NCBI GenBank assembly: GCA_963815115.1
Contig: CAWFFN010000012.1
Coordinates: 256,001 to 320,000, forward strand
Length of the DNA stretch: 64,000 nucleotides
Source: an uncultured delta proteobacterium
GTDB taxonomy: Bacteria; Desulfobacterota; Binatia; DP-6
Direction of reading: 5' to 3'
Shown here piece after piece: positions 1 to 64,000 of this stretch. Both the position numbers and the translations under genes were made by a program. The stretch's first letter is position 1. Every line of letters starts with the position of its first letter. The notes beneath the pieces were generated by a model, which saw only the letters and a program-made list of their open reading frames with translations, ran no database searches and was not told where the DNA came from.

Positions 1-269
1 CGGACGGTGACGCGGCCGAGGTGGCGATCCGTGACGATGGCCCCGGCATCCCGCCCGAGGTGATCGGTCGGATCTTCGATCCCTTCTTCACCACCAAGGA
101 CGTCGGCGGTGGCACCGGGCTCGGCCTCGCCATCAGCCACGGCATCGTCGCGGCGCACGGCGGACGGATCGACGTCGAGAGCAAGCCGGGCGCCGGCACC
201 ACCGTCCGCATCCGGCTGCCCATCGCCCAGGGCAAGTCGCTTGACAGCGTCGCGAGCGGAGGAAGATAG
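1..269 (+). CDS. Sensor histidine kinase, C-terminal HATPase_c domain (5'-truncated by window)
   Basis: G1/F/G2 boxes '[27 protein letters not shown]'; directly upstream of a response regulator. Confidence 0.93.
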
Positions 270-279
270 AGGGCCGCGC

Positions 280-1686
<1,407 letters not shown>

Positions 1687-3020
1687 AGCCGCGCGGCCGG
1701 CCCACGATCAGGCTGGTGGTGTTGCCTCCGAAGCCGTGCGTGGTGATGAGCGCCGTGTGCAGCGGCGCGCGCCGCTCGGTGTGACGGACGACGTCGAGCC
1801 GGCACTCGGCGTCGGGCTGGTCGCAGTTCGTGGTGGGTGCAACCACACCGTCGCGCAGCGCGAGCAGCGCGGCGGTCGTCTGCAGGACGCCGGCCGCCGC
1901 CAGCGCGTGGCCGAGCGCGCCCTTGATGGACGTGACGGCGGGACGGCGGGCGCAACCGTCGAAGAGCGCGCTCAGCGCGCGCATCTCGGCGAGGTCCGTC
2001 ATCGGAGCGCCCGGGGCATGCGCGCTGACGTGGTCGACGTCGGCGGCAGTCCGGCCCGCGTCGTCGAGCGCCGCGGCCGCCGCCAGCAGGAAGCCGCGAC
2101 CCGAGGGATCCGTCTCGCCGACGTACGTCGGCCGATCCCGTCCGCAGCCGAACCCGAGCAGCTCGCCGTAGACGTTCGCGCCGCGCCGGACCGCCTGCTC
2201 GTATTCCTCGATGACGAGCATCGCCGACGCCTCGCCCAGCACGAGGCCGGCGCGATCGCGGTCGAACGGCCGTGAGGCGCTCCAGGGGCGCTCGTTGTCG
2301 TGCGCCAGGACGCCCGAGCGCGCGAAGCCGGCGAAGAGGAGAGGGGTGATGGGCGCGTCGGCGCCGCCTACCAGCGCGACGTCGAGCTCGCCGGCGCGAA
2401 TCTGCCTCGCCGCCGCGACGACGGCATCCGCTCCGGCCGGACACTCGGAGCTGAGCGTGACGATCGGCCCGGTGATGCCGAAGTCGCTCGCGGCCATGGC
2501 CGAGGCCGAGTGGGGCGAGGCGACGAACGGGAAGGTACGCGGCACGCTGCCGGGACCGTGCTGGCGGAAGAGCGCGCCGTGGTCCTCCTCGACCTGCGCG
2601 GCGCCAGCCGAGGTTCCCAGGAAGAATCCGGCACGCGGCGAGGCGAGCGAATCGCTGCCGAGGCGCGCGTCGTCCACCGCCAGCCGGGAGGCGGCGATGG
2701 TGAGCTGACAGAATCGGCCAGCGGTGCGGGCCTTCAGGGCGGTCATGAACCGGCGCGGCCGGAACTCGGGGATCTGGGCTGCGATGCGAACGGGATACTC
2801 GCGCACGTCGAAGCGGCTGACCGGACGGACGGCGGACTCGCCGCGGCGGAGCATGGTCCACAATGCGTCCGCGCCGATTCCGGACGGTGCCACCACGCCC
2901 AGACCCGTGACCACGACTCGCCGCCTGCTGATTCGCTCGCTTGCTGGCGTTCTGTTAGCTAGCGAGCGCCTAGCTAGCCAGCGCTCCTGTAAGCTTGGAT
3001 CCATCTTGCGTCCTGCGCCG

Positions 3021-3036
3021 TGCAAGGGCTGTGCCC
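3021..3036 (-). promoter_or_regulatory. Sigma54 (-24/-12) promoter facing the ketosynthase
   Basis: Minus strand reads GGGCACAGCCCTTGCA, i.e. GGCAC-N5-TTGCA with exact GG-N10-GC spacing. Confidence 0.75.
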
Positions 3037-3076
3037 TGGGGACGACCCAGCGATGGCGGCAATGGCGCGTGCTGGC

Positions 3077-3220
3077 TGGGAACCGGGGTTCCTCCAGGCG
3101 CGCCGCCGTGCGCCCGGGTGTTCTCAGATCGCAAGGCCGGCGACTTGCTCGCCTGGCGGCGGGCGCCGGGGGTGGGAACCGCCGTGCACGGTGGGAGGAA
3201 CCTGGGAACCACGGTTCCCA
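3077..3220. promoter_or_regulatory. Candidate enhancer (UAS) boxes for a sigma54 activator
   Basis: TGGGAACC-GG-GGTTCCTC (3077-3094), perfect TGGGAACC-AC-GGTTCCCA (3203-3220), half-sites TGGGAACC (3173-3180) and GAGGAACC (3195-3202), lying between two divergent sigma54 promoters. Confidence 0.65.
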
Positions 3221-3271
3221 TGTGGGGCCGAATGAAGCCCGAATCCTCCATCCCCCGGACCCCGTCGGGGA

Positions 3272-3287
3272 CGGCACGGCCGTTGCT
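3272..3287 (+). promoter_or_regulatory. Sigma54 (-24/-12) promoter facing a non-coding hairpin
   Basis: CGGCACGGCCGTTGCT matches YGGCACG-N4-TTGCW. Confidence 0.78.
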
Positions 3288-3297
3288 GAAATCGACC

Positions 3298-3428
3298 GTC
3301 AGGACAGCGCCCGTCGCGAAGCCTGTCCGGGAAGACAAAACGAGCCGCCCCCGGCCCGTTCCCTCCCCGGATTTTCCCGGACAGGCTTCGGGGCGGGTGC
3401 GCCGGCGGACGGGGCTCACGCCCTGAGC
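3298..3428 (+). ncRNA. Putative sigma54-dependent small RNA (long hairpin with C/U-rich loop)
   Basis: Perfect 17-bp inverted repeat 3317-3333/3374-3390, extended by 3307-3315/3392-3400 with G-U pairs valid only on the + strand; no ATG until 3433; ends estimated. Confidence 0.55.
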
Positions 3429-4231
3429 TACGATGGGTGAGGCGCCTCCGCCTGGCAGCACTCGCGGCGGGGGGCGCGGGCGACGCCGATGCGACCGTCC
3501 TCGGCCTGCACCGCGACCAGCACGTCGGCGCAGCGCCAGTGGATCTGGACGTTGTAGCGGCGTTCCCCGCGCTGGCGGACGTCGCCGGTGGTGCCGCCCT
3601 CGTGCTGGCGCAGCGTGGGGCAGTCGATGCTCTCGAGCACCTGGCGCGCCACCTCGGACGCGTCCGCCGAGAACGTCGCCAGGTCGAGCCGGCGCCACTC
3701 GAAGAAGAGCCACACGCAGCTCACCATGACCCCCAGGGGAACCGCCGTGAGCAACCTACCGAGCACGGGGCGACGATCGCGCAGCGACCACCACGAGGAC
3801 CGTGTCAGCTCGAAGGCGCTGAAGGTGTTGAACAGTCCCCGGCCCAGGAAGACGAAGGCGTACAGCCCGAGGCGCGAGTTCGGCCCCCAGTCGAGACGTT
3901 CGCTCCAGTCGAAGAGCTGGTAGACGTAGCGGGCGGGCGTCACGTGGATCCAGTCCGGCCCGATCGTCTTGAAGGTGGCGACGAGGAGCAGGCCGGACAG
4001 CGCCTTCGCGACGGCGATCCAGGGCACCGCAGGCGTGTCGCGCACGAAAGCCCAGAGAAACCACGCCTGCAGCGCGACGTACCCGAGCACGAAGAGGAGC
4101 GAGTCGTGATGCTCGAGGCGGTAGGCGGGGATGAGCAGCAGCGATCCCAGCACCGCCAGCGCGCTCAGCAGCGTCACTGCCGTGCCGAGGGCGTTCAGGA
4201 CGAGCAGCGCGCGACGCATCGGGCGCGTCAT
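3428..4231 (-). CDS. Hypothetical multi-pass membrane protein with Cys-containing C-terminal domain
   Basis: About 5 hydrophobic segments, typical high-GC codon use; start at 4231 or 4219. Confidence 0.7.
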   Translation of the reverse strand: MTRPMRRALLVLNALGTAVTLLSALAVLGSLLLIPAYRLEHHDSLLFVLGYVALQAWFLWAFVRDTPAVPWIAVAKALSGLLLVATFKTIGPDWIHVTPARYVYQLFDWSERLDWGPNSRLGLYAFVFLGRGLFNTFSAFELTRSSWWSLRDRRPVLGRLLTAVPLGVMVSCVWLFFEWRRLDLATFSADASEVARQVLESIDCPTLRQHEGGTTGDVRQRGERRYNVQIHWRCADVLVAVQAEDGRIGVARAPRRECCQAEAPHPS

Positions 4232-4337
4232 AGCGGGTCGCCTGCGGGCGCGCGACCGCCGCCTCGCGTGCCTTGACAATGCTTCCGCGGGTGGGGCAAA
4301 CCCTGTCGGTTTCCCATTTCCAAAGGAGGCATCTCGC

Positions 4338-5279
4338 ATGCTGCTCGACGGCAAGGTTGCAATCGTCACCGGCGCTGGCCGGGGCATCGGTAAGGAAGAA
4401 GCGTTGCTCATGGCCAAGCTGGGCGCCAAGGTCGTGGTGAACGACCTGGGGGCGCACTTCGACGGCACGGGAGCTCCCACCGGCACGCCCGCTCAGGAGG
4501 TCGTCGCCGAGATCAAGAAGATGGGCGGCGACGCCATCGCGAACGGCGACAACGTGGCCGACTTCAAGGCGGCGAAGAACATCGTCGACACCGCGCTGAA
4601 GACCTTCGGCAAGCTGAACATCGTGGTGAACAACGCCGGCATCCTGCGCGACCGCATGATCTTCAACATGGACGAGGAGAGCTGGGACGCGGTCGTGGCC
4701 GTGCACCTGAAGGGCACCTTCAACATGGCACGCCACGCCTGCGAGTACTGGCGCGAGCAGCACAAGAACGGCACCCAGCTGAACGGCCGCATCATCAACA
4801 CGGCGTCGGACGCAGGGCTGATCGGCAACGTCGGGCAGTCGAACTACGGCGCCTGCAAGGCGGCGGTCGCCGCCATGGCCATCATCATCGGCCAGGAGAT
4901 GAAGAAGTACGGCGTGACCGCGAACGCCATCGCGCCGGTGGCCCGGACGCGCCTCACGGTCGACGCCACGCCCAGCACCGCCGCGCTCATGGGCGGCGAG
5001 GTCGCGGCGGGCGAGTTCGACATGTTCAACCCGGCCAACATCGCGCCGCTGGTGGCGTGGCTGGCGAGCGACGACGCCGCGGGCTGCAACGGTCAGGTGT
5101 TCCGCGTCGGCGGCCGCAGCGTGTGGCCGATGAAGGGCTGGCACTCCGCGGCCCGCCTGAAGAACGAGAAGCCCGCGGCCTGGGACGCCGCCGCGCTGGG
5201 GACGGCGATCAAGGCCGAGCTCGCCAAGGGCATCACCAAGGGCGAGAACATGGGCGACGTGTTCGCCGGGGGTCTCTGA
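4338..5279 (+). CDS. Short-chain dehydrogenase/reductase (hydroxyacyl-CoA / hydroxysteroid dehydrogenase-like)
   Basis: 'TGAGRGIG', 'NNAGILRD', 'YGACK' (YxxxK); SD AAGGAGG. Confidence 0.93.
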   Translation: MLLDGKVAIVTGAGRGIGKEEALLMAKLGAKVVVNDLGAHFDGTGAPTGTPAQEVVAEIKKMGGDAIANGDNVADFKAAKNIVDTALKTFGKLNIVVNNAGILRDRMIFNMDEESWDAVVAVHLKGTFNMARHACEYWREQHKNGTQLNGRIINTASDAGLIGNVGQSNYGACKAAVAAMAIIIGQEMKKYGVTANAIAPVARTRLTVDATPSTAALMGGEVAAGEFDMFNPANIAPLVAWLASDDAAGCNGQVFRVGGRSVWPMKGWHSAARLKNEKPAAWDAAALGTAIKAELAKGITKGENMGDVFAGGL

Positions 5280-5280
5280 G

Positions 5281-5778
5281 GTGAGTTCCATGCCCGCCGT
5301 CGCCGCCCCGCGGCGGGTCCTCTTCGTCTGCCACGCCAACACGAGCCGCAGCATCATCGCCGAGGCGGTGCTGCTGCGGCTCCTGCGCGAGCGGGGCCTG
5401 GAGCGGGACGTGACCGTGAGCTCGGGGGGCATCGCGCCCTTCGCGCGCGACGGCAGCCTGGTATCGCTCGACGCCAAGTTCGTGCTCCAGGAGATCGGCA
5501 TCCCCGAGCCCCCCAAGCCCGGCGCGACCGACCTGAAGCGCAATCGCCATCTGCTCGGCGAGGCCGATCTCATCCTGGTGATGACGGAGGAGCAGCGCCG
5601 CATGCTGGCGGGCTTCGAGGAAGCGGCCGGCAAGCGGGTGCTCACGCTGCGCGAGCTGGCCGGGGAGCGCGGCGACATCGATGATCCGGCCATGAAGGAC
5701 GAGGATGTCTTCCGGCGCTGCCGGGACGAGATCGTGGAATGCCTGGAACGTGGCCTTCCGCGCTTGCTCGAGGAGTAG
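5281..5778 (+). CDS. Low-molecular-weight protein tyrosine phosphatase / ArsC-like
   Basis: P-loop 'FVCHANTSRS' (CX5R) and 'DIDDP'. Confidence 0.85.
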   Translation: MSSMPAVAAPRRVLFVCHANTSRSIIAEAVLLRLLRERGLERDVTVSSGGIAPFARDGSLVSLDAKFVLQEIGIPEPPKPGATDLKRNRHLLGEADLILVMTEEQRRMLAGFEEAAGKRVLTLRELAGERGDIDDPAMKDEDVFRRCRDEIVECLERGLPRLLEE

Positions 5779-5781
5779 CAG

Positions 5782-6165
5782 ATGGTGCTCGGCCTCTGGA
5801 AGAAGGCGCCCAAGCTCGAAGCCCACTTCACGCCGTCGCTGGCGGTGGCGCGCGAGCTGAAGAAGGAGGTCGAGGTCGCCGGCGAGCTCGTTCTTCGCAA
5901 CGCGGGCGGCGCGACCGAGGTGAGCGACCTCGAGACGGTGCTCGTGGCCGGCGGCACCCGGCGCATCGATCTCGAGCTGCCCGCCGCGTGGCGCGGCGCG
6001 CAGCACCTCGCGGCCGGCGCGGAGCTGCGCGTGAGCGTGGACTGGAAGGTGGCGCTGGCCGCGCCGATGCGCGCGCCGGCGGCGGAGATCCAGGTGAACA
6101 CGACGGCGGGCGGCAAGCGCACGCCGCTCTGTCTCAGCAACAAGTTCCCGCTCGCGAACGAGTAG
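5782..6165 (+). CDS. Hypothetical protein (beta-rich, 127 aa)
   Basis: SD GAGGAG, 3 bp after upstream stop, coding-like codon use. Confidence 0.75.
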   Translation: MVLGLWKKAPKLEAHFTPSLAVARELKKEVEVAGELVLRNAGGATEVSDLETVLVAGGTRRIDLELPAAWRGAQHLAAGAELRVSVDWKVALAAPMRAPAAEIQVNTTAGGKRTPLCLSNKFPLANE

Positions 6166-6171
6166 GCGGGA

Positions 6172-6206
6172 GAGACCCACCCGAGACTCCGTCTCGGGTC
6201 GGTCTC
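6172..6206. repeat. REP-like palindrome, copy 1 (possible bidirectional terminator)
   Basis: GAGACC-C-ACCCGAGAC-TCC-GTCTCGGGT-C-GGTCTC between convergent genes; core is the reverse complement of the copy at 23571. Confidence 0.7.
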
Positions 6207-6650
6207 CTATCCCGACGCCGGCGTCTCGATCACGGTGACGCGGTAGTCGGCGAACGGCGGCGTCTCCTCGTCGAGGAAGCTGCCGCGAAAGCGTTCCTCG
6301 GCTCCCGCCGCCAGCGGCTTCACCTTGCCGCTCTGGAGCGCGTCCTCCTGCTTCACGTCCGGGACCGCCAGGATCTCCGCGCTCTCGTTGTAGGTGTCGG
6401 TGGACGCCACGGGCTTGCCGTGCTCGTCGAGCGCCTCGATGCGGAGCTTCACCCAGCGCAGCGGATGGCCGCTGGTGTTCCGGAGCCGGCCGACCACGTT
6501 GTAGAACTTCGCGCCGTATCCCGACTCCCACTTGCCGTGGTGCTCGAGCACCACGGCGTCGGAGCCGCCGCCGCGCGCGCACGCTCCCGCCCACAGGGCG
6601 AGCGCGAGGACTGGCGCGATCGCGGTACCGAGTGCGCGCGGCGGCGCCAC
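6207..6650 (-). CDS. FxLYD-like domain lipoprotein
   Basis: Lipoprotein-like signal 'LALALWAGAC'; 'VVGRLRNTSG..WVKLRIEALDEHGKPV' pattern. Confidence 0.7.
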   Translation of the reverse strand: MAPPRALGTAIAPVLALALWAGACARGGGSDAVVLEHHGKWESGYGAKFYNVVGRLRNTSGHPLRWVKLRIEALDEHGKPVASTDTYNESAEILAVPDVKQEDALQSGKVKPLAAGAEERFRGSFLDEETPPFADYRVTVIETPASG

Positions 6651-6654
6651 CGCG

Positions 6655-7955
6655 TCAATCGGTCATGTGGGTCAGCGTGCGCAGCGAGAAGTAGTTCGGA
6701 TCCCAGTTCCGCTCGATGAACGAGGACTGGTAGCGGCCGCCCAGGGCAGCGCGGTTGGTCTTGTCGTTCACGCCGATCACGAAGTTGGGGTAGACCGCGG
6801 AGTAGGTCTCTCCGTCCTTGACGAAGTGGTAGCCGCAAGCGGCGGTGTAGAAGTACTCGCCGGCGCGGTTGTGCACCAGCTTCCAGTAGATGCGATAGAG
6901 ATCCTTGTCGAAGTACATGATCACCTTCCCGAAGTTGTAGTACGGGTCGGTCGACTGCCCCTCGACGATCCACACCTGTCGCGGCACGAAGACGACGTTG
7001 TCCTGCAGCCACCACGGGGCCCCCTTGCTGCCGGGCTTCTCGTACGTGGCCTGCTCGTACGGCGTCTCGACGGTGTAGCGCGACTTCGAGTCCGGCGAGG
7101 GCTTCATCGGGAAGGGATATGGCTGGACCACCGGGGCGAGGATGTTGCCCTCGCCGACCAGCTTCCACTGGTAGTACTCGACCTTCCCGGCGTAGCAGTT
7201 GAGGTCGTCGGCGAAGATGTCGAGCCCGGCGACGGGATCGGAGCGCGAGGCGGCGTTGATGCGGCGGGCGCGGCGCGTGCTCGGTACGTAGGCCCAGATG
7301 GCGTCCTGGCTGTCCCAGTCCCAGTACCGCTTCGTCAGGGTGGACACGCCCTCGACGTCCTGCGGCTCGATGGCGCCGCCGATGCCCTGCCCGGCGAGGT
7401 TGTCGGGATTGCTCTCGATCTTTCCGTCGCTGCGGCCCTGGTAGCCCATGGCATGGATGAACGCCTTCACGCGCCGGAATTCGCCGTTCGAGTCGACGCC
7501 GTTCAGCGTGAACGTGGCGCCTCCGCCGCCGCCCTGGGCGCCGGCGAAGTTGAAGTTCTGCGCGATCTTGCACGCCGCCAGCGGATCGCTCTTGTCGATC
7601 TTCGCGAACGGCAGGCCGTAGACGAAGTCGGGATCTTCCCCGTGGCCTTGTCCTTCAGCCCGCAATTCTTCGGCTCGATGTCGTACTTGCCCTCGTTGGC
7701 CGCCGTCGCGTCCCAGAACTTCTTCGAGTAGTTGTCCTTGAACTTGGCGGGATCCACCGGCACGACCTTGAACCAGTACTGCCCGTCCTTCAGGCGCTTC
7801 AGCACGGGGTCGGGCAGCAGGTCTTTCCCCTCTTGCCAGTTGTTGGCATCGAGCACCCACGGCTGATCGTCGCTCGCCGCATGCGCAGCCGGTAGCGCGG
7901 CCAGGCAGACCGTGGCGGCCAGGGCCAGCGCCGGGATGCGGAACGTGTTCGTCAT
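6655..7955 (-). pseudogene. DUF1329-family (LolA-like periplasmic) protein, frameshifted near 7630
   Basis: Signal-peptide ORF from ATG 7955 (SD GAGGAGG) runs to '..KATGKIP' and continues in another frame as 'DFVYGLPF..WAYVPSTRRARR..DPYYNFGK'; one inserted base restores a single ~430-aa ORF. Confidence 0.8.
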
Positions 7956-8011
7956 GAGACCTCCTCGAACTCTGGGAAGCATACCTGATTCGCCCCGGCG
8001 CCGTCTTCTTG

Positions 8012-8545
8012 TCAAGGTGTTGCCGTGGCTCCTCGAGCCGAACGGAGCTTGTCGAGTTCCCAACGGAGCAGCGAGCCGATGAGCAGCACGTCGGCCGCTC
8101 CGAACCGCCGCGCATAGACCCCGGTCCAGGCCGGGTTCCGGTTGCCGATGTCTAGGGCAAGCAGCTCGCGGCCCGTGTCATCCAGCACTCGCAGACGCTC
8201 CGGAGCCGGCGCGAGGCCGTACTCTGCGAGGTCGCCGTCGTTCACTGCGGCAACGGGGCGAGGGTGCAGCGACGCGAGCGCGTCGAGCGCAGCCTCGACG
8301 ACGTCGGTGGGCCACCGTTGACCCGCCGCGTCGACCCAACCAGCCGGGGTGCGCACGAGTGTGAGACGGTCCGCGCCGCGCTCCCATTCGACGCGCGCCA
8401 CCTTCGCGATCTCGGTATCGAGCAGCGGTGAGCCCTCGGGCAGCGGAGGCGGCGCGCTCGGGACCAGCGGACCTCCCGCGAGGAACGTGAAGGTGGCCAG
8501 GGCCGTTGCGATGAGCACGAGGACGGCCGTGCCGCGGACGGTCAC
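8012..8545 (-). CDS. DUF4340-like membrane-anchored periplasmic protein
   Basis: N-terminal TM, 'DLAEYGL', 'LDIGNRNP..GVYAR'; follows GldG-like gene with a GTGA overlap. Confidence 0.75.
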   Translation of the reverse strand: MTVRGTAVLVLIATALATFTFLAGGPLVPSAPPPLPEGSPLLDTEIAKVARVEWERGADRLTLVRTPAGWVDAAGQRWPTDVVEAALDALASLHPRPVAAVNDGDLAEYGLAPAPERLRVLDDTGRELLALDIGNRNPAWTGVYARRFGAADVLLIGSLLRWELDKLRSARGATATP

Positions 8546-9885
8546 GCGGTCCGTCTCCGGCGCAACGCAACGACGACCGCACCTGCCGCGAACAGCGCGG
8601 CGGGCAGCACGCATGCCGCCCAGAACACGGCCCGTGCCTCGCGCGCCGTGAGCACGAGTGTGGAGAACGGTCCGGAGTTTCTGGGCTGCCGGCGGGCCGC
8701 GGTCATGGCGTCCTGCGCGCGCGCGGCCAGCTCCGCCGCCACCAGCAGGAGGTCGCGATTGCCGAGCACGCCGAGATGAAGGTTGCTGATGAAGCCGGCG
8801 TCGCCGATCACCACCAGCCGTCCCTCGCGTCCTTCGGACCCGGGCACGCGTGCGATCGCGCCGACGGGCAGTGGCCCGCTCCGATCCGTCCCGGCGCGGA
8901 AGGAGCGCGACGATCCGGCGGGGCGACCACCGGTGTCGGCCCACGTCGTCTCGTCGGTCACCGCCAGGTACTCGGCATCGACGCCGGGGCGCTCCTCGAG
9001 ACGGATCGACTGGGCCAGCGGCAGCAGCGCGCTCGACGCGGGGGGGTCGGGCACGAGCTTCGGGTTCCAGTGCGCGATGCGTGCGGACAGGCCGTCGGCG
9101 CCGAAGAGGCGAGCGCCCTCGTCGACCACCACGTCGCGCTCCAGGATCATGCCGAAGCGCTCGAGCAGGCCCGCCACCGACTTCGGCGTCCCGGTATCCA
9201 CTAGGGCGAGCAGGCGGCCGCCGCCGCGCACGTAGGCGTCGAGCGCGTCCACCTCCGCCGGCGCCAGCTCGTGGGTCGGCCCGGCGAGCACGACCAGCCC
9301 CGCCTCGTCGGGGATGCGGGCGGCACCGGTCAGCACGCGGACGTCGAAGCCGTCGCCGGCGAGCGCCGCCGCGGCGTCGGCGGCCCCGGCACGGCCGTCG
9401 CCGTCGTGCACGTCCGGCTCACCGTGGCCCTGCACGACGTAGGCGATCGCCGTCTTCCGTCCCGCCACCGTCAGGAGCGCCTCGGTGACCGTGTCCTCGT
9501 TCACCGGGTCGACGCGCTCTCGCCGGTCTCCCGATTCCAGGACCAGCACGTTGTAGTTGCTGACGCCGAGGCGCTCGGCCTCGCCCGGGCTGCGATCGAG
9601 GTCGAGCAGGCGTACGGTGAGCGCGGGCTGCACGTCGCCGTAGAGCGCCAGGAGATCCGCGATCTGCTTGCGGGTGCCCTGGTCCTGGCCGGAGGCGAAG
9701 GCGGTCGCGGTGACCGGGTCACGGAGGCGTGACAGCACCTGACGGGTGTGGGGCGAGAGGGTGAGGCCGCCGTCCGGAGTGAGATCGAAGCGCAGCGGAT
9801 GGCGGCCGGCCAGAACCAGCAGGCTCGCGAGGATGGACGCGACCGCGAGGGCCTGCGCCCCGAGCAACACGAGCGGCCGGATCAA
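8542..9885 (-). CDS. GldG-like ABC transporter auxiliary component
   Basis: 'RFDLT....TLS..T', 'GHGE', 'LVVLAGP', 'GRLVVIGD..F.SN', N- and C-terminal TMs; TTG start overlaps upstream stop. Confidence 0.85.
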   Translation of the reverse strand: MIRPLVLLGAQALAVASILASLLVLAGRHPLRFDLTPDGGLTLSPHTRQVLSRLRDPVTATAFASGQDQGTRKQIADLLALYGDVQPALTVRLLDLDRSPGEAERLGVSNYNVLVLESGDRRERVDPVNEDTVTEALLTVAGRKTAIAYVVQGHGEPDVHDGDGRAGAADAAAALAGDGFDVRVLTGAARIPDEAGLVVLAGPTHELAPAEVDALDAYVRGGGRLLALVDTGTPKSVAGLLERFGMILERDVVVDEGARLFGADGLSARIAHWNPKLVPDPPASSALLPLAQSIRLEERPGVDAEYLAVTDETTWADTGGRPAGSSRSFRAGTDRSGPLPVGAIARVPGSEGREGRLVVIGDAGFISNLHLGVLGNRDLLLVAAELAARAQDAMTAARRQPRNSGPFSTLVLTAREARAVFWAACVLPAALFAAGAVVVALRRRRTA

Positions 9886-10625
9886 GAGACGCCCCGCCAG
9901 CTCCGCGCCCCCAGCGCACGCAGGCCGAGGAACAGGAAGAGGACGACGAAGGCGAGGAAGTAGGCCACGTCGCGGCTGTCGATGACGCCCTGGGCGAAGC
10001 CGTAGAAGCGGTCGAAGAGCGACAGGGCCACGACCACGGGCGCGAGGCGCTCGCTGAGCGCGGCCTCGTTCCAGGCGAGGTACCACGACAGCACCAGCAC
10101 GCCGTAGGTGAGGAGCGCGCTCACGCCCTGGCTGTCGGTGACCGATGACGCCGCCAGGCCGCAGGCGATGAACGCCGCCCCGAGCAGCACCATGCCGACG
10201 TACCCGGCCACCAGCGGCCCGGGCGGGAAGGGATGCGTCATCGACAGCGTCAGCGGGCCGATGAGCGTCGGCAGCTGCATCAGGGTGTACGCCGCCAGGG
10301 CGGCGAGGAACTTGCCCGCCACCACCTCGCCGTCGCGCACGGGGAAGGTCCACAGCAGCTCCAGCGTGCCCAGCTTCCGCTCCTCGGCGAACAGCCGCAT
10401 GGTGACCAGCGGCACCACCAGCATCGCCACCATGCGGTAGTCGAGGAAGACGTAGCGCCACAGGCCGGTGGCCAGGTTGGCGCCTCCGAAGAGCACGTAG
10501 AAGGTGAGGTCGCTGTAGAAGAAGTAGCCGGTGAGCATCGTGAAGACCGCACCGAGCACCCAGAAGAGCGGGCCGCCGAACATGGAGGCCAGCTCGCGAC
10601 GGGCGATCACGAGCGTCTTCCTCAC
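9882..10625 (-). CDS. ABC-2 type permease (GldF-like)
   Basis: 'IARREL', 'TMRLFAEERKLGTLELL.T.PV', 'GKFLA', six TMs. Confidence 0.9.
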   Translation of the reverse strand: MRKTLVIARRELASMFGGPLFWVLGAVFTMLTGYFFYSDLTFYVLFGGANLATGLWRYVFLDYRMVAMLVVPLVTMRLFAEERKLGTLELLWTFPVRDGEVVAGKFLAALAAYTLMQLPTLIGPLTLSMTHPFPPGPLVAGYVGMVLLGAAFIACGLAASSVTDSQGVSALLTYGVLVLSWYLAWNEAALSERLAPVVVALSLFDRFYGFAQGVIDSRDVAYFLAFVVLFLFLGLRALGARSWRGVS

Positions 10626-11569
10626 GCCGCGTCCTCGGGCGCGGTCACCAGCGCCAGGAAGGCGTCCTCGAGCGAGGTTTCCATCGGCGCGAGGCCGTGG
10701 AGCGGCCATCCCGCTTGCGCCACCGCCGCGGCCAGGGCCGCGCGCAGATCCGCGCCGCGCTCGGTCTCGACGCGACAGCGCGCGTGTCCGCCCGCGGCGG
10801 GAAGCCGCTCGACGCTCCGCACGCCGGGTACGGCGGCGAGCGTGGTCTCGAGGGCATCGCCGGGTGCGCCGGCCTCGACCTCGACGGCCACGCCGGGACG
10901 GAGCCGACCGGCCAGATCGGCAGGCGTGCCCTCGGCGAGCACGCCGCCGTGGTGCAGGACGATCACCCGGTCGCACAGGCTCTCCACGTCGATCAGCACG
11001 TGGCTGGAGACGAAGACGGCATGGTCGCTCCCCAGCCTGCGGATCAGCTGCCGCATCTCCGCGCTCTGGCCCGGGTCCATGCCGGCGATCGGCTCGTCGA
11101 GCAGCAGCGCCGGCGGGTCGCCCACCAGCGCGATGGCGAGTCCGACGCGCTGCCGGGTGCCGCGCGACAGGATGCCGATGCGCCGGTCGGCCAGCGACTC
11201 GAGCCCGGTGCGCGCGAGCGCGTCGGCGATCGCCGCCGTCCGTGCGCCGCCCGCCGGCACGTCGCGCAGCGCGGCCGCGTAGCCGAGCTCGGCGCGCACC
11301 GTCATCTCGCCGTGGAGCGCGGGGTGCTCGGGGGCGTAGCCGATGCGCCGCCGCGCCTCGAGCGGCGCCGTCGCGAGGTCGAGGCCGTCGACCAGCGCCT
11401 GGCCCGAAGAGGGCGGGAAGACGCCCGCCAGGATGCGGAGCGTGGTCGTCTTGCCGGCGCCGTTCGGTCCCAGGAACCCCACCACTTCTCCGCGCCCGAC
11501 CCGAAGCGAGACGTTCCGGATGGCCGTGCGGCGGCCGAAGCGTTTTGCGAGGTTCCTGGCCTCGATCAC
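10622..11569 (-). CDS. ABC transporter ATP-binding protein (GldA-like)
   Basis: Walker A 'GPNGAGKTT', signature 'LSRG', Walker B 'LLLDEP', 'SSH'. Confidence 0.93.
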   Translation of the reverse strand: MIEARNLAKRFGRRTAIRNVSLRVGRGEVVGFLGPNGAGKTTTLRILAGVFPPSSGQALVDGLDLATAPLEARRRIGYAPEHPALHGEMTVRAELGYAAALRDVPAGGARTAAIADALARTGLESLADRRIGILSRGTRQRVGLAIALVGDPPALLLDEPIAGMDPGQSAEMRQLIRRLGSDHAVFVSSHVLIDVESLCDRVIVLHHGGVLAEGTPADLAGRLRPGVAVEVEAGAPGDALETTLAAVPGVRSVERLPAAGGHARCRVETERGADLRAALAAAVAQAGWPLHGLAPMETSLEDAFLALVTAPEDAA

Positions 11570-14124
11570 CCGACAGCCAGCCGCACCGGTTGCTGCTCGC
11601 CGACGGCTCTGACCCGGCGCTCCGAGAGGAAGCGCGGCCGGACCACCTTGACCCACGCCGGCACGAGCACGAGGCCGCCGAAGGTGTTGAATATCATCAG
11701 GAGCGCCAGCAGCAGCCCCATCTCGGCCTGGAACTTCAGGTTCGAGAACCACCAGAACATGGTGCCCGCCAGCATGGTGGTGGCGGTGAAGATGATGGCC
11801 TTGCCGGTGGTCGCGGTCGCATAGTCGACCGCGTCGTCGATGTCGCGGCCCTCGTCCACGGCGTCGATCATGCGACTGAAGTGATAGATGCCGTAGTCCA
11901 CGCCGACGCCCGCACCCGCCGCCGCGATGGGCAGCGAGTTGACGTTGAGGTCGATGTGCCAGAGCCACATGAAGGCCTCGCAGGCGAGCTGCGAGAGCAC
12001 GACCGGGATCATGAGCAGCAACGTCGCCACCAGCGAGCCGTAGGTGAAGTAGAGACAGCACGCCACGGCGAACATCACCATCGCCAGCGTCGTCCAGTAC
12101 GAATCCTCGACCGCCTCGTTCACGGCCGCGAGGACACCGTAGAGGCCGCCCGCGAGCAGGAAATGCATGTTGTCGCTCGAGTGCTGCGCCGCCCAGTGCT
12201 TCGCGCTGTCGATGGCATTCATGATGATGTCGTGCGAGTAGCCGTGGAACAGCGTGATCACGGTGCCATAGCGGAAGTCCGACGATACGAAGCGGTCGAG
12301 GTCGCCCGGCGCGGACGTCTGGGTGAACTGGTAGAACAGCTCGGCGATGTACTTCTGCTTGTCGGGGATGAAGGCCCACTTGGGCTCGCCCTCGTGGAAG
12401 AGCCGCGAGAGCTGCTTCATGATGTCGACGATCGTCACCGACGCGCCGGCGCCCTCGACCGATTCCATGTGGTCGGCCAGCTCCTCCATGGTGGTGAGCG
12501 GCACCACGTCCTTCATGCCGCCTTCCTTGCCGGTGTCGGCGATGACGACGAGCGTGTTGGCGCCCTCGAACTTCTCGTTCAGCTTGGCGTAGGCCACGTT
12601 GTACGGGTGGTCCGGAAACAGCAGCGCCGCTCCCGGCGTCATGTCCCCGACCTTGAGGCGCCAGCCGAAGAACGGACAGACGAGGTAGAGAGCGACGGTG
12701 AGCCACACGCCGGCCCAGCGGCGCCAGCCGTTGCTGGCCGCGATGGTCCACTCGGTGAGCTTCCGGTAGATCACCTCGTGCCAGCGGTAGAGGGCGAGGG
12801 CGATCGCGATCATGATCCCGGTGCGCCACCAGCCGAGGAGCCGGTGCGCGATGTCGAGCGCGTAGACGGCGAAGACGAGCGCCGTGGCGGCGAGCACGGC
12901 GCGGCCGAGCCAGCGCGCCCACTCGGGAGCGTCGCTCTTCACCCCGGGCGGGTTCGTCACCGAGAGGATGATCGGGTGCAACGTCACCACGCTGACGATG
13001 ATCGAGACGATCCAGAAGCTCGAGAAGATCGCGCACTTCTGGATGAGCGGGATGGGGGCGATGGAGACCAGCAGGATCCCGATGCCGTCGCTCAGGACCG
13101 ACGCGATGGCCGGCGGGAAGAGGTGAGAGTACGACTCGACGATCGCCGTGTGCCGGTCGCCGGTGCGGTGGTACTCCTCGTGGTAGCGGTCCATCGACTG
13201 CACCGAGTGCGAGAGGGCGCGCGCCGAGAGGAAGATCGGAATCACCAGCACCAGCGGGTCGAGGTTGAGCCCCAGCAGAGGCACCATGCCGAGCGCCCAG
13301 ACGCTGGAGAGGATGCCGGAGAAGATCGGCACCCAGACGCCCGGCCAGCTCCGGAAGTAGTTCCAGAGCAGGAACGTGAGCGCGGCGACGGTGATGACGA
13401 ACACCTCGCCCACCTCCGGCACGTAGCGCTGGATCGAGGTGTACAGCCAGGGGAAGCCCGCGACGTAGACGGTGTGGTTGTCGTCCTCGAGCTGCTGTTT
13501 GAGGGTGGTGATACGGTCGTAGAGGTAGTTGAAGTCGAGCTCTTCCTCCCAGAAGCCCGCCGTCACGAGCGCCGCGGTGTCGTCCTCCGACACGTAGATG
13601 CCGCGGATGCCCTTGGTCGAGTACACGGCGAACTTGACGCGCTGGGCGTCCTCCATCGTCTGCGGGACGGTCGGGTAGAACACCTCGCGGATCTGGATCG
13701 CCCCCTGGGCATTGGTGATGCTCTTCATCTTCGGGTGCGCGATGGAGAGGATCTGATACGGCACCACGCCCTTGGTCTCGACCAGCGCCTTCGTGGCCTG
13801 GTCGATCTTCTGGAGCGTCGTCGGGTTGTAGATGTCACCGTGCTTGGTCTCGATCACCAGCGTGAGCACGTTGGCGCTCCCGAACATGCGCCGGAACTCG
13901 TTGTAGATCTTGATGTAGGGATGCCCCTCGCGCAGCGTGATCTCGTGGCCGAGGACACTGATCTTGAGTGGCCCGGGGTAGAAGTCGAGGAACTGCGGGA
14001 GCACCTTGATGTGGGTGCACTGGAGAGCGAAGAAGATCGTCATCGCGGCGGTGATGATCGTCACCACCAGCCGGTTGCGGAGCAGGAAGCGGAGATAGGC
14101 GGCGATCCAGCGCTTGGGAATCAT
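11566..14124 (-). CDS. RND/MMPL family transporter
   Basis: Two repeats of TM + large periplasmic loop + 5 TMs; 'GVGVDYGIY', 'TTGKAI', 'LKFQAEMG'. Confidence 0.9.
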   Translation of the reverse strand: MIPKRWIAAYLRFLLRNRLVVTIITAAMTIFFALQCTHIKVLPQFLDFYPGPLKISVLGHEITLREGHPYIKIYNEFRRMFGSANVLTLVIETKHGDIYNPTTLQKIDQATKALVETKGVVPYQILSIAHPKMKSITNAQGAIQIREVFYPTVPQTMEDAQRVKFAVYSTKGIRGIYVSEDDTAALVTAGFWEEELDFNYLYDRITTLKQQLEDDNHTVYVAGFPWLYTSIQRYVPEVGEVFVITVAALTFLLWNYFRSWPGVWVPIFSGILSSVWALGMVPLLGLNLDPLVLVIPIFLSARALSHSVQSMDRYHEEYHRTGDRHTAIVESYSHLFPPAIASVLSDGIGILLVSIAPIPLIQKCAIFSSFWIVSIIVSVVTLHPIILSVTNPPGVKSDAPEWARWLGRAVLAATALVFAVYALDIAHRLLGWWRTGIMIAIALALYRWHEVIYRKLTEWTIAASNGWRRWAGVWLTVALYLVCPFFGWRLKVGDMTPGAALLFPDHPYNVAYAKLNEKFEGANTLVVIADTGKEGGMKDVVPLTTMEELADHMESVEGAGASVTIVDIMKQLSRLFHEGEPKWAFIPDKQKYIAELFYQFTQTSAPGDLDRFVSSDFRYGTVITLFHGYSHDIIMNAIDSAKHWAAQHSSDNMHFLLAGGLYGVLAAVNEAVEDSYWTTLAMVMFAVACCLYFTYGSLVATLLLMIPVVLSQLACEAFMWLWHIDLNVNSLPIAAAGAGVGVDYGIYHFSRMIDAVDEGRDIDDAVDYATATTGKAIIFTATTMLAGTMFWWFSNLKFQAEMGLLLALLMIFNTFGGLVLVPAWVKVVRPRFLSERRVRAVGEQQPVRLAVG

Positions 14125-15134
14125 GAAGTCCTCGTGGCGGACGCGGCGTGGGCGCCGAGCTGCTTCACGTTCGAGCCGTCGACGCGGAGGACGAGACCTT
14201 CCGAGCCCACGGCCAGCCCGTGGCCTCCGGGCGCGAGCCAGATGGAGCGGATCCAGTTGGCGGCGAACTGGAGCGGCAGCGGCTCGACCGCCCAGGTGGC
14301 GCCGCCGTCGGCGGTCTTGAGCACCGTGCCCTGATCGCCCACGATCCAGCCCTGCTGTCCGCGGACGAAGACGTCGAACAGCGAGCGGCCCTGAACCGGC
14401 GGCGGGACGGGGGACCAGGTGGCGCCGCCGTTCTCGGTGCGCAGGATGACCGAGTCGAGACCGACGGCGATGCCGTGCTGCGGGTCGCTGAACCGCACGC
14501 CGAAGAGCGTGCTCTCCACCGGCGTGGTCTGCTGGTGCCAGGTACGACCGCCGTCCTGGCTCGCGAGGACGACGCCGAACTCCCCGACCTGCCAGGCGTG
14601 ATCGGCGTCGCCGAAGCTGAGGCCGTAGAGGTTGACGTCGCCGGGCTCCACCCCGGTGTCGAGCGCGCTCTCCGGCAGCTTGACGTCCTCCCCGACCCGC
14701 GTCGCCGTCCAGGTGGCGCCGCCGTCCTCGGTGTGGATCATGGTGCCGAAGTCGCCGGCGCCATGGCCGCGCTGCGCGGTGGGAAACTCGAGCGCGAAGA
14801 CGTGGCGCTGCGAGCCGGTGTTCTGCTGTGTCCAGGTGGCGCCGGCATCCTTGGTGGCATAGACGACGCCTTCCTTGCCGGCGATCCAGGCCGTCTTGGC
14901 GTCGAGGCAGCTCATGGCGAGGAAGGGGCGCTTGGTGTGCGCGTCCTGCTGCTCCCAGGTGACGCCGCCGTCGCGGGTGCGGAAGATGCGTCCCAGCTCG
15001 CCCACCATCCACCCTTCCTGATCGCTCGGGAAGCAGGTGGCGAAGAGGTTCTGGTGGACGTCGGCCAGGTCGACCGGCGCCGCCCAGGCACCCGCCGCGC
15101 AGGCGACGGCGAGCGCGGCGACGACGACTTTCAT
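14121..15134 (-). CDS. YCF48-like / BNR-repeat beta-propeller protein
   Basis: Signal peptide; repeated 'T.DGG.TW' motifs and 'VGE.G'; SD GAGGAGG. Confidence 0.9.
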   Translation of the reverse strand: MKVVVAALAVACAAGAWAAPVDLADVHQNLFATCFPSDQEGWMVGELGRIFRTRDGGVTWEQQDAHTKRPFLAMSCLDAKTAWIAGKEGVVYATKDAGATWTQQNTGSQRHVFALEFPTAQRGHGAGDFGTMIHTEDGGATWTATRVGEDVKLPESALDTGVEPGDVNLYGLSFGDADHAWQVGEFGVVLASQDGGRTWHQQTTPVESTLFGVRFSDPQHGIAVGLDSVILRTENGGATWSPVPPPVQGRSLFDVFVRGQQGWIVGDQGTVLKTADGGATWAVEPLPLQFAANWIRSIWLAPGGHGLAVGSEGLVLRVDGSNVKQLGAHAASATRTS

Positions 15135-15204
15135 GCGGACCCTCCTCGATGCTCGGGCACGGCCCGTGCAGATCTCGAGATTGTACCGCACGGTCAGTTC
15201 CGGC

Positions 15205-15234
15205 CTTTACCCGCGGGCGGGGGAAAGTGTCAAC
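15205..15234 (-). promoter_or_regulatory. Sigma70-like internal promoter upstream of YCF48 gene
   Basis: Minus strand TTGACA-N18-TAAAGG in a 150-bp gap. Confidence 0.45.
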
Positions 15235-15285
15235 GGCGTGCTGCGTCAGACGACACGATCCGAACCCCTGCCGGACCTCAGCCGG

Positions 15286-17139
15286 TCAGAAGACGTACTC
15301 GACCTGGAAGCGAAGGTTGTCCTTGTCGCGCACGGCACCGAACTGCTGCGCCGCCACCGACTGGACCGCCGTGTAGTCCATGGTGACCCGGAACGGGTCG
15401 CGAACGTAGGTGACGCCGGGCTGGAAGACCATGCCGCCGACCCAGTCGTAGAACATGCCGAAGGACGGCACGATGCGTCCTCCGGAATACGACGTGGTGA
15501 TGAGGAGCGTCTGGAGGATCTCGTTGTCCTTGAGCGGGTAGAAGCGCGGACTGAGCTGACATGCGCGACGATTGTTCTTCGGCCCGCAGCTGTTGCCGAG
15601 GAGAATGATGTCCTTGTTCACCGGGAGATTCCGATATGGCGTCGGCAGCACGAGATCCCCGGGGGAATCGAAGATGTGCTTGTAGAAGAGCTGCGTCGAG
15701 AAGAAGAACGTCTGGGTCGGGTTCAGCCACCGGATGAAGCGGTTCACGTCCAGGCCGACCGACATGTTGAAGCTGTTCAGCGTCAGCACCTGTCCAAAGT
15801 ACGGCTTGGTGCGGGTCAGATCCAGGAAGCGCGGGTAGACGAAGGGGTTGACGCCGCCATCGGTGTTGTCTGCCGCACGCAGCCGCCTCGTCCCGGGAGT
15901 GTTCGGTCCGGCGGTGGAATCGCCGGTGTCGCCCACGCCCTGGCGGCTGAACGGCTGGTGCGCGAAGTACGCGATCTCCGAGCGCACGATGGTGTAGAGC
16001 GACGGGATCGGGAACGTCGCCGAGCCGCCGGTGATGGCGACGCGGGGGAAGCGCTGGTAGGCCAGGATCGGGTTCTGGAAGCTCGGAGTCGGTCCGATCG
16101 TGGTGCCGTTCGGGAGCGTGCGCAGCCCGGGTATGCGAAACTGCGTTCCCGGGACGTCGAGGTAGGTGTAGTAGTGCGCCAGCGTCCAGGTGACGTCCTT
16201 GGCGGTGAACACCAGCCGACCGCCGCCCCGGACGTCGGTCCCGGAGGGCGCGGCGATGATCTGGCGGACCGCCGGGTTCGGGAAGCCGATGCCGCCCGGG
16301 ATCCACGTCGAGCCGGGCGGGATGCCCGGATCCGTGGCGACCTTGTCGCCCTGGGCGACGAATCCCTCCGCGAAGGCGTCCTGGAAGGGGCCGTAGGAGC
16401 CGATTTGCCAGCTCGCGCGCACCATTCCGACCGGCACGCGGCGCTCGTCGAGCGCGATGAAGAAGCCGCCGAAGCTGTCGTCGAGCGGGTTGATGTTGTC
16501 GAGCAGGCGGAAGACGTCCGTCTCGCCCCAGGCGAGCACCTGCCTGCCGATACGGACGAAGAGAGGGCCCTTCTCGAAGTCGAGGTAGGCGAGAAACAAA
16601 CGGTAGCGCTGCTGGGCGTTGCGCAGCAGGCGGTCGACGCGGTCCTTGATGAACGGCTCCGTCAGCTTGGGGGAGAGCCCGAGGGGCTTGAACGTCGGCA
16701 CGTCGAGTCGCGTTCTGCGCAGGCCGGCGGCTTGCTCGCTGTACTCGTTCGGACCCCACTGGTAGAGCCCCTCGCCCTCGCCGCGGAACTCCAGGGTGTA
16801 GCGCAGCGAGGTGGGGTTGATCAGCCGGAAGGGCGCGAGGAGGCCCCGGCTCTGGTTCGCCAGGCGGGTGAGGTCGTGGTCCCAGTGGATCTGGAGGAAA
16901 AAGCGATCCTGTCGCAGATGGCCGACACCCGAGACCGGGTAGTTGAGCGGGTTGTCGTCGTTCCCGATCTCGTTCGTGCCGACGCGTACCGCCGTGTATG
17001 CCCGCAGGCCGAGCCGCATCTCGCCCCGGTCGTCCAGGGTGAGCGCCGAGCTCGACCGGGTGCCGGACAGCACCGCGAGCGCGGTGAGCGCCACCGTCAG
17101 GAGTCGTCCCTTGAGCCGCCTGGCCAGGACCGTCGTCAT
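15286..17139 (-). CDS. DUF1302-family outer-membrane protein
   Basis: Signal peptide, 'RIGRQVLAWGETDVFRLLDNINP', C-terminal beta-signal 'FQVEYVF'; context with YCF48/RND/DUF1329. Confidence 0.85.
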   Translation of the reverse strand: MTTVLARRLKGRLLTVALTALAVLSGTRSSSALTLDDRGEMRLGLRAYTAVRVGTNEIGNDDNPLNYPVSGVGHLRQDRFFLQIHWDHDLTRLANQSRGLLAPFRLINPTSLRYTLEFRGEGEGLYQWGPNEYSEQAAGLRRTRLDVPTFKPLGLSPKLTEPFIKDRVDRLLRNAQQRYRLFLAYLDFEKGPLFVRIGRQVLAWGETDVFRLLDNINPLDDSFGGFFIALDERRVPVGMVRASWQIGSYGPFQDAFAEGFVAQGDKVATDPGIPPGSTWIPGGIGFPNPAVRQIIAAPSGTDVRGGGRLVFTAKDVTWTLAHYYTYLDVPGTQFRIPGLRTLPNGTTIGPTPSFQNPILAYQRFPRVAITGGSATFPIPSLYTIVRSEIAYFAHQPFSRQGVGDTGDSTAGPNTPGTRRLRAADNTDGGVNPFVYPRFLDLTRTKPYFGQVLTLNSFNMSVGLDVNRFIRWLNPTQTFFFSTQLFYKHIFDSPGDLVLPTPYRNLPVNKDIILLGNSCGPKNNRRACQLSPRFYPLKDNEILQTLLITTSYSGGRIVPSFGMFYDWVGGMVFQPGVTYVRDPFRVTMDYTAVQSVAAQQFGAVRDKDNLRFQVEYVF

Positions 17140-17191
17140 TCCCCCACCTCCGACGAAGGCGGATGAGCCGCGCTGTTTGTAAGGCCGCGGC

Positions 17192-17221
17192 GTTATAAGA
17201 AAGCGCGCACGAAGGTGTCAA
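17192..17221 (-). promoter_or_regulatory. Sigma70 promoter of the DUF1302 operon
   Basis: Minus strand TTGACA-N18-TATAAC. Confidence 0.65.
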
Positions 17222-17263
17222 GAACGTCGGCTCGGCAGGCGCGCCCGGAGCGCGCGAACGGCC

Positions 17264-18295
17264 TCACCAGGCGCGCGTCTCGCCGATCGCCGGGGTCCAG
17301 ATACGCGCCGCGTCGATGCCGCGGCGCGCTGCCTCTGCGTGGAACCGGCGGGGCGGCTCGTCGAGCGGCTCGTCGGTCAGGTCGAAGGTGCCGTAGTGGA
17401 TGCCGAGCATGCGCCGGGCGCCCACGTCGACGCCGGCCTGCAGCGCCTCTTCGGGATTGAGATGCACCGGCTGCATCATCGCAGGCGGGTCGTAGGCGCC
17501 GATCGGCAACGCCGCCAGGTCGAAGGGGCCGAGGCGCGCCCGGATGTCGGCGAAGGAGCGCGTGGAGCCGGTGTCGCCGGCGAAGTAGAAGCGGTGCGTC
17601 GGCCCCACCGCGACCCAGCCCGACCAGAGCGACCGGTTCATGTCGCTCAGCCCGCGCTGGCTCCAGTGGCGAGCCGGCACGCAGGTGATGGTCACGCCGC
17701 CGACCACGCGGGACTCCCACCAGTCGAGCTCGTCGACCGGCCCGATCCCCTCGTCGCGCAGCAGCTCGGCGACGCGAAGCGGCACGAAGAAGCGGGTGCC
17801 GCGTGCGGCCAGCGCCCGCAGGGTCGGGAGGTCGAGATGGTCGTAGTGGCTGTGCGAGATCAGCACCGCGTCGACGGGGGGCAGCGCCGCCAGCGGCATG
17901 GGCGGCGGGACGAAGCGGCGCGGACCGAGGAACGACACCGGGCTCGCCGTGGACGACCAGATGGGATCGGTGAGCAGGGTCACGTGGTCCATCTGCACCA
18001 GCACGCTGGCGTGGCCCATCCAGGTGACGCTGGGGGCGCTGTGGCGCGCGTTGTCGCGCAGCCAGGCGCCGTCGTTGGCCGCGACGGGCGGCGCACCCGG
18101 GCGCGCGAAGAACGCCCCGACGGCGCGGCGCAGGAAGAAGGGCACGGTGACCAGCGGTCCGGCGCGCTGCCAGGGCTCCAGGTTGCGGAACCCGCCGTCG
18201 ACGTGATGCGGCTGATCCTCCATCGCCATGGCCGTCCCCGTCAGCGCGCAGAGGGCGATCGCCACGACGCTCCGCGCCAGATGCCCGACGTGCAC
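17264..18295 (-). CDS. MBL-fold metallo-hydrolase (NAPE-PLD/RomA-like)
   Basis: 'TWMGHAS', 'TDPIWS', 'SHSHYDHLD', 'PARHWS', 'FAGDTG', 'LPIGAY', 'IHYGTF'. Confidence 0.9.
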   Translation of the reverse strand: MHVGHLARSVVAIALCALTGTAMAMEDQPHHVDGGFRNLEPWQRAGPLVTVPFFLRRAVGAFFARPGAPPVAANDGAWLRDNARHSAPSVTWMGHASVLVQMDHVTLLTDPIWSSTASPVSFLGPRRFVPPPMPLAALPPVDAVLISHSHYDHLDLPTLRALAARGTRFFVPLRVAELLRDEGIGPVDELDWWESRVVGGVTITCVPARHWSQRGLSDMNRSLWSGWVAVGPTHRFYFAGDTGSTRSFADIRARLGPFDLAALPIGAYDPPAMMQPVHLNPEEALQAGVDVGARRMLGIHYGTFDLTDEPLDEPPRRFHAEAARRGIDAARIWTPAIGETRAW

Positions 18296-18398
18296 GGCCA
18301 GGAGCTAGCCGCTCCGCGCCGCCGTGTCACCCGGTCGCGGGTGCGGGCGGTTCCTGCGGCGCCGGGGTTGCTCGCGAGGGCGCTGCTCCGGAGCGCGA

Positions 18399-19883
18399 TC
18401 AGCGTGGCTCCACCAGGGCGAGCACGGCTCGCGGCCGGCGCTCCTGGCGCACGATGCGGCCGCCGGCGGAGAGCGCCGTGAGGATGCGCTCCTCGTCACC
18501 CGGCGAGAGGCGCGAGGCGACGAACCAGACACGGCTGCCGCCGGCGAGGGCGCGGGCCACCGGCTCCTCGACGTTGTCGCCGCGCACCACGATCACCGCC
18601 GGGTCGTCGAGGGCGACGATGAAGCCGTTGGCGAGCGCGGGCGCGGGGATCAGCACGGGCGACTTCGCGCCGTAGTAACCCCAGACGAACGCGCTGCGCT
18701 CGTAGAGCAGCACCCGGTCGCCCGGTCGTCGCTCGATCTCGAGCTCGCGCATCAGGGGCCCGACATCCTCGGCGAACGCCGGACGAGCCACCCCCGAGAC
18801 GCGGCCCCGGACGACCGCCACGGCGAGCAGCGCGACCACGGCGAGCGCGAGGGGCCGCAACGCGGCGCGCGGCCACAGCCCCGCGACGACGCGTCCGGCG
18901 GCAGCGCCGGTCGTCACCAGGAGCAGGGTGGAGAGGAAGAGGTTGGTACGCTGGACGCCGAGGGGAAACAGGTCCGCGAGCGACAGCACGACGAGCTCGC
19001 CGACGAGCAGCAGCAGGGCGAGCGCGGCCAGGCGGCCGTCTCGAGTCGCGAGGAGGATGACGAGCCCCGCGAGTGCGAGCCAGACGCCATGGGGTCCGAG
19101 TGCTGGCGTGAGCAACTGGTTGGCGCTCGCGTACAGGAAGGCGCCCAGCGCATGGGCGCCCGAGCGGGGCGCGTACTGCGCCTGCCAGTAGGCGTGCATC
19201 GCGGGCGTGAGCCACGGACGCACCAGCACGGCGAACCACGCCAGGTTCCAGAGCCCGACCGCGGCGGCTGCGAGCGCGATGCGCCGCCACCCCGCCCGGT
19301 CGCGCGCCAGCAGCGCGCCGCCGGCGAGCACCGCGAGGAGCGGCGGGGCGATGACCAGCTGCGTGTTCGAGAGCGTCACGCCGAGGGCGAGGACGGCAAC
19401 GAGAACGGCCACGTCGACCCCGCGCCCCCTCCGGGAGACGGCGATGGCGGCGAGGAAGGCGAGCAGCGCCAGGGCGGCCTCGGCGCTGTAGTGCTTCAGC
19501 TGCTGCGCCCAGGTGACCGAGACCGGATCCAGCGCCACCAGCGCGAGGGCGAGCAGTCCACCTGCCGGGTGGCCTGCGAGACGGCGGCCGAGCCGCCAGG
19601 CGAGCCACATGGTCAGCAGCCCGAACGCCAGGGCGAGCACCCGCAGCGACACCTCCGGCGGACCCACCAGCGCGAGCGGCCGCAGCAACACGCCCCACAG
19701 GAGCGGCGTGACGCAGAGCGCGAGCAGGAGCTGCCGGGTGCCCTCGACACGCGTGGAGATTGCGACCCAGGCCTCGTCGTTCCAGAAGCCGTACTGTCCG
19801 AAGCCCCAGACACGGAGCGCGACGCCGATCAGCCCGATCGCCCACGCGAGCTTCCCGATCTCCGATCCTCTTCCGGCGGGCAT
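18399..19883 (-). CDS. GT-C fold (ArnT/PMT-like) membrane glycosyltransferase
   Basis: TM1 followed by 'FWNDE', 'LRVLALAFG', 'QLKHYS', more than 10 TMs. Confidence 0.75.
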   Translation of the reverse strand: MPAGRGSEIGKLAWAIGLIGVALRVWGFGQYGFWNDEAWVAISTRVEGTRQLLLALCVTPLLWGVLLRPLALVGPPEVSLRVLALAFGLLTMWLAWRLGRRLAGHPAGGLLALALVALDPVSVTWAQQLKHYSAEAALALLAFLAAIAVSRRGRGVDVAVLVAVLALGVTLSNTQLVIAPPLLAVLAGGALLARDRAGWRRIALAAAAVGLWNLAWFAVLVRPWLTPAMHAYWQAQYAPRSGAHALGAFLYASANQLLTPALGPHGVWLALAGLVILLATRDGRLAALALLLLVGELVVLSLADLFPLGVQRTNLFLSTLLLVTTGAAAGRVVAGLWPRAALRPLALAVVALLAVAVVRGRVSGVARPAFAEDVGPLMRELEIERRPGDRVLLYERSAFVWGYYGAKSPVLIPAPALANGFIVALDDPAVIVVRGDNVEEPVARALAGGSRVWFVASRLSPGDEERILTALSAGGRIVRQERRPRAVLALVEPR

Positions 19884-19966
19884 GCTCCGGCGGCGTATAG
19901 CGAGCCGTTGCCCACGGCCGCCACCGCCGCACGGCGCCCTCGCCGACCCCCTCGTCGAGCCTGCGG

Positions 19967-19995
19967 TTGAGCCTGCACTCGGACTGCAATAAGTT
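19967..19995 (+). promoter_or_regulatory. TetR gene promoter with operator-like palindrome
   Basis: TTGAGC-N17-TAAGTT with TGCACTC-G-GACTGCA (19974-19988) in the spacer. Confidence 0.55.
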
Positions 19996-20004
19996 CCGGC
20001 CGGC

Positions 20005-20619
20005 ATGACGTCGGCTCCCTCTCTGGCGTCCTTCAACGAGATGGACGGACGGCTCGCGCGCGGAGCGCGCGCTCGTGCCGCCATCGTCGATGCGCTCTTC
20101 GCGCTCATCGAGGAGGGCGACCTCCGGCCCAGCGCCGCCCGCATCGCCGAGCGGGCCGGCGTCTCCCTGCGCTCGGTGTTCCAGCACTTCAAGGACGTCG
20201 AGTCGCTGTTCGCGGCCCTGGCCGACCGGCAGCGAGAACGGCTGGCACCTCTCGCGGCGCGCGTCCCCGGCGACGGCCCGCTGTCGAAGCGTCTCGATGC
20301 GTTCGTCGCGACGCGGGCGCGCCTCCTCGAGGTCATCGCACCGCTGCGGCGCGCCGCGCTTCTGATGGAGCCGTTCTCGCACGAGCTCGGCGCGCGCCTG
20401 GCGGCATTCCGCCGCTTGAAGGCCGAGGAGGTGCGGCGTGTCTTCGCGCCCGAGCTGGCGCGCCGCTCGCCCGCCGCCCGCCGCCGCCTCCTCGCCGCAC
20501 TCGTCGCCGCGTCGAGCTGGAGCACCTGGCAGGCCCTGCGCGACCATCAGGGGCTGTCGCGCGCCGAGGCGCGGCACGTGCTCCACCACACCCTCGGCGC
20601 GTTGCTCGAGGCCCGCTGA
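20005..20619 (+). CDS. TetR/AcrR family transcriptional regulator
   Basis: 'DGRLARG.R.RAAIVDA..IAERAGVSLRSVFQHFKD' HTH. Confidence 0.92.
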   Translation: MTSAPSLASFNEMDGRLARGARARAAIVDALFALIEEGDLRPSAARIAERAGVSLRSVFQHFKDVESLFAALADRQRERLAPLAARVPGDGPLSKRLDAFVATRARLLEVIAPLRRAALLMEPFSHELGARLAAFRRLKAEEVRRVFAPELARRSPAARRRLLAALVAASSWSTWQALRDHQGLSRAEARHVLHHTLGALLEAR

Positions 20620-20768
20620 TGGATCGGCTGCGAGCCGGCGCCGACCGGGTGCTCCTGCGCATTCCCGGGGGCGCGCGGCAGGCGCACGCGACGATCGCCG
20701 GCGGTGGACACTTCCTCCGGGGCGAGGAGCTGGCGCGCGTGGTGGCCGGCGTCGTGGCGAGCAGCTAG
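20619..20768 (+). pseudogene. Remnant of an alpha/beta-hydrolase (haloalkane dehalogenase-like) C-terminus
   Basis: 49-aa ORF MDRLRAGADRVLLRIPGGARQAHATIAGGGHFLRGEELARVVAGVVASS resembles the 'IPGA.GQPH.TI..AGHFLQE..GEELA' end of HLD-like hydrolases. Confidence 0.6.
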
Positions 20769-20778
20769 GAGAACGACA

Positions 20779-21771
20779 ATGGCAGTCTACCGCATCTTCG
20801 GCTCGGAGCTCTCGCCCTACTCGGTGAAGGTGCGCTCCTACTTCCGCTACAAGCGCATCCCGCACGACTGGGTGGTGCGGAGCACGCTCAATCAGGCGGA
20901 GTTCGAGCGGCACGCGAAGCTGCCGCTGATCCCCCTCGTTCTCGGGCCGGACGGGAGCGCGCTCCAGGACTCGACGCCGATCATCGAGCGCATGGAGGCG
21001 GTTCACCCCGAGCCGTCGATCCATCCCTCCGATCCCGCGGCGGCCTTCATCTCGGCGCTCATCGAGGAGTACGCCGACGAGTGGGACAACAAGCCCATGT
21101 TCCACTACCGCTGGTTCTACGAGCCCGATCAGGAGTCCGGCGCCGAGCGCATCGCGCGCTCGATGAATCCGGAGGCCGACGCCGAGCTGCTCGCGGGGAT
21201 CCGCGCGGCGGTGAAGGCACGGATGGTGCCGCGGCTCGCGTTCGTCGGCTCGACCGCCGCGACCGCGGAGCAGATCGAGGCCTCCTTCCATCGCCAGCTC
21301 GCGATCCTCGAGCGTCATCTCGACCGCCGGCCGTATCTCTTCGGAGGACGTCCGGCCTTCGGCGACTTCGGCCTCTTCGCGCAGCTCTACGAGTGCTCGA
21401 CCGACCCGACTCCCGGGGCGGTCATTCGCGACCGCGCGCCGCGGACGCTGGCATGGATCGAGCGCATGCTCGACCCGCGCGCGGAGGGCGAGTGGGAGCG
21501 CTGGGACGCGCTCGAGCCGACGCTGCTTCCCCTCCTGCGTGACGAGGTCGCGGGGATGTTCCTGCCGTGGAGCGCCGCGAATGCGCGCGCGCTGGCCGCC
21601 GGAGAGAAGGAGTTCAGCGTCACGCTCGGCGGCAAGCCGTTCACGCAGGAGACGCAGCGCTACCACGCCAAGTCGCTGGGCGCGCTGCGCGCGCGCTACG
21701 CCGCCGTCGCCGACCACACGACGCTCGATCCGATCCTCGAGCGCGCGGGTTGCCGCGCCTGGCTGGTCTAG
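20779..21771 (+). CDS. Long glutathione S-transferase family protein
   Basis: 'SPYSVKVRSYFRYK', 'IPLV', 'QDSTPII', 'YLFGGRPAFGDF'; SD AGGAG. Confidence 0.88.
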   Translation: MAVYRIFGSELSPYSVKVRSYFRYKRIPHDWVVRSTLNQAEFERHAKLPLIPLVLGPDGSALQDSTPIIERMEAVHPEPSIHPSDPAAAFISALIEEYADEWDNKPMFHYRWFYEPDQESGAERIARSMNPEADAELLAGIRAAVKARMVPRLAFVGSTAATAEQIEASFHRQLAILERHLDRRPYLFGGRPAFGDFGLFAQLYECSTDPTPGAVIRDRAPRTLAWIERMLDPRAEGEWERWDALEPTLLPLLRDEVAGMFLPWSAANARALAAGEKEFSVTLGGKPFTQETQRYHAKSLGALRARYAAVADHTTLDPILERAGCRAWLV

Positions 21772-21804
21772 GGCAGCTCTTGGGCTGACGATCGGCGCCG
21801 GCGC

Positions 21805-22419
21805 TCAGTGCGCGGGAGCGGCGCCCCAGACCTCCTCGAGGCGCGCGTCGCGCCCGCAGGTGTAGCGGTAGAAGCGATATCGGACCGGATTCTTCTTGTA
21901 GTAGTCCTGGTGGTAGCCTTCGGCGGGCCAGAATTGCCCGGCCGCGACGATCTCGGTGGCGATCGGTCCGGGCACCTTGAGCGAGCTCGCGATCGCCTGC
22001 TTCGACTCCTCGGCGAGCCGCTTCTGCGTGTCGTCGTGGTAGAAGATCGCGGTGCGATACTGGTGACCGTGGTCGCAGAACTGACCGTCGGGGTTGGTGG
22101 GGTCGACGTTGTGCCAGAAGACGCCGAGCAGCTTCTGATAGGAGACCCTGGCGGGGTCGTACACCACCTCGATCGACTCGGCATGGCCGGTGCCGCCCGC
22201 CGAGACCTCCTCGTAGGTCGGGTTCTGCTTGGTGCCGCCGGTGTACCCGGCCGTGACGGAGATCACACCGTCGAGCGCCTCGAACGGCGGCTCCATGCAC
22301 CAGAAGCAGCCGCCGGCAAAGGTGGCCTTCGCGGGCTGCGCGGCGGCTCCGCCCGCCTCCGCGGCCGCCACGGGCGTCGCGGCCGCGAGGACGAGGAGCA
22401 GCGATCGAATGACCCACAT
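21805..22419 (-). CDS. msrA: Peptide methionine sulfoxide reductase A (secreted form)
   Basis: 'FAGGCFWC', 'GYTGG', 'PTYEEV', 'GHAE', 'AEGYHQDYY'; signal peptide. Confidence 0.95.
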   Translation of the reverse strand: MWVIRSLLLVLAAATPVAAAEAGGAAAQPAKATFAGGCFWCMEPPFEALDGVISVTAGYTGGTKQNPTYEEVSAGGTGHAESIEVVYDPARVSYQKLLGVFWHNVDPTNPDGQFCDHGHQYRTAIFYHDDTQKRLAEESKQAIASSLKVPGPIATEIVAAGQFWPAEGYHQDYYKKNPVRYRFYRYTCGRDARLEEVWGAAPAH

Positions 22420-22509
22420 CGGTACACTCTGATGCTCGGGAACGGCCCGCGATACAACGCGCTGCCGCGGCTGCTTGACGCCGCCGCGGCGTCTGGGGCA
22501 CGGAGCATC

Positions 22510-23571
22510 ATGCCCTATCGCGTGATCCAGTGGAGCACCGGAAACGTCGGCAAGCTCGCCCTGCGCGGCATCATCAACCATCCGGATCTCGAGCTGGTCG
22601 GCCTCTGGGTCCATGGCCGCGACAAGGCGGGACGTGATGCGGGCGAGCTGTGCGGGCTCGGCCGGCGCGTCGGCGTGACGGCGACGAACGACGGCGACGC
22701 GCTCCTCGCGCTCGACGCCGACTGCGTCTCGTACACCGCCACCGGCGATTTGAGGCCCGCCGAGGCGACGGAGGACCTGTGCCGCATCCTCGAGTCGGGG
22801 AAGAACGTCGTGTCGACGTCGCTGGTGCCGCTGGTCTATCCGCCCGCGGCCAACCCGGACGTCGTCGAGCGCCTCGAGGCCGCGTGCCGCAAGGGCGGCA
22901 CGTCGTGCTTCACCTCGGGCATCGATCCGGGCTTCGCCAACGACGCACTCCCCATCCTCCTCCTGAGCGCCTGCGAGCGCGTCGACTCCGTCCGCGTGAT
23001 GGAGATCCTCGACTACGCCACCTACGACCAGCCGACCGTGCTCTTCGACACCATGGGCTTCGCGAATCCCCTCGATCACACGCCGCTGCTGCTCGTGCCG
23101 GGCGTGCTGACGCTCGCCTGGGGGCCCGTGCTGCACGCCATCGCCGCGGCGCTCGGCGTCGAGATCGAGGACATCCGCGAGACCTACGAGAAATGCCCCG
23201 CCGACTCGGCGTTCACCGTCCCCTCCGGACCGGTGCCGGCGGGCACGATGGCGGGCCTGCGCTTCGAGGTGCAGGGCATGGTGCGCGGCCGGGCCGCGAT
23301 CATCCTCGAGCACGTGACCCGGCTGCGTCCGGACGTCGCGCCCCAGTGGCCGCAGCCGGCCGGCGCCGGCTGCTACCGCGTCGTCATCGAGGGCATGCCG
23401 TCGATGATCTGCGACCTGCAGCTCCGCGGCGCCGGCGGCGACCACAACAACGGCGGTCTCGTCGCCACGGCGATGCGCATCCTGAACGCCGTCCCGGCGG
23501 TGTGCGCGGCCAAGCCCGGGCTGCTGTCGGTGCAGGACCTGCCGCTCTACAGCGCGCGCGGCCTGGGGTAG
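22510..23571 (+). CDS. DapB-like / NAD(P)H-dependent amine dehydrogenase family protein
   Basis: 'VIQWSTGNVG', 'KAGRDAGEL', 'GKNVVST', 'SGIDPGF', 'NAVPAVCAAKPG'. Confidence 0.82.
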   Translation: MPYRVIQWSTGNVGKLALRGIINHPDLELVGLWVHGRDKAGRDAGELCGLGRRVGVTATNDGDALLALDADCVSYTATGDLRPAEATEDLCRILESGKNVVSTSLVPLVYPPAANPDVVERLEAACRKGGTSCFTSGIDPGFANDALPILLLSACERVDSVRVMEILDYATYDQPTVLFDTMGFANPLDHTPLLLVPGVLTLAWGPVLHAIAAALGVEIEDIRETYEKCPADSAFTVPSGPVPAGTMAGLRFEVQGMVRGRAAIILEHVTRLRPDVAPQWPQPAGAGCYRVVIEGMPSMICDLQLRGAGGDHNNGGLVATAMRILNAVPAVCAAKPGLLSVQDLPLYSARGLG

Positions 23572-23597
23572 CGACCCGAGACGGAGTCTCGGGTCGC
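23571..23597. repeat. REP-like palindrome, copy 2
   Basis: GCGACCCGAGAC-GGA-GTCTCGGGTCGC (12-bp stem) abutting GTAG (23568-23571), between convergent genes. Confidence 0.7.
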
Positions 23598-23621
23598 GCC
23601 TCCTGAAGCGGGTGACCCGGC

Positions 23622-25694
23622 TCACGCGGCCCGGGACAGGCCCGCCTGCCGCAGGAGCGCCGCCGTGCTCGGCTCGCGGCCGCGGAAGGCCTTGAACACC
23701 TCCATCGGGTGCCGGCTGCCACCGAGGGCGAGCACCGTGTCCCGGAAGCGCCTCCCGGTCGCGGCCACGGCCCGGGGATCCTCGAGCCCGGCTTCCTCGA
23801 AGGCCGAGAAGGCGTCGGCGGAGAGCACCTCGGCCCACTTGTAGCTGTAGTACCCCGCCGCGTAGCCGCCCGCGAAGATGTGGCTGAAGCTGCACAGGAA
23901 GCGATCCTCGGGCAGCGGCGGCATCACCGTGGTGCGCTCGGCCACGCGCCGCTGCACGTCGAACGGCGACTCCGCGGCGTCCGGCCGCCAGCGGTGGTGG
24001 AGCTCGAGATCGGTGAAGGCGAAGTAGAGCTGGCGCAGCATGTCCGAGCCCGCGCGGAAGGTGCGTGCGGCGCGCAGCTTCTCGAACAGCTCGTCGGGCA
24101 GCGGCGCGCCGGTGTCTACGTGGCCGCTCAGCCCGAGCAGCGTCTCGCGATGGTAGCACCAGTTCTCCATGAACTGGCTCGGTAGCTCGACGGCGTCCCA
24201 CTCGATGTTGCGGATGCCGGCGGCGAGCGGCCGCTCGACCGTCGTGAGCATGTGCTGGAGGCCGTGACCGAACTCGTGAAACAGCGTGTGGACCTCGTCG
24301 AACGTCATGCACGAGGGACGATCGCCGACGGGCGGAACCTGGTTGCAGATCAGGTAGGCGATCGGCAGGCGGCCCGGCGCGCGTCCGACGCACTCGTCCA
24401 TCCAGGCTCCCCCGCGCTTCTCGGCGGGCCGGCTGTAGGGATCGAGATAGAACGAGGCGCGGGGAACGCCCGTCGGGTCCTCGATGCGGAAGTAGCGTAC
24501 GTCGGGATGCCACACGGGCGCCTCGCCGTCGGCGGCGCGAACGCGCACGCCGAACAGGCGCTCGGCGAGCGCGAAGAGGCCGTCCAGCACGCGGGACAGC
24601 GGGAAGTACGGCCGCAGCGCCTCGTCGCTGTAGGCGTAGCGGCGTTCGCGCAGGCGTTCCGCCCAGAACGCGACGTCCCAGTTCGTGAGCCCCTCCGCCT
24701 CCGCGGCGCCCTCCTCGCGGGCGAGGGCGCGCAGCTCGTCGAGATCGCGAGCCGCCGCGTCGAAGCTCGCCCGGCGAAGCTCCTCCAGCAGGCGCTCGAC
24801 CGCCGCGACGCCGGGCGCCATCTTGCTGGCGAGGCTCAGCGCCGCGTAGCTCTCGAAGCCGAGAAGCGCGGCCTGCTCGCGGCGCAGGCCGAGGATGCGC
24901 TCGACGAGCGACGTGTTGTCGAGGTCGCCGCTGCTCGCGCGCGTGACGTGGGCGCGGTAGAGCTGCTCGCGCAGGTCGCGACGCCGCGAATGCTGCAGGA
25001 ACGGCACGGAGCTCGGCGTGTCGAGGGTGATCCGCCACGGCCCCGCCTCCGCGCTCGCGCCCTCCGCGCCGGCCTGGCGCGCGGCCTGCGCCGCCAGCTC
25101 GATGAGGCTTCCGGGCAGGCCGTCGATCTCCTCGCGAGTACGCAGCGTCAGCGCGAAGGCCTTGGTGGCGTCGAGGACGTGGTTGCTGAAGCGCGTCGAG
25201 AGCTCCGCCAGCTCGGTCTGGATCGCGTTGAAGCGCGCCTGCGCCTCGCCTTCGAGGCCGACGCCGCTGAGCTCGGCGTCGCGCACCAGGGACTCGACGA
25301 TGCGTTGCTGGGCAGCGTCGAGCGAGGCCCACGTCTCGCCCGCCCGGATCGCCTTCAGCGCGCGGTAGATCGGCTTGCTCTGGCCCATCCGGATGAAGAA
25401 GGCCACGACCTCCGGCTGCACCGCCTCGTGTGCGCGGCGCAGGGCATCGCTGTTCCTGACCCCCATCAGATGGCCGACGGTGCCCCACGCGAGCGACAGC
25501 GCATCGGTGATGCGGGTGAGCGGCTCGACGACCGCGTCCCACGAGGGCGCGGCGTCCGCCTCGAGTCGGTCGAGCTCGCCGCCGAGCTCGGCGAGCAGCG
25601 CACGTATGCCGGGCACGACGACCTCGGCGGTGACCCGCGCGAAGGGCGGAGGGGCCGTGCGCTCGAGGAGCGGGTTGCCGGGAGCGTCGTTCAC
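23622..25694 (-). CDS. prlC: Oligopeptidase A (M3 metallopeptidase)
   Basis: 'NPLL', 'KRGGAWM', 'FHEFGHGLQH', 'VELPSQFMENW', 'FSHIFAGGYAAGYYSYKWAEVL'. Confidence 0.93.
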   Translation of the reverse strand: MNDAPGNPLLERTAPPPFARVTAEVVVPGIRALLAELGGELDRLEADAAPSWDAVVEPLTRITDALSLAWGTVGHLMGVRNSDALRRAHEAVQPEVVAFFIRMGQSKPIYRALKAIRAGETWASLDAAQQRIVESLVRDAELSGVGLEGEAQARFNAIQTELAELSTRFSNHVLDATKAFALTLRTREEIDGLPGSLIELAAQAARQAGAEGASAEAGPWRITLDTPSSVPFLQHSRRRDLREQLYRAHVTRASSGDLDNTSLVERILGLRREQAALLGFESYAALSLASKMAPGVAAVERLLEELRRASFDAAARDLDELRALAREEGAAEAEGLTNWDVAFWAERLRERRYAYSDEALRPYFPLSRVLDGLFALAERLFGVRVRAADGEAPVWHPDVRYFRIEDPTGVPRASFYLDPYSRPAEKRGGAWMDECVGRAPGRLPIAYLICNQVPPVGDRPSCMTFDEVHTLFHEFGHGLQHMLTTVERPLAAGIRNIEWDAVELPSQFMENWCYHRETLLGLSGHVDTGAPLPDELFEKLRAARTFRAGSDMLRQLYFAFTDLELHHRWRPDAAESPFDVQRRVAERTTVMPPLPEDRFLCSFSHIFAGGYAAGYYSYKWAEVLSADAFSAFEEAGLEDPRAVAATGRRFRDTVLALGGSRHPMEVFKAFRGREPSTAALLRQAGLSRAA

Positions 25695-25741
25695 CGCCGG
25701 GACGCTAGCATCGCCGAGCGGTTGGCGGTAGCGACGGCGTC

Positions 25742-27313
25742 GTGCTCGTCGACCCCCACGTCCAGCCGCCGTCCGACCGACACGCCGCTCCGTGGTGGCG
25801 CGCGGCCGTCGTCTACCAGCTCTACCCGCGCTCCTTCCTCGACACGAGCGGGGACGGCGTCGGCGACCTCGAGGGCATCCGTCGCCGTCTGGATCATCTC
25901 GTCTGGCTCGGGGTCGACGCGATCTGGCTGTCGCCGATCTTTCGCTCGCCGATGGCCGACTTCGGCTACGACGTCTCGGACTACTGCGACGTCGACCCGC
26001 TGTTCGGATCGCTCGACGATCTCGAGCGGCTGGTGGCCGAGGCGCACGCGCGCGGGCTGCGCGTCGTGCTCGACTGGGTGCCGAACCACACCTCGGACCG
26101 CCATCCGTGGTTCGTCGAGGCGCGGCGGGACCGCGCGAGTCCGAAGCGCAACTGGTACGTGTGGCGCGACCCGGCGCCCGACGGCGGACCGCCCAACAAC
26201 TGGACCGCCGCCTTTCCGCCCGGTACTCGCGCGTGGACCCTCGATCGCGCCACGGGACAGTACTACCTGCACTGCTTTCTCCCGGAGCAGCCCGACCTCG
26301 ACTGGTCGAACCCCGAGGTGGCCGGCGCGATGCACGGCGTGCTGCGCTTCTGGCTCGACCGCGGCATCGACGGCTTCCGCGTCGACGTGGTGCACTGTCT
26401 CGGCAAGGATGCGGCGTTGCCCGACGATCCGCCCGACCTCGTCGGGGTGCCGCACTGCGCGCTGAACGACCATCCCGCGACCCACGCCGTGCTGCGCGGC
26501 CTCCGGCGGCTGGTCGACGGCTATCCCGGCGACCGTATGCTGGTCGGCGAGGTCTACCTCCTCTTCCAGCCCGACATCACCCGCTACTACGGCCGCGGCG
26601 ACGAGCTCCACCTCGCCTTCGACCTGCCCCGCACGCTGCACACGCCCTGGGACGCGGCCGCCTGGCGCGTGCGCACCGAGGCGGTGCAGACCGCATACGC
26701 GGCGGCCGGCGCGTGGCCGACGCTGGTGCTGTCGAACCACGACACGCCCCGGCAGCGGACGCGGCTCGGCTCCGAGGCGCGCGCGCGGGCGGCGGCGGTG
26801 CTGCTGCTCACGCTGCCGGGCACCCCGTTCCTCTATGCCGGCGAGGAGCTCGGCCTGGAGGATGCGATCGTGCCGCGCGACCGCCGCGTCGATCCCGGCG
26901 GGCGCGACGGCTGCCGCGCGCCCATCCCGTGGGACGCGTCCGCGCGGCACGGCTGGGCCGGCGAGCCGTGGCTGCCGTGGCCGCCGGAGCCGGAGCGCTG
27001 CGCACTGTCCGTGCTGCGCGACGACCCGACGTCGATCCTGCACCTCTACCGGCGGTTGCTCGCGGCGCGGCGAGCGTCGCCGGCGTTGCAGCTCGGCGAC
27101 TGGACGGTCCGCGAAGCGCCCGACGGAGTGCTCGCCTACGAGCGCGTCACGGGCGCGGACCGGCGGCTCGTGCTGGTGAATTTCACGAGCGAGCCGGTCG
27201 TGGTGCCGGCGGCCGGGCGCGTCGCGGTGGCGAGCGACGGCGGTGGCGAGGGAGCCGGGTTCGGGGGAGAGCTCGCTGCCGACGCGGCGGTGGTCCTGGT
27301 CCCGGGGCGCTGA
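25742..27313 (+). CDS. GH13 alpha-glucosidase / oligo-1,6-glucosidase
   Basis: 'YQLYPRSF', 'DFGYDVSDY', 'DWVPNHTS', 'GFRVDV', 'VGE', 'SNHD'. Confidence 0.92.
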   Translation: MLVDPHVQPPSDRHAAPWWRAAVVYQLYPRSFLDTSGDGVGDLEGIRRRLDHLVWLGVDAIWLSPIFRSPMADFGYDVSDYCDVDPLFGSLDDLERLVAEAHARGLRVVLDWVPNHTSDRHPWFVEARRDRASPKRNWYVWRDPAPDGGPPNNWTAAFPPGTRAWTLDRATGQYYLHCFLPEQPDLDWSNPEVAGAMHGVLRFWLDRGIDGFRVDVVHCLGKDAALPDDPPDLVGVPHCALNDHPATHAVLRGLRRLVDGYPGDRMLVGEVYLLFQPDITRYYGRGDELHLAFDLPRTLHTPWDAAAWRVRTEAVQTAYAAAGAWPTLVLSNHDTPRQRTRLGSEARARAAAVLLLTLPGTPFLYAGEELGLEDAIVPRDRRVDPGGRDGCRAPIPWDASARHGWAGEPWLPWPPEPERCALSVLRDDPTSILHLYRRLLAARRASPALQLGDWTVREAPDGVLAYERVTGADRRLVLVNFTSEPVVVPAAGRVAVASDGGGEGAGFGGELAADAAVVLVPGR

Positions 27314-27328
27314 TGGCGTTGCCCCGTC

Positions 27329-29248
27329 TCAGAACTGGTACGTGAGGCGCAGCCCCGTCTCGCTCCGGCCCGAGTTGAAGCCCCCGAGACCCCAGGTCGC
27401 GAAGATCGGCGTACTGTGTCCGCGCGGGGTGATGAAGTAGCGCTGCGCGAGGTTGACCACGAAGTCGTCGCGCACGACGTAGTCCACCGACCAGAAGGCT
27501 TCCATGTTCCACTGGTTCACGGGATCGACGGCCATGCCGAGCACCGGGACGATGCTGCCGCCGCGGTAGAACGAGAAGGCCGCCAGCGTGAAGAGCGACT
27601 CCCAGCCGCGGATCTTGTCGCGGAAGGAGACGCGCGATCCGCGCACGCTCGACGGCAGATCGAGGCCGCCGACGAGGCACTCGCCGGCCTCGACGCGGGC
27701 CACCGGCGGAAGATTGGCGTTGTCCTGGCCGCGGCAGTGCTTGGTGTCGAGCAGGTTGTGCCAGAAGAACTGCCCGGTGAGGAACCACGTGCTCTTCTTG
27801 TTGAGCCACTTGATCCACGTCGGCCGGTCGAAGGCGAGCATGCCCTTCCACATGTTCTTCTTGGTGATGCCGGGCAGCGCCGGCGTGTCGATGACGCCGA
27901 CCTTCGAGGTGTCGAAGAACGGGATGCCGTTGTCGAAGATGGTCTCGAAGCGGAACACGGTCTGGGTGTAGGTCTCGTCCGAGTAGTTGGCCGAGAGGCC
28001 CACGGTGTGGATGTACGGCATGTAGGCCTCGGCCGGGAACGTGCCGTTCTGGAAGAGCCGGGTCGAGTGCGCGACGATCCTGGCGTCCTTCCTCGGGTGC
28101 AGCGGGTCGCGCAGCAGCACGCGCACCGGCGCCGAGTTCGTGCCGTCGCTGGCGACGTCCCAGCGCTGGTAGAAGTAGTTCAGGGTGAACTCGAGCCCGA
28201 ACGGCGCGATGCCGTGGTAGCGCACGCCGACCTGGCTGTTGTCGAAGGCGTTGCGGCTGTAGTTGCCCTGCTGGAAGAGCTGCGTGCCGTGGAGCAGCCG
28301 CACGCACATGGGCTGGCCGGCGCGCGCGCCGGACGTGGCCTTGAACGGGGACAGCCCGGCGCACGGGCCGTCGAAGAAGCCGCCGTCCACCGGATTGGTC
28401 AGCGGATTGTAGAACGGCAGGCCCCACGGGCGCGGCAGGAAGGTCAGCTTGGCGGGCCCCCAGTCGCCGGGGTTCCAGTACCACTCGAGGAAGCTCTGCG
28501 AGAACTTCCAGACGTTGCCGAGATCGTAGAGGAACTTGATCATCCAGAAGGGGCGGCGCAGCTCGTCCCACCCGAAGGCGGGAGGCGGGATCTCCTGCGC
28601 GAAATGCCAGGTGAGGTTGAGGGAGTTGATGCGGTCGAGCATCCGGAAGTTGTCGCTCTCGCCCCACACGATCTGCTGGCGGCCCCCACGGATGCTGAGC
28701 GGGATGCCGCGGAACTTGATGTCGGCGTAGAGCTCGCGCAGCTCGTTCTCGAACCTGAGCGTGTCGAGCCCCTCGGTGCCGAGCGACTGCAGGTTCAGGT
28801 TCGGGATGGTGAGCTTCTTGTTGGGGTTGCCCGCCTTCCGCGGCGGGATGCCGACCTGGGTGGCGTACTGGAAGTAGTTCAGGCCCTTGTAGTTCCGGCC
28901 GTGGATGTCCTCCTTCTGGAGGAAGCCGGGCGTGGTGGAGTAGATGCTGTCGTAGACGCCGCGCCAGAGCAGCGTGGCGGACGACTTCTCGATGAACGGG
29001 ATGTCGTACTTGGTGATGAACTTGCCGCCCTCGATCCAGTCGTAGTCGAGGCGGATGTGCGTCGTGTTGCGGTTCTGGATGTACTCCCAGGTGGAGGCGT
29101 CGGGCGTCCGGAACAGGTTCTGAGACTGGGCATTGCCCGAGATCTGCAACGGCCCGAAGCGGAGCGTGGCGCCGGCGTGTCGCGGAGACACTGCCAGCCC
29201 GCTGGCGACGAACCCGGCGAGGACGATCAAGAGCCGGCGGCGCGTCAT
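27329..29248 (-). CDS. DUF1302-family outer-membrane protein (second, stand-alone paralogue)
   Basis: Signal peptide, 'ELRELYADI..GRQQIVWGESDNFRMLDRIN', C-terminal 'LRLTYQF'. Confidence 0.85.
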   Translation of the reverse strand: MTRRRLLIVLAGFVASGLAVSPRHAGATLRFGPLQISGNAQSQNLFRTPDASTWEYIQNRNTTHIRLDYDWIEGGKFITKYDIPFIEKSSATLLWRGVYDSIYSTTPGFLQKEDIHGRNYKGLNYFQYATQVGIPPRKAGNPNKKLTIPNLNLQSLGTEGLDTLRFENELRELYADIKFRGIPLSIRGGRQQIVWGESDNFRMLDRINSLNLTWHFAQEIPPPAFGWDELRRPFWMIKFLYDLGNVWKFSQSFLEWYWNPGDWGPAKLTFLPRPWGLPFYNPLTNPVDGGFFDGPCAGLSPFKATSGARAGQPMCVRLLHGTQLFQQGNYSRNAFDNSQVGVRYHGIAPFGLEFTLNYFYQRWDVASDGTNSAPVRVLLRDPLHPRKDARIVAHSTRLFQNGTFPAEAYMPYIHTVGLSANYSDETYTQTVFRFETIFDNGIPFFDTSKVGVIDTPALPGITKKNMWKGMLAFDRPTWIKWLNKKSTWFLTGQFFWHNLLDTKHCRGQDNANLPPVARVEAGECLVGGLDLPSSVRGSRVSFRDKIRGWESLFTLAAFSFYRGGSIVPVLGMAVDPVNQWNMEAFWSVDYVVRDDFVVNLAQRYFITPRGHSTPIFATWGLGGFNSGRSETGLRLTYQF

Positions 29249-29477
29249 GCCACCGAGTCAAGCGCTCGTGCGACGATCGAAGTCCGTCTTGGCCATCATA
29301 CGCATCACCCCCGTGATCCCCAGGATCGCTGGCCCGGAACAGGAAGCAGAAAAAGGCCCCGCTCGCTAGCGGAGGCCGCTCTCCGGCAACGCCGCCCGCT
29401 GCGCGCCGGGGACGTTCGCGGGCGCGGGGGTGCCCGGCTTCTTGCACGGACGCTGCGCGCTCGGCTATCGCCGGCAC

Positions 29478-30566
29478 ATGACCGACCGTCCGTACCGCTT
29501 CTACGCCAGCGAGATCTCCTACTTCTCCGGCAAGGTGCGGCCGGCGTTGCGCTCCAAGCGGGTCCCGTACGACGAGATCCTGCCGACGACCGCCGCGTAT
29601 CGCGACGTGCTCGTGCCGCGCACCGGGCTCGCGATGATCCCGCTGGTGGTCACGCCCGAGGACGAGACCTGGCAGGACTCGAGCGACATCCTGGACGCAC
29701 TCGAGGCGCGCTTTCCGGAGCCGCCGCTGATTCCCGCGACGCCGGTTCAGCGTCTCGTCTGCCATCTCGTGGAGCTCTACGCCGACGAGTTCCTGATCCT
29801 TCCCGGGCTGCACTACCGCTGGAGCTTTCCGGAGAGCGAGACCCGCGCGCGGCAGGATTTCGCGATCATGACCGGCGACCCGCGGCGCGCCAACCGGTTC
29901 GCCGATCAGGTGAAGACGTTCGCCCAGCTCATCGGCGTGCGGCCCGAGACCGGCCCCGGGATCGAGTCGCACACCCGGGAGCTGCTCGCGCTCCTCGAGG
30001 CACTCCTCGAGACCCAGCCGTATCTCCTCGGGGGACGCCCGTCGCTCGCCGATTGCGCGCTCATGGGGCCGCTCTACGCCCATCTCTACATGGATGCGGT
30101 GCCCGCCCGGCTGCTGCGGGAGACGGCGCCCCTCACCTGCCAGTGGATCGAGCGGATGAACCATCCCGATCCGGATGGGTTCTCGGCGTGGCTGCCGGGC
30201 GACGCCCTGGCGCCGGCGCTGCGCCGGATGCTCGAGCTGATCGGCCGCGATGCGGTCCCCCTCGTCCTCGACACGGCGCGGGCGTTCGACGCCTGGGCCG
30301 ACGGCGCGGCGCCGGGCGTGGAGGAGCTGCCGCGCGGCGTCGGCATGCACCGCACGGCGCTGCGCGGCATCGAATTCGAGCGCTTCACGCTGTCGTACAC
30401 CCTGTGGATGGTGCAGCGCGTGCAGGCGGCGCACATGGCCCTCGACGTCAGCGGGCGCACGGCGGTCCGCAGCGCGCTCACCGGGACGGGCTGCGCCGAC
30501 CTCCTCGCCTGGGCGCCGCGCCACCGCGTCGTGCGGCGGCCGTTCAAGCTCTTCCTCGAGCGCTGA
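29478..30566 (+). CDS. Long glutathione S-transferase family protein
   Basis: 'SYFSGKVRPAL', 'MIPLV', 'QDSSDI', 'ADEF..HYRW', 'YLLGGRPSLAD'. Confidence 0.86.
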   Translation: MTDRPYRFYASEISYFSGKVRPALRSKRVPYDEILPTTAAYRDVLVPRTGLAMIPLVVTPEDETWQDSSDILDALEARFPEPPLIPATPVQRLVCHLVELYADEFLILPGLHYRWSFPESETRARQDFAIMTGDPRRANRFADQVKTFAQLIGVRPETGPGIESHTRELLALLEALLETQPYLLGGRPSLADCALMGPLYAHLYMDAVPARLLRETAPLTCQWIERMNHPDPDGFSAWLPGDALAPALRRMLELIGRDAVPLVLDTARAFDAWADGAAPGVEELPRGVGMHRTALRGIEFERFTLSYTLWMVQRVQAAHMALDVSGRTAVRSALTGTGCADLLAWAPRHRVVRRPFKLFLER

Positions 30567-30579
30567 CCCTCCGGAAAGA

Positions 30580-30612
30580 TTCTTGCATTGACAGTGCAAG
30601 AAGGGCTATCGT
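30580..30612 (+). promoter_or_regulatory. Operator palindrome overlapping the sulfatase operon promoter
   Basis: TTCTTGCA-TTGACAG-TGCAAGAA (30580-30602); TTGCAT-N18-TATCGT, with ATG 6 nt after the -10. Confidence 0.65.
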
Positions 30613-30618
30613 CCGTCC

Positions 30619-32187
30619 ATGGGACGGAAGATCCTCTTCATCACGACCGACCAGCAGCGCTACGATGCGCTCGGCTGCAACGGCGGCACGGTGGCGCGCA
30701 CGCCGGTCGCCGATCGGCTGGCGGCGTCGGGCATCAACTACCGGCGCGCCCACAACCAGAACGTGGTCTGCATGCCGGCGCGCTCGACGATGGTCACCGG
30801 GCAGTACGTCCGGACGCACGGCGTGGTCGCCAACGGCGTCGCCCTCCCGGCGGACGCGCCCAGCGTCGCGGCGCACCTGCACGCGCACGGCTATCGCACC
30901 GCGCTCCTCGGCAAGGCGCACTTCGAGCCCGCGATGGACATGCGCGGAAAGTGGACGGAGAACCGCCTCGGGCGCGAGGGCTCCTTCGGGCCGCACCGCG
31001 GCTTCGAGCACATGGAGCTCGCGATGCACGTCCCGCTCGGCGGCTGGCACTACTCGGTCTGGCTGCAGCGCGAGCATCCCGACGCCACCACGGGCTTCGC
31101 CCCGCTGCTGTCGGCGCAGGGCGGCGGTGAGACGGGGGCGCCGGAGGTGGCGTACAACCCGATCCCGCGCGAGTGGTACCACACCGACTGGGTGGCCGAC
31201 CGCACCATCGCGTGGCTCGACTCGCTGCCCGCGGCTGCCGACTGGTTCTGCTGGATGAGCTTCCCCGACCCGCACCATCCCTGGGACCCGCCCGCCTCGG
31301 AGGCGAAGCGGGTGCCGTGGCGCGAGCTCGACCTGCCGCCGGGCCATCCCGGGTCGCCGGAGAAGATCGTCGCCATCCTCGGACAGAAGCCGCGTCACTG
31401 GCTCGAGTGGTGGGAGGGACGCTGGCGCAACTACGAGGGCGGCCCGATGATGTTCATCCCGAAGGACCTGACCCACGATCAGATCCGGGAGGTCAACGCC
31501 CTCACCCACGTCGAGAACGAGCTCATCGACGAGGCGTGCGGCCGCGTCCTGCGCCGCATCGCCGAGCGGGGCTGGGACGCCGAGACCGACGTCTTCTTCA
31601 CCACCGATCACGGCGAGCTGCAGGGTGACTTCGGGCTGCTCTACAAGGGCCCGTATCACACGGACGCGTTGATGCGGATTCCGTTCATCTGGCACCCCGC
31701 TCCGGTCGCCGGTGTCGCGCCGGCCGTGATCGAGGAGCCCGTCGGACAGCTCGACCTCGCCCCCACCTTCTGCCGCATCGCCGGCGTCCCGGTGCCGGAG
31801 TGGATGCAGGGCGCGCCGTTGCCGACGTCGCCCGGCTCTGGACGCGAGCGCGTCCTCACCGAATGGGACAGCCAGTTCGCCCAGATCGGCATGCACCTGC
31901 GCACCATCTATCGCGACGGCTACATCTGCACGGTGTACGAGCAGACCACGCGCGGCGTGGGCTGGGATCTCGCCCGCATGATCGAGGGAGGGCCCGTCCC
32001 GCTGCCCGACCTCACGTACGACGGGACCGAGGGGGAGCTGTACGACGTGCGCGCCGACCCGCACCAGTGGCGCAACCTGTGGAGCGACCCCGGATATGCC
32101 GCGCTGCGCTCGGATCTGGTCGCCGATCTCCACGACCACTTGCCGCCGCCCCGGCCCCGGCCCCTGCCGGTGGAGGCGCCGGCATGA
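30619..32187 (+). CDS. Cys-type sulfatase
   Basis: 'ILFITTDQQR', 'CMPARS..TG' (CxPxR), 'GKAH', 'PDPHHP', 'TDHG'. Confidence 0.92.
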   Translation: MGRKILFITTDQQRYDALGCNGGTVARTPVADRLAASGINYRRAHNQNVVCMPARSTMVTGQYVRTHGVVANGVALPADAPSVAAHLHAHGYRTALLGKAHFEPAMDMRGKWTENRLGREGSFGPHRGFEHMELAMHVPLGGWHYSVWLQREHPDATTGFAPLLSAQGGGETGAPEVAYNPIPREWYHTDWVADRTIAWLDSLPAAADWFCWMSFPDPHHPWDPPASEAKRVPWRELDLPPGHPGSPEKIVAILGQKPRHWLEWWEGRWRNYEGGPMMFIPKDLTHDQIREVNALTHVENELIDEACGRVLRRIAERGWDAETDVFFTTDHGELQGDFGLLYKGPYHTDALMRIPFIWHPAPVAGVAPAVIEEPVGQLDLAPTFCRIAGVPVPEWMQGAPLPTSPGSGRERVLTEWDSQFAQIGMHLRTIYRDGYICTVYEQTTRGVGWDLARMIEGGPVPLPDLTYDGTEGELYDVRADPHQWRNLWSDPGYAALRSDLVADLHDHLPPPRPRPLPVEAPA

Positions 32188-32227
32188 CTCTTCTCCGACG
32201 GCCCGGATCGAGGTAAGGAGCACGGTC

Positions 32228-33415
32228 ATGCGCTTCGGTATCTTCCTCGCCCCCTTTCATCCCGTCGGTCAGAACCCGACCCTTGCGCTCGAGCGCGACC
32301 TGGAGATGATCTGCCACCTCGATCGCCTCGGCTACGACGAGGCGTGGATCGGCGAGCACCACTCCGCCGGCTACGAGATCATCCCGTCGCCCGAGGTCTT
32401 CATCGCCGTCGCCGCCGAGCGCACGCGCCACATCCGCCTCGGCACCGGGGTCAGCTCGCTTCCCTATCACCACCCCCTCATGCTCGCGGACCGGATGGTG
32501 CTGCTCGATCATCTGACGCGCGGGCGGATCATGCTCGGTGCGGGTCCCGGCGCGCTCGCCTCCGACGCGCACCAGATGGGCATCCCGGTGGATCGCCAGC
32601 GCGAGCGCATGGAGCAGGCGCTCGACGCCATCATGCAGCTGCTCGCGGGCGAGGGGCCGGTCGACATGGAGACCGACTGGTTCACGCTGCGCGACGCGCG
32701 GCTCCAGCTCCGGCCCTACACCCGGCCGCACTTCGAGATCGCCGTCGCCGCCATGGTGTCGCCCAGCGGACCGCGCGCGGCCGGCCGCTTCGGCATCGGG
32801 CTCCTCTCGATCGGCGCCACGCAGCGGGGCGGCTTCGACGCGCTCAAGACGGCGTGGGACATCTGCGAGTCCAAGGCGACCGAGCACGGCAAGTCGGTCG
32901 ACCGCGCCGGCTGGCGCCTGGTCGGACCGATGCACCTCGCCAGGACCGAGGAGCAGGCGCGGCGCGACGTCGAGTTCGGTCTCGCCGACTGGGTCGACTA
33001 CTTCCGGCGCGTCGCCGCGCTGCCGCTGGCGCCCGACACCGACGACACCGGCGAGCTGGTCGACGCCATGATCGAGTCCGGTCTCGCCGTCATCGGAACG
33101 CCGGAGATGGCCGTGGCGCAGATCGCGCGGCTCCAGGAGCAGTCCGGCGGCTTCGGCAGCTACCTGCTCATGGCCCACGACTGGGCGGATCGCGAGAACA
33201 CGTTGCGCTCCTACGAGCTCTTCGCGCGCGAGGTCATGCCCCACTTCCAGGACTCCGCCGTCTCGCTGGCCGCCTCGCGCGACTGGGCCGCGGAGAACCA
33301 CGAGCTCTTCGTCGGCCAGATGACCGGCGCCATCGCGAAGGCGATCTCCGAGCACTACGACGAGCAGTCGGCGCCGCCGCGCGACGAGGTCGCCGCAGGC
33401 GCACGGCGTCGCTGA
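32228..33415 (+). CDS. LLM-class flavin-dependent monooxygenase (limonene 1,2-monooxygenase-like)
   Basis: 'MRFGIFLAPFHP', 'EAWIGEHHS', 'RLGTGVSSLPYHHP', 'GPGALASD'. Confidence 0.9.
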   Translation: MRFGIFLAPFHPVGQNPTLALERDLEMICHLDRLGYDEAWIGEHHSAGYEIIPSPEVFIAVAAERTRHIRLGTGVSSLPYHHPLMLADRMVLLDHLTRGRIMLGAGPGALASDAHQMGIPVDRQRERMEQALDAIMQLLAGEGPVDMETDWFTLRDARLQLRPYTRPHFEIAVAAMVSPSGPRAAGRFGIGLLSIGATQRGGFDALKTAWDICESKATEHGKSVDRAGWRLVGPMHLARTEEQARRDVEFGLADWVDYFRRVAALPLAPDTDDTGELVDAMIESGLAVIGTPEMAVAQIARLQEQSGGFGSYLLMAHDWADRENTLRSYELFAREVMPHFQDSAVSLAASRDWAAENHELFVGQMTGAIAKAISEHYDEQSAPPRDEVAAGARRR

Positions 33416-33431
33416 CCGCCGGCGACACGTC

Positions 33432-34040
33432 ATGAAGCTCTACGACGCGAGGACGGCTCCGAACCCGCGCCGGGTCCGCATCTTCCTCGCCGAGAAGGGC
33501 ATCGAGGTGCCGGTCGAGCAGGTCGACATCGTGTCGGCGCAGAACCGCTCTCCCGAGTTCCGGACGAAGAACGCCATGGGCACGCTGCCGGTGCTCGAGC
33601 TCGACGACGGCACCACGATCGCGGAGAGCGTCGCGATCTGTCGCTACTTCGAGGAGGTCCACCGCGATCCGCCGCTCATGGGGACGGATGCGAAGGATCG
33701 CGCACTGGTCGAGATGTGGCAGCGCCGCATGGAGCTCGAGGTCTTCGTGCCGGTGACGCAGGTCTTCCGCAATGCCCACGCCTTCTTCAGGGGCCGGATC
33801 CCGCAGGTGCCGGAGTACGGCGAAGTGTGCCGCACGCACGCGCAGCAGCGCCTCGCGTGGCTCGACGGGGTGCTGGCCGACCGCCCCTTCGTCGCCGGGG
33901 AGCGCTACACCATCGCCGACATCACCGCGCTCTGTGGCATCGACTTCGGCCGCGTCAGCGACATCCGCATCCTGCCCGAGCAGACCAACCTGACGCGCTG
34001 GCACAACGCCGTCTCGGCCCGTCCCAGCGCGAAGGCCTGA
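33432..34040 (+). CDS. Glutathione S-transferase
   Basis: 'APNPRRVRIFLAEKG', 'LPVLELDDG', 'ESVAICRY', 'TIADIT'. Confidence 0.93.
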   Translation: MKLYDARTAPNPRRVRIFLAEKGIEVPVEQVDIVSAQNRSPEFRTKNAMGTLPVLELDDGTTIAESVAICRYFEEVHRDPPLMGTDAKDRALVEMWQRRMELEVFVPVTQVFRNAHAFFRGRIPQVPEYGEVCRTHAQQRLAWLDGVLADRPFVAGERYTIADITALCGIDFGRVSDIRILPEQTNLTRWHNAVSARPSAKA

Positions 34041-35429
34041 GTGGTCCGAGCGGCTCCGGAGCGGAGCGCGGCGGGACGGCTCGCGACCCGGGGTGCGGCG
34101 GCATTCCTGCTTCTCGGATGGCTCGCCGCGGCGGCGGCGCGCGCCGCAGACGGTCCCGACGCGGCGGCGTTCGCCGCCACTCTCGACGCGCTGGTCGCCG
34201 CCGAGCGTCCCCGGGGAGGCTGGACGTTCGCGCCGGCGGCGGACGGCGGGCGGCCGCAGCCCTTCACGCTGGTGATGCGGATGGCGGAGCGCGTCGCCCA
34301 GCCGCTCGGCCTCGCGCGCTGGGATCTGCTCGTGGTGCGCAGCCCCGGCACCCCGGCGGCCGGCTTGCTGCTGCTCGCCGGGAATCGGCTCACGGGCCGC
34401 GCGGACTATCTCGACGCCGCGCGCCGCGCGGGCGACCTGCTCGCCGCCGTGCAGCTTCCGTCCGGCGGCTGGTTCTCGGAGATGCCGGTGGAAGGCGAGC
34501 GGCTCGCCGCGTGGTTCCCGTGGGTGGCCGTGCGGACGACGCTCGACGACGACGTCACGCCGGGGGCGGTGCGCTTCCTGCTCGCGCTCTGGGAGCGCAC
34601 CGGCGACCCGCGCTACCGTGACGCGGCCCGGCGCGGGATCGACCTGCTGGTGCGCGCCCAGCTTCCCTCCGGCGCGTGGCCGCACTGCTGGCGCCCGCGC
34701 TGGCTGCGGGCGGTGCACGCGTCACGCGAGGACCACCCCAGCCTGAACGACGGCATGACCCCGCTCGCGATCGAGACGTTGCTGGTGGCGGCGCGGAGCC
34801 TCGGCCGCCCGGAGCTGCTCGCGGCCGCACGGCGCGGCGGCGAGTGGCTGCTCGCCGCGCAGCTCGCGCCGCCCCGGGCGGGCTGGGCGCAGCAGTACGA
34901 CGAGGGCGGGCGTCCCGCGGGCATGCGTCCGTTCGAGCCCCCGGCGCTGGCGTCCTGGGAGACGCGCCACGCGGTGGATGCGCTCGACGCGCTCGCGCGC
35001 ACCACCGGTGAGGCGCGCTGGTGCCGCGCCGTGCGGGCCGCCGCCGGCTGGCTGCGCTCGTCCGCGGTCGCGCCCGGATGCTGGGCCCGGTTCTACGGTC
35101 TCGACGACGGCGCCCCGATCTACCTCGATGCGATCGGGGCGCGCGTGGCGACCGCCGCCGCGGCGCGCCCGGGCTACGACTGGCGCGGCGACTTCGGCAT
35201 CGCCGCGCTGCTCGAGCGGCTGGCGCTGTCCGGGGCGCCGGCGCCGCCCGCGCCGCTCGCGGGCGATCCCGGCGCGTGTCCGGGCACGGTCGACGCGCTG
35301 CACGTGGGCCATGGAGCGCGCAGCCTGATGGCCGAGGCCGGCATGCAGCTCGCCGTGCTCGAGCCGCCGGGCATCTCGCCGTGCGCCGGCACGCCGGCCG
35401 AGCTTGTTGCCGCGGACGCCCTTCGCTAG
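34041..35429 (+). CDS. Secreted PL10-like pectate lyase / (alpha/alpha)-barrel protein
   Basis: Signal-like N-terminus, 'TLDDDVT', 'AQLPSGAWP', 'SLNDG', 'WAQQYD', 'RPFEPPAL', 'WARFY'. Confidence 0.72.
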
Positions 35430-35440
35430 GGTCCCGCGGG

Positions 35441-36055
35441 ATGATCGCCTGCCTCGACCTCGAGGGCGTGCTGGTGCCCGAGATCTGGATCAACGTCGCC
35501 GAGCGCACCGGCATCGCCGCGCTCCGGCGCACGACGCGCGACGAGCCCGACTACGACGAGCTGATGCGCGGCCGGCTCGCCATCCTGGACGAGCACCGTC
35601 TCGGCCTGCCCGACATCCAGGCCGTGATCGGGAGCATGGAGCCGCTCGACGGCGCGCTCGAGTTCCTGGCCTGGCTGCGGAGCCGCACCCAGGTCATCAT
35701 CCTGTCGGACACCTTCGTCCAGTTCGCGCAGCCGCTGCTCGGCAAGCTCGGCTGGCCGACGCTGTTCTGCAACTCGCTCGAGGTCGAGGGCACGGGACGC
35801 ATCGCGGGCTATCGGCTGCGGATCGCCGACGGCAAGCGCCGCGCGGTCGAGGCCCTGCGCGCGCTCAACTTCCGCGTCGTCGCCGCCGGCGACTCCTACA
35901 ACGACACGACGATGCTGGGCGCCGCCGACGCGGGCATCCTCTTCCGGCCGCCCGCGAACGTCATCACCGACTTCCCGCAGTTTCCCGTGACGCGGACCTA
36001 CGCCGAGCTGGCGGCGGCGATCGTGCGGCACGGCGGCGGCGAGATCGTGGCGTAG
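35441..36055 (+). CDS. thrH: Phosphoserine phosphatase / homoserine phosphotransferase
   Basis: '[13 protein letters not shown]', '[11 protein letters not shown]', 'ILSDTF', 'AAGDSYND'. Confidence 0.93.
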
Positions 36056-36064
36056 CAGAGCGGA

Positions 36065-37936
36065 GTGCCGGCTCTGGCGCGACGATCCCGGGCGCCGGTC
36101 GCCGTCGCGGTGGCACTCCTCGCCGCCGCCTGCTTCTGGCCGAGCATCCGGCTCGGGCTGGAATGGGTCGATCAGGGGCACATCGTCTATCCCATCTGGC
36201 TGGTCGCTCGCGGCGCGCTGCCCTATCGCGACTTCCACCAGCTCTACGGCCCCTCGCTCTTCTTCCTGAACGGCGCCCTGATGCGCTGGTTCGGCGAGGA
36301 CCTGCTGGTGCTCCGCCTGGGCCTCCTCGCCGTGAAGGTCGCCCTGGCGGTTCTCGTCTTCCTGCTCTCCGGCAGGGTCGCGCGTCCGGCGATCGCGCTC
36401 GCCGTGACCGCGTGGCTGGTTGCCGTGTGGTGCTCCCCGCTGTGGCTGTTCTGGGCGCCCTACGGCGTGCACTACACCCTCGTCCTCGGTCTCGCCGGTG
36501 TGGCGATCCTGCTCGGCCCGTCCGCGCCCGTGCTGCGCGCGCTCGCCGCCGGGCTGTGCTTCGGCGCGGCCGCGACCTTCAAGCAGACGACGGGTCTGCT
36601 CGGCGCGGTGGGCGTCGCGGTGGCGCTGACGTCGGCGGGCGCAGAGGGCGGAGAGACGGATACGCTCGCCGGTCCCGCGCGCTTGCTCCGCCTGGCGATC
36701 GTCGTCGCGGCGGCGCTCCTGGCGCTCGCCTATCCCGCCGGCGGGCGCGGGGCGGTCCGCGGGATCTGGACCATGGCGCTGCTCGCCGCACCGCCCGTGC
36801 TCGCGCTGATCGCGGAGACGATGCGTGACCGCGGCAGCGAGCGCAGCCTGCGGGGCGGCCGCGGCCGGATCGCCCGGGTCCTGGCGTTCGGACTCGGCTT
36901 CGCCCTTCCGCTCGCCGCGTTCGCGGCGCTGTACGCGAGCCGGGGCGCGCTCGGCGACCTGATCCACGACACGCTGCTCGGCCTGCCCCAGCGCATCGAC
37001 TGGTTCGTTCCCTTCGAGCGGCCCGCCACCTCGACCCTCGTGTTCGGCGCGGCCCTCGTCGCGGGCGCCGGCGCACTCGCGGCGCCGGCCGGACGCGCGC
37101 GCACCGCGCTGCTCGGACTCGCGACGCTCGCGGTGGCGCTGATCGTCGGCGCGGTGCTGACGCGCGCACCCTGGGGCATCGTCGCGTGGCAGGTCTCGGA
37201 CTACCTGCCCGCGGCGCTGGTCTGGGTGTCGGCACCGCTGGCGCTGCGCCGGGGCGCGACGGCTCCCCGGCTCCTCTGGTGGTACGGCGCATTCACCTTC
37301 CTCTCGCTCTATCCGGCGGCCGACGTGCCGCACGGCCTGATGATCCTGCCGGTGGTGGTCCCGCTCCTCGCGCTCGTGCTCGAGCGCGCCCAGGTGGCCG
37401 CGGGAGAGGGCTGGCCGCCGCGACTGCTCGCCGCCGCACTGACCGGGCTGCCGCTGCTCATGCCCGCGGAGCAGGCGGTCGGGTTCCTCGCCGCGAGCGT
37501 CGCGTCGCGCCCGGCCGGCGTACTCACGTTCGCGCGCGCGTGCGGCATCTGGGGCGGTGACGCGCGCTCCGGCGAGATGCGCGAGGTGCTGGCGGCGCTC
37601 GACCGGACGGCGCCGCCGGGCGCCCCGGTGCTCGTGCTGCCGAGCGCGCAGCTCCTCTACTTCCTCGCCGACCGGCCGTCGCCACTGCCGCGGGCGGAGA
37701 TGGTCCTCTACCTCCTGACCGCCGGCCTGCTGCATCCCGACGACGCGCGCGCGCTGGCGCCGGAAGACGACCTGCTCGCCCGCCTCCGGGCGGCCCCGCC
37801 GGTCATCGTCCGCGGCGACGGCGACGACTGGCGGCGGATCGCAGCGACCTATCCCGCGCTCGCGACGTGGATCGACGCCAGCTACGCCCCGGTCGCCCGC
37901 GTGGGCACGCGCGAGATCCTGCGGCCGCGGGGCTGA
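36065..37936 (+). CDS. GT-C-like multi-pass membrane glycosyltransferase
   Basis: 'DQG..ARGALPYRDF..YGP', 'FKQTTG', many TMs, periplasmic C-terminus 'LYFLADR'. Confidence 0.72.
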   Translation: MPALARRSRAPVAVAVALLAAACFWPSIRLGLEWVDQGHIVYPIWLVARGALPYRDFHQLYGPSLFFLNGALMRWFGEDLLVLRLGLLAVKVALAVLVFLLSGRVARPAIALAVTAWLVAVWCSPLWLFWAPYGVHYTLVLGLAGVAILLGPSAPVLRALAAGLCFGAAATFKQTTGLLGAVGVAVALTSAGAEGGETDTLAGPARLLRLAIVVAAALLALAYPAGGRGAVRGIWTMALLAAPPVLALIAETMRDRGSERSLRGGRGRIARVLAFGLGFALPLAAFAALYASRGALGDLIHDTLLGLPQRIDWFVPFERPATSTLVFGAALVAGAGALAAPAGRARTALLGLATLAVALIVGAVLTRAPWGIVAWQVSDYLPAALVWVSAPLALRRGATAPRLLWWYGAFTFLSLYPAADVPHGLMILPVVVPLLALVLERAQVAAGEGWPPRLLAAALTGLPLLMPAEQAVGFLAASVASRPAGVLTFARACGIWGGDARSGEMREVLAALDRTAPPGAPVLVLPSAQLLYFLADRPSPLPRAEMVLYLLTAGLLHPDDARALAPEDDLLARLRAAPPVIVRGDGDDWRRIAATYPALATWIDASYAPVARVGTREILRPRG

Positions 37937-37953
37937 GCGCGCCCTGGAGCCGG

Positions 37954-38652
37954 TCACGACGGCAGCGGTCGCCCGAGCACGATGCAGCGCACCCAGTAGC
38001 GCAGCAGGCAGGAGAGCAGCTTCGCCGTCTCGGGGATGTGACGCATCTTCGAGCGTCCGGCGGCACGCGGCCGGTACTCGACCGGCACGTCGTGGATGCG
38101 ATGCCCGGCGAGCGTGATGAGCACGGCCAGCTCGGCGGCGTGCTCGAATCCCGGCTGCCGCAGCTGGGCGAGCGGCAGCGCGCCGCGCCGCAGGCCCTTC
38201 ATGCCCGTGTACACGTCGGTCGTGTGCTGGCGGTAGAGGACGTCGAAGAGCGCGCTCGCCATGCGGTTGCCGAGCCGGCGCACCACGGGCATGGCGGGCG
38301 GCCGGGGTCCGAGGAAGCGAGACCCGTAGACGACCGGGTGCTCGCGCAGCGCGCGCACGATGTCCGGGATCGCCTCGGGCGGATACTCGAGGTCCGCGTC
38401 GGCGATCACCACCAGCTCGCCATCCGACGCCGCGATGCCGTCGCGGATCGAGGCGCCGTAGCCTTCGTTGCGGGCGTGGCGGATCAGGCGGCCGCCCCGG
38501 CGCTCGATGCGGCTCACGGTGCCGTCCGTCGAGGCGTTGTCGACGAAGAGGAGCGCGTCGGCGTAGCCCAATCGGGCGACCCGGTCGTAGAACTCGTCGA
38601 TCGCCGCTTCCTCGTCGAGCACGGGGACGATGATGTCGAGCGGCCGGCTCAC
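37954..38652 (-). CDS. GT2 glycosyltransferase (DPM1-like)
   Basis: 'IIVPVLDE', 'VDNASTDGT', 'NEGYG', 'DADL', 'YGSRF', 'YRPRAAGRSK'. Confidence 0.9.
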   Translation of the reverse strand: MSRPLDIIVPVLDEEAAIDEFYDRVARLGYADALLFVDNASTDGTVSRIERRGGRLIRHARNEGYGASIRDGIAASDGELVVIADADLEYPPEAIPDIVRALREHPVVYGSRFLGPRPPAMPVVRRLGNRMASALFDVLYRQHTTDVYTGMKGLRRGALPLAQLRQPGFEHAAELAVLITLAGHRIHDVPVEYRPRAAGRSKMRHIPETAKLLSCLLRYWVRCIVLGRPLPS

Positions 38653-40205
38653 GCGCGCCGGCCGGGGTCGCGGGCTTCGCGCGCGGCCGGCGACTCGAGG
38701 GACGGCGGGACGACCGGGCCGACCCGGCCGCGAAGCCAGCGAGCGAGCGCCGTGTCGTCCAGGCGCTTGCGTGCGATGAGCCCGAGGATGCGGCCGAACG
38801 TGGCGGGCGTCTGGTAGACGGAGCGCACGTGCGGCTGCTCGACGTCGGGATTCCGGTAGTTGAGCGGGATCTCGACGATGCGCCGGCGGGAGCGCAGCAC
38901 CTCGATGGCCATCTCCACCAGGACCTCGACGCCGGTCGCCGTGAGCTGCGGGCGGATGGTGCGATACGTCGAGCGCCAGAAGGCGCGGTACCAGCAGCCG
39001 AGATCGGTGAAGCGAGGCTCGAAGCGCCACCAGGCGACCTCGAGCAGCTTCGCCAGCAGGATGTGCGACGCCCGGACCACGCCGCGCATGTTGGTGCCCT
39101 GCTCGATCATCTGGCGCGTCGTGCGCGTCCCCAGCACGAGATCGGCGTCACGCAGGTAGACCAGCAGCTTGCCGACGTCACGCGGCGAGAACGTGCCGTC
39201 GCTGGTGCACAGGACGAGAATGTCGCCGCGCGCGCTGTCGAGGCCGAAGGTGACGAGCGCTCCGGTGGGCAGGTCGGGCGTCGCGGGGGTGGCCAGGCGG
39301 ATCGTGGGATGGGCCGGCGCGGCCTCGAGCCCGGGCACGGGTCGCCGTGCGACCACCAGCACCTCGTCGAGCGACTCGTCGCCGGCGAACTCCAGGATCG
39401 GCGCCAGGGTCGCTGCGTTCGCGTCGTCGACCACGTAGACCAGGCTGACGGTCCGGGTGGCGAAGGTGGCGTCACGGGCGAGCGCGTTGGCCAGGTTCAA
39501 GTCGTCGCGCGAGTTGACGTTCACGTAGCGCCCGCGGAGGACGAAGGGCAGCACGGGGAGGCCGTCGTGGCAGAGCCCGCCCAGCCACGACGTCCAGTCG
39601 CGCGGGCCGTCGTCGGGGCGCGGCTCGAAGGCGCGCCGGAGCCGCTCCAGCACCTCGGGCGCCAGCAGGTAGGTCCCCGTCCCCATGCGCGTCCCGTGCA
39701 CCACCCGCGGCTTCTCCTCGAGGTCGACGATGCGGCCGCCCTGGACGCTGGCGACGTAGTTCTTGCGGATCTGCTTCGCGGACTCGCTCTCGATGATGCC
39801 GCAGACCGCCGCCGCGGCACGCAGGTCGGGCGCGAGCAGATCGCGATGGTTCGAGCCGATGTAGCACTCGTCCGCCAGGATCATGCAGCAGGGACCGTCG
39901 ATCGTGCGCGCGCCCAGGTAGACGGAGTAGGGCAGGTTCAGCTCGATGCGGTCGTTGGTGACGTAGCGGATGGCGACGCCGAGCTGGCGGCCGTCGCCGA
40001 GGTGCTCCCGGATCACCTCGCCGCGATAGCCGACCACCACCACGATCTCGCGCACGTCGAGCTGGTCGCGCAGCAGCTCGACGTTGCGCTGGACGAGGGG
40101 GACGCCGTCGACCTCGAGCATCGACTTGGGCACCCAGCGCGTGTACGGGTACGCCCGGACTCCCCTTCCTGCGGCGGGAATCAGGCCAACGAGTTCTGCC
40201 GACAT
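38649..40205 (-). CDS. Sugar-nucleotidyltransferase fused to a GT2 domain
   Basis: N-terminal 'IPAAGRGVR..T..PKSM', 'EEKP', 'NVNS'; C-terminal 'ARGDILVL..SDGTF', 'VLGTRT', 'TDLGC', 'VEIPLNY'. Confidence 0.85.
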   Translation of the reverse strand: MSAELVGLIPAAGRGVRAYPYTRWVPKSMLEVDGVPLVQRNVELLRDQLDVREIVVVVGYRGEVIREHLGDGRQLGVAIRYVTNDRIELNLPYSVYLGARTIDGPCCMILADECYIGSNHRDLLAPDLRAAAAVCGIIESESAKQIRKNYVASVQGGRIVDLEEKPRVVHGTRMGTGTYLLAPEVLERLRRAFEPRPDDGPRDWTSWLGGLCHDGLPVLPFVLRGRYVNVNSRDDLNLANALARDATFATRTVSLVYVVDDANAATLAPILEFAGDESLDEVLVVARRPVPGLEAAPAHPTIRLATPATPDLPTGALVTFGLDSARGDILVLCTSDGTFSPRDVGKLLVYLRDADLVLGTRTTRQMIEQGTNMRGVVRASHILLAKLLEVAWWRFEPRFTDLGCWYRAFWRSTYRTIRPQLTATGVEVLVEMAIEVLRSRRRIVEIPLNYRNPDVEQPHVRSVYQTPATFGRILGLIARKRLDDTALARWLRGRVGPVVPPSLESPAAREARDPGRRA

Positions 40206-40354
40206 CGCCGCACGAGGCCCCGCCGTCGTCGAGACCGGCGATCGGGTGCGCTCGGCTTAGCACCCGCTCCTCCGGGACGTCAACGCGCGCCTCGTGCGGG
40301 TGCACCGGCCTCGACACGTCAACGCGTCCCGTCGCGTCGGACGCCCGGTCGAGC

Positions 40355-41041
40355 TCAGCGCCGGCAGACGAGATTCTTGCCGCCGCCGAGCGGCGAGCAG
40401 ATCGGCGCGAAGGCGGTCCAGCAGTCGTCCCCCACTCGCAGGGTGACGCCGAGGTGGTCGGCGTTCGCCGCCGACAGATCGAGCGCGCGCGCCTTCGCCT
40501 TGAACGCGAAGAGGTCACCCTTGCGGGTGAGCTTGAGGGCCTTGATGCCGCTCGCGCTGACCGGCCTGGGCGGGCGCCACCGCCAGCTCTCGCGCAGGCC
40601 GCCGCCGCGGCGCGACCAGTACGGGCCGGCCACCGCCGGGTCGAGGGAGAGCCGCAGGATCTCGCCGTCGTGATCGGCGAGCCGGAGCTCGACCGCTTCC
40701 GACTCGGGGTGGATGATCGCTCCTTCCAGGTCACGCACGTCGAGCAGGTCGAGACGGTCGTCTCCCGCCGGCGGGAGGAGCGCCGACAGCTTTGCCCGAT
40801 GCACCATCCCGGTCGGGTGGTCGTCGAGACCGGGACAGAGATCGCACGCGTCGCCCACGCCATCACCGTCGGCGTCGGCCTGGTCGGCATCCGGGTCGGC
40901 GGGGCAGACGTCGCACAGGTCGGGACAGCCGTCACCGTCGTTGTCGGCGACCCCGCAGCCCGCCGGCAGGGTCGTGCACGCGGCACCCGCCAGGCGGACC
41001 AGGACGAACAGCAGGACGACGCCGAGCCCCCGACCGGTCAT
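40355..41041 (-). CDS. Secreted Cys-rich protein with thrombospondin type 3-like Ca-binding repeats
   Basis: Signal peptide; 'DNDGDGCPDLCDVCP..DADQADADGDGVGDACDLCP'. Confidence 0.8.
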   Translation of the reverse strand: MTGRGLGVVLLFVLVRLAGAACTTLPAGCGVADNDGDGCPDLCDVCPADPDADQADADGDGVGDACDLCPGLDDHPTGMVHRAKLSALLPPAGDDRLDLLDVRDLEGAIIHPESEAVELRLADHDGEILRLSLDPAVAGPYWSRRGGGLRESWRWRPPRPVSASGIKALKLTRKGDLFAFKAKARALDLSAANADHLGVTLRVGDDCWTAFAPICSPLGGGKNLVCRR

Positions 41042-41094
41042 GGTGCCGACCCTACCCCGGGGGCCGGCTGGCGGTCGAGGGAAATCGCGCGGCC

Positions 41095-50023: not shown

Positions 50024-50466
50024 CCGGCGATCGCGTGCGTGCTGGCCTGGTGCTGGCGCTGCTCGCCGCGGCGCCCGCCGGGACGAGCGCCGACTGGAAT
50101 CCGCCGCTCCGGTTGAAGCCGCTCATCCTGCACCTCGAGGGGACGATGGCGGCCGACCGGCAGGCCGCCGAGCGCTTCGGCTTCGCGGCGGTGTCCTTCG
50201 GCATCAAGGGCCAGGATCCCCGCCTCCGCTGCTGGCTCGGGGTCGACGTGGCCTACCCGCTCGGCGACTATCCCGTCCTGGGCAAGGACATCCTCGAGGA
50301 CGTCCGCATGTACGACCCGAACTTCTTCGCCGTGGGCACGCCGGATCTGGTCACGAAGCTGATGGACGTCCGCCCCGGGACCCGCGTCGTGCTCGAAGCG
50401 CTGGCCGACCGCGCCTCGCGGACCTTCTACCTGCGTCACGTCGACCTCGTCGAGCCCAGGACCTGA
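50020..50466 (+). CDS. Hypothetical secreted protein
   Basis: Signal-like N-terminus; GTGA overlap with radical SAM gene. Confidence 0.7.
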   Translation: MTGDRVRAGLVLALLAAAPAGTSADWNPPLRLKPLILHLEGTMAADRQAAERFGFAAVSFGIKGQDPRLRCWLGVDVAYPLGDYPVLGKDILEDVRMYDPNFFAVGTPDLVTKLMDVRPGTRVVLEALADRASRTFYLRHVDLVEPRT

Positions 50467-50517
50467 CCTCGGCTTCCCAGCGGCGGCACTCCGGTGCTAC
50501 CTCTGGCGGGAACGGCG

Positions 50518-51393
50518 ATGGCGATCGATCTTCCCCTCGGCACGCGCTTCACGCTCGGTGCCAGCATCACGCCCGAGCAGCGCGCGTTCCTCCGCGAGCA
50601 CGGGTTCCTGCTGTTCTCGCGCGTCGCCACGCCCGACGAGGTGGCGATGCTCGCCTCCGAGATGGAGCGCATCGAGGCGCGCTGGCTCGCCGAGGGGCGT
50701 TCGCGGGTGTTCGGCATCCCGCTCTTCTTCGGCACCGACGAGCAGGGTCGTCCGTTCCTGCAGCGCCTGGCCTTCACCTCGGTCTTCTCGGAGAAGGTGC
50801 ACGCCTTCGTGCGCGACCCGCGCTTCACGCCCATCCTCGGGCTCATCGGCGAGGGCGCGCGTGTCGGCGACCAGGAGAAGGACGGCGTCGTCTTCAACCG
50901 GTACCTGAACGTTCCCGGCAGCGTGTACCCGAGGCTCGGCTGGCACACGGACGGCCTGCGCGATCTCTTCTACGGCCGCATGCCGCAGGAGCAGCTCAAC
51001 ATCGGGCTGCACCTCGACCGCTGCATGCGTGACAACGGCGGCCTGCGTCTGATTCCCGGCAGCCACCGCCAGGGTTTCTGGTCGATGTGCTTCCGCAAGC
51101 CCTACTTCGTCTGGCACCGTGACGATCCGGCGGAAGTCGTGGTCGAGACCGAACCCGGCGACCTCACCGTGCACGACGGCCGCCTCTGGCACCGCGTCGC
51201 CCGCTCCCGTTATACCGGCGCCGCCAGCCTGCGGCGGTCGATGTACCTGCCGTACCTGACCGGTCCCTACGAGCCCAAGAGCGAGGACAGCCCGACCCCT
51301 GCCTATCACCGGCTGGGCGAGTGGCTTCGCGGACGACGACACGCCCGCCCGGCGAGACAACCGCCTGCGAGTGAGGTACGAGAGCTGCCATGA
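50518..51393 (+). CDS. PhyH-family Fe(II)/2-oxoglutarate dioxygenase
   Basis: 'WHTD' (HxD), 'NGGLRLIPGSH', 'PGDL.VH..RLWH', 'RRS'. Confidence 0.88.
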   Translation: MAIDLPLGTRFTLGASITPEQRAFLREHGFLLFSRVATPDEVAMLASEMERIEARWLAEGRSRVFGIPLFFGTDEQGRPFLQRLAFTSVFSEKVHAFVRDPRFTPILGLIGEGARVGDQEKDGVVFNRYLNVPGSVYPRLGWHTDGLRDLFYGRMPQEQLNIGLHLDRCMRDNGGLRLIPGSHRQGFWSMCFRKPYFVWHRDDPAEVVVETEPGDLTVHDGRLWHRVARSRYTGAASLRRSMYLPYLTGPYEPKSEDSPTPAYHRLGEWLRGRRHARPARQPPASEVRELP

Positions 51394-52325
51394 CGCGACC
51401 CGTGCGCTTCGGCGTGACCCTTCCCCAGATCAAGCGGACGTGGGCCGAGGCCCGTGAAGCGGCGATCGAGTTCGACCGGCTGGGATTCCATTCCGTGTGG
51501 GTGTGCGACCACCTCTACGGCGTGCCGATGCCGTCGCTTCCGATCCTCGAAGGGTGGAGCGAGCTTGCCGCCGTCGCGGCGATCACCGAGCGCGTCGAGC
51601 TCGGAACGCTGGTGACGCCGCCGTTCTTCCGCAACCCGGCCGTGCTCGCCAAGCAGGTCGCGACCATCGACCAGATCTCGCGCGGCCGCACCATCGTCGG
51701 GCTCGGCAGCGGATGGTTCGCGTCCGAGTACGAGGCCTACGGCGTACCCTTCCCGCCGGTCGGCGAACGGCTGCAAGCGCTGGACGAGACCTGCGAGGTG
51801 CTGAAGCGCCTGTGGACCGAGGAGCAGGCGACCTTCGCGGGCAAGCACGCGCGCGTCGACCAGGCCTGGTGCGAGCCCAAGCCGGTGCGGCGGCCGCCGA
51901 TCCTGATCGGCGGGGGCGGCGAGCGGAAGCTCATGCGGATCGCCGCGAAGCACGCGGACATCTGGAACAACCTGGCGGTCTCGCAGGCCCAGCTCGGCGC
52001 CAAGGTCGAGGTGCTGCGGCGGCGCTGCGACGAGGTGCGGCGCGACCCGGCGTCGCTCGAGATCTCGCAGCAGTGCCTGGTGGTGATCGCGGCCGACGAG
52101 GCCGGGGCGCGCGACGCGCTCGCCAAGGCGGTGCGCATCTACGGCGGCCACATGGGGGGCGGTCTCGAGGAGCACGGCATCTGGGGCACGCCCGAGCAGG
52201 TGATCGAGCGCATCGAGCGCCACCGCCGTCTCGGCTGCACGCTCTTCGTGATGGAGTTCTTCGGCCGCGACACGCGCGAGCCGGCGCGGCTGTTCGCGGA
52301 GCAGGTGCTGCCGGCGTTCCGCTGA
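51390..52325 (+). CDS. LLM-class (probably F420-dependent) oxidoreductase
   Basis: 'GFHSVWVCDH', 'LGTLVT...RNPAVLAK..TIDQISRGR', 'PPILIGGGGE'. Confidence 0.88.
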   Translation: MTRPVRFGVTLPQIKRTWAEAREAAIEFDRLGFHSVWVCDHLYGVPMPSLPILEGWSELAAVAAITERVELGTLVTPPFFRNPAVLAKQVATIDQISRGRTIVGLGSGWFASEYEAYGVPFPPVGERLQALDETCEVLKRLWTEEQATFAGKHARVDQAWCEPKPVRRPPILIGGGGERKLMRIAAKHADIWNNLAVSQAQLGAKVEVLRRRCDEVRRDPASLEISQQCLVVIAADEAGARDALAKAVRIYGGHMGGGLEEHGIWGTPEQVIERIERHRRLGCTLFVMEFFGRDTREPARLFAEQVLPAFR

Positions 52326-52362
52326 GACTGAAGTTTGACACCACCAGCGCGCGGGTGTGTAA

Positions 52363-53562
<1,200 letters not shown>

Positions 53563-53571
53563 ACCGGTCTC

Positions 53572-54381
53572 TCAGGTGCGCGCGCCGCCGAGGCGGTCCA
53601 GCGCGACGGCGCACGCGGTGGCGAGGTTGAGCGAGTCGATCCCGGGCCTCATCGGGATGCGCAGGGTCACGTCGGCGGCGGCGAGGGTCGCCGGGCGGAG
53701 CCCGTCGCCCTCTGCGCCGACCAGCAGGGCGGCGCGAGCGGGCAGGGGATGCGTGACGCCGAGGGCGGCGACGTCGAGCGCGCCCGCCGTGGTGAGCGCG
53801 ATGCGGAGGTAGCCCGCCGATCCCAGACGCTCCAGCGTCTGCTCCCACTCGACGATCCGTGCCCACGGGAGCTGGAGCGCCGCTCCGAGTGAGACGCGGA
53901 TCGTCTTGCGATAGAGCGGATCGCCCGAGCCCGGCGACAGCAGCACGGCGTCGCCGCCGAGCGCGCGCGCGACGCGCAGCACGCCGCCGACGTTGTCGGG
54001 GTTGCTGACCTCGTCGAGAAGGATCAGCCGGCGCGGCCCGGCCTCGAGGATCTCTGCAAGGCTGGGCTCCGGTCCCCGCTCGCCAAGGCCGAGACAGCCG
54101 CGGTGGAAGTCGAACCCGACGACGGCCTTCAGGACCTCCGGCGGCGCCAGGTACACCGTGACGTCGTCGCGACCGGCGAGGACGTCGGCCAGCTGGTCGG
54201 CTGCGTGCCGCGTGAGCAGCAGCGAGCGGGTCCGGAAGCGCCGGCTCGCGAGCAGCTCGCGGACGACCGCCCGCGTCTCCGCCACGAAGAGCCCGTCGTG
54301 CCGGCCCCCGACCCGAGCGCGGAGGTGCCGGAAGGCGAGGAGCCGAGGATCCTCGACCGTTTCGATCCGCTCCACGGGCAT
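53572..54381 (-). CDS. TrmH/SpoU family RNA methyltransferase
   Basis: 'NPDNVGGVLR', 'GAEGDGL', 'IPM..DSLNLA'. Confidence 0.92.
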   Translation of the reverse strand: MPVERIETVEDPRLLAFRHLRARVGGRHDGLFVAETRAVVRELLASRRFRTRSLLLTRHAADQLADVLAGRDDVTVYLAPPEVLKAVVGFDFHRGCLGLGERGPEPSLAEILEAGPRRLILLDEVSNPDNVGGVLRVARALGGDAVLLSPGSGDPLYRKTIRVSLGAALQLPWARIVEWEQTLERLGSAGYLRIALTTAGALDVAALGVTHPLPARAALLVGAEGDGLRPATLAAADVTLRIPMRPGIDSLNLATACAVALDRLGGART

Positions 54382-54475
54382 TCAACCCTCCACCCGAATG
54401 GCAGCCGTCATGCGCGATTTCCTTGCCAAGCCGAGGCAGCCTGCGGTACCCCCCTCGTCCAGAGGGGAGGATACC

Positions 54476-56995
54476 ATGCACTTTCGCAATGCCTTGACCG
54501 CCGCCGTCCTGCTGCTCGCGGCGGCGACGTCGGTCCGCGCGGCCAGCGTGGACATCGTCCGCGACAAGTGGGGCGTGCCTCACATCTTCGTTCCGGCAAC
54601 GCTCGGCGGCAAGACGGCGCAGCTGCGGGCGCTCGGCTTCGCCCAGGGCTACGCGACCGCCCAGGACCGCATGGTGCAGCTCGAATTCTTCCGCCGCGCC
54701 GGCAAGGGCCGCCTGTCCGAGATCGCGTTCCTCGGGCCGGGCTTTCTGCCCGCCGACATCGCCGCCCGCCGCGACGGCTTCACGGACGCCGAGTACCGCG
54801 CCCAGCTGAAGCGTCTGCCGGCGAAGTCGCGGCGAGCGCTGCAGGACTTCACCGACGGCGTCAACCAGTTCCTCACCGAGGTGGCGGCCGATCCGAGCAA
54901 GGCACCGATCGAGTTCCCGCTCATCGGCCTCGATCCCGAGCCCTGGGACGTGACCGACTCGCTCGCCATCGCCATGCTCCAGATCCGGCGCTTCGGACAG
55001 AACGGCGGCGGTGAGCTCGGCAACGCGCGCCTGCTCCTGGATCTCCTCGACGCGTTTCCGGTGGCGGAGGCGAAGGGCATCTTCAACGATCTCGTCTGGG
55101 GTGAGGATCCGACGGCGCCCACGACGATCGATCCGATCGAGCAGACCTTCGCGAGCGATGCGACAGCTCCGCTGAACGACGTGCAGGTCGCGCTCGTGAC
55201 CGCGCACCGGGCCGCGATCCGTGGAGAGATCATGGCGATGGCGGAGGAGCGCACGATGGTCGCGTCGCTCCTGCGCAGCGTCGGCTGGCCGGCGGAGTAT
55301 CCCGCGACCGCCAGCAACGCCATGGTGGTCTCGGGCGCGCTCACCGCGAGCGGCTCGCCGATCCTGCTCGGCGGTCCGCAGACGGGCATGGCGCTGCCGA
55401 GCTTCTTCTACCAGATCGGCCTGCACGGCGGCGGCTACGATGCCAGCGGCGTGACCGTGCCCGGCGGCACGGGGATCGTGATCGGGCGGACGAAGAACGC
55501 GGCCTGGACCATCACCTCCGGCATCACCGACAACACCGACACCTTCATCGAGCAGCTGAACCCGAGCAACCCCAAGCAGTACGTCTACCGCGGCGGCTTC
55601 CGTGACATGACCTGCCGCAGCGAGACGTTCCTGCCGGCGGGACAGCCGCCGCAGACCATCGAGTTCTGCCGCACGGTGCACGGCCCGGTCATCGCGAGCT
55701 ATCCCTCGGAGGGCATCGCGTTCTCGCAGCAGCTCTACTTCTTCGGCAAGGAGGGCGACAGCGCCACCCGGCTGCTGAGCCTCGGCTTCGCAACGAACCT
55801 GAAGCGCTTCCAGCGCACGCTCGACAAGGTGCAGGCGTCGCTCAACCTCATGTACGCGGACAACTCGAAGAACATCGCCTACTTCCATCGTGGCGTCCTG
55901 CCGCGGCGGCGGAACACGGTGGACCCGCGCCTGCCGCTGCCCGGCACCGGCGAGGCGGAGACGCTGAAGCTCACCCAGGGCCGGCACATGCCAACCACGA
56001 TCAATCCGCCCCTCGGCTACATCGCGCAGTGGAACAACAAGCCCATCAAGGGCTGGCCCGCGGACGACCAGCGCGAGCTGTGGGGCGGCGTCGACCGGGT
56101 CCACGTCCTGCTGGATCTGCTGGCGGCGGCCAAGGCGACGCATCAGATCACCGCGGCCGACGTCAAGGGCTACATGAAGACCGCCGCCACGACCGACATC
56201 TTCGCGGCGCGCATCCTCCCGTTCCTGCGCGCGGCCGTGGACGCCCTGCCGCCCGCGACGCCCGACCTGGCGCAGCTCGACGCCGCGACCGACCTGATCG
56301 GGGACTGGCTCACCGCCGGCACGCCTCTCGTGGCGGACGGCTCGGGGAAGATCCCGTACCCCGGCGCGACCATCTACCGTGCCTGGCGGACGCAGGTGCA
56401 GCACGACACCTTCGACGACGAGCTCGACGGGAACAACCGGCTTCCCGACTACACCGTCACGCGCACGGGCGGGGACAACCAGGACAGCTCGGCCGACCTC
56501 TTCAGCATCGACGCGCTCTTCGTACGCGCGCTCGAGTATCCGGCGGCGGCGTTCCCGACCAGCCGGGACTACTTCCAGGACGTCGTCCACGCGACCAATC
56601 CGGGACGCGATGCGACCCTGATTGCGTCGCTGCGCGCCGCCATCACGAAGCTCACCACGGACTACGGTACCACCGACCCGACGCAGTGGCTGACGCCGAA
56701 GATCACGGTGCAGTTCGACACCACCTCGGCCGCGCCGTTCCTCTACGGCCAGACCATCATCGAGCGCGAGGACCGCGGGACCATGAACGAGGTCATCGAG
56801 CTGGCACCCACGCTGGCGGCGGAGATCATCGTGCCGCCGGGCGAGACCGGCCACATTCCCGTGACGGCCATGAGCGAGCCGCCGCACCTGCGGGATCAGG
56901 TTCCGGTCTACGAGAGCTTCCAGTACCACTCGCTGCCGTTCACGCCGGGCGAGCTCGAGGGGCCGACGACCACCCAGACCATCACCGTCCCGTGA
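54476..56995 (+). CDS. Penicillin acylase family Ntn-hydrolase (S45), secreted
   Basis: Signal peptide, 'IVRDKWGVPHI', 'QGYATAQDR', beta-subunit start 'SNAMVVSG', 'TVHGPV', 'WNNKP'. Confidence 0.9.
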   Translation: MHFRNALTAAVLLLAAATSVRAASVDIVRDKWGVPHIFVPATLGGKTAQLRALGFAQGYATAQDRMVQLEFFRRAGKGRLSEIAFLGPGFLPADIAARRDGFTDAEYRAQLKRLPAKSRRALQDFTDGVNQFLTEVAADPSKAPIEFPLIGLDPEPWDVTDSLAIAMLQIRRFGQNGGGELGNARLLLDLLDAFPVAEAKGIFNDLVWGEDPTAPTTIDPIEQTFASDATAPLNDVQVALVTAHRAAIRGEIMAMAEERTMVASLLRSVGWPAEYPATASNAMVVSGALTASGSPILLGGPQTGMALPSFFYQIGLHGGGYDASGVTVPGGTGIVIGRTKNAAWTITSGITDNTDTFIEQLNPSNPKQYVYRGGFRDMTCRSETFLPAGQPPQTIEFCRTVHGPVIASYPSEGIAFSQQLYFFGKEGDSATRLLSLGFATNLKRFQRTLDKVQASLNLMYADNSKNIAYFHRGVLPRRRNTVDPRLPLPGTGEAETLKLTQGRHMPTTINPPLGYIAQWNNKPIKGWPADDQRELWGGVDRVHVLLDLLAAAKATHQITAADVKGYMKTAATTDIFAARILPFLRAAVDALPPATPDLAQLDAATDLIGDWLTAGTPLVADGSGKIPYPGATIYRAWRTQVQHDTFDDELDGNNRLPDYTVTRTGGDNQDSSADLFSIDALFVRALEYPAAAFPTSRDYFQDVVHATNPGRDATLIASLRAAITKLTTDYGTTDPTQWLTPKITVQFDTTSAAPFLYGQTIIEREDRGTMNEVIELAPTLAAEIIVPPGETGHIPVTAMSEPPHLRDQVPVYESFQYHSLPFTPGELEGPTTTQTITVP

Positions 56996-57080
56996 CCCCG
57001 CACGGCCGGGCGGTGCATGCCGCCCGGCCGCGCCTCCAGGTTGCGCGCCACGGCGCCATCCCGCAGAAGAACGTCTCACC

Positions 57081-57704
57081 ATGCCCGATGGCTTCTGGCA
57101 CGCCGTCCTCGATCCCAGCGCCCCGCTTCCCGCGGGGTGGCCGATGGGTGCGCTGGGCGCGTTCATGCTCTTCTGCGTCCCGATCGGCGGCGGCATCCCT
57201 GCGGGCGTGCTGATGGCGCGCACGGCGGGCGTGTCGCCGCCCGTGATGGCGGTCCTCTACTTCCTCTCCGACGTCGTGCTGGCGGTCACCTTCGAGCCGT
57301 TCCTGCGGATCGCCAGATGGCTCGGCCGCTTCCTGCCGCCGCTCGCGTGGCTCGCCCGGACGATGCGCGCGCTGGCGACACGCAGCGGAGCGTCGGCGAG
57401 CGGCGCCAAGGGGCCGCTGGGGCTCATCCTCGTCAGCTTCGGAGTCGATCCGATGACCGGGCGCGCCGCGGCGGCCGCGGCGGGTCACGGCTTCGTTCCT
57501 GGCTGGGCCCTCGCCATCGCAGGCGACATGCTCTACTTCGTCGTCCTCATGGCGTCGACGCTGTGGCTCGAGGGCGTGCTCGGCGACCAGCGCCTCACCG
57601 TGTTCGCGGTTCTCGTCCTCATGCTCGTCCTGCCATCGCTCGTTCGACGGCTCTCGAACCGCGCAGGATGGACCGGTCAGCCTTCGGAACGGCGTCGAGC
57701 GTGA
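57081..57704 (+). CDS. Hypothetical membrane protein
   Basis: About 5 TMs; 'PIGGGIPAGV', 'FGVDPMTG', 'IAGDM'. Confidence 0.72.
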   Translation: MPDGFWHAVLDPSAPLPAGWPMGALGAFMLFCVPIGGGIPAGVLMARTAGVSPPVMAVLYFLSDVVLAVTFEPFLRIARWLGRFLPPLAWLARTMRALATRSGASASGAKGPLGLILVSFGVDPMTGRAAAAAAGHGFVPGWALAIAGDMLYFVVLMASTLWLEGVLGDQRLTVFAVLVLMLVLPSLVRRLSNRAGWTGQPSERRRA

Positions 57705-57722
57705 CTCGCTCGGCGTCGACGC

Positions 57723-58817
57723 TCACCGCGCACCGGGTGGCAGCAGGTAGAGCGTCAGGGCGAAGATCAGATACACCATCAGCACGAGGACCCCGACGAA
57801 CCAGGCGGAGCGTCCGCTGTTGGTCACCAGCGCCGCGGTCATCGTGGCGATGAGCATCATCGCCACCGCGCCCGGCCAGAACTGCAGGGTCATCGGCGTC
57901 GGGCCGACGACATAGCTGACAAGCACCAGCACCGGGGCGACGAAGAGCGCGATCTGCGACGCGCTCCCGAGCGCGATCCCCACGCTCAGGTCGAGGCGGT
58001 TCTTGCGCGCGGCGGAGAACGCCGCGACCATCTCCGCCGCCCCGCCGACTAGCGCCACCACCACGAACCCGACGAACGCAGGCGTCATCCCGAGCGCCGT
58101 GGCAGCCACCTGCACCGATTCGACGAACACCTCGCTCACCAGCGCGACCACCACCGTGACCACCGCCAGCGTGGCCAGCGCGGTGGCGAGCGGCCAGGGC
58201 GCCTCGCCGTCCTCCGCGGATGCCGTGCTGGCGAAGAGCTCGCGGTGGGTCTGCAGCGAGAACACCAGACCCAGGCCGTAGGCGGCGATGAGCAACACGG
58301 ACAGTCCCACGCTGACCTGCCCCGTGAAGGTCGCCCCCGCCACCGAGTCGACGTTCGAGACCGTCGACGGCACCAGCAGCGCGACCGTGGCGAGGAAGAG
58401 CATGCTCGCCTGCACGCGAGCGCTGACACGGTTGTACTCCTGCACGTGGTAGCGGAGTCCGCCGATGAGGAACGCCGCGCCGAGCATGAACAGCGTATTG
58501 GTGACGATCGCGCCGGCGATGGTCGCCTTCACCAGCGTGTGTTGTCCGGCCCGCAAGGCGGCGAGCGCGATGACGAGCTCGGTCAGGTTCCCCAGCGTGG
58601 CGTTGAGCAGACCGCCCACCGTGTCGCCCGTCTTCGCGGCCACGGACTCCGTCGCGTGACTGAGGAGCGCCGCCAGCGGCACGATGGCCAGGACGGACAG
58701 CACGAAGAGCAGGGTGGACGCCTCGGGCTCGAGCCGTTGCGCGGCGAACACCACGGGCACGAAGACCAGCAGCCACAGCAGGGGGTCGTGGCGGATCTGC
58801 TGCGCGAGAGGGTGCAT
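57723..58817 (-). CDS. Calcium/proton exchanger (CAX/ChaA family)
   Basis: 'GGLLNATLGNLTEL' and 'VGGAAE' alpha-repeats, 'GSASQIALFVAP'; SD GGAGG. Confidence 0.92.
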   Translation of the reverse strand: MHPLAQQIRHDPLLWLLVFVPVVFAAQRLEPEASTLLFVLSVLAIVPLAALLSHATESVAAKTGDTVGGLLNATLGNLTELVIALAALRAGQHTLVKATIAGAIVTNTLFMLGAAFLIGGLRYHVQEYNRVSARVQASMLFLATVALLVPSTVSNVDSVAGATFTGQVSVGLSVLLIAAYGLGLVFSLQTHRELFASTASAEDGEAPWPLATALATLAVVTVVVALVSEVFVESVQVAATALGMTPAFVGFVVVALVGGAAEMVAAFSAARKNRLDLSVGIALGSASQIALFVAPVLVLVSYVVGPTPMTLQFWPGAVAMMLIATMTAALVTNSGRSAWFVGVLVLMVYLIFALTLYLLPPGAR

Positions 58818-58965
58818 GACGTCCTCCGGTCGTGCGTAGCCGGGATCGTTCCATGGCGCCAGGGACGTCGCGTCGCCCTGGCTTGACGGCAACGCAGGGG
58901 GGCCGTATCGCCTTCCCGAGTCCACGCCAGCGCTGCGACGCGCCTCGTCGAGCGGAGGAGGCATC

Positions 58966-59778
58966 ATGGAACGATCCCGTCGTCTCGTCATGGGGGCGCT
59001 GCTCGTGGCGCTGGTCCCCGCGCTTCTCGCCTCGTCGCCCGCGACCGCCACGGAGCACGACGGGCCCGACGAGCGCGCCGCCGCCCGGCTCGATGCCATG
59101 GTCGCTGCTCTCTCCAAGGCCACGCGACTGCGAGCCACCATCGACGCGAACTGGGACGTCACGCAGCCGACCGGCGAGAAGATCGAGTTCGGCGAGACGC
59201 GCGTCATGACGATCCGCCGCCCGGATCGCGTGCGTGTCGAGACCACGCGGCGGGACGGAACTCGGCGCGTGTTCCTGTTCGACGGCACACAGCTCGCGGT
59301 CTTCGACGTCGATCTCAAGGTCTACGCGACGGCGCCCCGGCCCGGCACGCTCGACGCCGCGCTCGACTATCTGACCCAGGACCTGCACATGCGCATGCCG
59401 CTCAGCGAGTTGTTCGCCGCCGATCTGCCGAAGACGCTGGCTCCCCTCCGCCACACCGCCCGCTGGGTCGATGCCGACACGATCGCGGGCGTCGCCACGG
59501 ACCACGTGTTCCTCCGGGGGAACGGCACCGACCTGCAGATGTGGATCGCGAGCCAGGGCGATCCGCTGCCCCGGCGCATCGTGATCACGTACCGCCAGGA
59601 GGAAGGTCAGCCGCAGTTCCGCGCGACCTTCACCGAGTGGAACCTGTCACCCGAGGTGCCTGATGGCCTGTTCGCGTTCTCGCCGGCGGAAGGCGCGGAG
59701 AAGATCCCGTTCGCGGTACCGGGCGTCGCGACGCCGAGCCCGGCTACCGGCGCCACGCCGGAGAAGGAAGGACCATGA
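58966..59778 (+). CDS. DUF2092-family periplasmic protein
   Basis: Signal peptide, 'G.KIEFG..R..RRPDR', 'D.QMWI...PLP.R.VITY...QPQF.A.F.EWN'. Confidence 0.85.
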   Translation: MERSRRLVMGALLVALVPALLASSPATATEHDGPDERAAARLDAMVAALSKATRLRATIDANWDVTQPTGEKIEFGETRVMTIRRPDRVRVETTRRDGTRRVFLFDGTQLAVFDVDLKVYATAPRPGTLDAALDYLTQDLHMRMPLSELFAADLPKTLAPLRHTARWVDADTIAGVATDHVFLRGNGTDLQMWIASQGDPLPRRIVITYRQEEGQPQFRATFTEWNLSPEVPDGLFAFSPAEGAEKIPFAVPGVATPSPATGATPEKEGP

Positions 59779-60548
59779 GGGCACGACGTGGACTGGCCCT
59801 CGTCGCCGCGCTCGTGGTCACCGTCCTGACCGTGGATGCCTTCGCGCGGGGAGGCGGCGGCGGAGGCAGGGGAGGCGGCGGCGGAGGTAGGGGAGGCGGC
59901 GGCTTTGCTCGCGGCGGGGGTGCGAGCCGGGGATCTTTCGGCGGGTCTGGCGGCCGCCCCAACGCGGGCGCCGGATACGGGGGCGGGTATCGTACCGGCG
60001 GACCCGCTGCCGGGGGGTCGTTCAGCGGGCGGCCGCCTGGCGGCAGCTACGCGGGTCGGGGCAACTACCCCGCCGGCATGGCCGGAGGAAACGTCCAGCA
60101 ACGTCCTGCTCCCACCCGCAACACCGGCGGGCTGCGACAGCCCGAGGCCGCACAGCAACGGCAAGCGCAGCGGCAGGACCAGCGCGGCCAGAACCTGGGC
60201 CAGCGGCAGGACCAGCGGGATCAGGCCCGCGAGGACTGGCAGAAGTACGGCAAGAACCAACAACAGAATCGGCAGGAGTTCGCCGACGACTACTACGACG
60301 ACCACGGGAGATACTACGGCGGAGACTATTACGGCGGCTACGCGGGCGCCGTCGCCGCCGGCGCCGCCGTCGGCGCCGTCGCGGGTGCTGCCGCCGCCAA
60401 CCCGCCGGGCTGGATGCTGGCCTGCACGCCGACGGTGGTCACCGTCGGCACGACGACCTACTACCAATGCGGCTCGGCCTGGTACATGCGGGCGTACCGC
60501 AACGGCGAGGTGGCCTACCTCATGAGCAATCCGCCTCCGGGCTACTGA
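59775..60548 (+). CDS. Secreted Gly/Gln-rich protein with small C-terminal Cys domain (DUF6515-like)
   Basis: Signal peptide, RGGG repeats, Q/R/D coil, 'AVAAGAAVG', 'C..V.VG.TTYYQCG..WY'. Confidence 0.75.
   Translation: MRARRGLALVAALVVTVLTVDAFARGGGGGGRGGGGGGRGGGGFARGGGASRGSFGGSGGRPNAGAGYGGGYRTGGPAAGGSFSGRPPGGSYAGRGNYPAGMAGGNVQQRPAPTRNTGGLRQPEAAQQRQAQRQDQRGQNLGQRQDQRDQAREDWQKYGKNQQQNRQEFADDYYDDHGRYYGGDYYGGYAGAVAAGAAVGAVAGAAAANPPGWMLACTPTVVTVGTTTYYQCGSAWYMRAYRNGEVAYLMSNPPPGY
59850..59903 (+). repeat. In-frame 21-bp tandem repeat (about 2.6 copies)
   Basis: GGAGGCGGCGGCGGAGGYAGG x2 plus a partial copy, encoding GGGGGGR. Confidence 0.8.
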
Positions 60549-60575
60549 GCGAGCAGAGCCGTTCTTGCCCCGGGC

Positions 60576-61223
60576 ATGCTGACGACCCTCGCCGACGGCT
60601 ATCGGCGCCATCGCTTCGTCTGGCTCTTCTGCTCGCTCCTCCTCACCATCATCGCCTCGCCCGCGCTCCACGCGATCGCCCCGGGTATCAACGTCGTCGA
60701 GCTCCTGCTGGCGGTGAACCTCGTCGCGGTCGTCGCCACCGTCGCGCGCGAGCACGGCATGGGATGGTTGTTCTGGATCGGGGGCGCCTTCCTCGTCCTG
60801 CGCTCCGTGGAGGCCGTGAGCGGTATCCCCGCGCTCCTCCCGTTCACTCACGGCCTCTGGCTCGTCGGCTGCCTGCTCGGGATGCTTGCGACCGGCCGCC
60901 ACGCCCTGCGGAGCGGCTCGGTCGACGCCGAACGCATCTTCGCCGCGCTCGACGCCTACCTCCTTGCGGGCCTGCTGTTCGGCGTGTGCTACTGGCTGGT
61001 CGGCCACCTCGACGCCACGGCGTTCAACGAGACCGACCTGTCCCTTGCCCGCGCCACCTACTTGAGCTTCGTGACCATCGCGACGCTCGGGTATGGCGAC
61101 GTGGTGCCGAAGAGCGAGCTGGCGCAGAGCCTGACGATCGTCGAGGCAGTCGGTGGCCAGATGTACCTCGCCGTCCTGATCGCGCGGCTGGTCAGCCTCT
61201 ACTCACGGCAGGCGGATACGTGA
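60576..61223 (+). CDS. Potassium channel family protein (Ion_trans_2)
   Basis: Pore motif 'SFVTIATLGYGD', 'GQMYLAVLIARLV'. Confidence 0.9.
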   Translation: MLTTLADGYRRHRFVWLFCSLLLTIIASPALHAIAPGINVVELLLAVNLVAVVATVAREHGMGWLFWIGGAFLVLRSVEAVSGIPALLPFTHGLWLVGCLLGMLATGRHALRSGSVDAERIFAALDAYLLAGLLFGVCYWLVGHLDATAFNETDLSLARATYLSFVTIATLGYGDVVPKSELAQSLTIVEAVGGQMYLAVLIARLVSLYSRQADT

Positions 61224-61274
61224 CCACGCCCCGGTGGCGGGAGTGCGGGCAGGCGGCGGGCGGCGCAGGGCGGG

Positions 61275-62597
61275 TCAGCTCCCAGCGGGGATGCGCCAGA
61301 ACGGCCGCCGGATCTCCTCGAGCGGTCGGCCCGGCTCGCCCGGCTTGAGTCCGTAGCGGACGAGCGCGACCACGTCCGAGCTCACCGCCGGATCGGAGGT
61401 GAAATAGCTGTGCCCGAGGAAGTCGCGCGTTCTCTTTACCTCGATGAAGTCGACGAGATAGGCGAGACGCACGGCCTTCGCGGCCTGCTCCGTGCGGAGC
61501 CCCGCCACGTCGACCCGTCCGAGCCGTACGAGGCTCCCGAAGAGGAACTGGGAGAGCGTCAGCGCCTTGTCGTGCGAGGACACGTAGGCCGTGATGCGCA
61601 CGCCCGGATCGGAGAAGACCTTGCGCGACTGCGGAGCGGCCCCGTAGGCCAGATCGGGATCAGAGACGACGCCGAAGATCTTCGACGCCGCGACGTCGGC
61701 GTCGATGTCCGGCGCCAGCAGCACGATGTTCTTCAGCTTGAAGCGGCCGGCGACGGAATCCCCGGAGAGATAGGCCTCGATGTTGAGCTCGCGCACTGCC
61801 GACGCGAGCACGTCCGTGCCGCGGCTGTGTGCCATCAGGTGGATGCGCTCGACGCCGGGAGTCTGCGCAATCAGGCGGATGGCCTGCTTCAGATGCTGCA
61901 CGGCGAACTCGCCGGATTCGCGGTCGACGTTGTAGCCCGCCATGAGCCCGCGCGATCCGCCGGCCGGCCAGCTGAAGATCCCGCATACGAACTCGCGGCC
62001 GAAGAAGTGGCAGAGATCGGCCATGCTGAAGGCGGCATCCTCAAAGGTGTTGGCGTAGCCGTGCACGAAGAGGACGACTTCCTTCCGGGGCGCGGCCGCG
62101 ATGCGCCGCGCCACCTCTGCCTGGAGGCCCGCGGCGGCCCGCTGGTGGGCGTCGACCGTCGCCGGAGACCGCGTGATGCCGCCCGCCACAGGGTCGACGT
62201 CGTAGGGGATCGGCGGGAAGCGCCCGAGCTCCCTCACCGCGCCGAGCCGCAGCTCGAGCGGCAGCGCGCGCTTGCTCTCCGTGCTCTGCTGAGCGAGGAC
62301 AGCCCAGGGGACCTGCTCGCCGATGTCGACCGTGACCGATCCGAACGCCATCGAGCGCGAACGATCGGAGCTGTAGGCGAGCGAACCGTCCGGCGTCATC
62401 TCGGGTACGCGGTCCGTGACATAGAGCAGATCGACCGACGTCGTCGGAGGTGGAGGCCCCGTGAAGAGCGGCCGCGCGCCGGCGCCGGTGTAGATCCTCG
62501 GAGTCGGCATCAAGCCGGGTCGACCCGCGCACCCCGCGAGCAGGACGGCGGCTCCGAGGACACGAAGGATGCGGGCTCGCTTCAGGGAGTGAGGCAC
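61275..62597 (-). CDS. Alpha/beta hydrolase lipoprotein (DUF900)
   Basis: Lipobox 'LLAGC', 'YVTDR', 'FVHGYAN', 'FSWP', 'AHSRG', 'APDID', 'GHSYF'; start uncertain. Confidence 0.85.
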   Translation of the reverse strand: MPHSLKRARILRVLGAAVLLAGCAGRPGLMPTPRIYTGAGARPLFTGPPPPTTSVDLLYVTDRVPEMTPDGSLAYSSDRSRSMAFGSVTVDIGEQVPWAVLAQQSTESKRALPLELRLGAVRELGRFPPIPYDVDPVAGGITRSPATVDAHQRAAAGLQAEVARRIAAAPRKEVVLFVHGYANTFEDAAFSMADLCHFFGREFVCGIFSWPAGGSRGLMAGYNVDRESGEFAVQHLKQAIRLIAQTPGVERIHLMAHSRGTDVLASAVRELNIEAYLSGDSVAGRFKLKNIVLLAPDIDADVAASKIFGVVSDPDLAYGAAPQSRKVFSDPGVRITAYVSSHDKALTLSQFLFGSLVRLGRVDVAGLRTEQAAKAVRLAYLVDFIEVKRTRDFLGHSYFTSDPAVSSDVVALVRYGLKPGEPGRPLEEIRRPFWRIPAGS

Positions 62598-62619
62598 AAC
62601 GCGGCCTAGAGCCGTCGAG

Positions 62620-62770
62620 CAATTGGCTGCCAGCAAGGGCAGAAGGTGGAAGCCTCTACTTTTTGCCTTCGGCGAGCACGACACCTATACGATCCTGGAC
62701 ATACTGAGCAACGCCGATATGGCGGCATTCGCAGCCACCACCAGCGCCACCGGAGCGGTGGAGATGGGTG
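62620..62770 (+). pseudogene. Degraded GYD-domain gene remnant
   Basis: '..KVEA' in one frame followed by 'FAFGEHDTYTILDILSNADMAAFAATTSATGAV' in another, resembling GYD proteins; no intact start; limits approximate. Confidence 0.5.
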
Positions 62771-62944
62771 GGCCACTTGACGGGACCGCCGCGAGGCACG
62801 GAGATCGTGGAACCGGAGGGCCAACCTTGACTCGCGATCATCGCGACGTATCCCGTGCTACGGCTATCCGGTCGTCCTGCCGGCGCCGGCGGTCCAGCAG
62901 CGTACTCTGTAACGCCTACGAGCCAGCACGGAAGTGATCAGCAA

Positions 62945-63793
62945 ATGGGGATTCTGAGTAGCGCAGTCCCGGTGACGATGTTCGTGTTCGTGGTCTCTAG
63001 CATGCTGGCAGTGGGGTTGAGTCTCACCGTGGGGCAGATCGTCGTCCCTCTGCGCAATGGCAAGGTGGTCGCCCTCGCACTGCTCGGGAACTTCGTCCTC
63101 ATGCCACTCGGAGCCTTCGTCGTCGCGAGGGTGCTCTGGCTCGGCGAGTCGCTGCGCGTCGCTCTGCTGTTGCTGAGCACGGCAGCCGGTGCACCCTTTC
63201 TCCCCAAGCTGGCGGGAATCGCCAAAGGGAACCTCGCCTTCGCGGTCGGCCTGATGGTGCTGCTGATGGTCCTGACGGTGGGCTACATGCCACTCGTCCT
63301 GCCGCTGCTGCTCGAGGGCGTCGCTGTCGATCCCACGAAGATTGCCCGGTCGCTCGTTCTCCTCATGCTGCTGCCTCTGGCCCTGGGGCTTGGAGTCAAA
63401 GCGGGCTACGCGCCCGTCGCTGCGCGCGTGCAGCCCTTCCTCGACCGGGTCTCCACGCTGAGCCTCGCCGTCCTGACGGTCCTGATCCTTGCGGCGAACA
63501 TCAATAACCTGGTGGCGTTGTTCGGCACGCGCGGCCTCTTGGCGAGTATCCTCTTTCTCTGCGTGGGGGCCAGTATCGGCTGGTTTCTCGGCGGGTCAGT
63601 CCCGGATACCCGGGGAGTGATGGCACTGGGCACCGCGCAGCGAAATATCGCGGCCGCGCTGGTGGTCGGCGGGCAAAACTTCGACGATCCGCAGGTGGTC
63701 GTCATGGTGGTCGTGGTCGCGATTGTCGGCCTGCTCGTCCTGTTTCCGTTCGCGCGCGCGTTGGCCGTGCGGAGCGAGGCGCGCGCACCGTAG
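62945..63793 (+). CDS. Bile acid:sodium symporter (BASS) family protein
   Basis: 'SMLAVGLSL', 'NFVLMP', 'AGAPFLPKL..AKG', 'GTAQRN'. Confidence 0.88.
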   Translation: MGILSSAVPVTMFVFVVSSMLAVGLSLTVGQIVVPLRNGKVVALALLGNFVLMPLGAFVVARVLWLGESLRVALLLLSTAAGAPFLPKLAGIAKGNLAFAVGLMVLLMVLTVGYMPLVLPLLLEGVAVDPTKIARSLVLLMLLPLALGLGVKAGYAPVAARVQPFLDRVSTLSLAVLTVLILAANINNLVALFGTRGLLASILFLCVGASIGWFLGGSVPDTRGVMALGTAQRNIAAALVVGGQNFDDPQVVVMVVVVAIVGLLVLFPFARALAVRSEARAP

Positions 63794-63836
63794 CCAGCTA
63801 CGCAACCGGCGCAACAGATGCGAGGACGGAGACTCC

Positions 63837-64000
63837 GTGCGAAAGGACCTTGCACGCTCGTGGTTGACCTCGGTTGGTCTGGCCGGAGCCCTTGTCGCAT
63901 CTGTCGTGCCTGGCCAGGCGCAGGTCAGGGGTGTGTACCCGCTGGGCATGAATGCGACGAACTCCGGGGTCACGCCGGGCGCGGGATTCACCTACGCCAA
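63837..64000 (+). CDS. Probable SphA / phenol MetA-pathway-like outer-membrane protein (3'-truncated)
   Basis: GTG after GGAG; reads VRKDLARSWLTSVGLAGALVASVVPGQAQVRGVYPLGMNATNSGVTPGAGFTYA, a signal peptide plus 'G.YP.G..G..P..GF'. Confidence 0.55.
   Translation, partial: MRKDLARSWLTSVGLAGALVASVVPGQAQVRGVYPLGMNATNSGVTPGAGFTYA

What the first reader, a model, noticed from the sequence alone, without database searches (positions are those of the whole stretch)
3298..3428. Probable novel sigma54-driven small RNA with an anti-SD-like loop
Seen: the + strand promoter has no credible protein gene to drive, because the next gene is convergent. The transcript would fold into a ~28-bp stem (17 perfect pairs). 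Three G-U pairs work only on the + strand, which argues for RNA-level selection on that strand. The ~35-nt loop holds GUUCCCUCCCC. Known: sigma54 sRNAs exist (Qrr, GlmY, CrcZ), and C/U-rich loops pair with SD sequences. Speculative: GGGGAGGGA upstream of 41738 and GGGGAGG upstream of 54476 are complementary to the loop.
Basis: partly seen in the sequence, partly recalled or inferred. Interest (0 to 1): 0.72.

Follow-up and report, generated by a model that had tools for sequence, protein, structure and literature searches.

The report
New sigma54-driven hairpin RNA in Binatia
A single-copy hairpin RNA with an almost unchanging C-rich loop sits behind a conserved sigma-54 promoter in uncultured soil Binatia bacteria and probably acts as a small regulatory RNA, though no transcript has yet been seen.

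Summary
Window 3307-3402 folds into a ~28-bp hairpin. It starts about 20 nt after a sigma54-type promoter, GGCACGGCCGTTGCT, at 3273-3287.

It is not a repeat: a covariance model finds one copy per genome in 9 of 25 genomes of the family, which record titles name as Candidatus Binatia. No Rfam family matches.

Twenty full or nearly full homologues keep the stem: 98.2% of cells are paired and 9 of 33 pairs show compensatory changes. G-U pairs outnumber A-C pairs 31 to 6, which favours the + strand. The core loop is 93% identical, against 31% in the flanks.

15 of 19 homologues with upstream sequence carry the sigma54 promoter. The other four lie just after the stop codon of a sigma54-driven FeeM-MMPL operon.

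Best reading: a new sigma54-dependent regulatory RNA acting through its loop. Best target candidate: an 18-nt perfect complement in the sigma54-driven 5'UTR of a 2682-aa surface protein gene, conserved in three of five species of the genus. Transcription is not shown.

The parts
109..1686 (+). NtrC-type sigma54 activator gene (receiver domain + AAA+ sigma54-interaction domain + Fis-type HTH); the start codon is uncertain
   Evidence: Pfam Sigma54_activat 4.2e-67, Response_reg, HTH_8. The same gene order HK-EBP-KAS(-)-hairpin is seen in G003.
1640..3004 (-). Beta-ketoacyl synthase gene, divergent from the RNA; ATG at 3004 with a conserved M-[DE]-P N-terminus
   Evidence: Pfam ketoacyl-synt 1.2e-45; translations.
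3021..3035 (-). Second sigma54-type promoter, GGCACAGCCCTTGCA, facing the KAS gene; only 16 nt lie between TTGCA and the ATG
   Evidence: Conserved in G001, G002 and G003.
3078..3093 (.). Imperfect palindrome GGGAACCGGGGTTCCT, a likely activator site near the KAS promoter
   Evidence: Read. Homologous TGGGAAC-N4-GTTCCCA is conserved in four other genomes of the genus.
3204..3219 (.). Perfect palindrome GGGAACCACGGTTCCC, a likely activator (UAS) site centred about 86 nt upstream of the predicted RNA start
   Evidence: It is the only GGGAAC-N4-GTTCCC in the 6.9-Mb genome. Conserved in the genus together with the following CATGTG..CGAATGA. The same architecture drives FeeM genes in G018.
3273..3287 (+). 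Sigma54-type promoter GGCACGGCCGTTGCT (-24 GG, -12 GC); predicted start near 3297-3299
   Evidence: GGCAC[GA]-N4-GTTGCT is present in 15 of 19 homologues with upstream sequence. The start position is inferred from the usual sigma54 spacing (textbook knowledge) and was not measured.
3298..3410 (+). Predicted minimal RNA; the 3' end is undefined
   Evidence: Covariance-model match 3300-3410, 105.4 bits. Sequence conservation stops at both stem ends. No U-tract or conserved downstream hairpin.
3307..3402 (+). Long hairpin: arms 3307-3335 and 3374-3402
   Evidence: Fold. 98.2% of cells paired, 9 of 33 pairs with changes on both sides, 0 of 500 shuffles as high. G-U 31 cells against A-C 6 cells.
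3338..3371 (+). Conserved apical loop AAACGAGCCGCCCCCGGCCCGTTCCCTCCCCGGA, including an invariant mini-hairpin GCCG-CCCC-CGGC (within 3340-3359)
   Evidence: Invariant in all five genomes of the genus. Core-loop pairwise identity 93% against 81-82% in the stems and 31% in the flanks.
3353..3370 (+). GGCCCGTTCCCTCCCCGG: the loop stretch with an 18-nt perfect complement in the 5'UTR of the G000 C7 surface-protein gene; the CUCCCC part is predicted to be unpaired
   Evidence: duplex -43.8 kcal/mol; opening costs 12.4 and 11.2.
3428..4231 (-). Convergent gene for a 267-aa membrane protein with no Pfam family (protein X); it stops 26 nt beyond the hairpin
   Evidence: It is the neighbour in 4 of 8 genomes examined and is replaced by Lnt or a histidine kinase gene in the others.

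Best explanation
The region encodes a previously undescribed small regulatory RNA of Candidatus Binatia, at least about 105 nt long.

Inferred circuit. A neighbouring two-component pair, a GAF histidine kinase and an NtrC-type activator, binds GGGAAC-N4-GTTCCC palindromes in a 240-bp divergent control region. From there it fires two sigma54 promoters. One faces a ketoacyl synthase gene. The other makes this RNA, which starts a few bases before a 25-28-bp stem.

Inferred action. The stem presents a ~38-nt apical region made of an invariant mini-hairpin and an exposed C/U-rich stretch (CGUUCCCUCCCCGG). That stretch most likely pairs with G-rich mRNA segments without Hfq. The best candidate target is an 18-nt perfect complement about 145 nt upstream of the start codon, in the sigma54-driven 5'UTR of a 2682-aa multidomain surface protein gene.

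Related genera. In two related genera the same RNA is the 3' end of a sigma54-driven FeeM (N-acyl amino acid synthase)-MMPL operon. The stand-alone gene in this genus therefore looks like a 3'UTR element that kept its promoter after the coding part was lost.

Shown by comparison: the structure, the strand bias, the single-copy state and the promoter linkage.
Inferred only: transcription, the RNA ends, the activator, the pairing and its outcome.
For: Structure.
- -83.4 kcal/mol, z -5.5.
- Across 19 distinct sequences, 98.2% of cells are paired and 9 of 33 pairs have changes on both sides. The covariation score is 0.240 against 0.131 in shuffles, with 0 of 500 shuffles as high. Slid controls give 28-49% paired.

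Strand.
- G-U 31 cells at 13 pairs against A-C 6 cells at 4 pairs, among 528 cells in 16 distinct rows (after correcting a counting-key collision by hand).

Selection.
- Core loop 93% identity, stems 81-82%, flanks 31%.

Copy number and spread.
- One locus in the own genome.
- One locus per genome in 9 of 25 family genomes: genus g1 5 of 5, g2 3 of 3, g3 1 of 1, and the 11 other genera 0 of 16 genomes.

Promoter.
- GGCAC[GA]-N4-GTTGCT in 15 of 19 homologues.
- The other 4 follow an MMPL stop codon in operons that have their own GGCAC-N5-TTGCA promoter.
- rpoN is present and the activator gene lies next door.
- The palindrome is unique in the genome.

Non-coding.
- 2-nt indels in the loop.

Target candidate.
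- It is the only complement of 17 nt or more in 6.9 Mb apart from the element itself.
- It lies behind GGCACACGCCTTGCT.
- CCGGGGAGGGAA is the best-conserved UTR island in G000, G001, G003 and a G002 locus.
- The 18-bp duplex gives -43.8 kcal/mol against opening costs of 12.4 and 11.2.

Chaperones.
- No Hfq and no CsrA were found in a genome rated 100% complete.
Against: - No transcript is shown. The only RNA-library contigs are at 2x depth and run upstream over the promoter, which does not fit a start near 3298 and could be carried-over DNA.
- No 3' end signal: there is no U-tract and no conserved downstream hairpin.
- The promoter motif alone is at chance frequency.
- An 18-mer this G+C-rich is expected roughly 0.1 times per genome by my own composition estimate, which no tool computed.
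- The G002 orthologue of the surface-protein gene lacks the complement.
- G004 (89% complete) shows neither the gene nor the complement.
- The g2 and g3 genomes have no orthologue and no long complement, yet they keep the loop. This pairing therefore cannot be the function that conserves it.
- The complement is not at the ribosome-binding site.
- The loop contains GTTCCC, one half-site of the DNA palindrome, so a DNA-level reading is not excluded.
Confidence: 0.55

Rival explanations
1. It is a 3'-end element, a terminator or stabilising stem-loop, of the FeeM-MMPL operon. The copy in this genus is a promoter-plus-terminator remnant left after the coding genes were deleted, and it also terminates the convergent gene.
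For: - In G005, G006, G018 and G023 the hairpin begins 0-12 nt after the MMPL stop codon.
- The g2 FeeM promoters share the UAS/CGAATG/GGCAYG-N4-GTTGCT architecture of this RNA's promoter.
- FeeM is absent or below cut-off in 4 of 5 genomes of this genus.
- The hairpin lies between convergent genes.
Against: - Terminator loops are not conserved, but here the loop (93%) is better kept than the stem.
- The promoter and hairpin stay intact and adjacent in 15 homologues while the flanks fall to 31% identity. A dead remnant would decay.
- There is no U-tract.
- The convergent gene differs among genomes and lies 5 to about 380 nt away.
Confidence: 0.2
2. It is an RNA that works by binding a protein (a decoy or a recognition hairpin), not by pairing with mRNAs.
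For: - An invariant mini-hairpin GCCG-CCCC-CGGC and 34 invariant loop bases across the genus fit protein recognition.
- The loop is kept in g2 and g3, where no long complement was found.
Against: - There is no repeated motif of the kind CsrB-type decoys carry, and no CsrA or Hfq gene was found.
- No candidate binding protein is linked to it.
- The 18-nt complement conserved in three species is unexplained by this reading.
Confidence: 0.12
3. It is a DNA-level element. The asymmetric site CCGGGGAGGGAACGGGCC would be a protein operator downstream of sigma54 promoters, and the flanking inverted repeat would be incidental or would form a cruciform.
For: - The same 18 bp occurs, in opposite orientations, 50-70 bp downstream of two sigma54 promoters.
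- It contains the GGGAAC half-site of the activator palindrome.
Against: - A DNA site does not need a 25-bp stem kept by compensatory changes.
- The G-U over A-C bias of 31 to 6 is an RNA signature.
Confidence: 0.08
4. The sigma54 transcript reads on into the convergent membrane-protein gene and acts as a cis-antisense RNA against its 3' end.
For: Protein X is the convergent neighbour in 4 of 8 genomes examined. Its C-terminal coding motif is seen downstream in at least 9 of 19 homologues, by my reading.
Against: - The neighbour is Lnt in G002 and G003 and a histidine kinase in G018 and G023, with the hairpin unchanged.
- Conservation ends at the stem.
Confidence: 0.05

Closest known systems
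Qrr sRNAs of Vibrio (sigma54- and LuxO-dependent)
   Same: Sigma54 promoter; an NtrC-type response-regulator gene close by; no ORF; predicted trans pairing. The properties of Qrr are recalled. For LuxO I saw only the search listing and abstract starts of PMC4878744 and PMC11407668.
   Different: No Rfam match. One long hairpin instead of several stem-loops. No Hfq gene found. One copy per genome. A different phylum.
GlnZ, an sRNA released from the 3'UTR of the glnA mRNA
   Same: In four homologues the RNA is the 3' end of a sigma54-driven operon mRNA. Release of GlnZ from the glnA 3'UTR is from the title and abstract start of PMC9731577 (listing only). That glnA is sigma54-dependent is recalled.
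   Different: In the window it has its own sigma54 promoter. No sequence or structure likeness. Processing is untested.
C-rich-loop sRNAs of Hfq-poor bacteria (6C RNA of Actinobacteria, RsaE/RoxS of Firmicutes)
   Same: An exposed C-rich loop predicted to pair with G-rich mRNA stretches, in a high-G+C genome without Hfq. The properties of these families are recalled.
   Different: No Rfam match to either family. One loop of ~38 nt with an inner mini-hairpin. A sigma54 promoter.
mraW RNA motif (RF01746)
   Same: The best Rfam near-match; it is also a long hairpin.
   Different: 24.6 bits against a gathering score of 50. Only the stem aligns and the loop is skipped. There is no mraW gene context.

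Membership tests
Any Rfam 15 family | Score at or above the family's gathering threshold | tested here: not met
   0 matches in the 64-kb window at gathering. Best in E-value mode: mraW at 24.6 bits against 50, then miRNA hairpins.
Sigma54-dependent sRNA (functional class) | Conserved -24 GG / -12 GC promoter directly upstream, with no ORF to drive | tested here: met
   GGCAC[GA]-N4-GTTGCT in 15 of 19 homologues, 6-20 nt before the model match. The downstream gene is convergent. Frame-breaking indels.
Sigma54-dependent sRNA (functional class) | rpoN, an enhancer-binding protein and an upstream activator site are present | tested here: met
   rpoN at G000 C9. EBP gene at 109-1686. A unique palindrome about 86 nt upstream. 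That this EBP binds it is inferred.
Sigma54-dependent sRNA (functional class) | A discrete transcript starting at the sigma54 start site | tested here: inconclusive
   Four soil RNA runs hold only 2x-depth contigs. These also cover the promoter, and contigs cannot show RNA ends or strand.
Qrr family | Conserved Qrr sequence and multi-stem-loop structure; Hfq dependence | tested here: not met
   No Rfam match. No Hfq gene found.
Intrinsic terminator | G+C-rich stem followed by a U-tract | tested here: not met
   0 terminator-like sites in 2800-3800. No T-run after the stem in any of 19 homologues.
REP / MITE repeat | Many copies per genome | tested here: not met
   One locus in G000. One locus per genome in the 9 positive genomes; each second hit is the opposite strand of the same place.
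3'UTR-derived sRNA | Lies immediately after the stop codon of a co-oriented gene and shares its promoter | tested here: not met
   Not met in the window, where the RNA has its own promoter and the upstream gene is divergent. Met in G005, G006, G018 and G023.

The most novel reading that the evidence does not exclude
The RNA is the output arm of a lipid-signal circuit analogous to the Vibrio LuxO-Qrr pathway. A signal made by FeeM-type N-acyl amino acid synthases or the ketoacyl synthase and exported by MMPL is sensed by GAF histidine kinases. It is relayed to a sigma54 activator and converted into an Hfq-independent sRNA. That sRNA kisses a hairpin in the 5'UTR of a second sigma54 transcript to control a 2682-aa adhesin-like protein. 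The family would also record a 3'UTR element becoming an independent sRNA gene through loss of the operon's coding part.
Probability: 0.12. Interest if true: 0.8.

Novelty: new member of a known kind. Interest (0 to 1): 0.52.

Why it matters
Binatia are uncultured, and my full-text search found no paper holding both 'Binatia' and 'small RNA'. This would be a first candidate regulatory RNA for the group. It comes with a clear control region (activator, palindrome, sigma54 promoter) and a testable target.

The two genomic layouts, a stand-alone gene and an operon 3' end, give a natural example of how an sRNA gene can arise from a 3'UTR.

The linkage to ketoacyl synthase, N-acyl amino acid synthase and MMPL genes hints at lipid-related signalling. 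That part is only context.

Tried and rejected
**Expression**
- The look-up of sequencing runs listed 20 runs holding part of the stretch, none with half of its words or more.
- Read laying on four RNA runs (X17 and X19 gave identical figures) gave only 151-205-nt contigs at about 2x depth. These also cover the promoter. There is no verdict on transcription.

- They do not stand out. A crude hybridisation-plus-opening energy gave +1.6 and +19.1 kcal/mol, against a random-window mean of 9.8 with sd 9.0.
- RNAduplex allowed very large interior loops there and, so I do not lean on those figures.

**SD-overlapping sites**
- A genome scan for complements of 10 nt or more just upstream of start codons gave about twenty plausible gene starts. 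That is too unspecific to rank.

**Compensatory target in g2/g3**
- None was found for the G018/G023 loop variant with up to 2 mismatches.
- I ran no G005- or G006-specific pattern beyond.

**Chance pattern matches**
- Sphingomonas and Streptomyces records, 2 of 9 genome hits, match the loop only.
- L063, 1 of 13 metagenome hits, is coding sequence.
- L059 is a true copy cut by its contig end.

**Other**
- The idea that the C7 UTR is an inverted paralogue of the hairpin rests on shared CTGTCC/GGACAG flanks in G000 only. It is not kept in G001 or G003, so I dropped it.

Full report
**1. What is there**

The window is G+C-rich and lies in a 6.9-Mb, 12-contig genome rated 100% complete. Record titles of the related genomes name them Candidatus Binatia, delta proteobacterium or Thermodesulfobacteriota MAGs.

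Gene order around the finding:
- an NtrC-type sigma54 activator gene (109-1686, +);
- a beta-ketoacyl synthase gene (1640-3004, -);
- a 420-bp intergenic region;
- a convergent gene for a 267-aa membrane protein with no Pfam family (3428-4231, -);
- a short-chain dehydrogenase gene (+).

The intergenic region holds two divergent sigma54-type promoters. GGCACAGCCCTTGCA (3021-3035, -) faces the synthase gene. GGCACGGCCGTTGCT (3273-3287, +) faces nothing but the hairpin. Between them lie GGGAAC-N4-GTTCC(C/T) palindromes. The perfect one, at 3204-3219, is the only such site in the whole genome. rpoN is present.

**2. The hairpin**

- Window 3298-3428 folds at -83.4 kcal/mol (z -5.5). The reverse strand also folds well (z -4.4).
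- It is single copy in its genome.
- BLAST found it in all four other genomes of the genus and in three genomes of other genera.
- A covariance model built from eight copies found it in 9 of 25 family genomes: g1 5 of 5, g2 3 of 3, g3 1 of 1, and the other eleven genera 0 of 16. Each positive genome has one locus.
- A loop pattern scan gave 7 true copies among 9 genome records and 12 among 13 metagenome records.
- On 19 distinct sequences, 98.2% of pair cells are standard pairs. 9 of 33 pairs changed on both sides. No shuffle of 500 reached the observed covariation score, and slid controls pair at 28-49%. The alignment is fitted to the model, which favours the structure somewhat. An independent MAFFT/RNAalifold run on eight copies gave the same stem.
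- G-U pairs (31 cells, 13 pairs) outnumber A-C pairs (6 cells, 4 pairs, three of those cells at the outermost pair), so the + strand pairs better than the minus strand. The script double-counted one key, and I corrected the A-C total from its per-pair lines.
- Mean pairwise identity is 93% in the core loop, 81-82% in the stem arms and 31% in the flanks.
- Two 2-nt indels in the loop rule out a conserved reading frame.
- Rfam has nothing at gathering. The best sub-threshold match is the stem of mraW RNA, at 24.6 bits against 50.

**3. Promoter linkage**

Of 19 homologues with upstream sequence, 15 have GGCAC[GA]-N4-GTTGCT ending 6-20 nt before the model match. The spacer and surroundings differ among them.

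The other four (G005, G006, G018, G023) have the hairpin 0-12 nt after the stop codon of an MMPL transporter gene. That gene follows a FeeM-type N-acyl amino acid synthase gene, and the pair has its own GGCAC-N5-TTGCA promoter.

In G018 these FeeM promoters carry the same palindrome. One of them also has the same CGAATG box and GGCAYG-N4-GTTGCT as the RNA promoter in this genus. FeeM is over its cut-off in 17 of 25 family genomes. Within this genus it is missing in G000 and G001, below cut-off in G003 and G004, and elsewhere in the genome in G002.

I infer that the stand-alone gene arose when the coding part of such an operon was lost and the promoter and 3' hairpin were kept. Their continued conservation argues that the RNA has a function of its own.

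**4. Is it just a terminator?**

There is no U-tract and no conserved downstream structure. The convergent neighbour is protein X in four genomes, Lnt in two and a histidine kinase in two, at distances of 5 to about 380 nt. Loop conservation exceeds stem conservation. A terminating or stabilising role is still possible in addition.

**5. How it may act**

- The predicted ensemble leaves CUCCCC unpaired.
- No Hfq or CsrA gene was found.
- A genome scan for complements to the loop gave one outstanding hit: 18 of 18 nt at G000 C7:1016418-1016435 (-). The next hits involving the C/U-rich part are 15 nt or shorter.
- This site lies about 50 nt downstream of another sigma54-type promoter (GGCACACGCCTTGCT). 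It is about 145 nt upstream of the start of a 2682-aa protein with GSDH, PKD, disintegrin-like, DUF4082, Big_2, DMFA2_C and He_PIG domains.
- The orthologous UTRs of G001 and G003 keep the promoter and the island CCGGGGAGGGAACG while neighbouring bases differ. A G002 locus behind GGCATGAGGCTTGCT, upstream of an alpha/beta hydrolase gene, has CCGGGGAGGGAATG.
- The 18-bp duplex is worth -43.8 kcal/mol against opening costs of 12.4 and 11.2.

Against this target:
- the G002 orthologue's UTR lacks the island;
- G004 shows neither the gene nor the island;
- g2 and g3 have no orthologue and no long complement;
- a G+C-rich 18-mer is not vanishingly rare, by my own rough estimate of about 0.1 per genome.

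So the pairing is a good lead within this genus. It is not the reason the loop is conserved family-wide.

**6.

GGGGAGGGA before 41738 and GGGGAGG before 54476 are real. Such motifs occur 50 and 1165 times in the genome. The two sites do not stand out in a crude energy comparison. About twenty gene starts have complements of 10 nt or more over their SD. General SD masking is therefore possible but unspecific.

**7. Expression**

Public RNA runs from soil hold only short 2x-depth contigs. These include the promoter, so nothing can be concluded.

**8. Comparison and novelty**

The element works most like a sigma54-dependent sRNA (Qrr, GlmY and CrcZ, recalled). In four relatives it resembles a 3'UTR-borne sRNA such as GlnZ (PMC9731577, listing and abstract start only). 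Its C-rich loop recalls 6C and RsaE (recalled). It is a member of none of these families.

No paper in the library holds both 'Binatia' and 'small RNA'. The Binatota genome survey PMC8262859 was seen only as a listing. A search for N-acyl amino acid synthase, MMPL and sigma-54 together found nothing relevant.

I file the element as a new member of a known kind.

**9. Verdict**

| Claim | My odds |
|---|---|
| Conserved, structured, + strand RNA element | about 0.85 |
| Under sigma54 control | about 0.75 |
| Trans-acting, base-pairing regulator | about 0.5 |
| The surface-protein UTR is a true target | about 0.35 |

Noticed in passing
window 3002-3035 (- strand): The KAS gene's conserved ATG (M-[DE]-P start) lies only 14-16 nt after the TTGCA of its sigma54 promoter, in both G000 and G001. 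Its mRNA would therefore be nearly leaderless, which is unusual for a sigma54 transcript.
   Followed up: partly
window 3428-4231 (-): Protein X is a 267-aa membrane protein with a Cys-containing C-terminal domain. It has 92 homologues in metagenomes, none with a Pfam domain or an informative name. It is often the convergent neighbour of the hairpin.
   Followed up: partly
L069 (G018) 12437-18387; L068 (G006) 10086-16951: Related genera carry repeated modules of a FeeM-type N-acyl amino acid synthase gene divergent from a 7TM-GAF histidine kinase gene. The modules have sigma54 promoters and the same GGGAAC-N4-GTTCC palindromes. This may be a lipid-signal synthesis and sensing system.
   Followed up: partly
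G000 C7:1008229-1016501 (L109 4229-12274, -): A 2682-aa multidomain protein gene (GSDH, PKD, disintegrin-like, 3x DUF4082, Big_2, DMFA2_C, He_PIG) with a sigma54-type promoter and a ~205-nt 5'UTR. Upstream of the promoter, CCATTC..AAGG..TTT is conserved in G000, G001 and G003, and ATGCACTGGCA is shared by G000 and G001.
   Followed up: partly
window 3355-3362 versus 3204-3219: The loop contains CGTTCCC, which matches one half-site of the activator palindrome GGGAACC..GGTTCCC. This could be coincidence or a link between the DNA site and the RNA.
   Followed up: no
window 6658-17217: A cluster of DUF1329/LolA-like, MMPL and DUF1302 genes next to a metallo-beta-lactamase-fold gene. It resembles an envelope lipid or hydrophobic-compound export set.
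   Followed up: no
L089 (G002 C4) about 1270-1600 (-): Behind GGCATGAGGCTTGCT, the loop-complement CCGGGGAGGGAATG is followed by a strong hairpin (GGCGGGTG...CACCCGCC) before an alpha/beta hydrolase gene. This may be a second small transcript or a leader.
   Followed up: no
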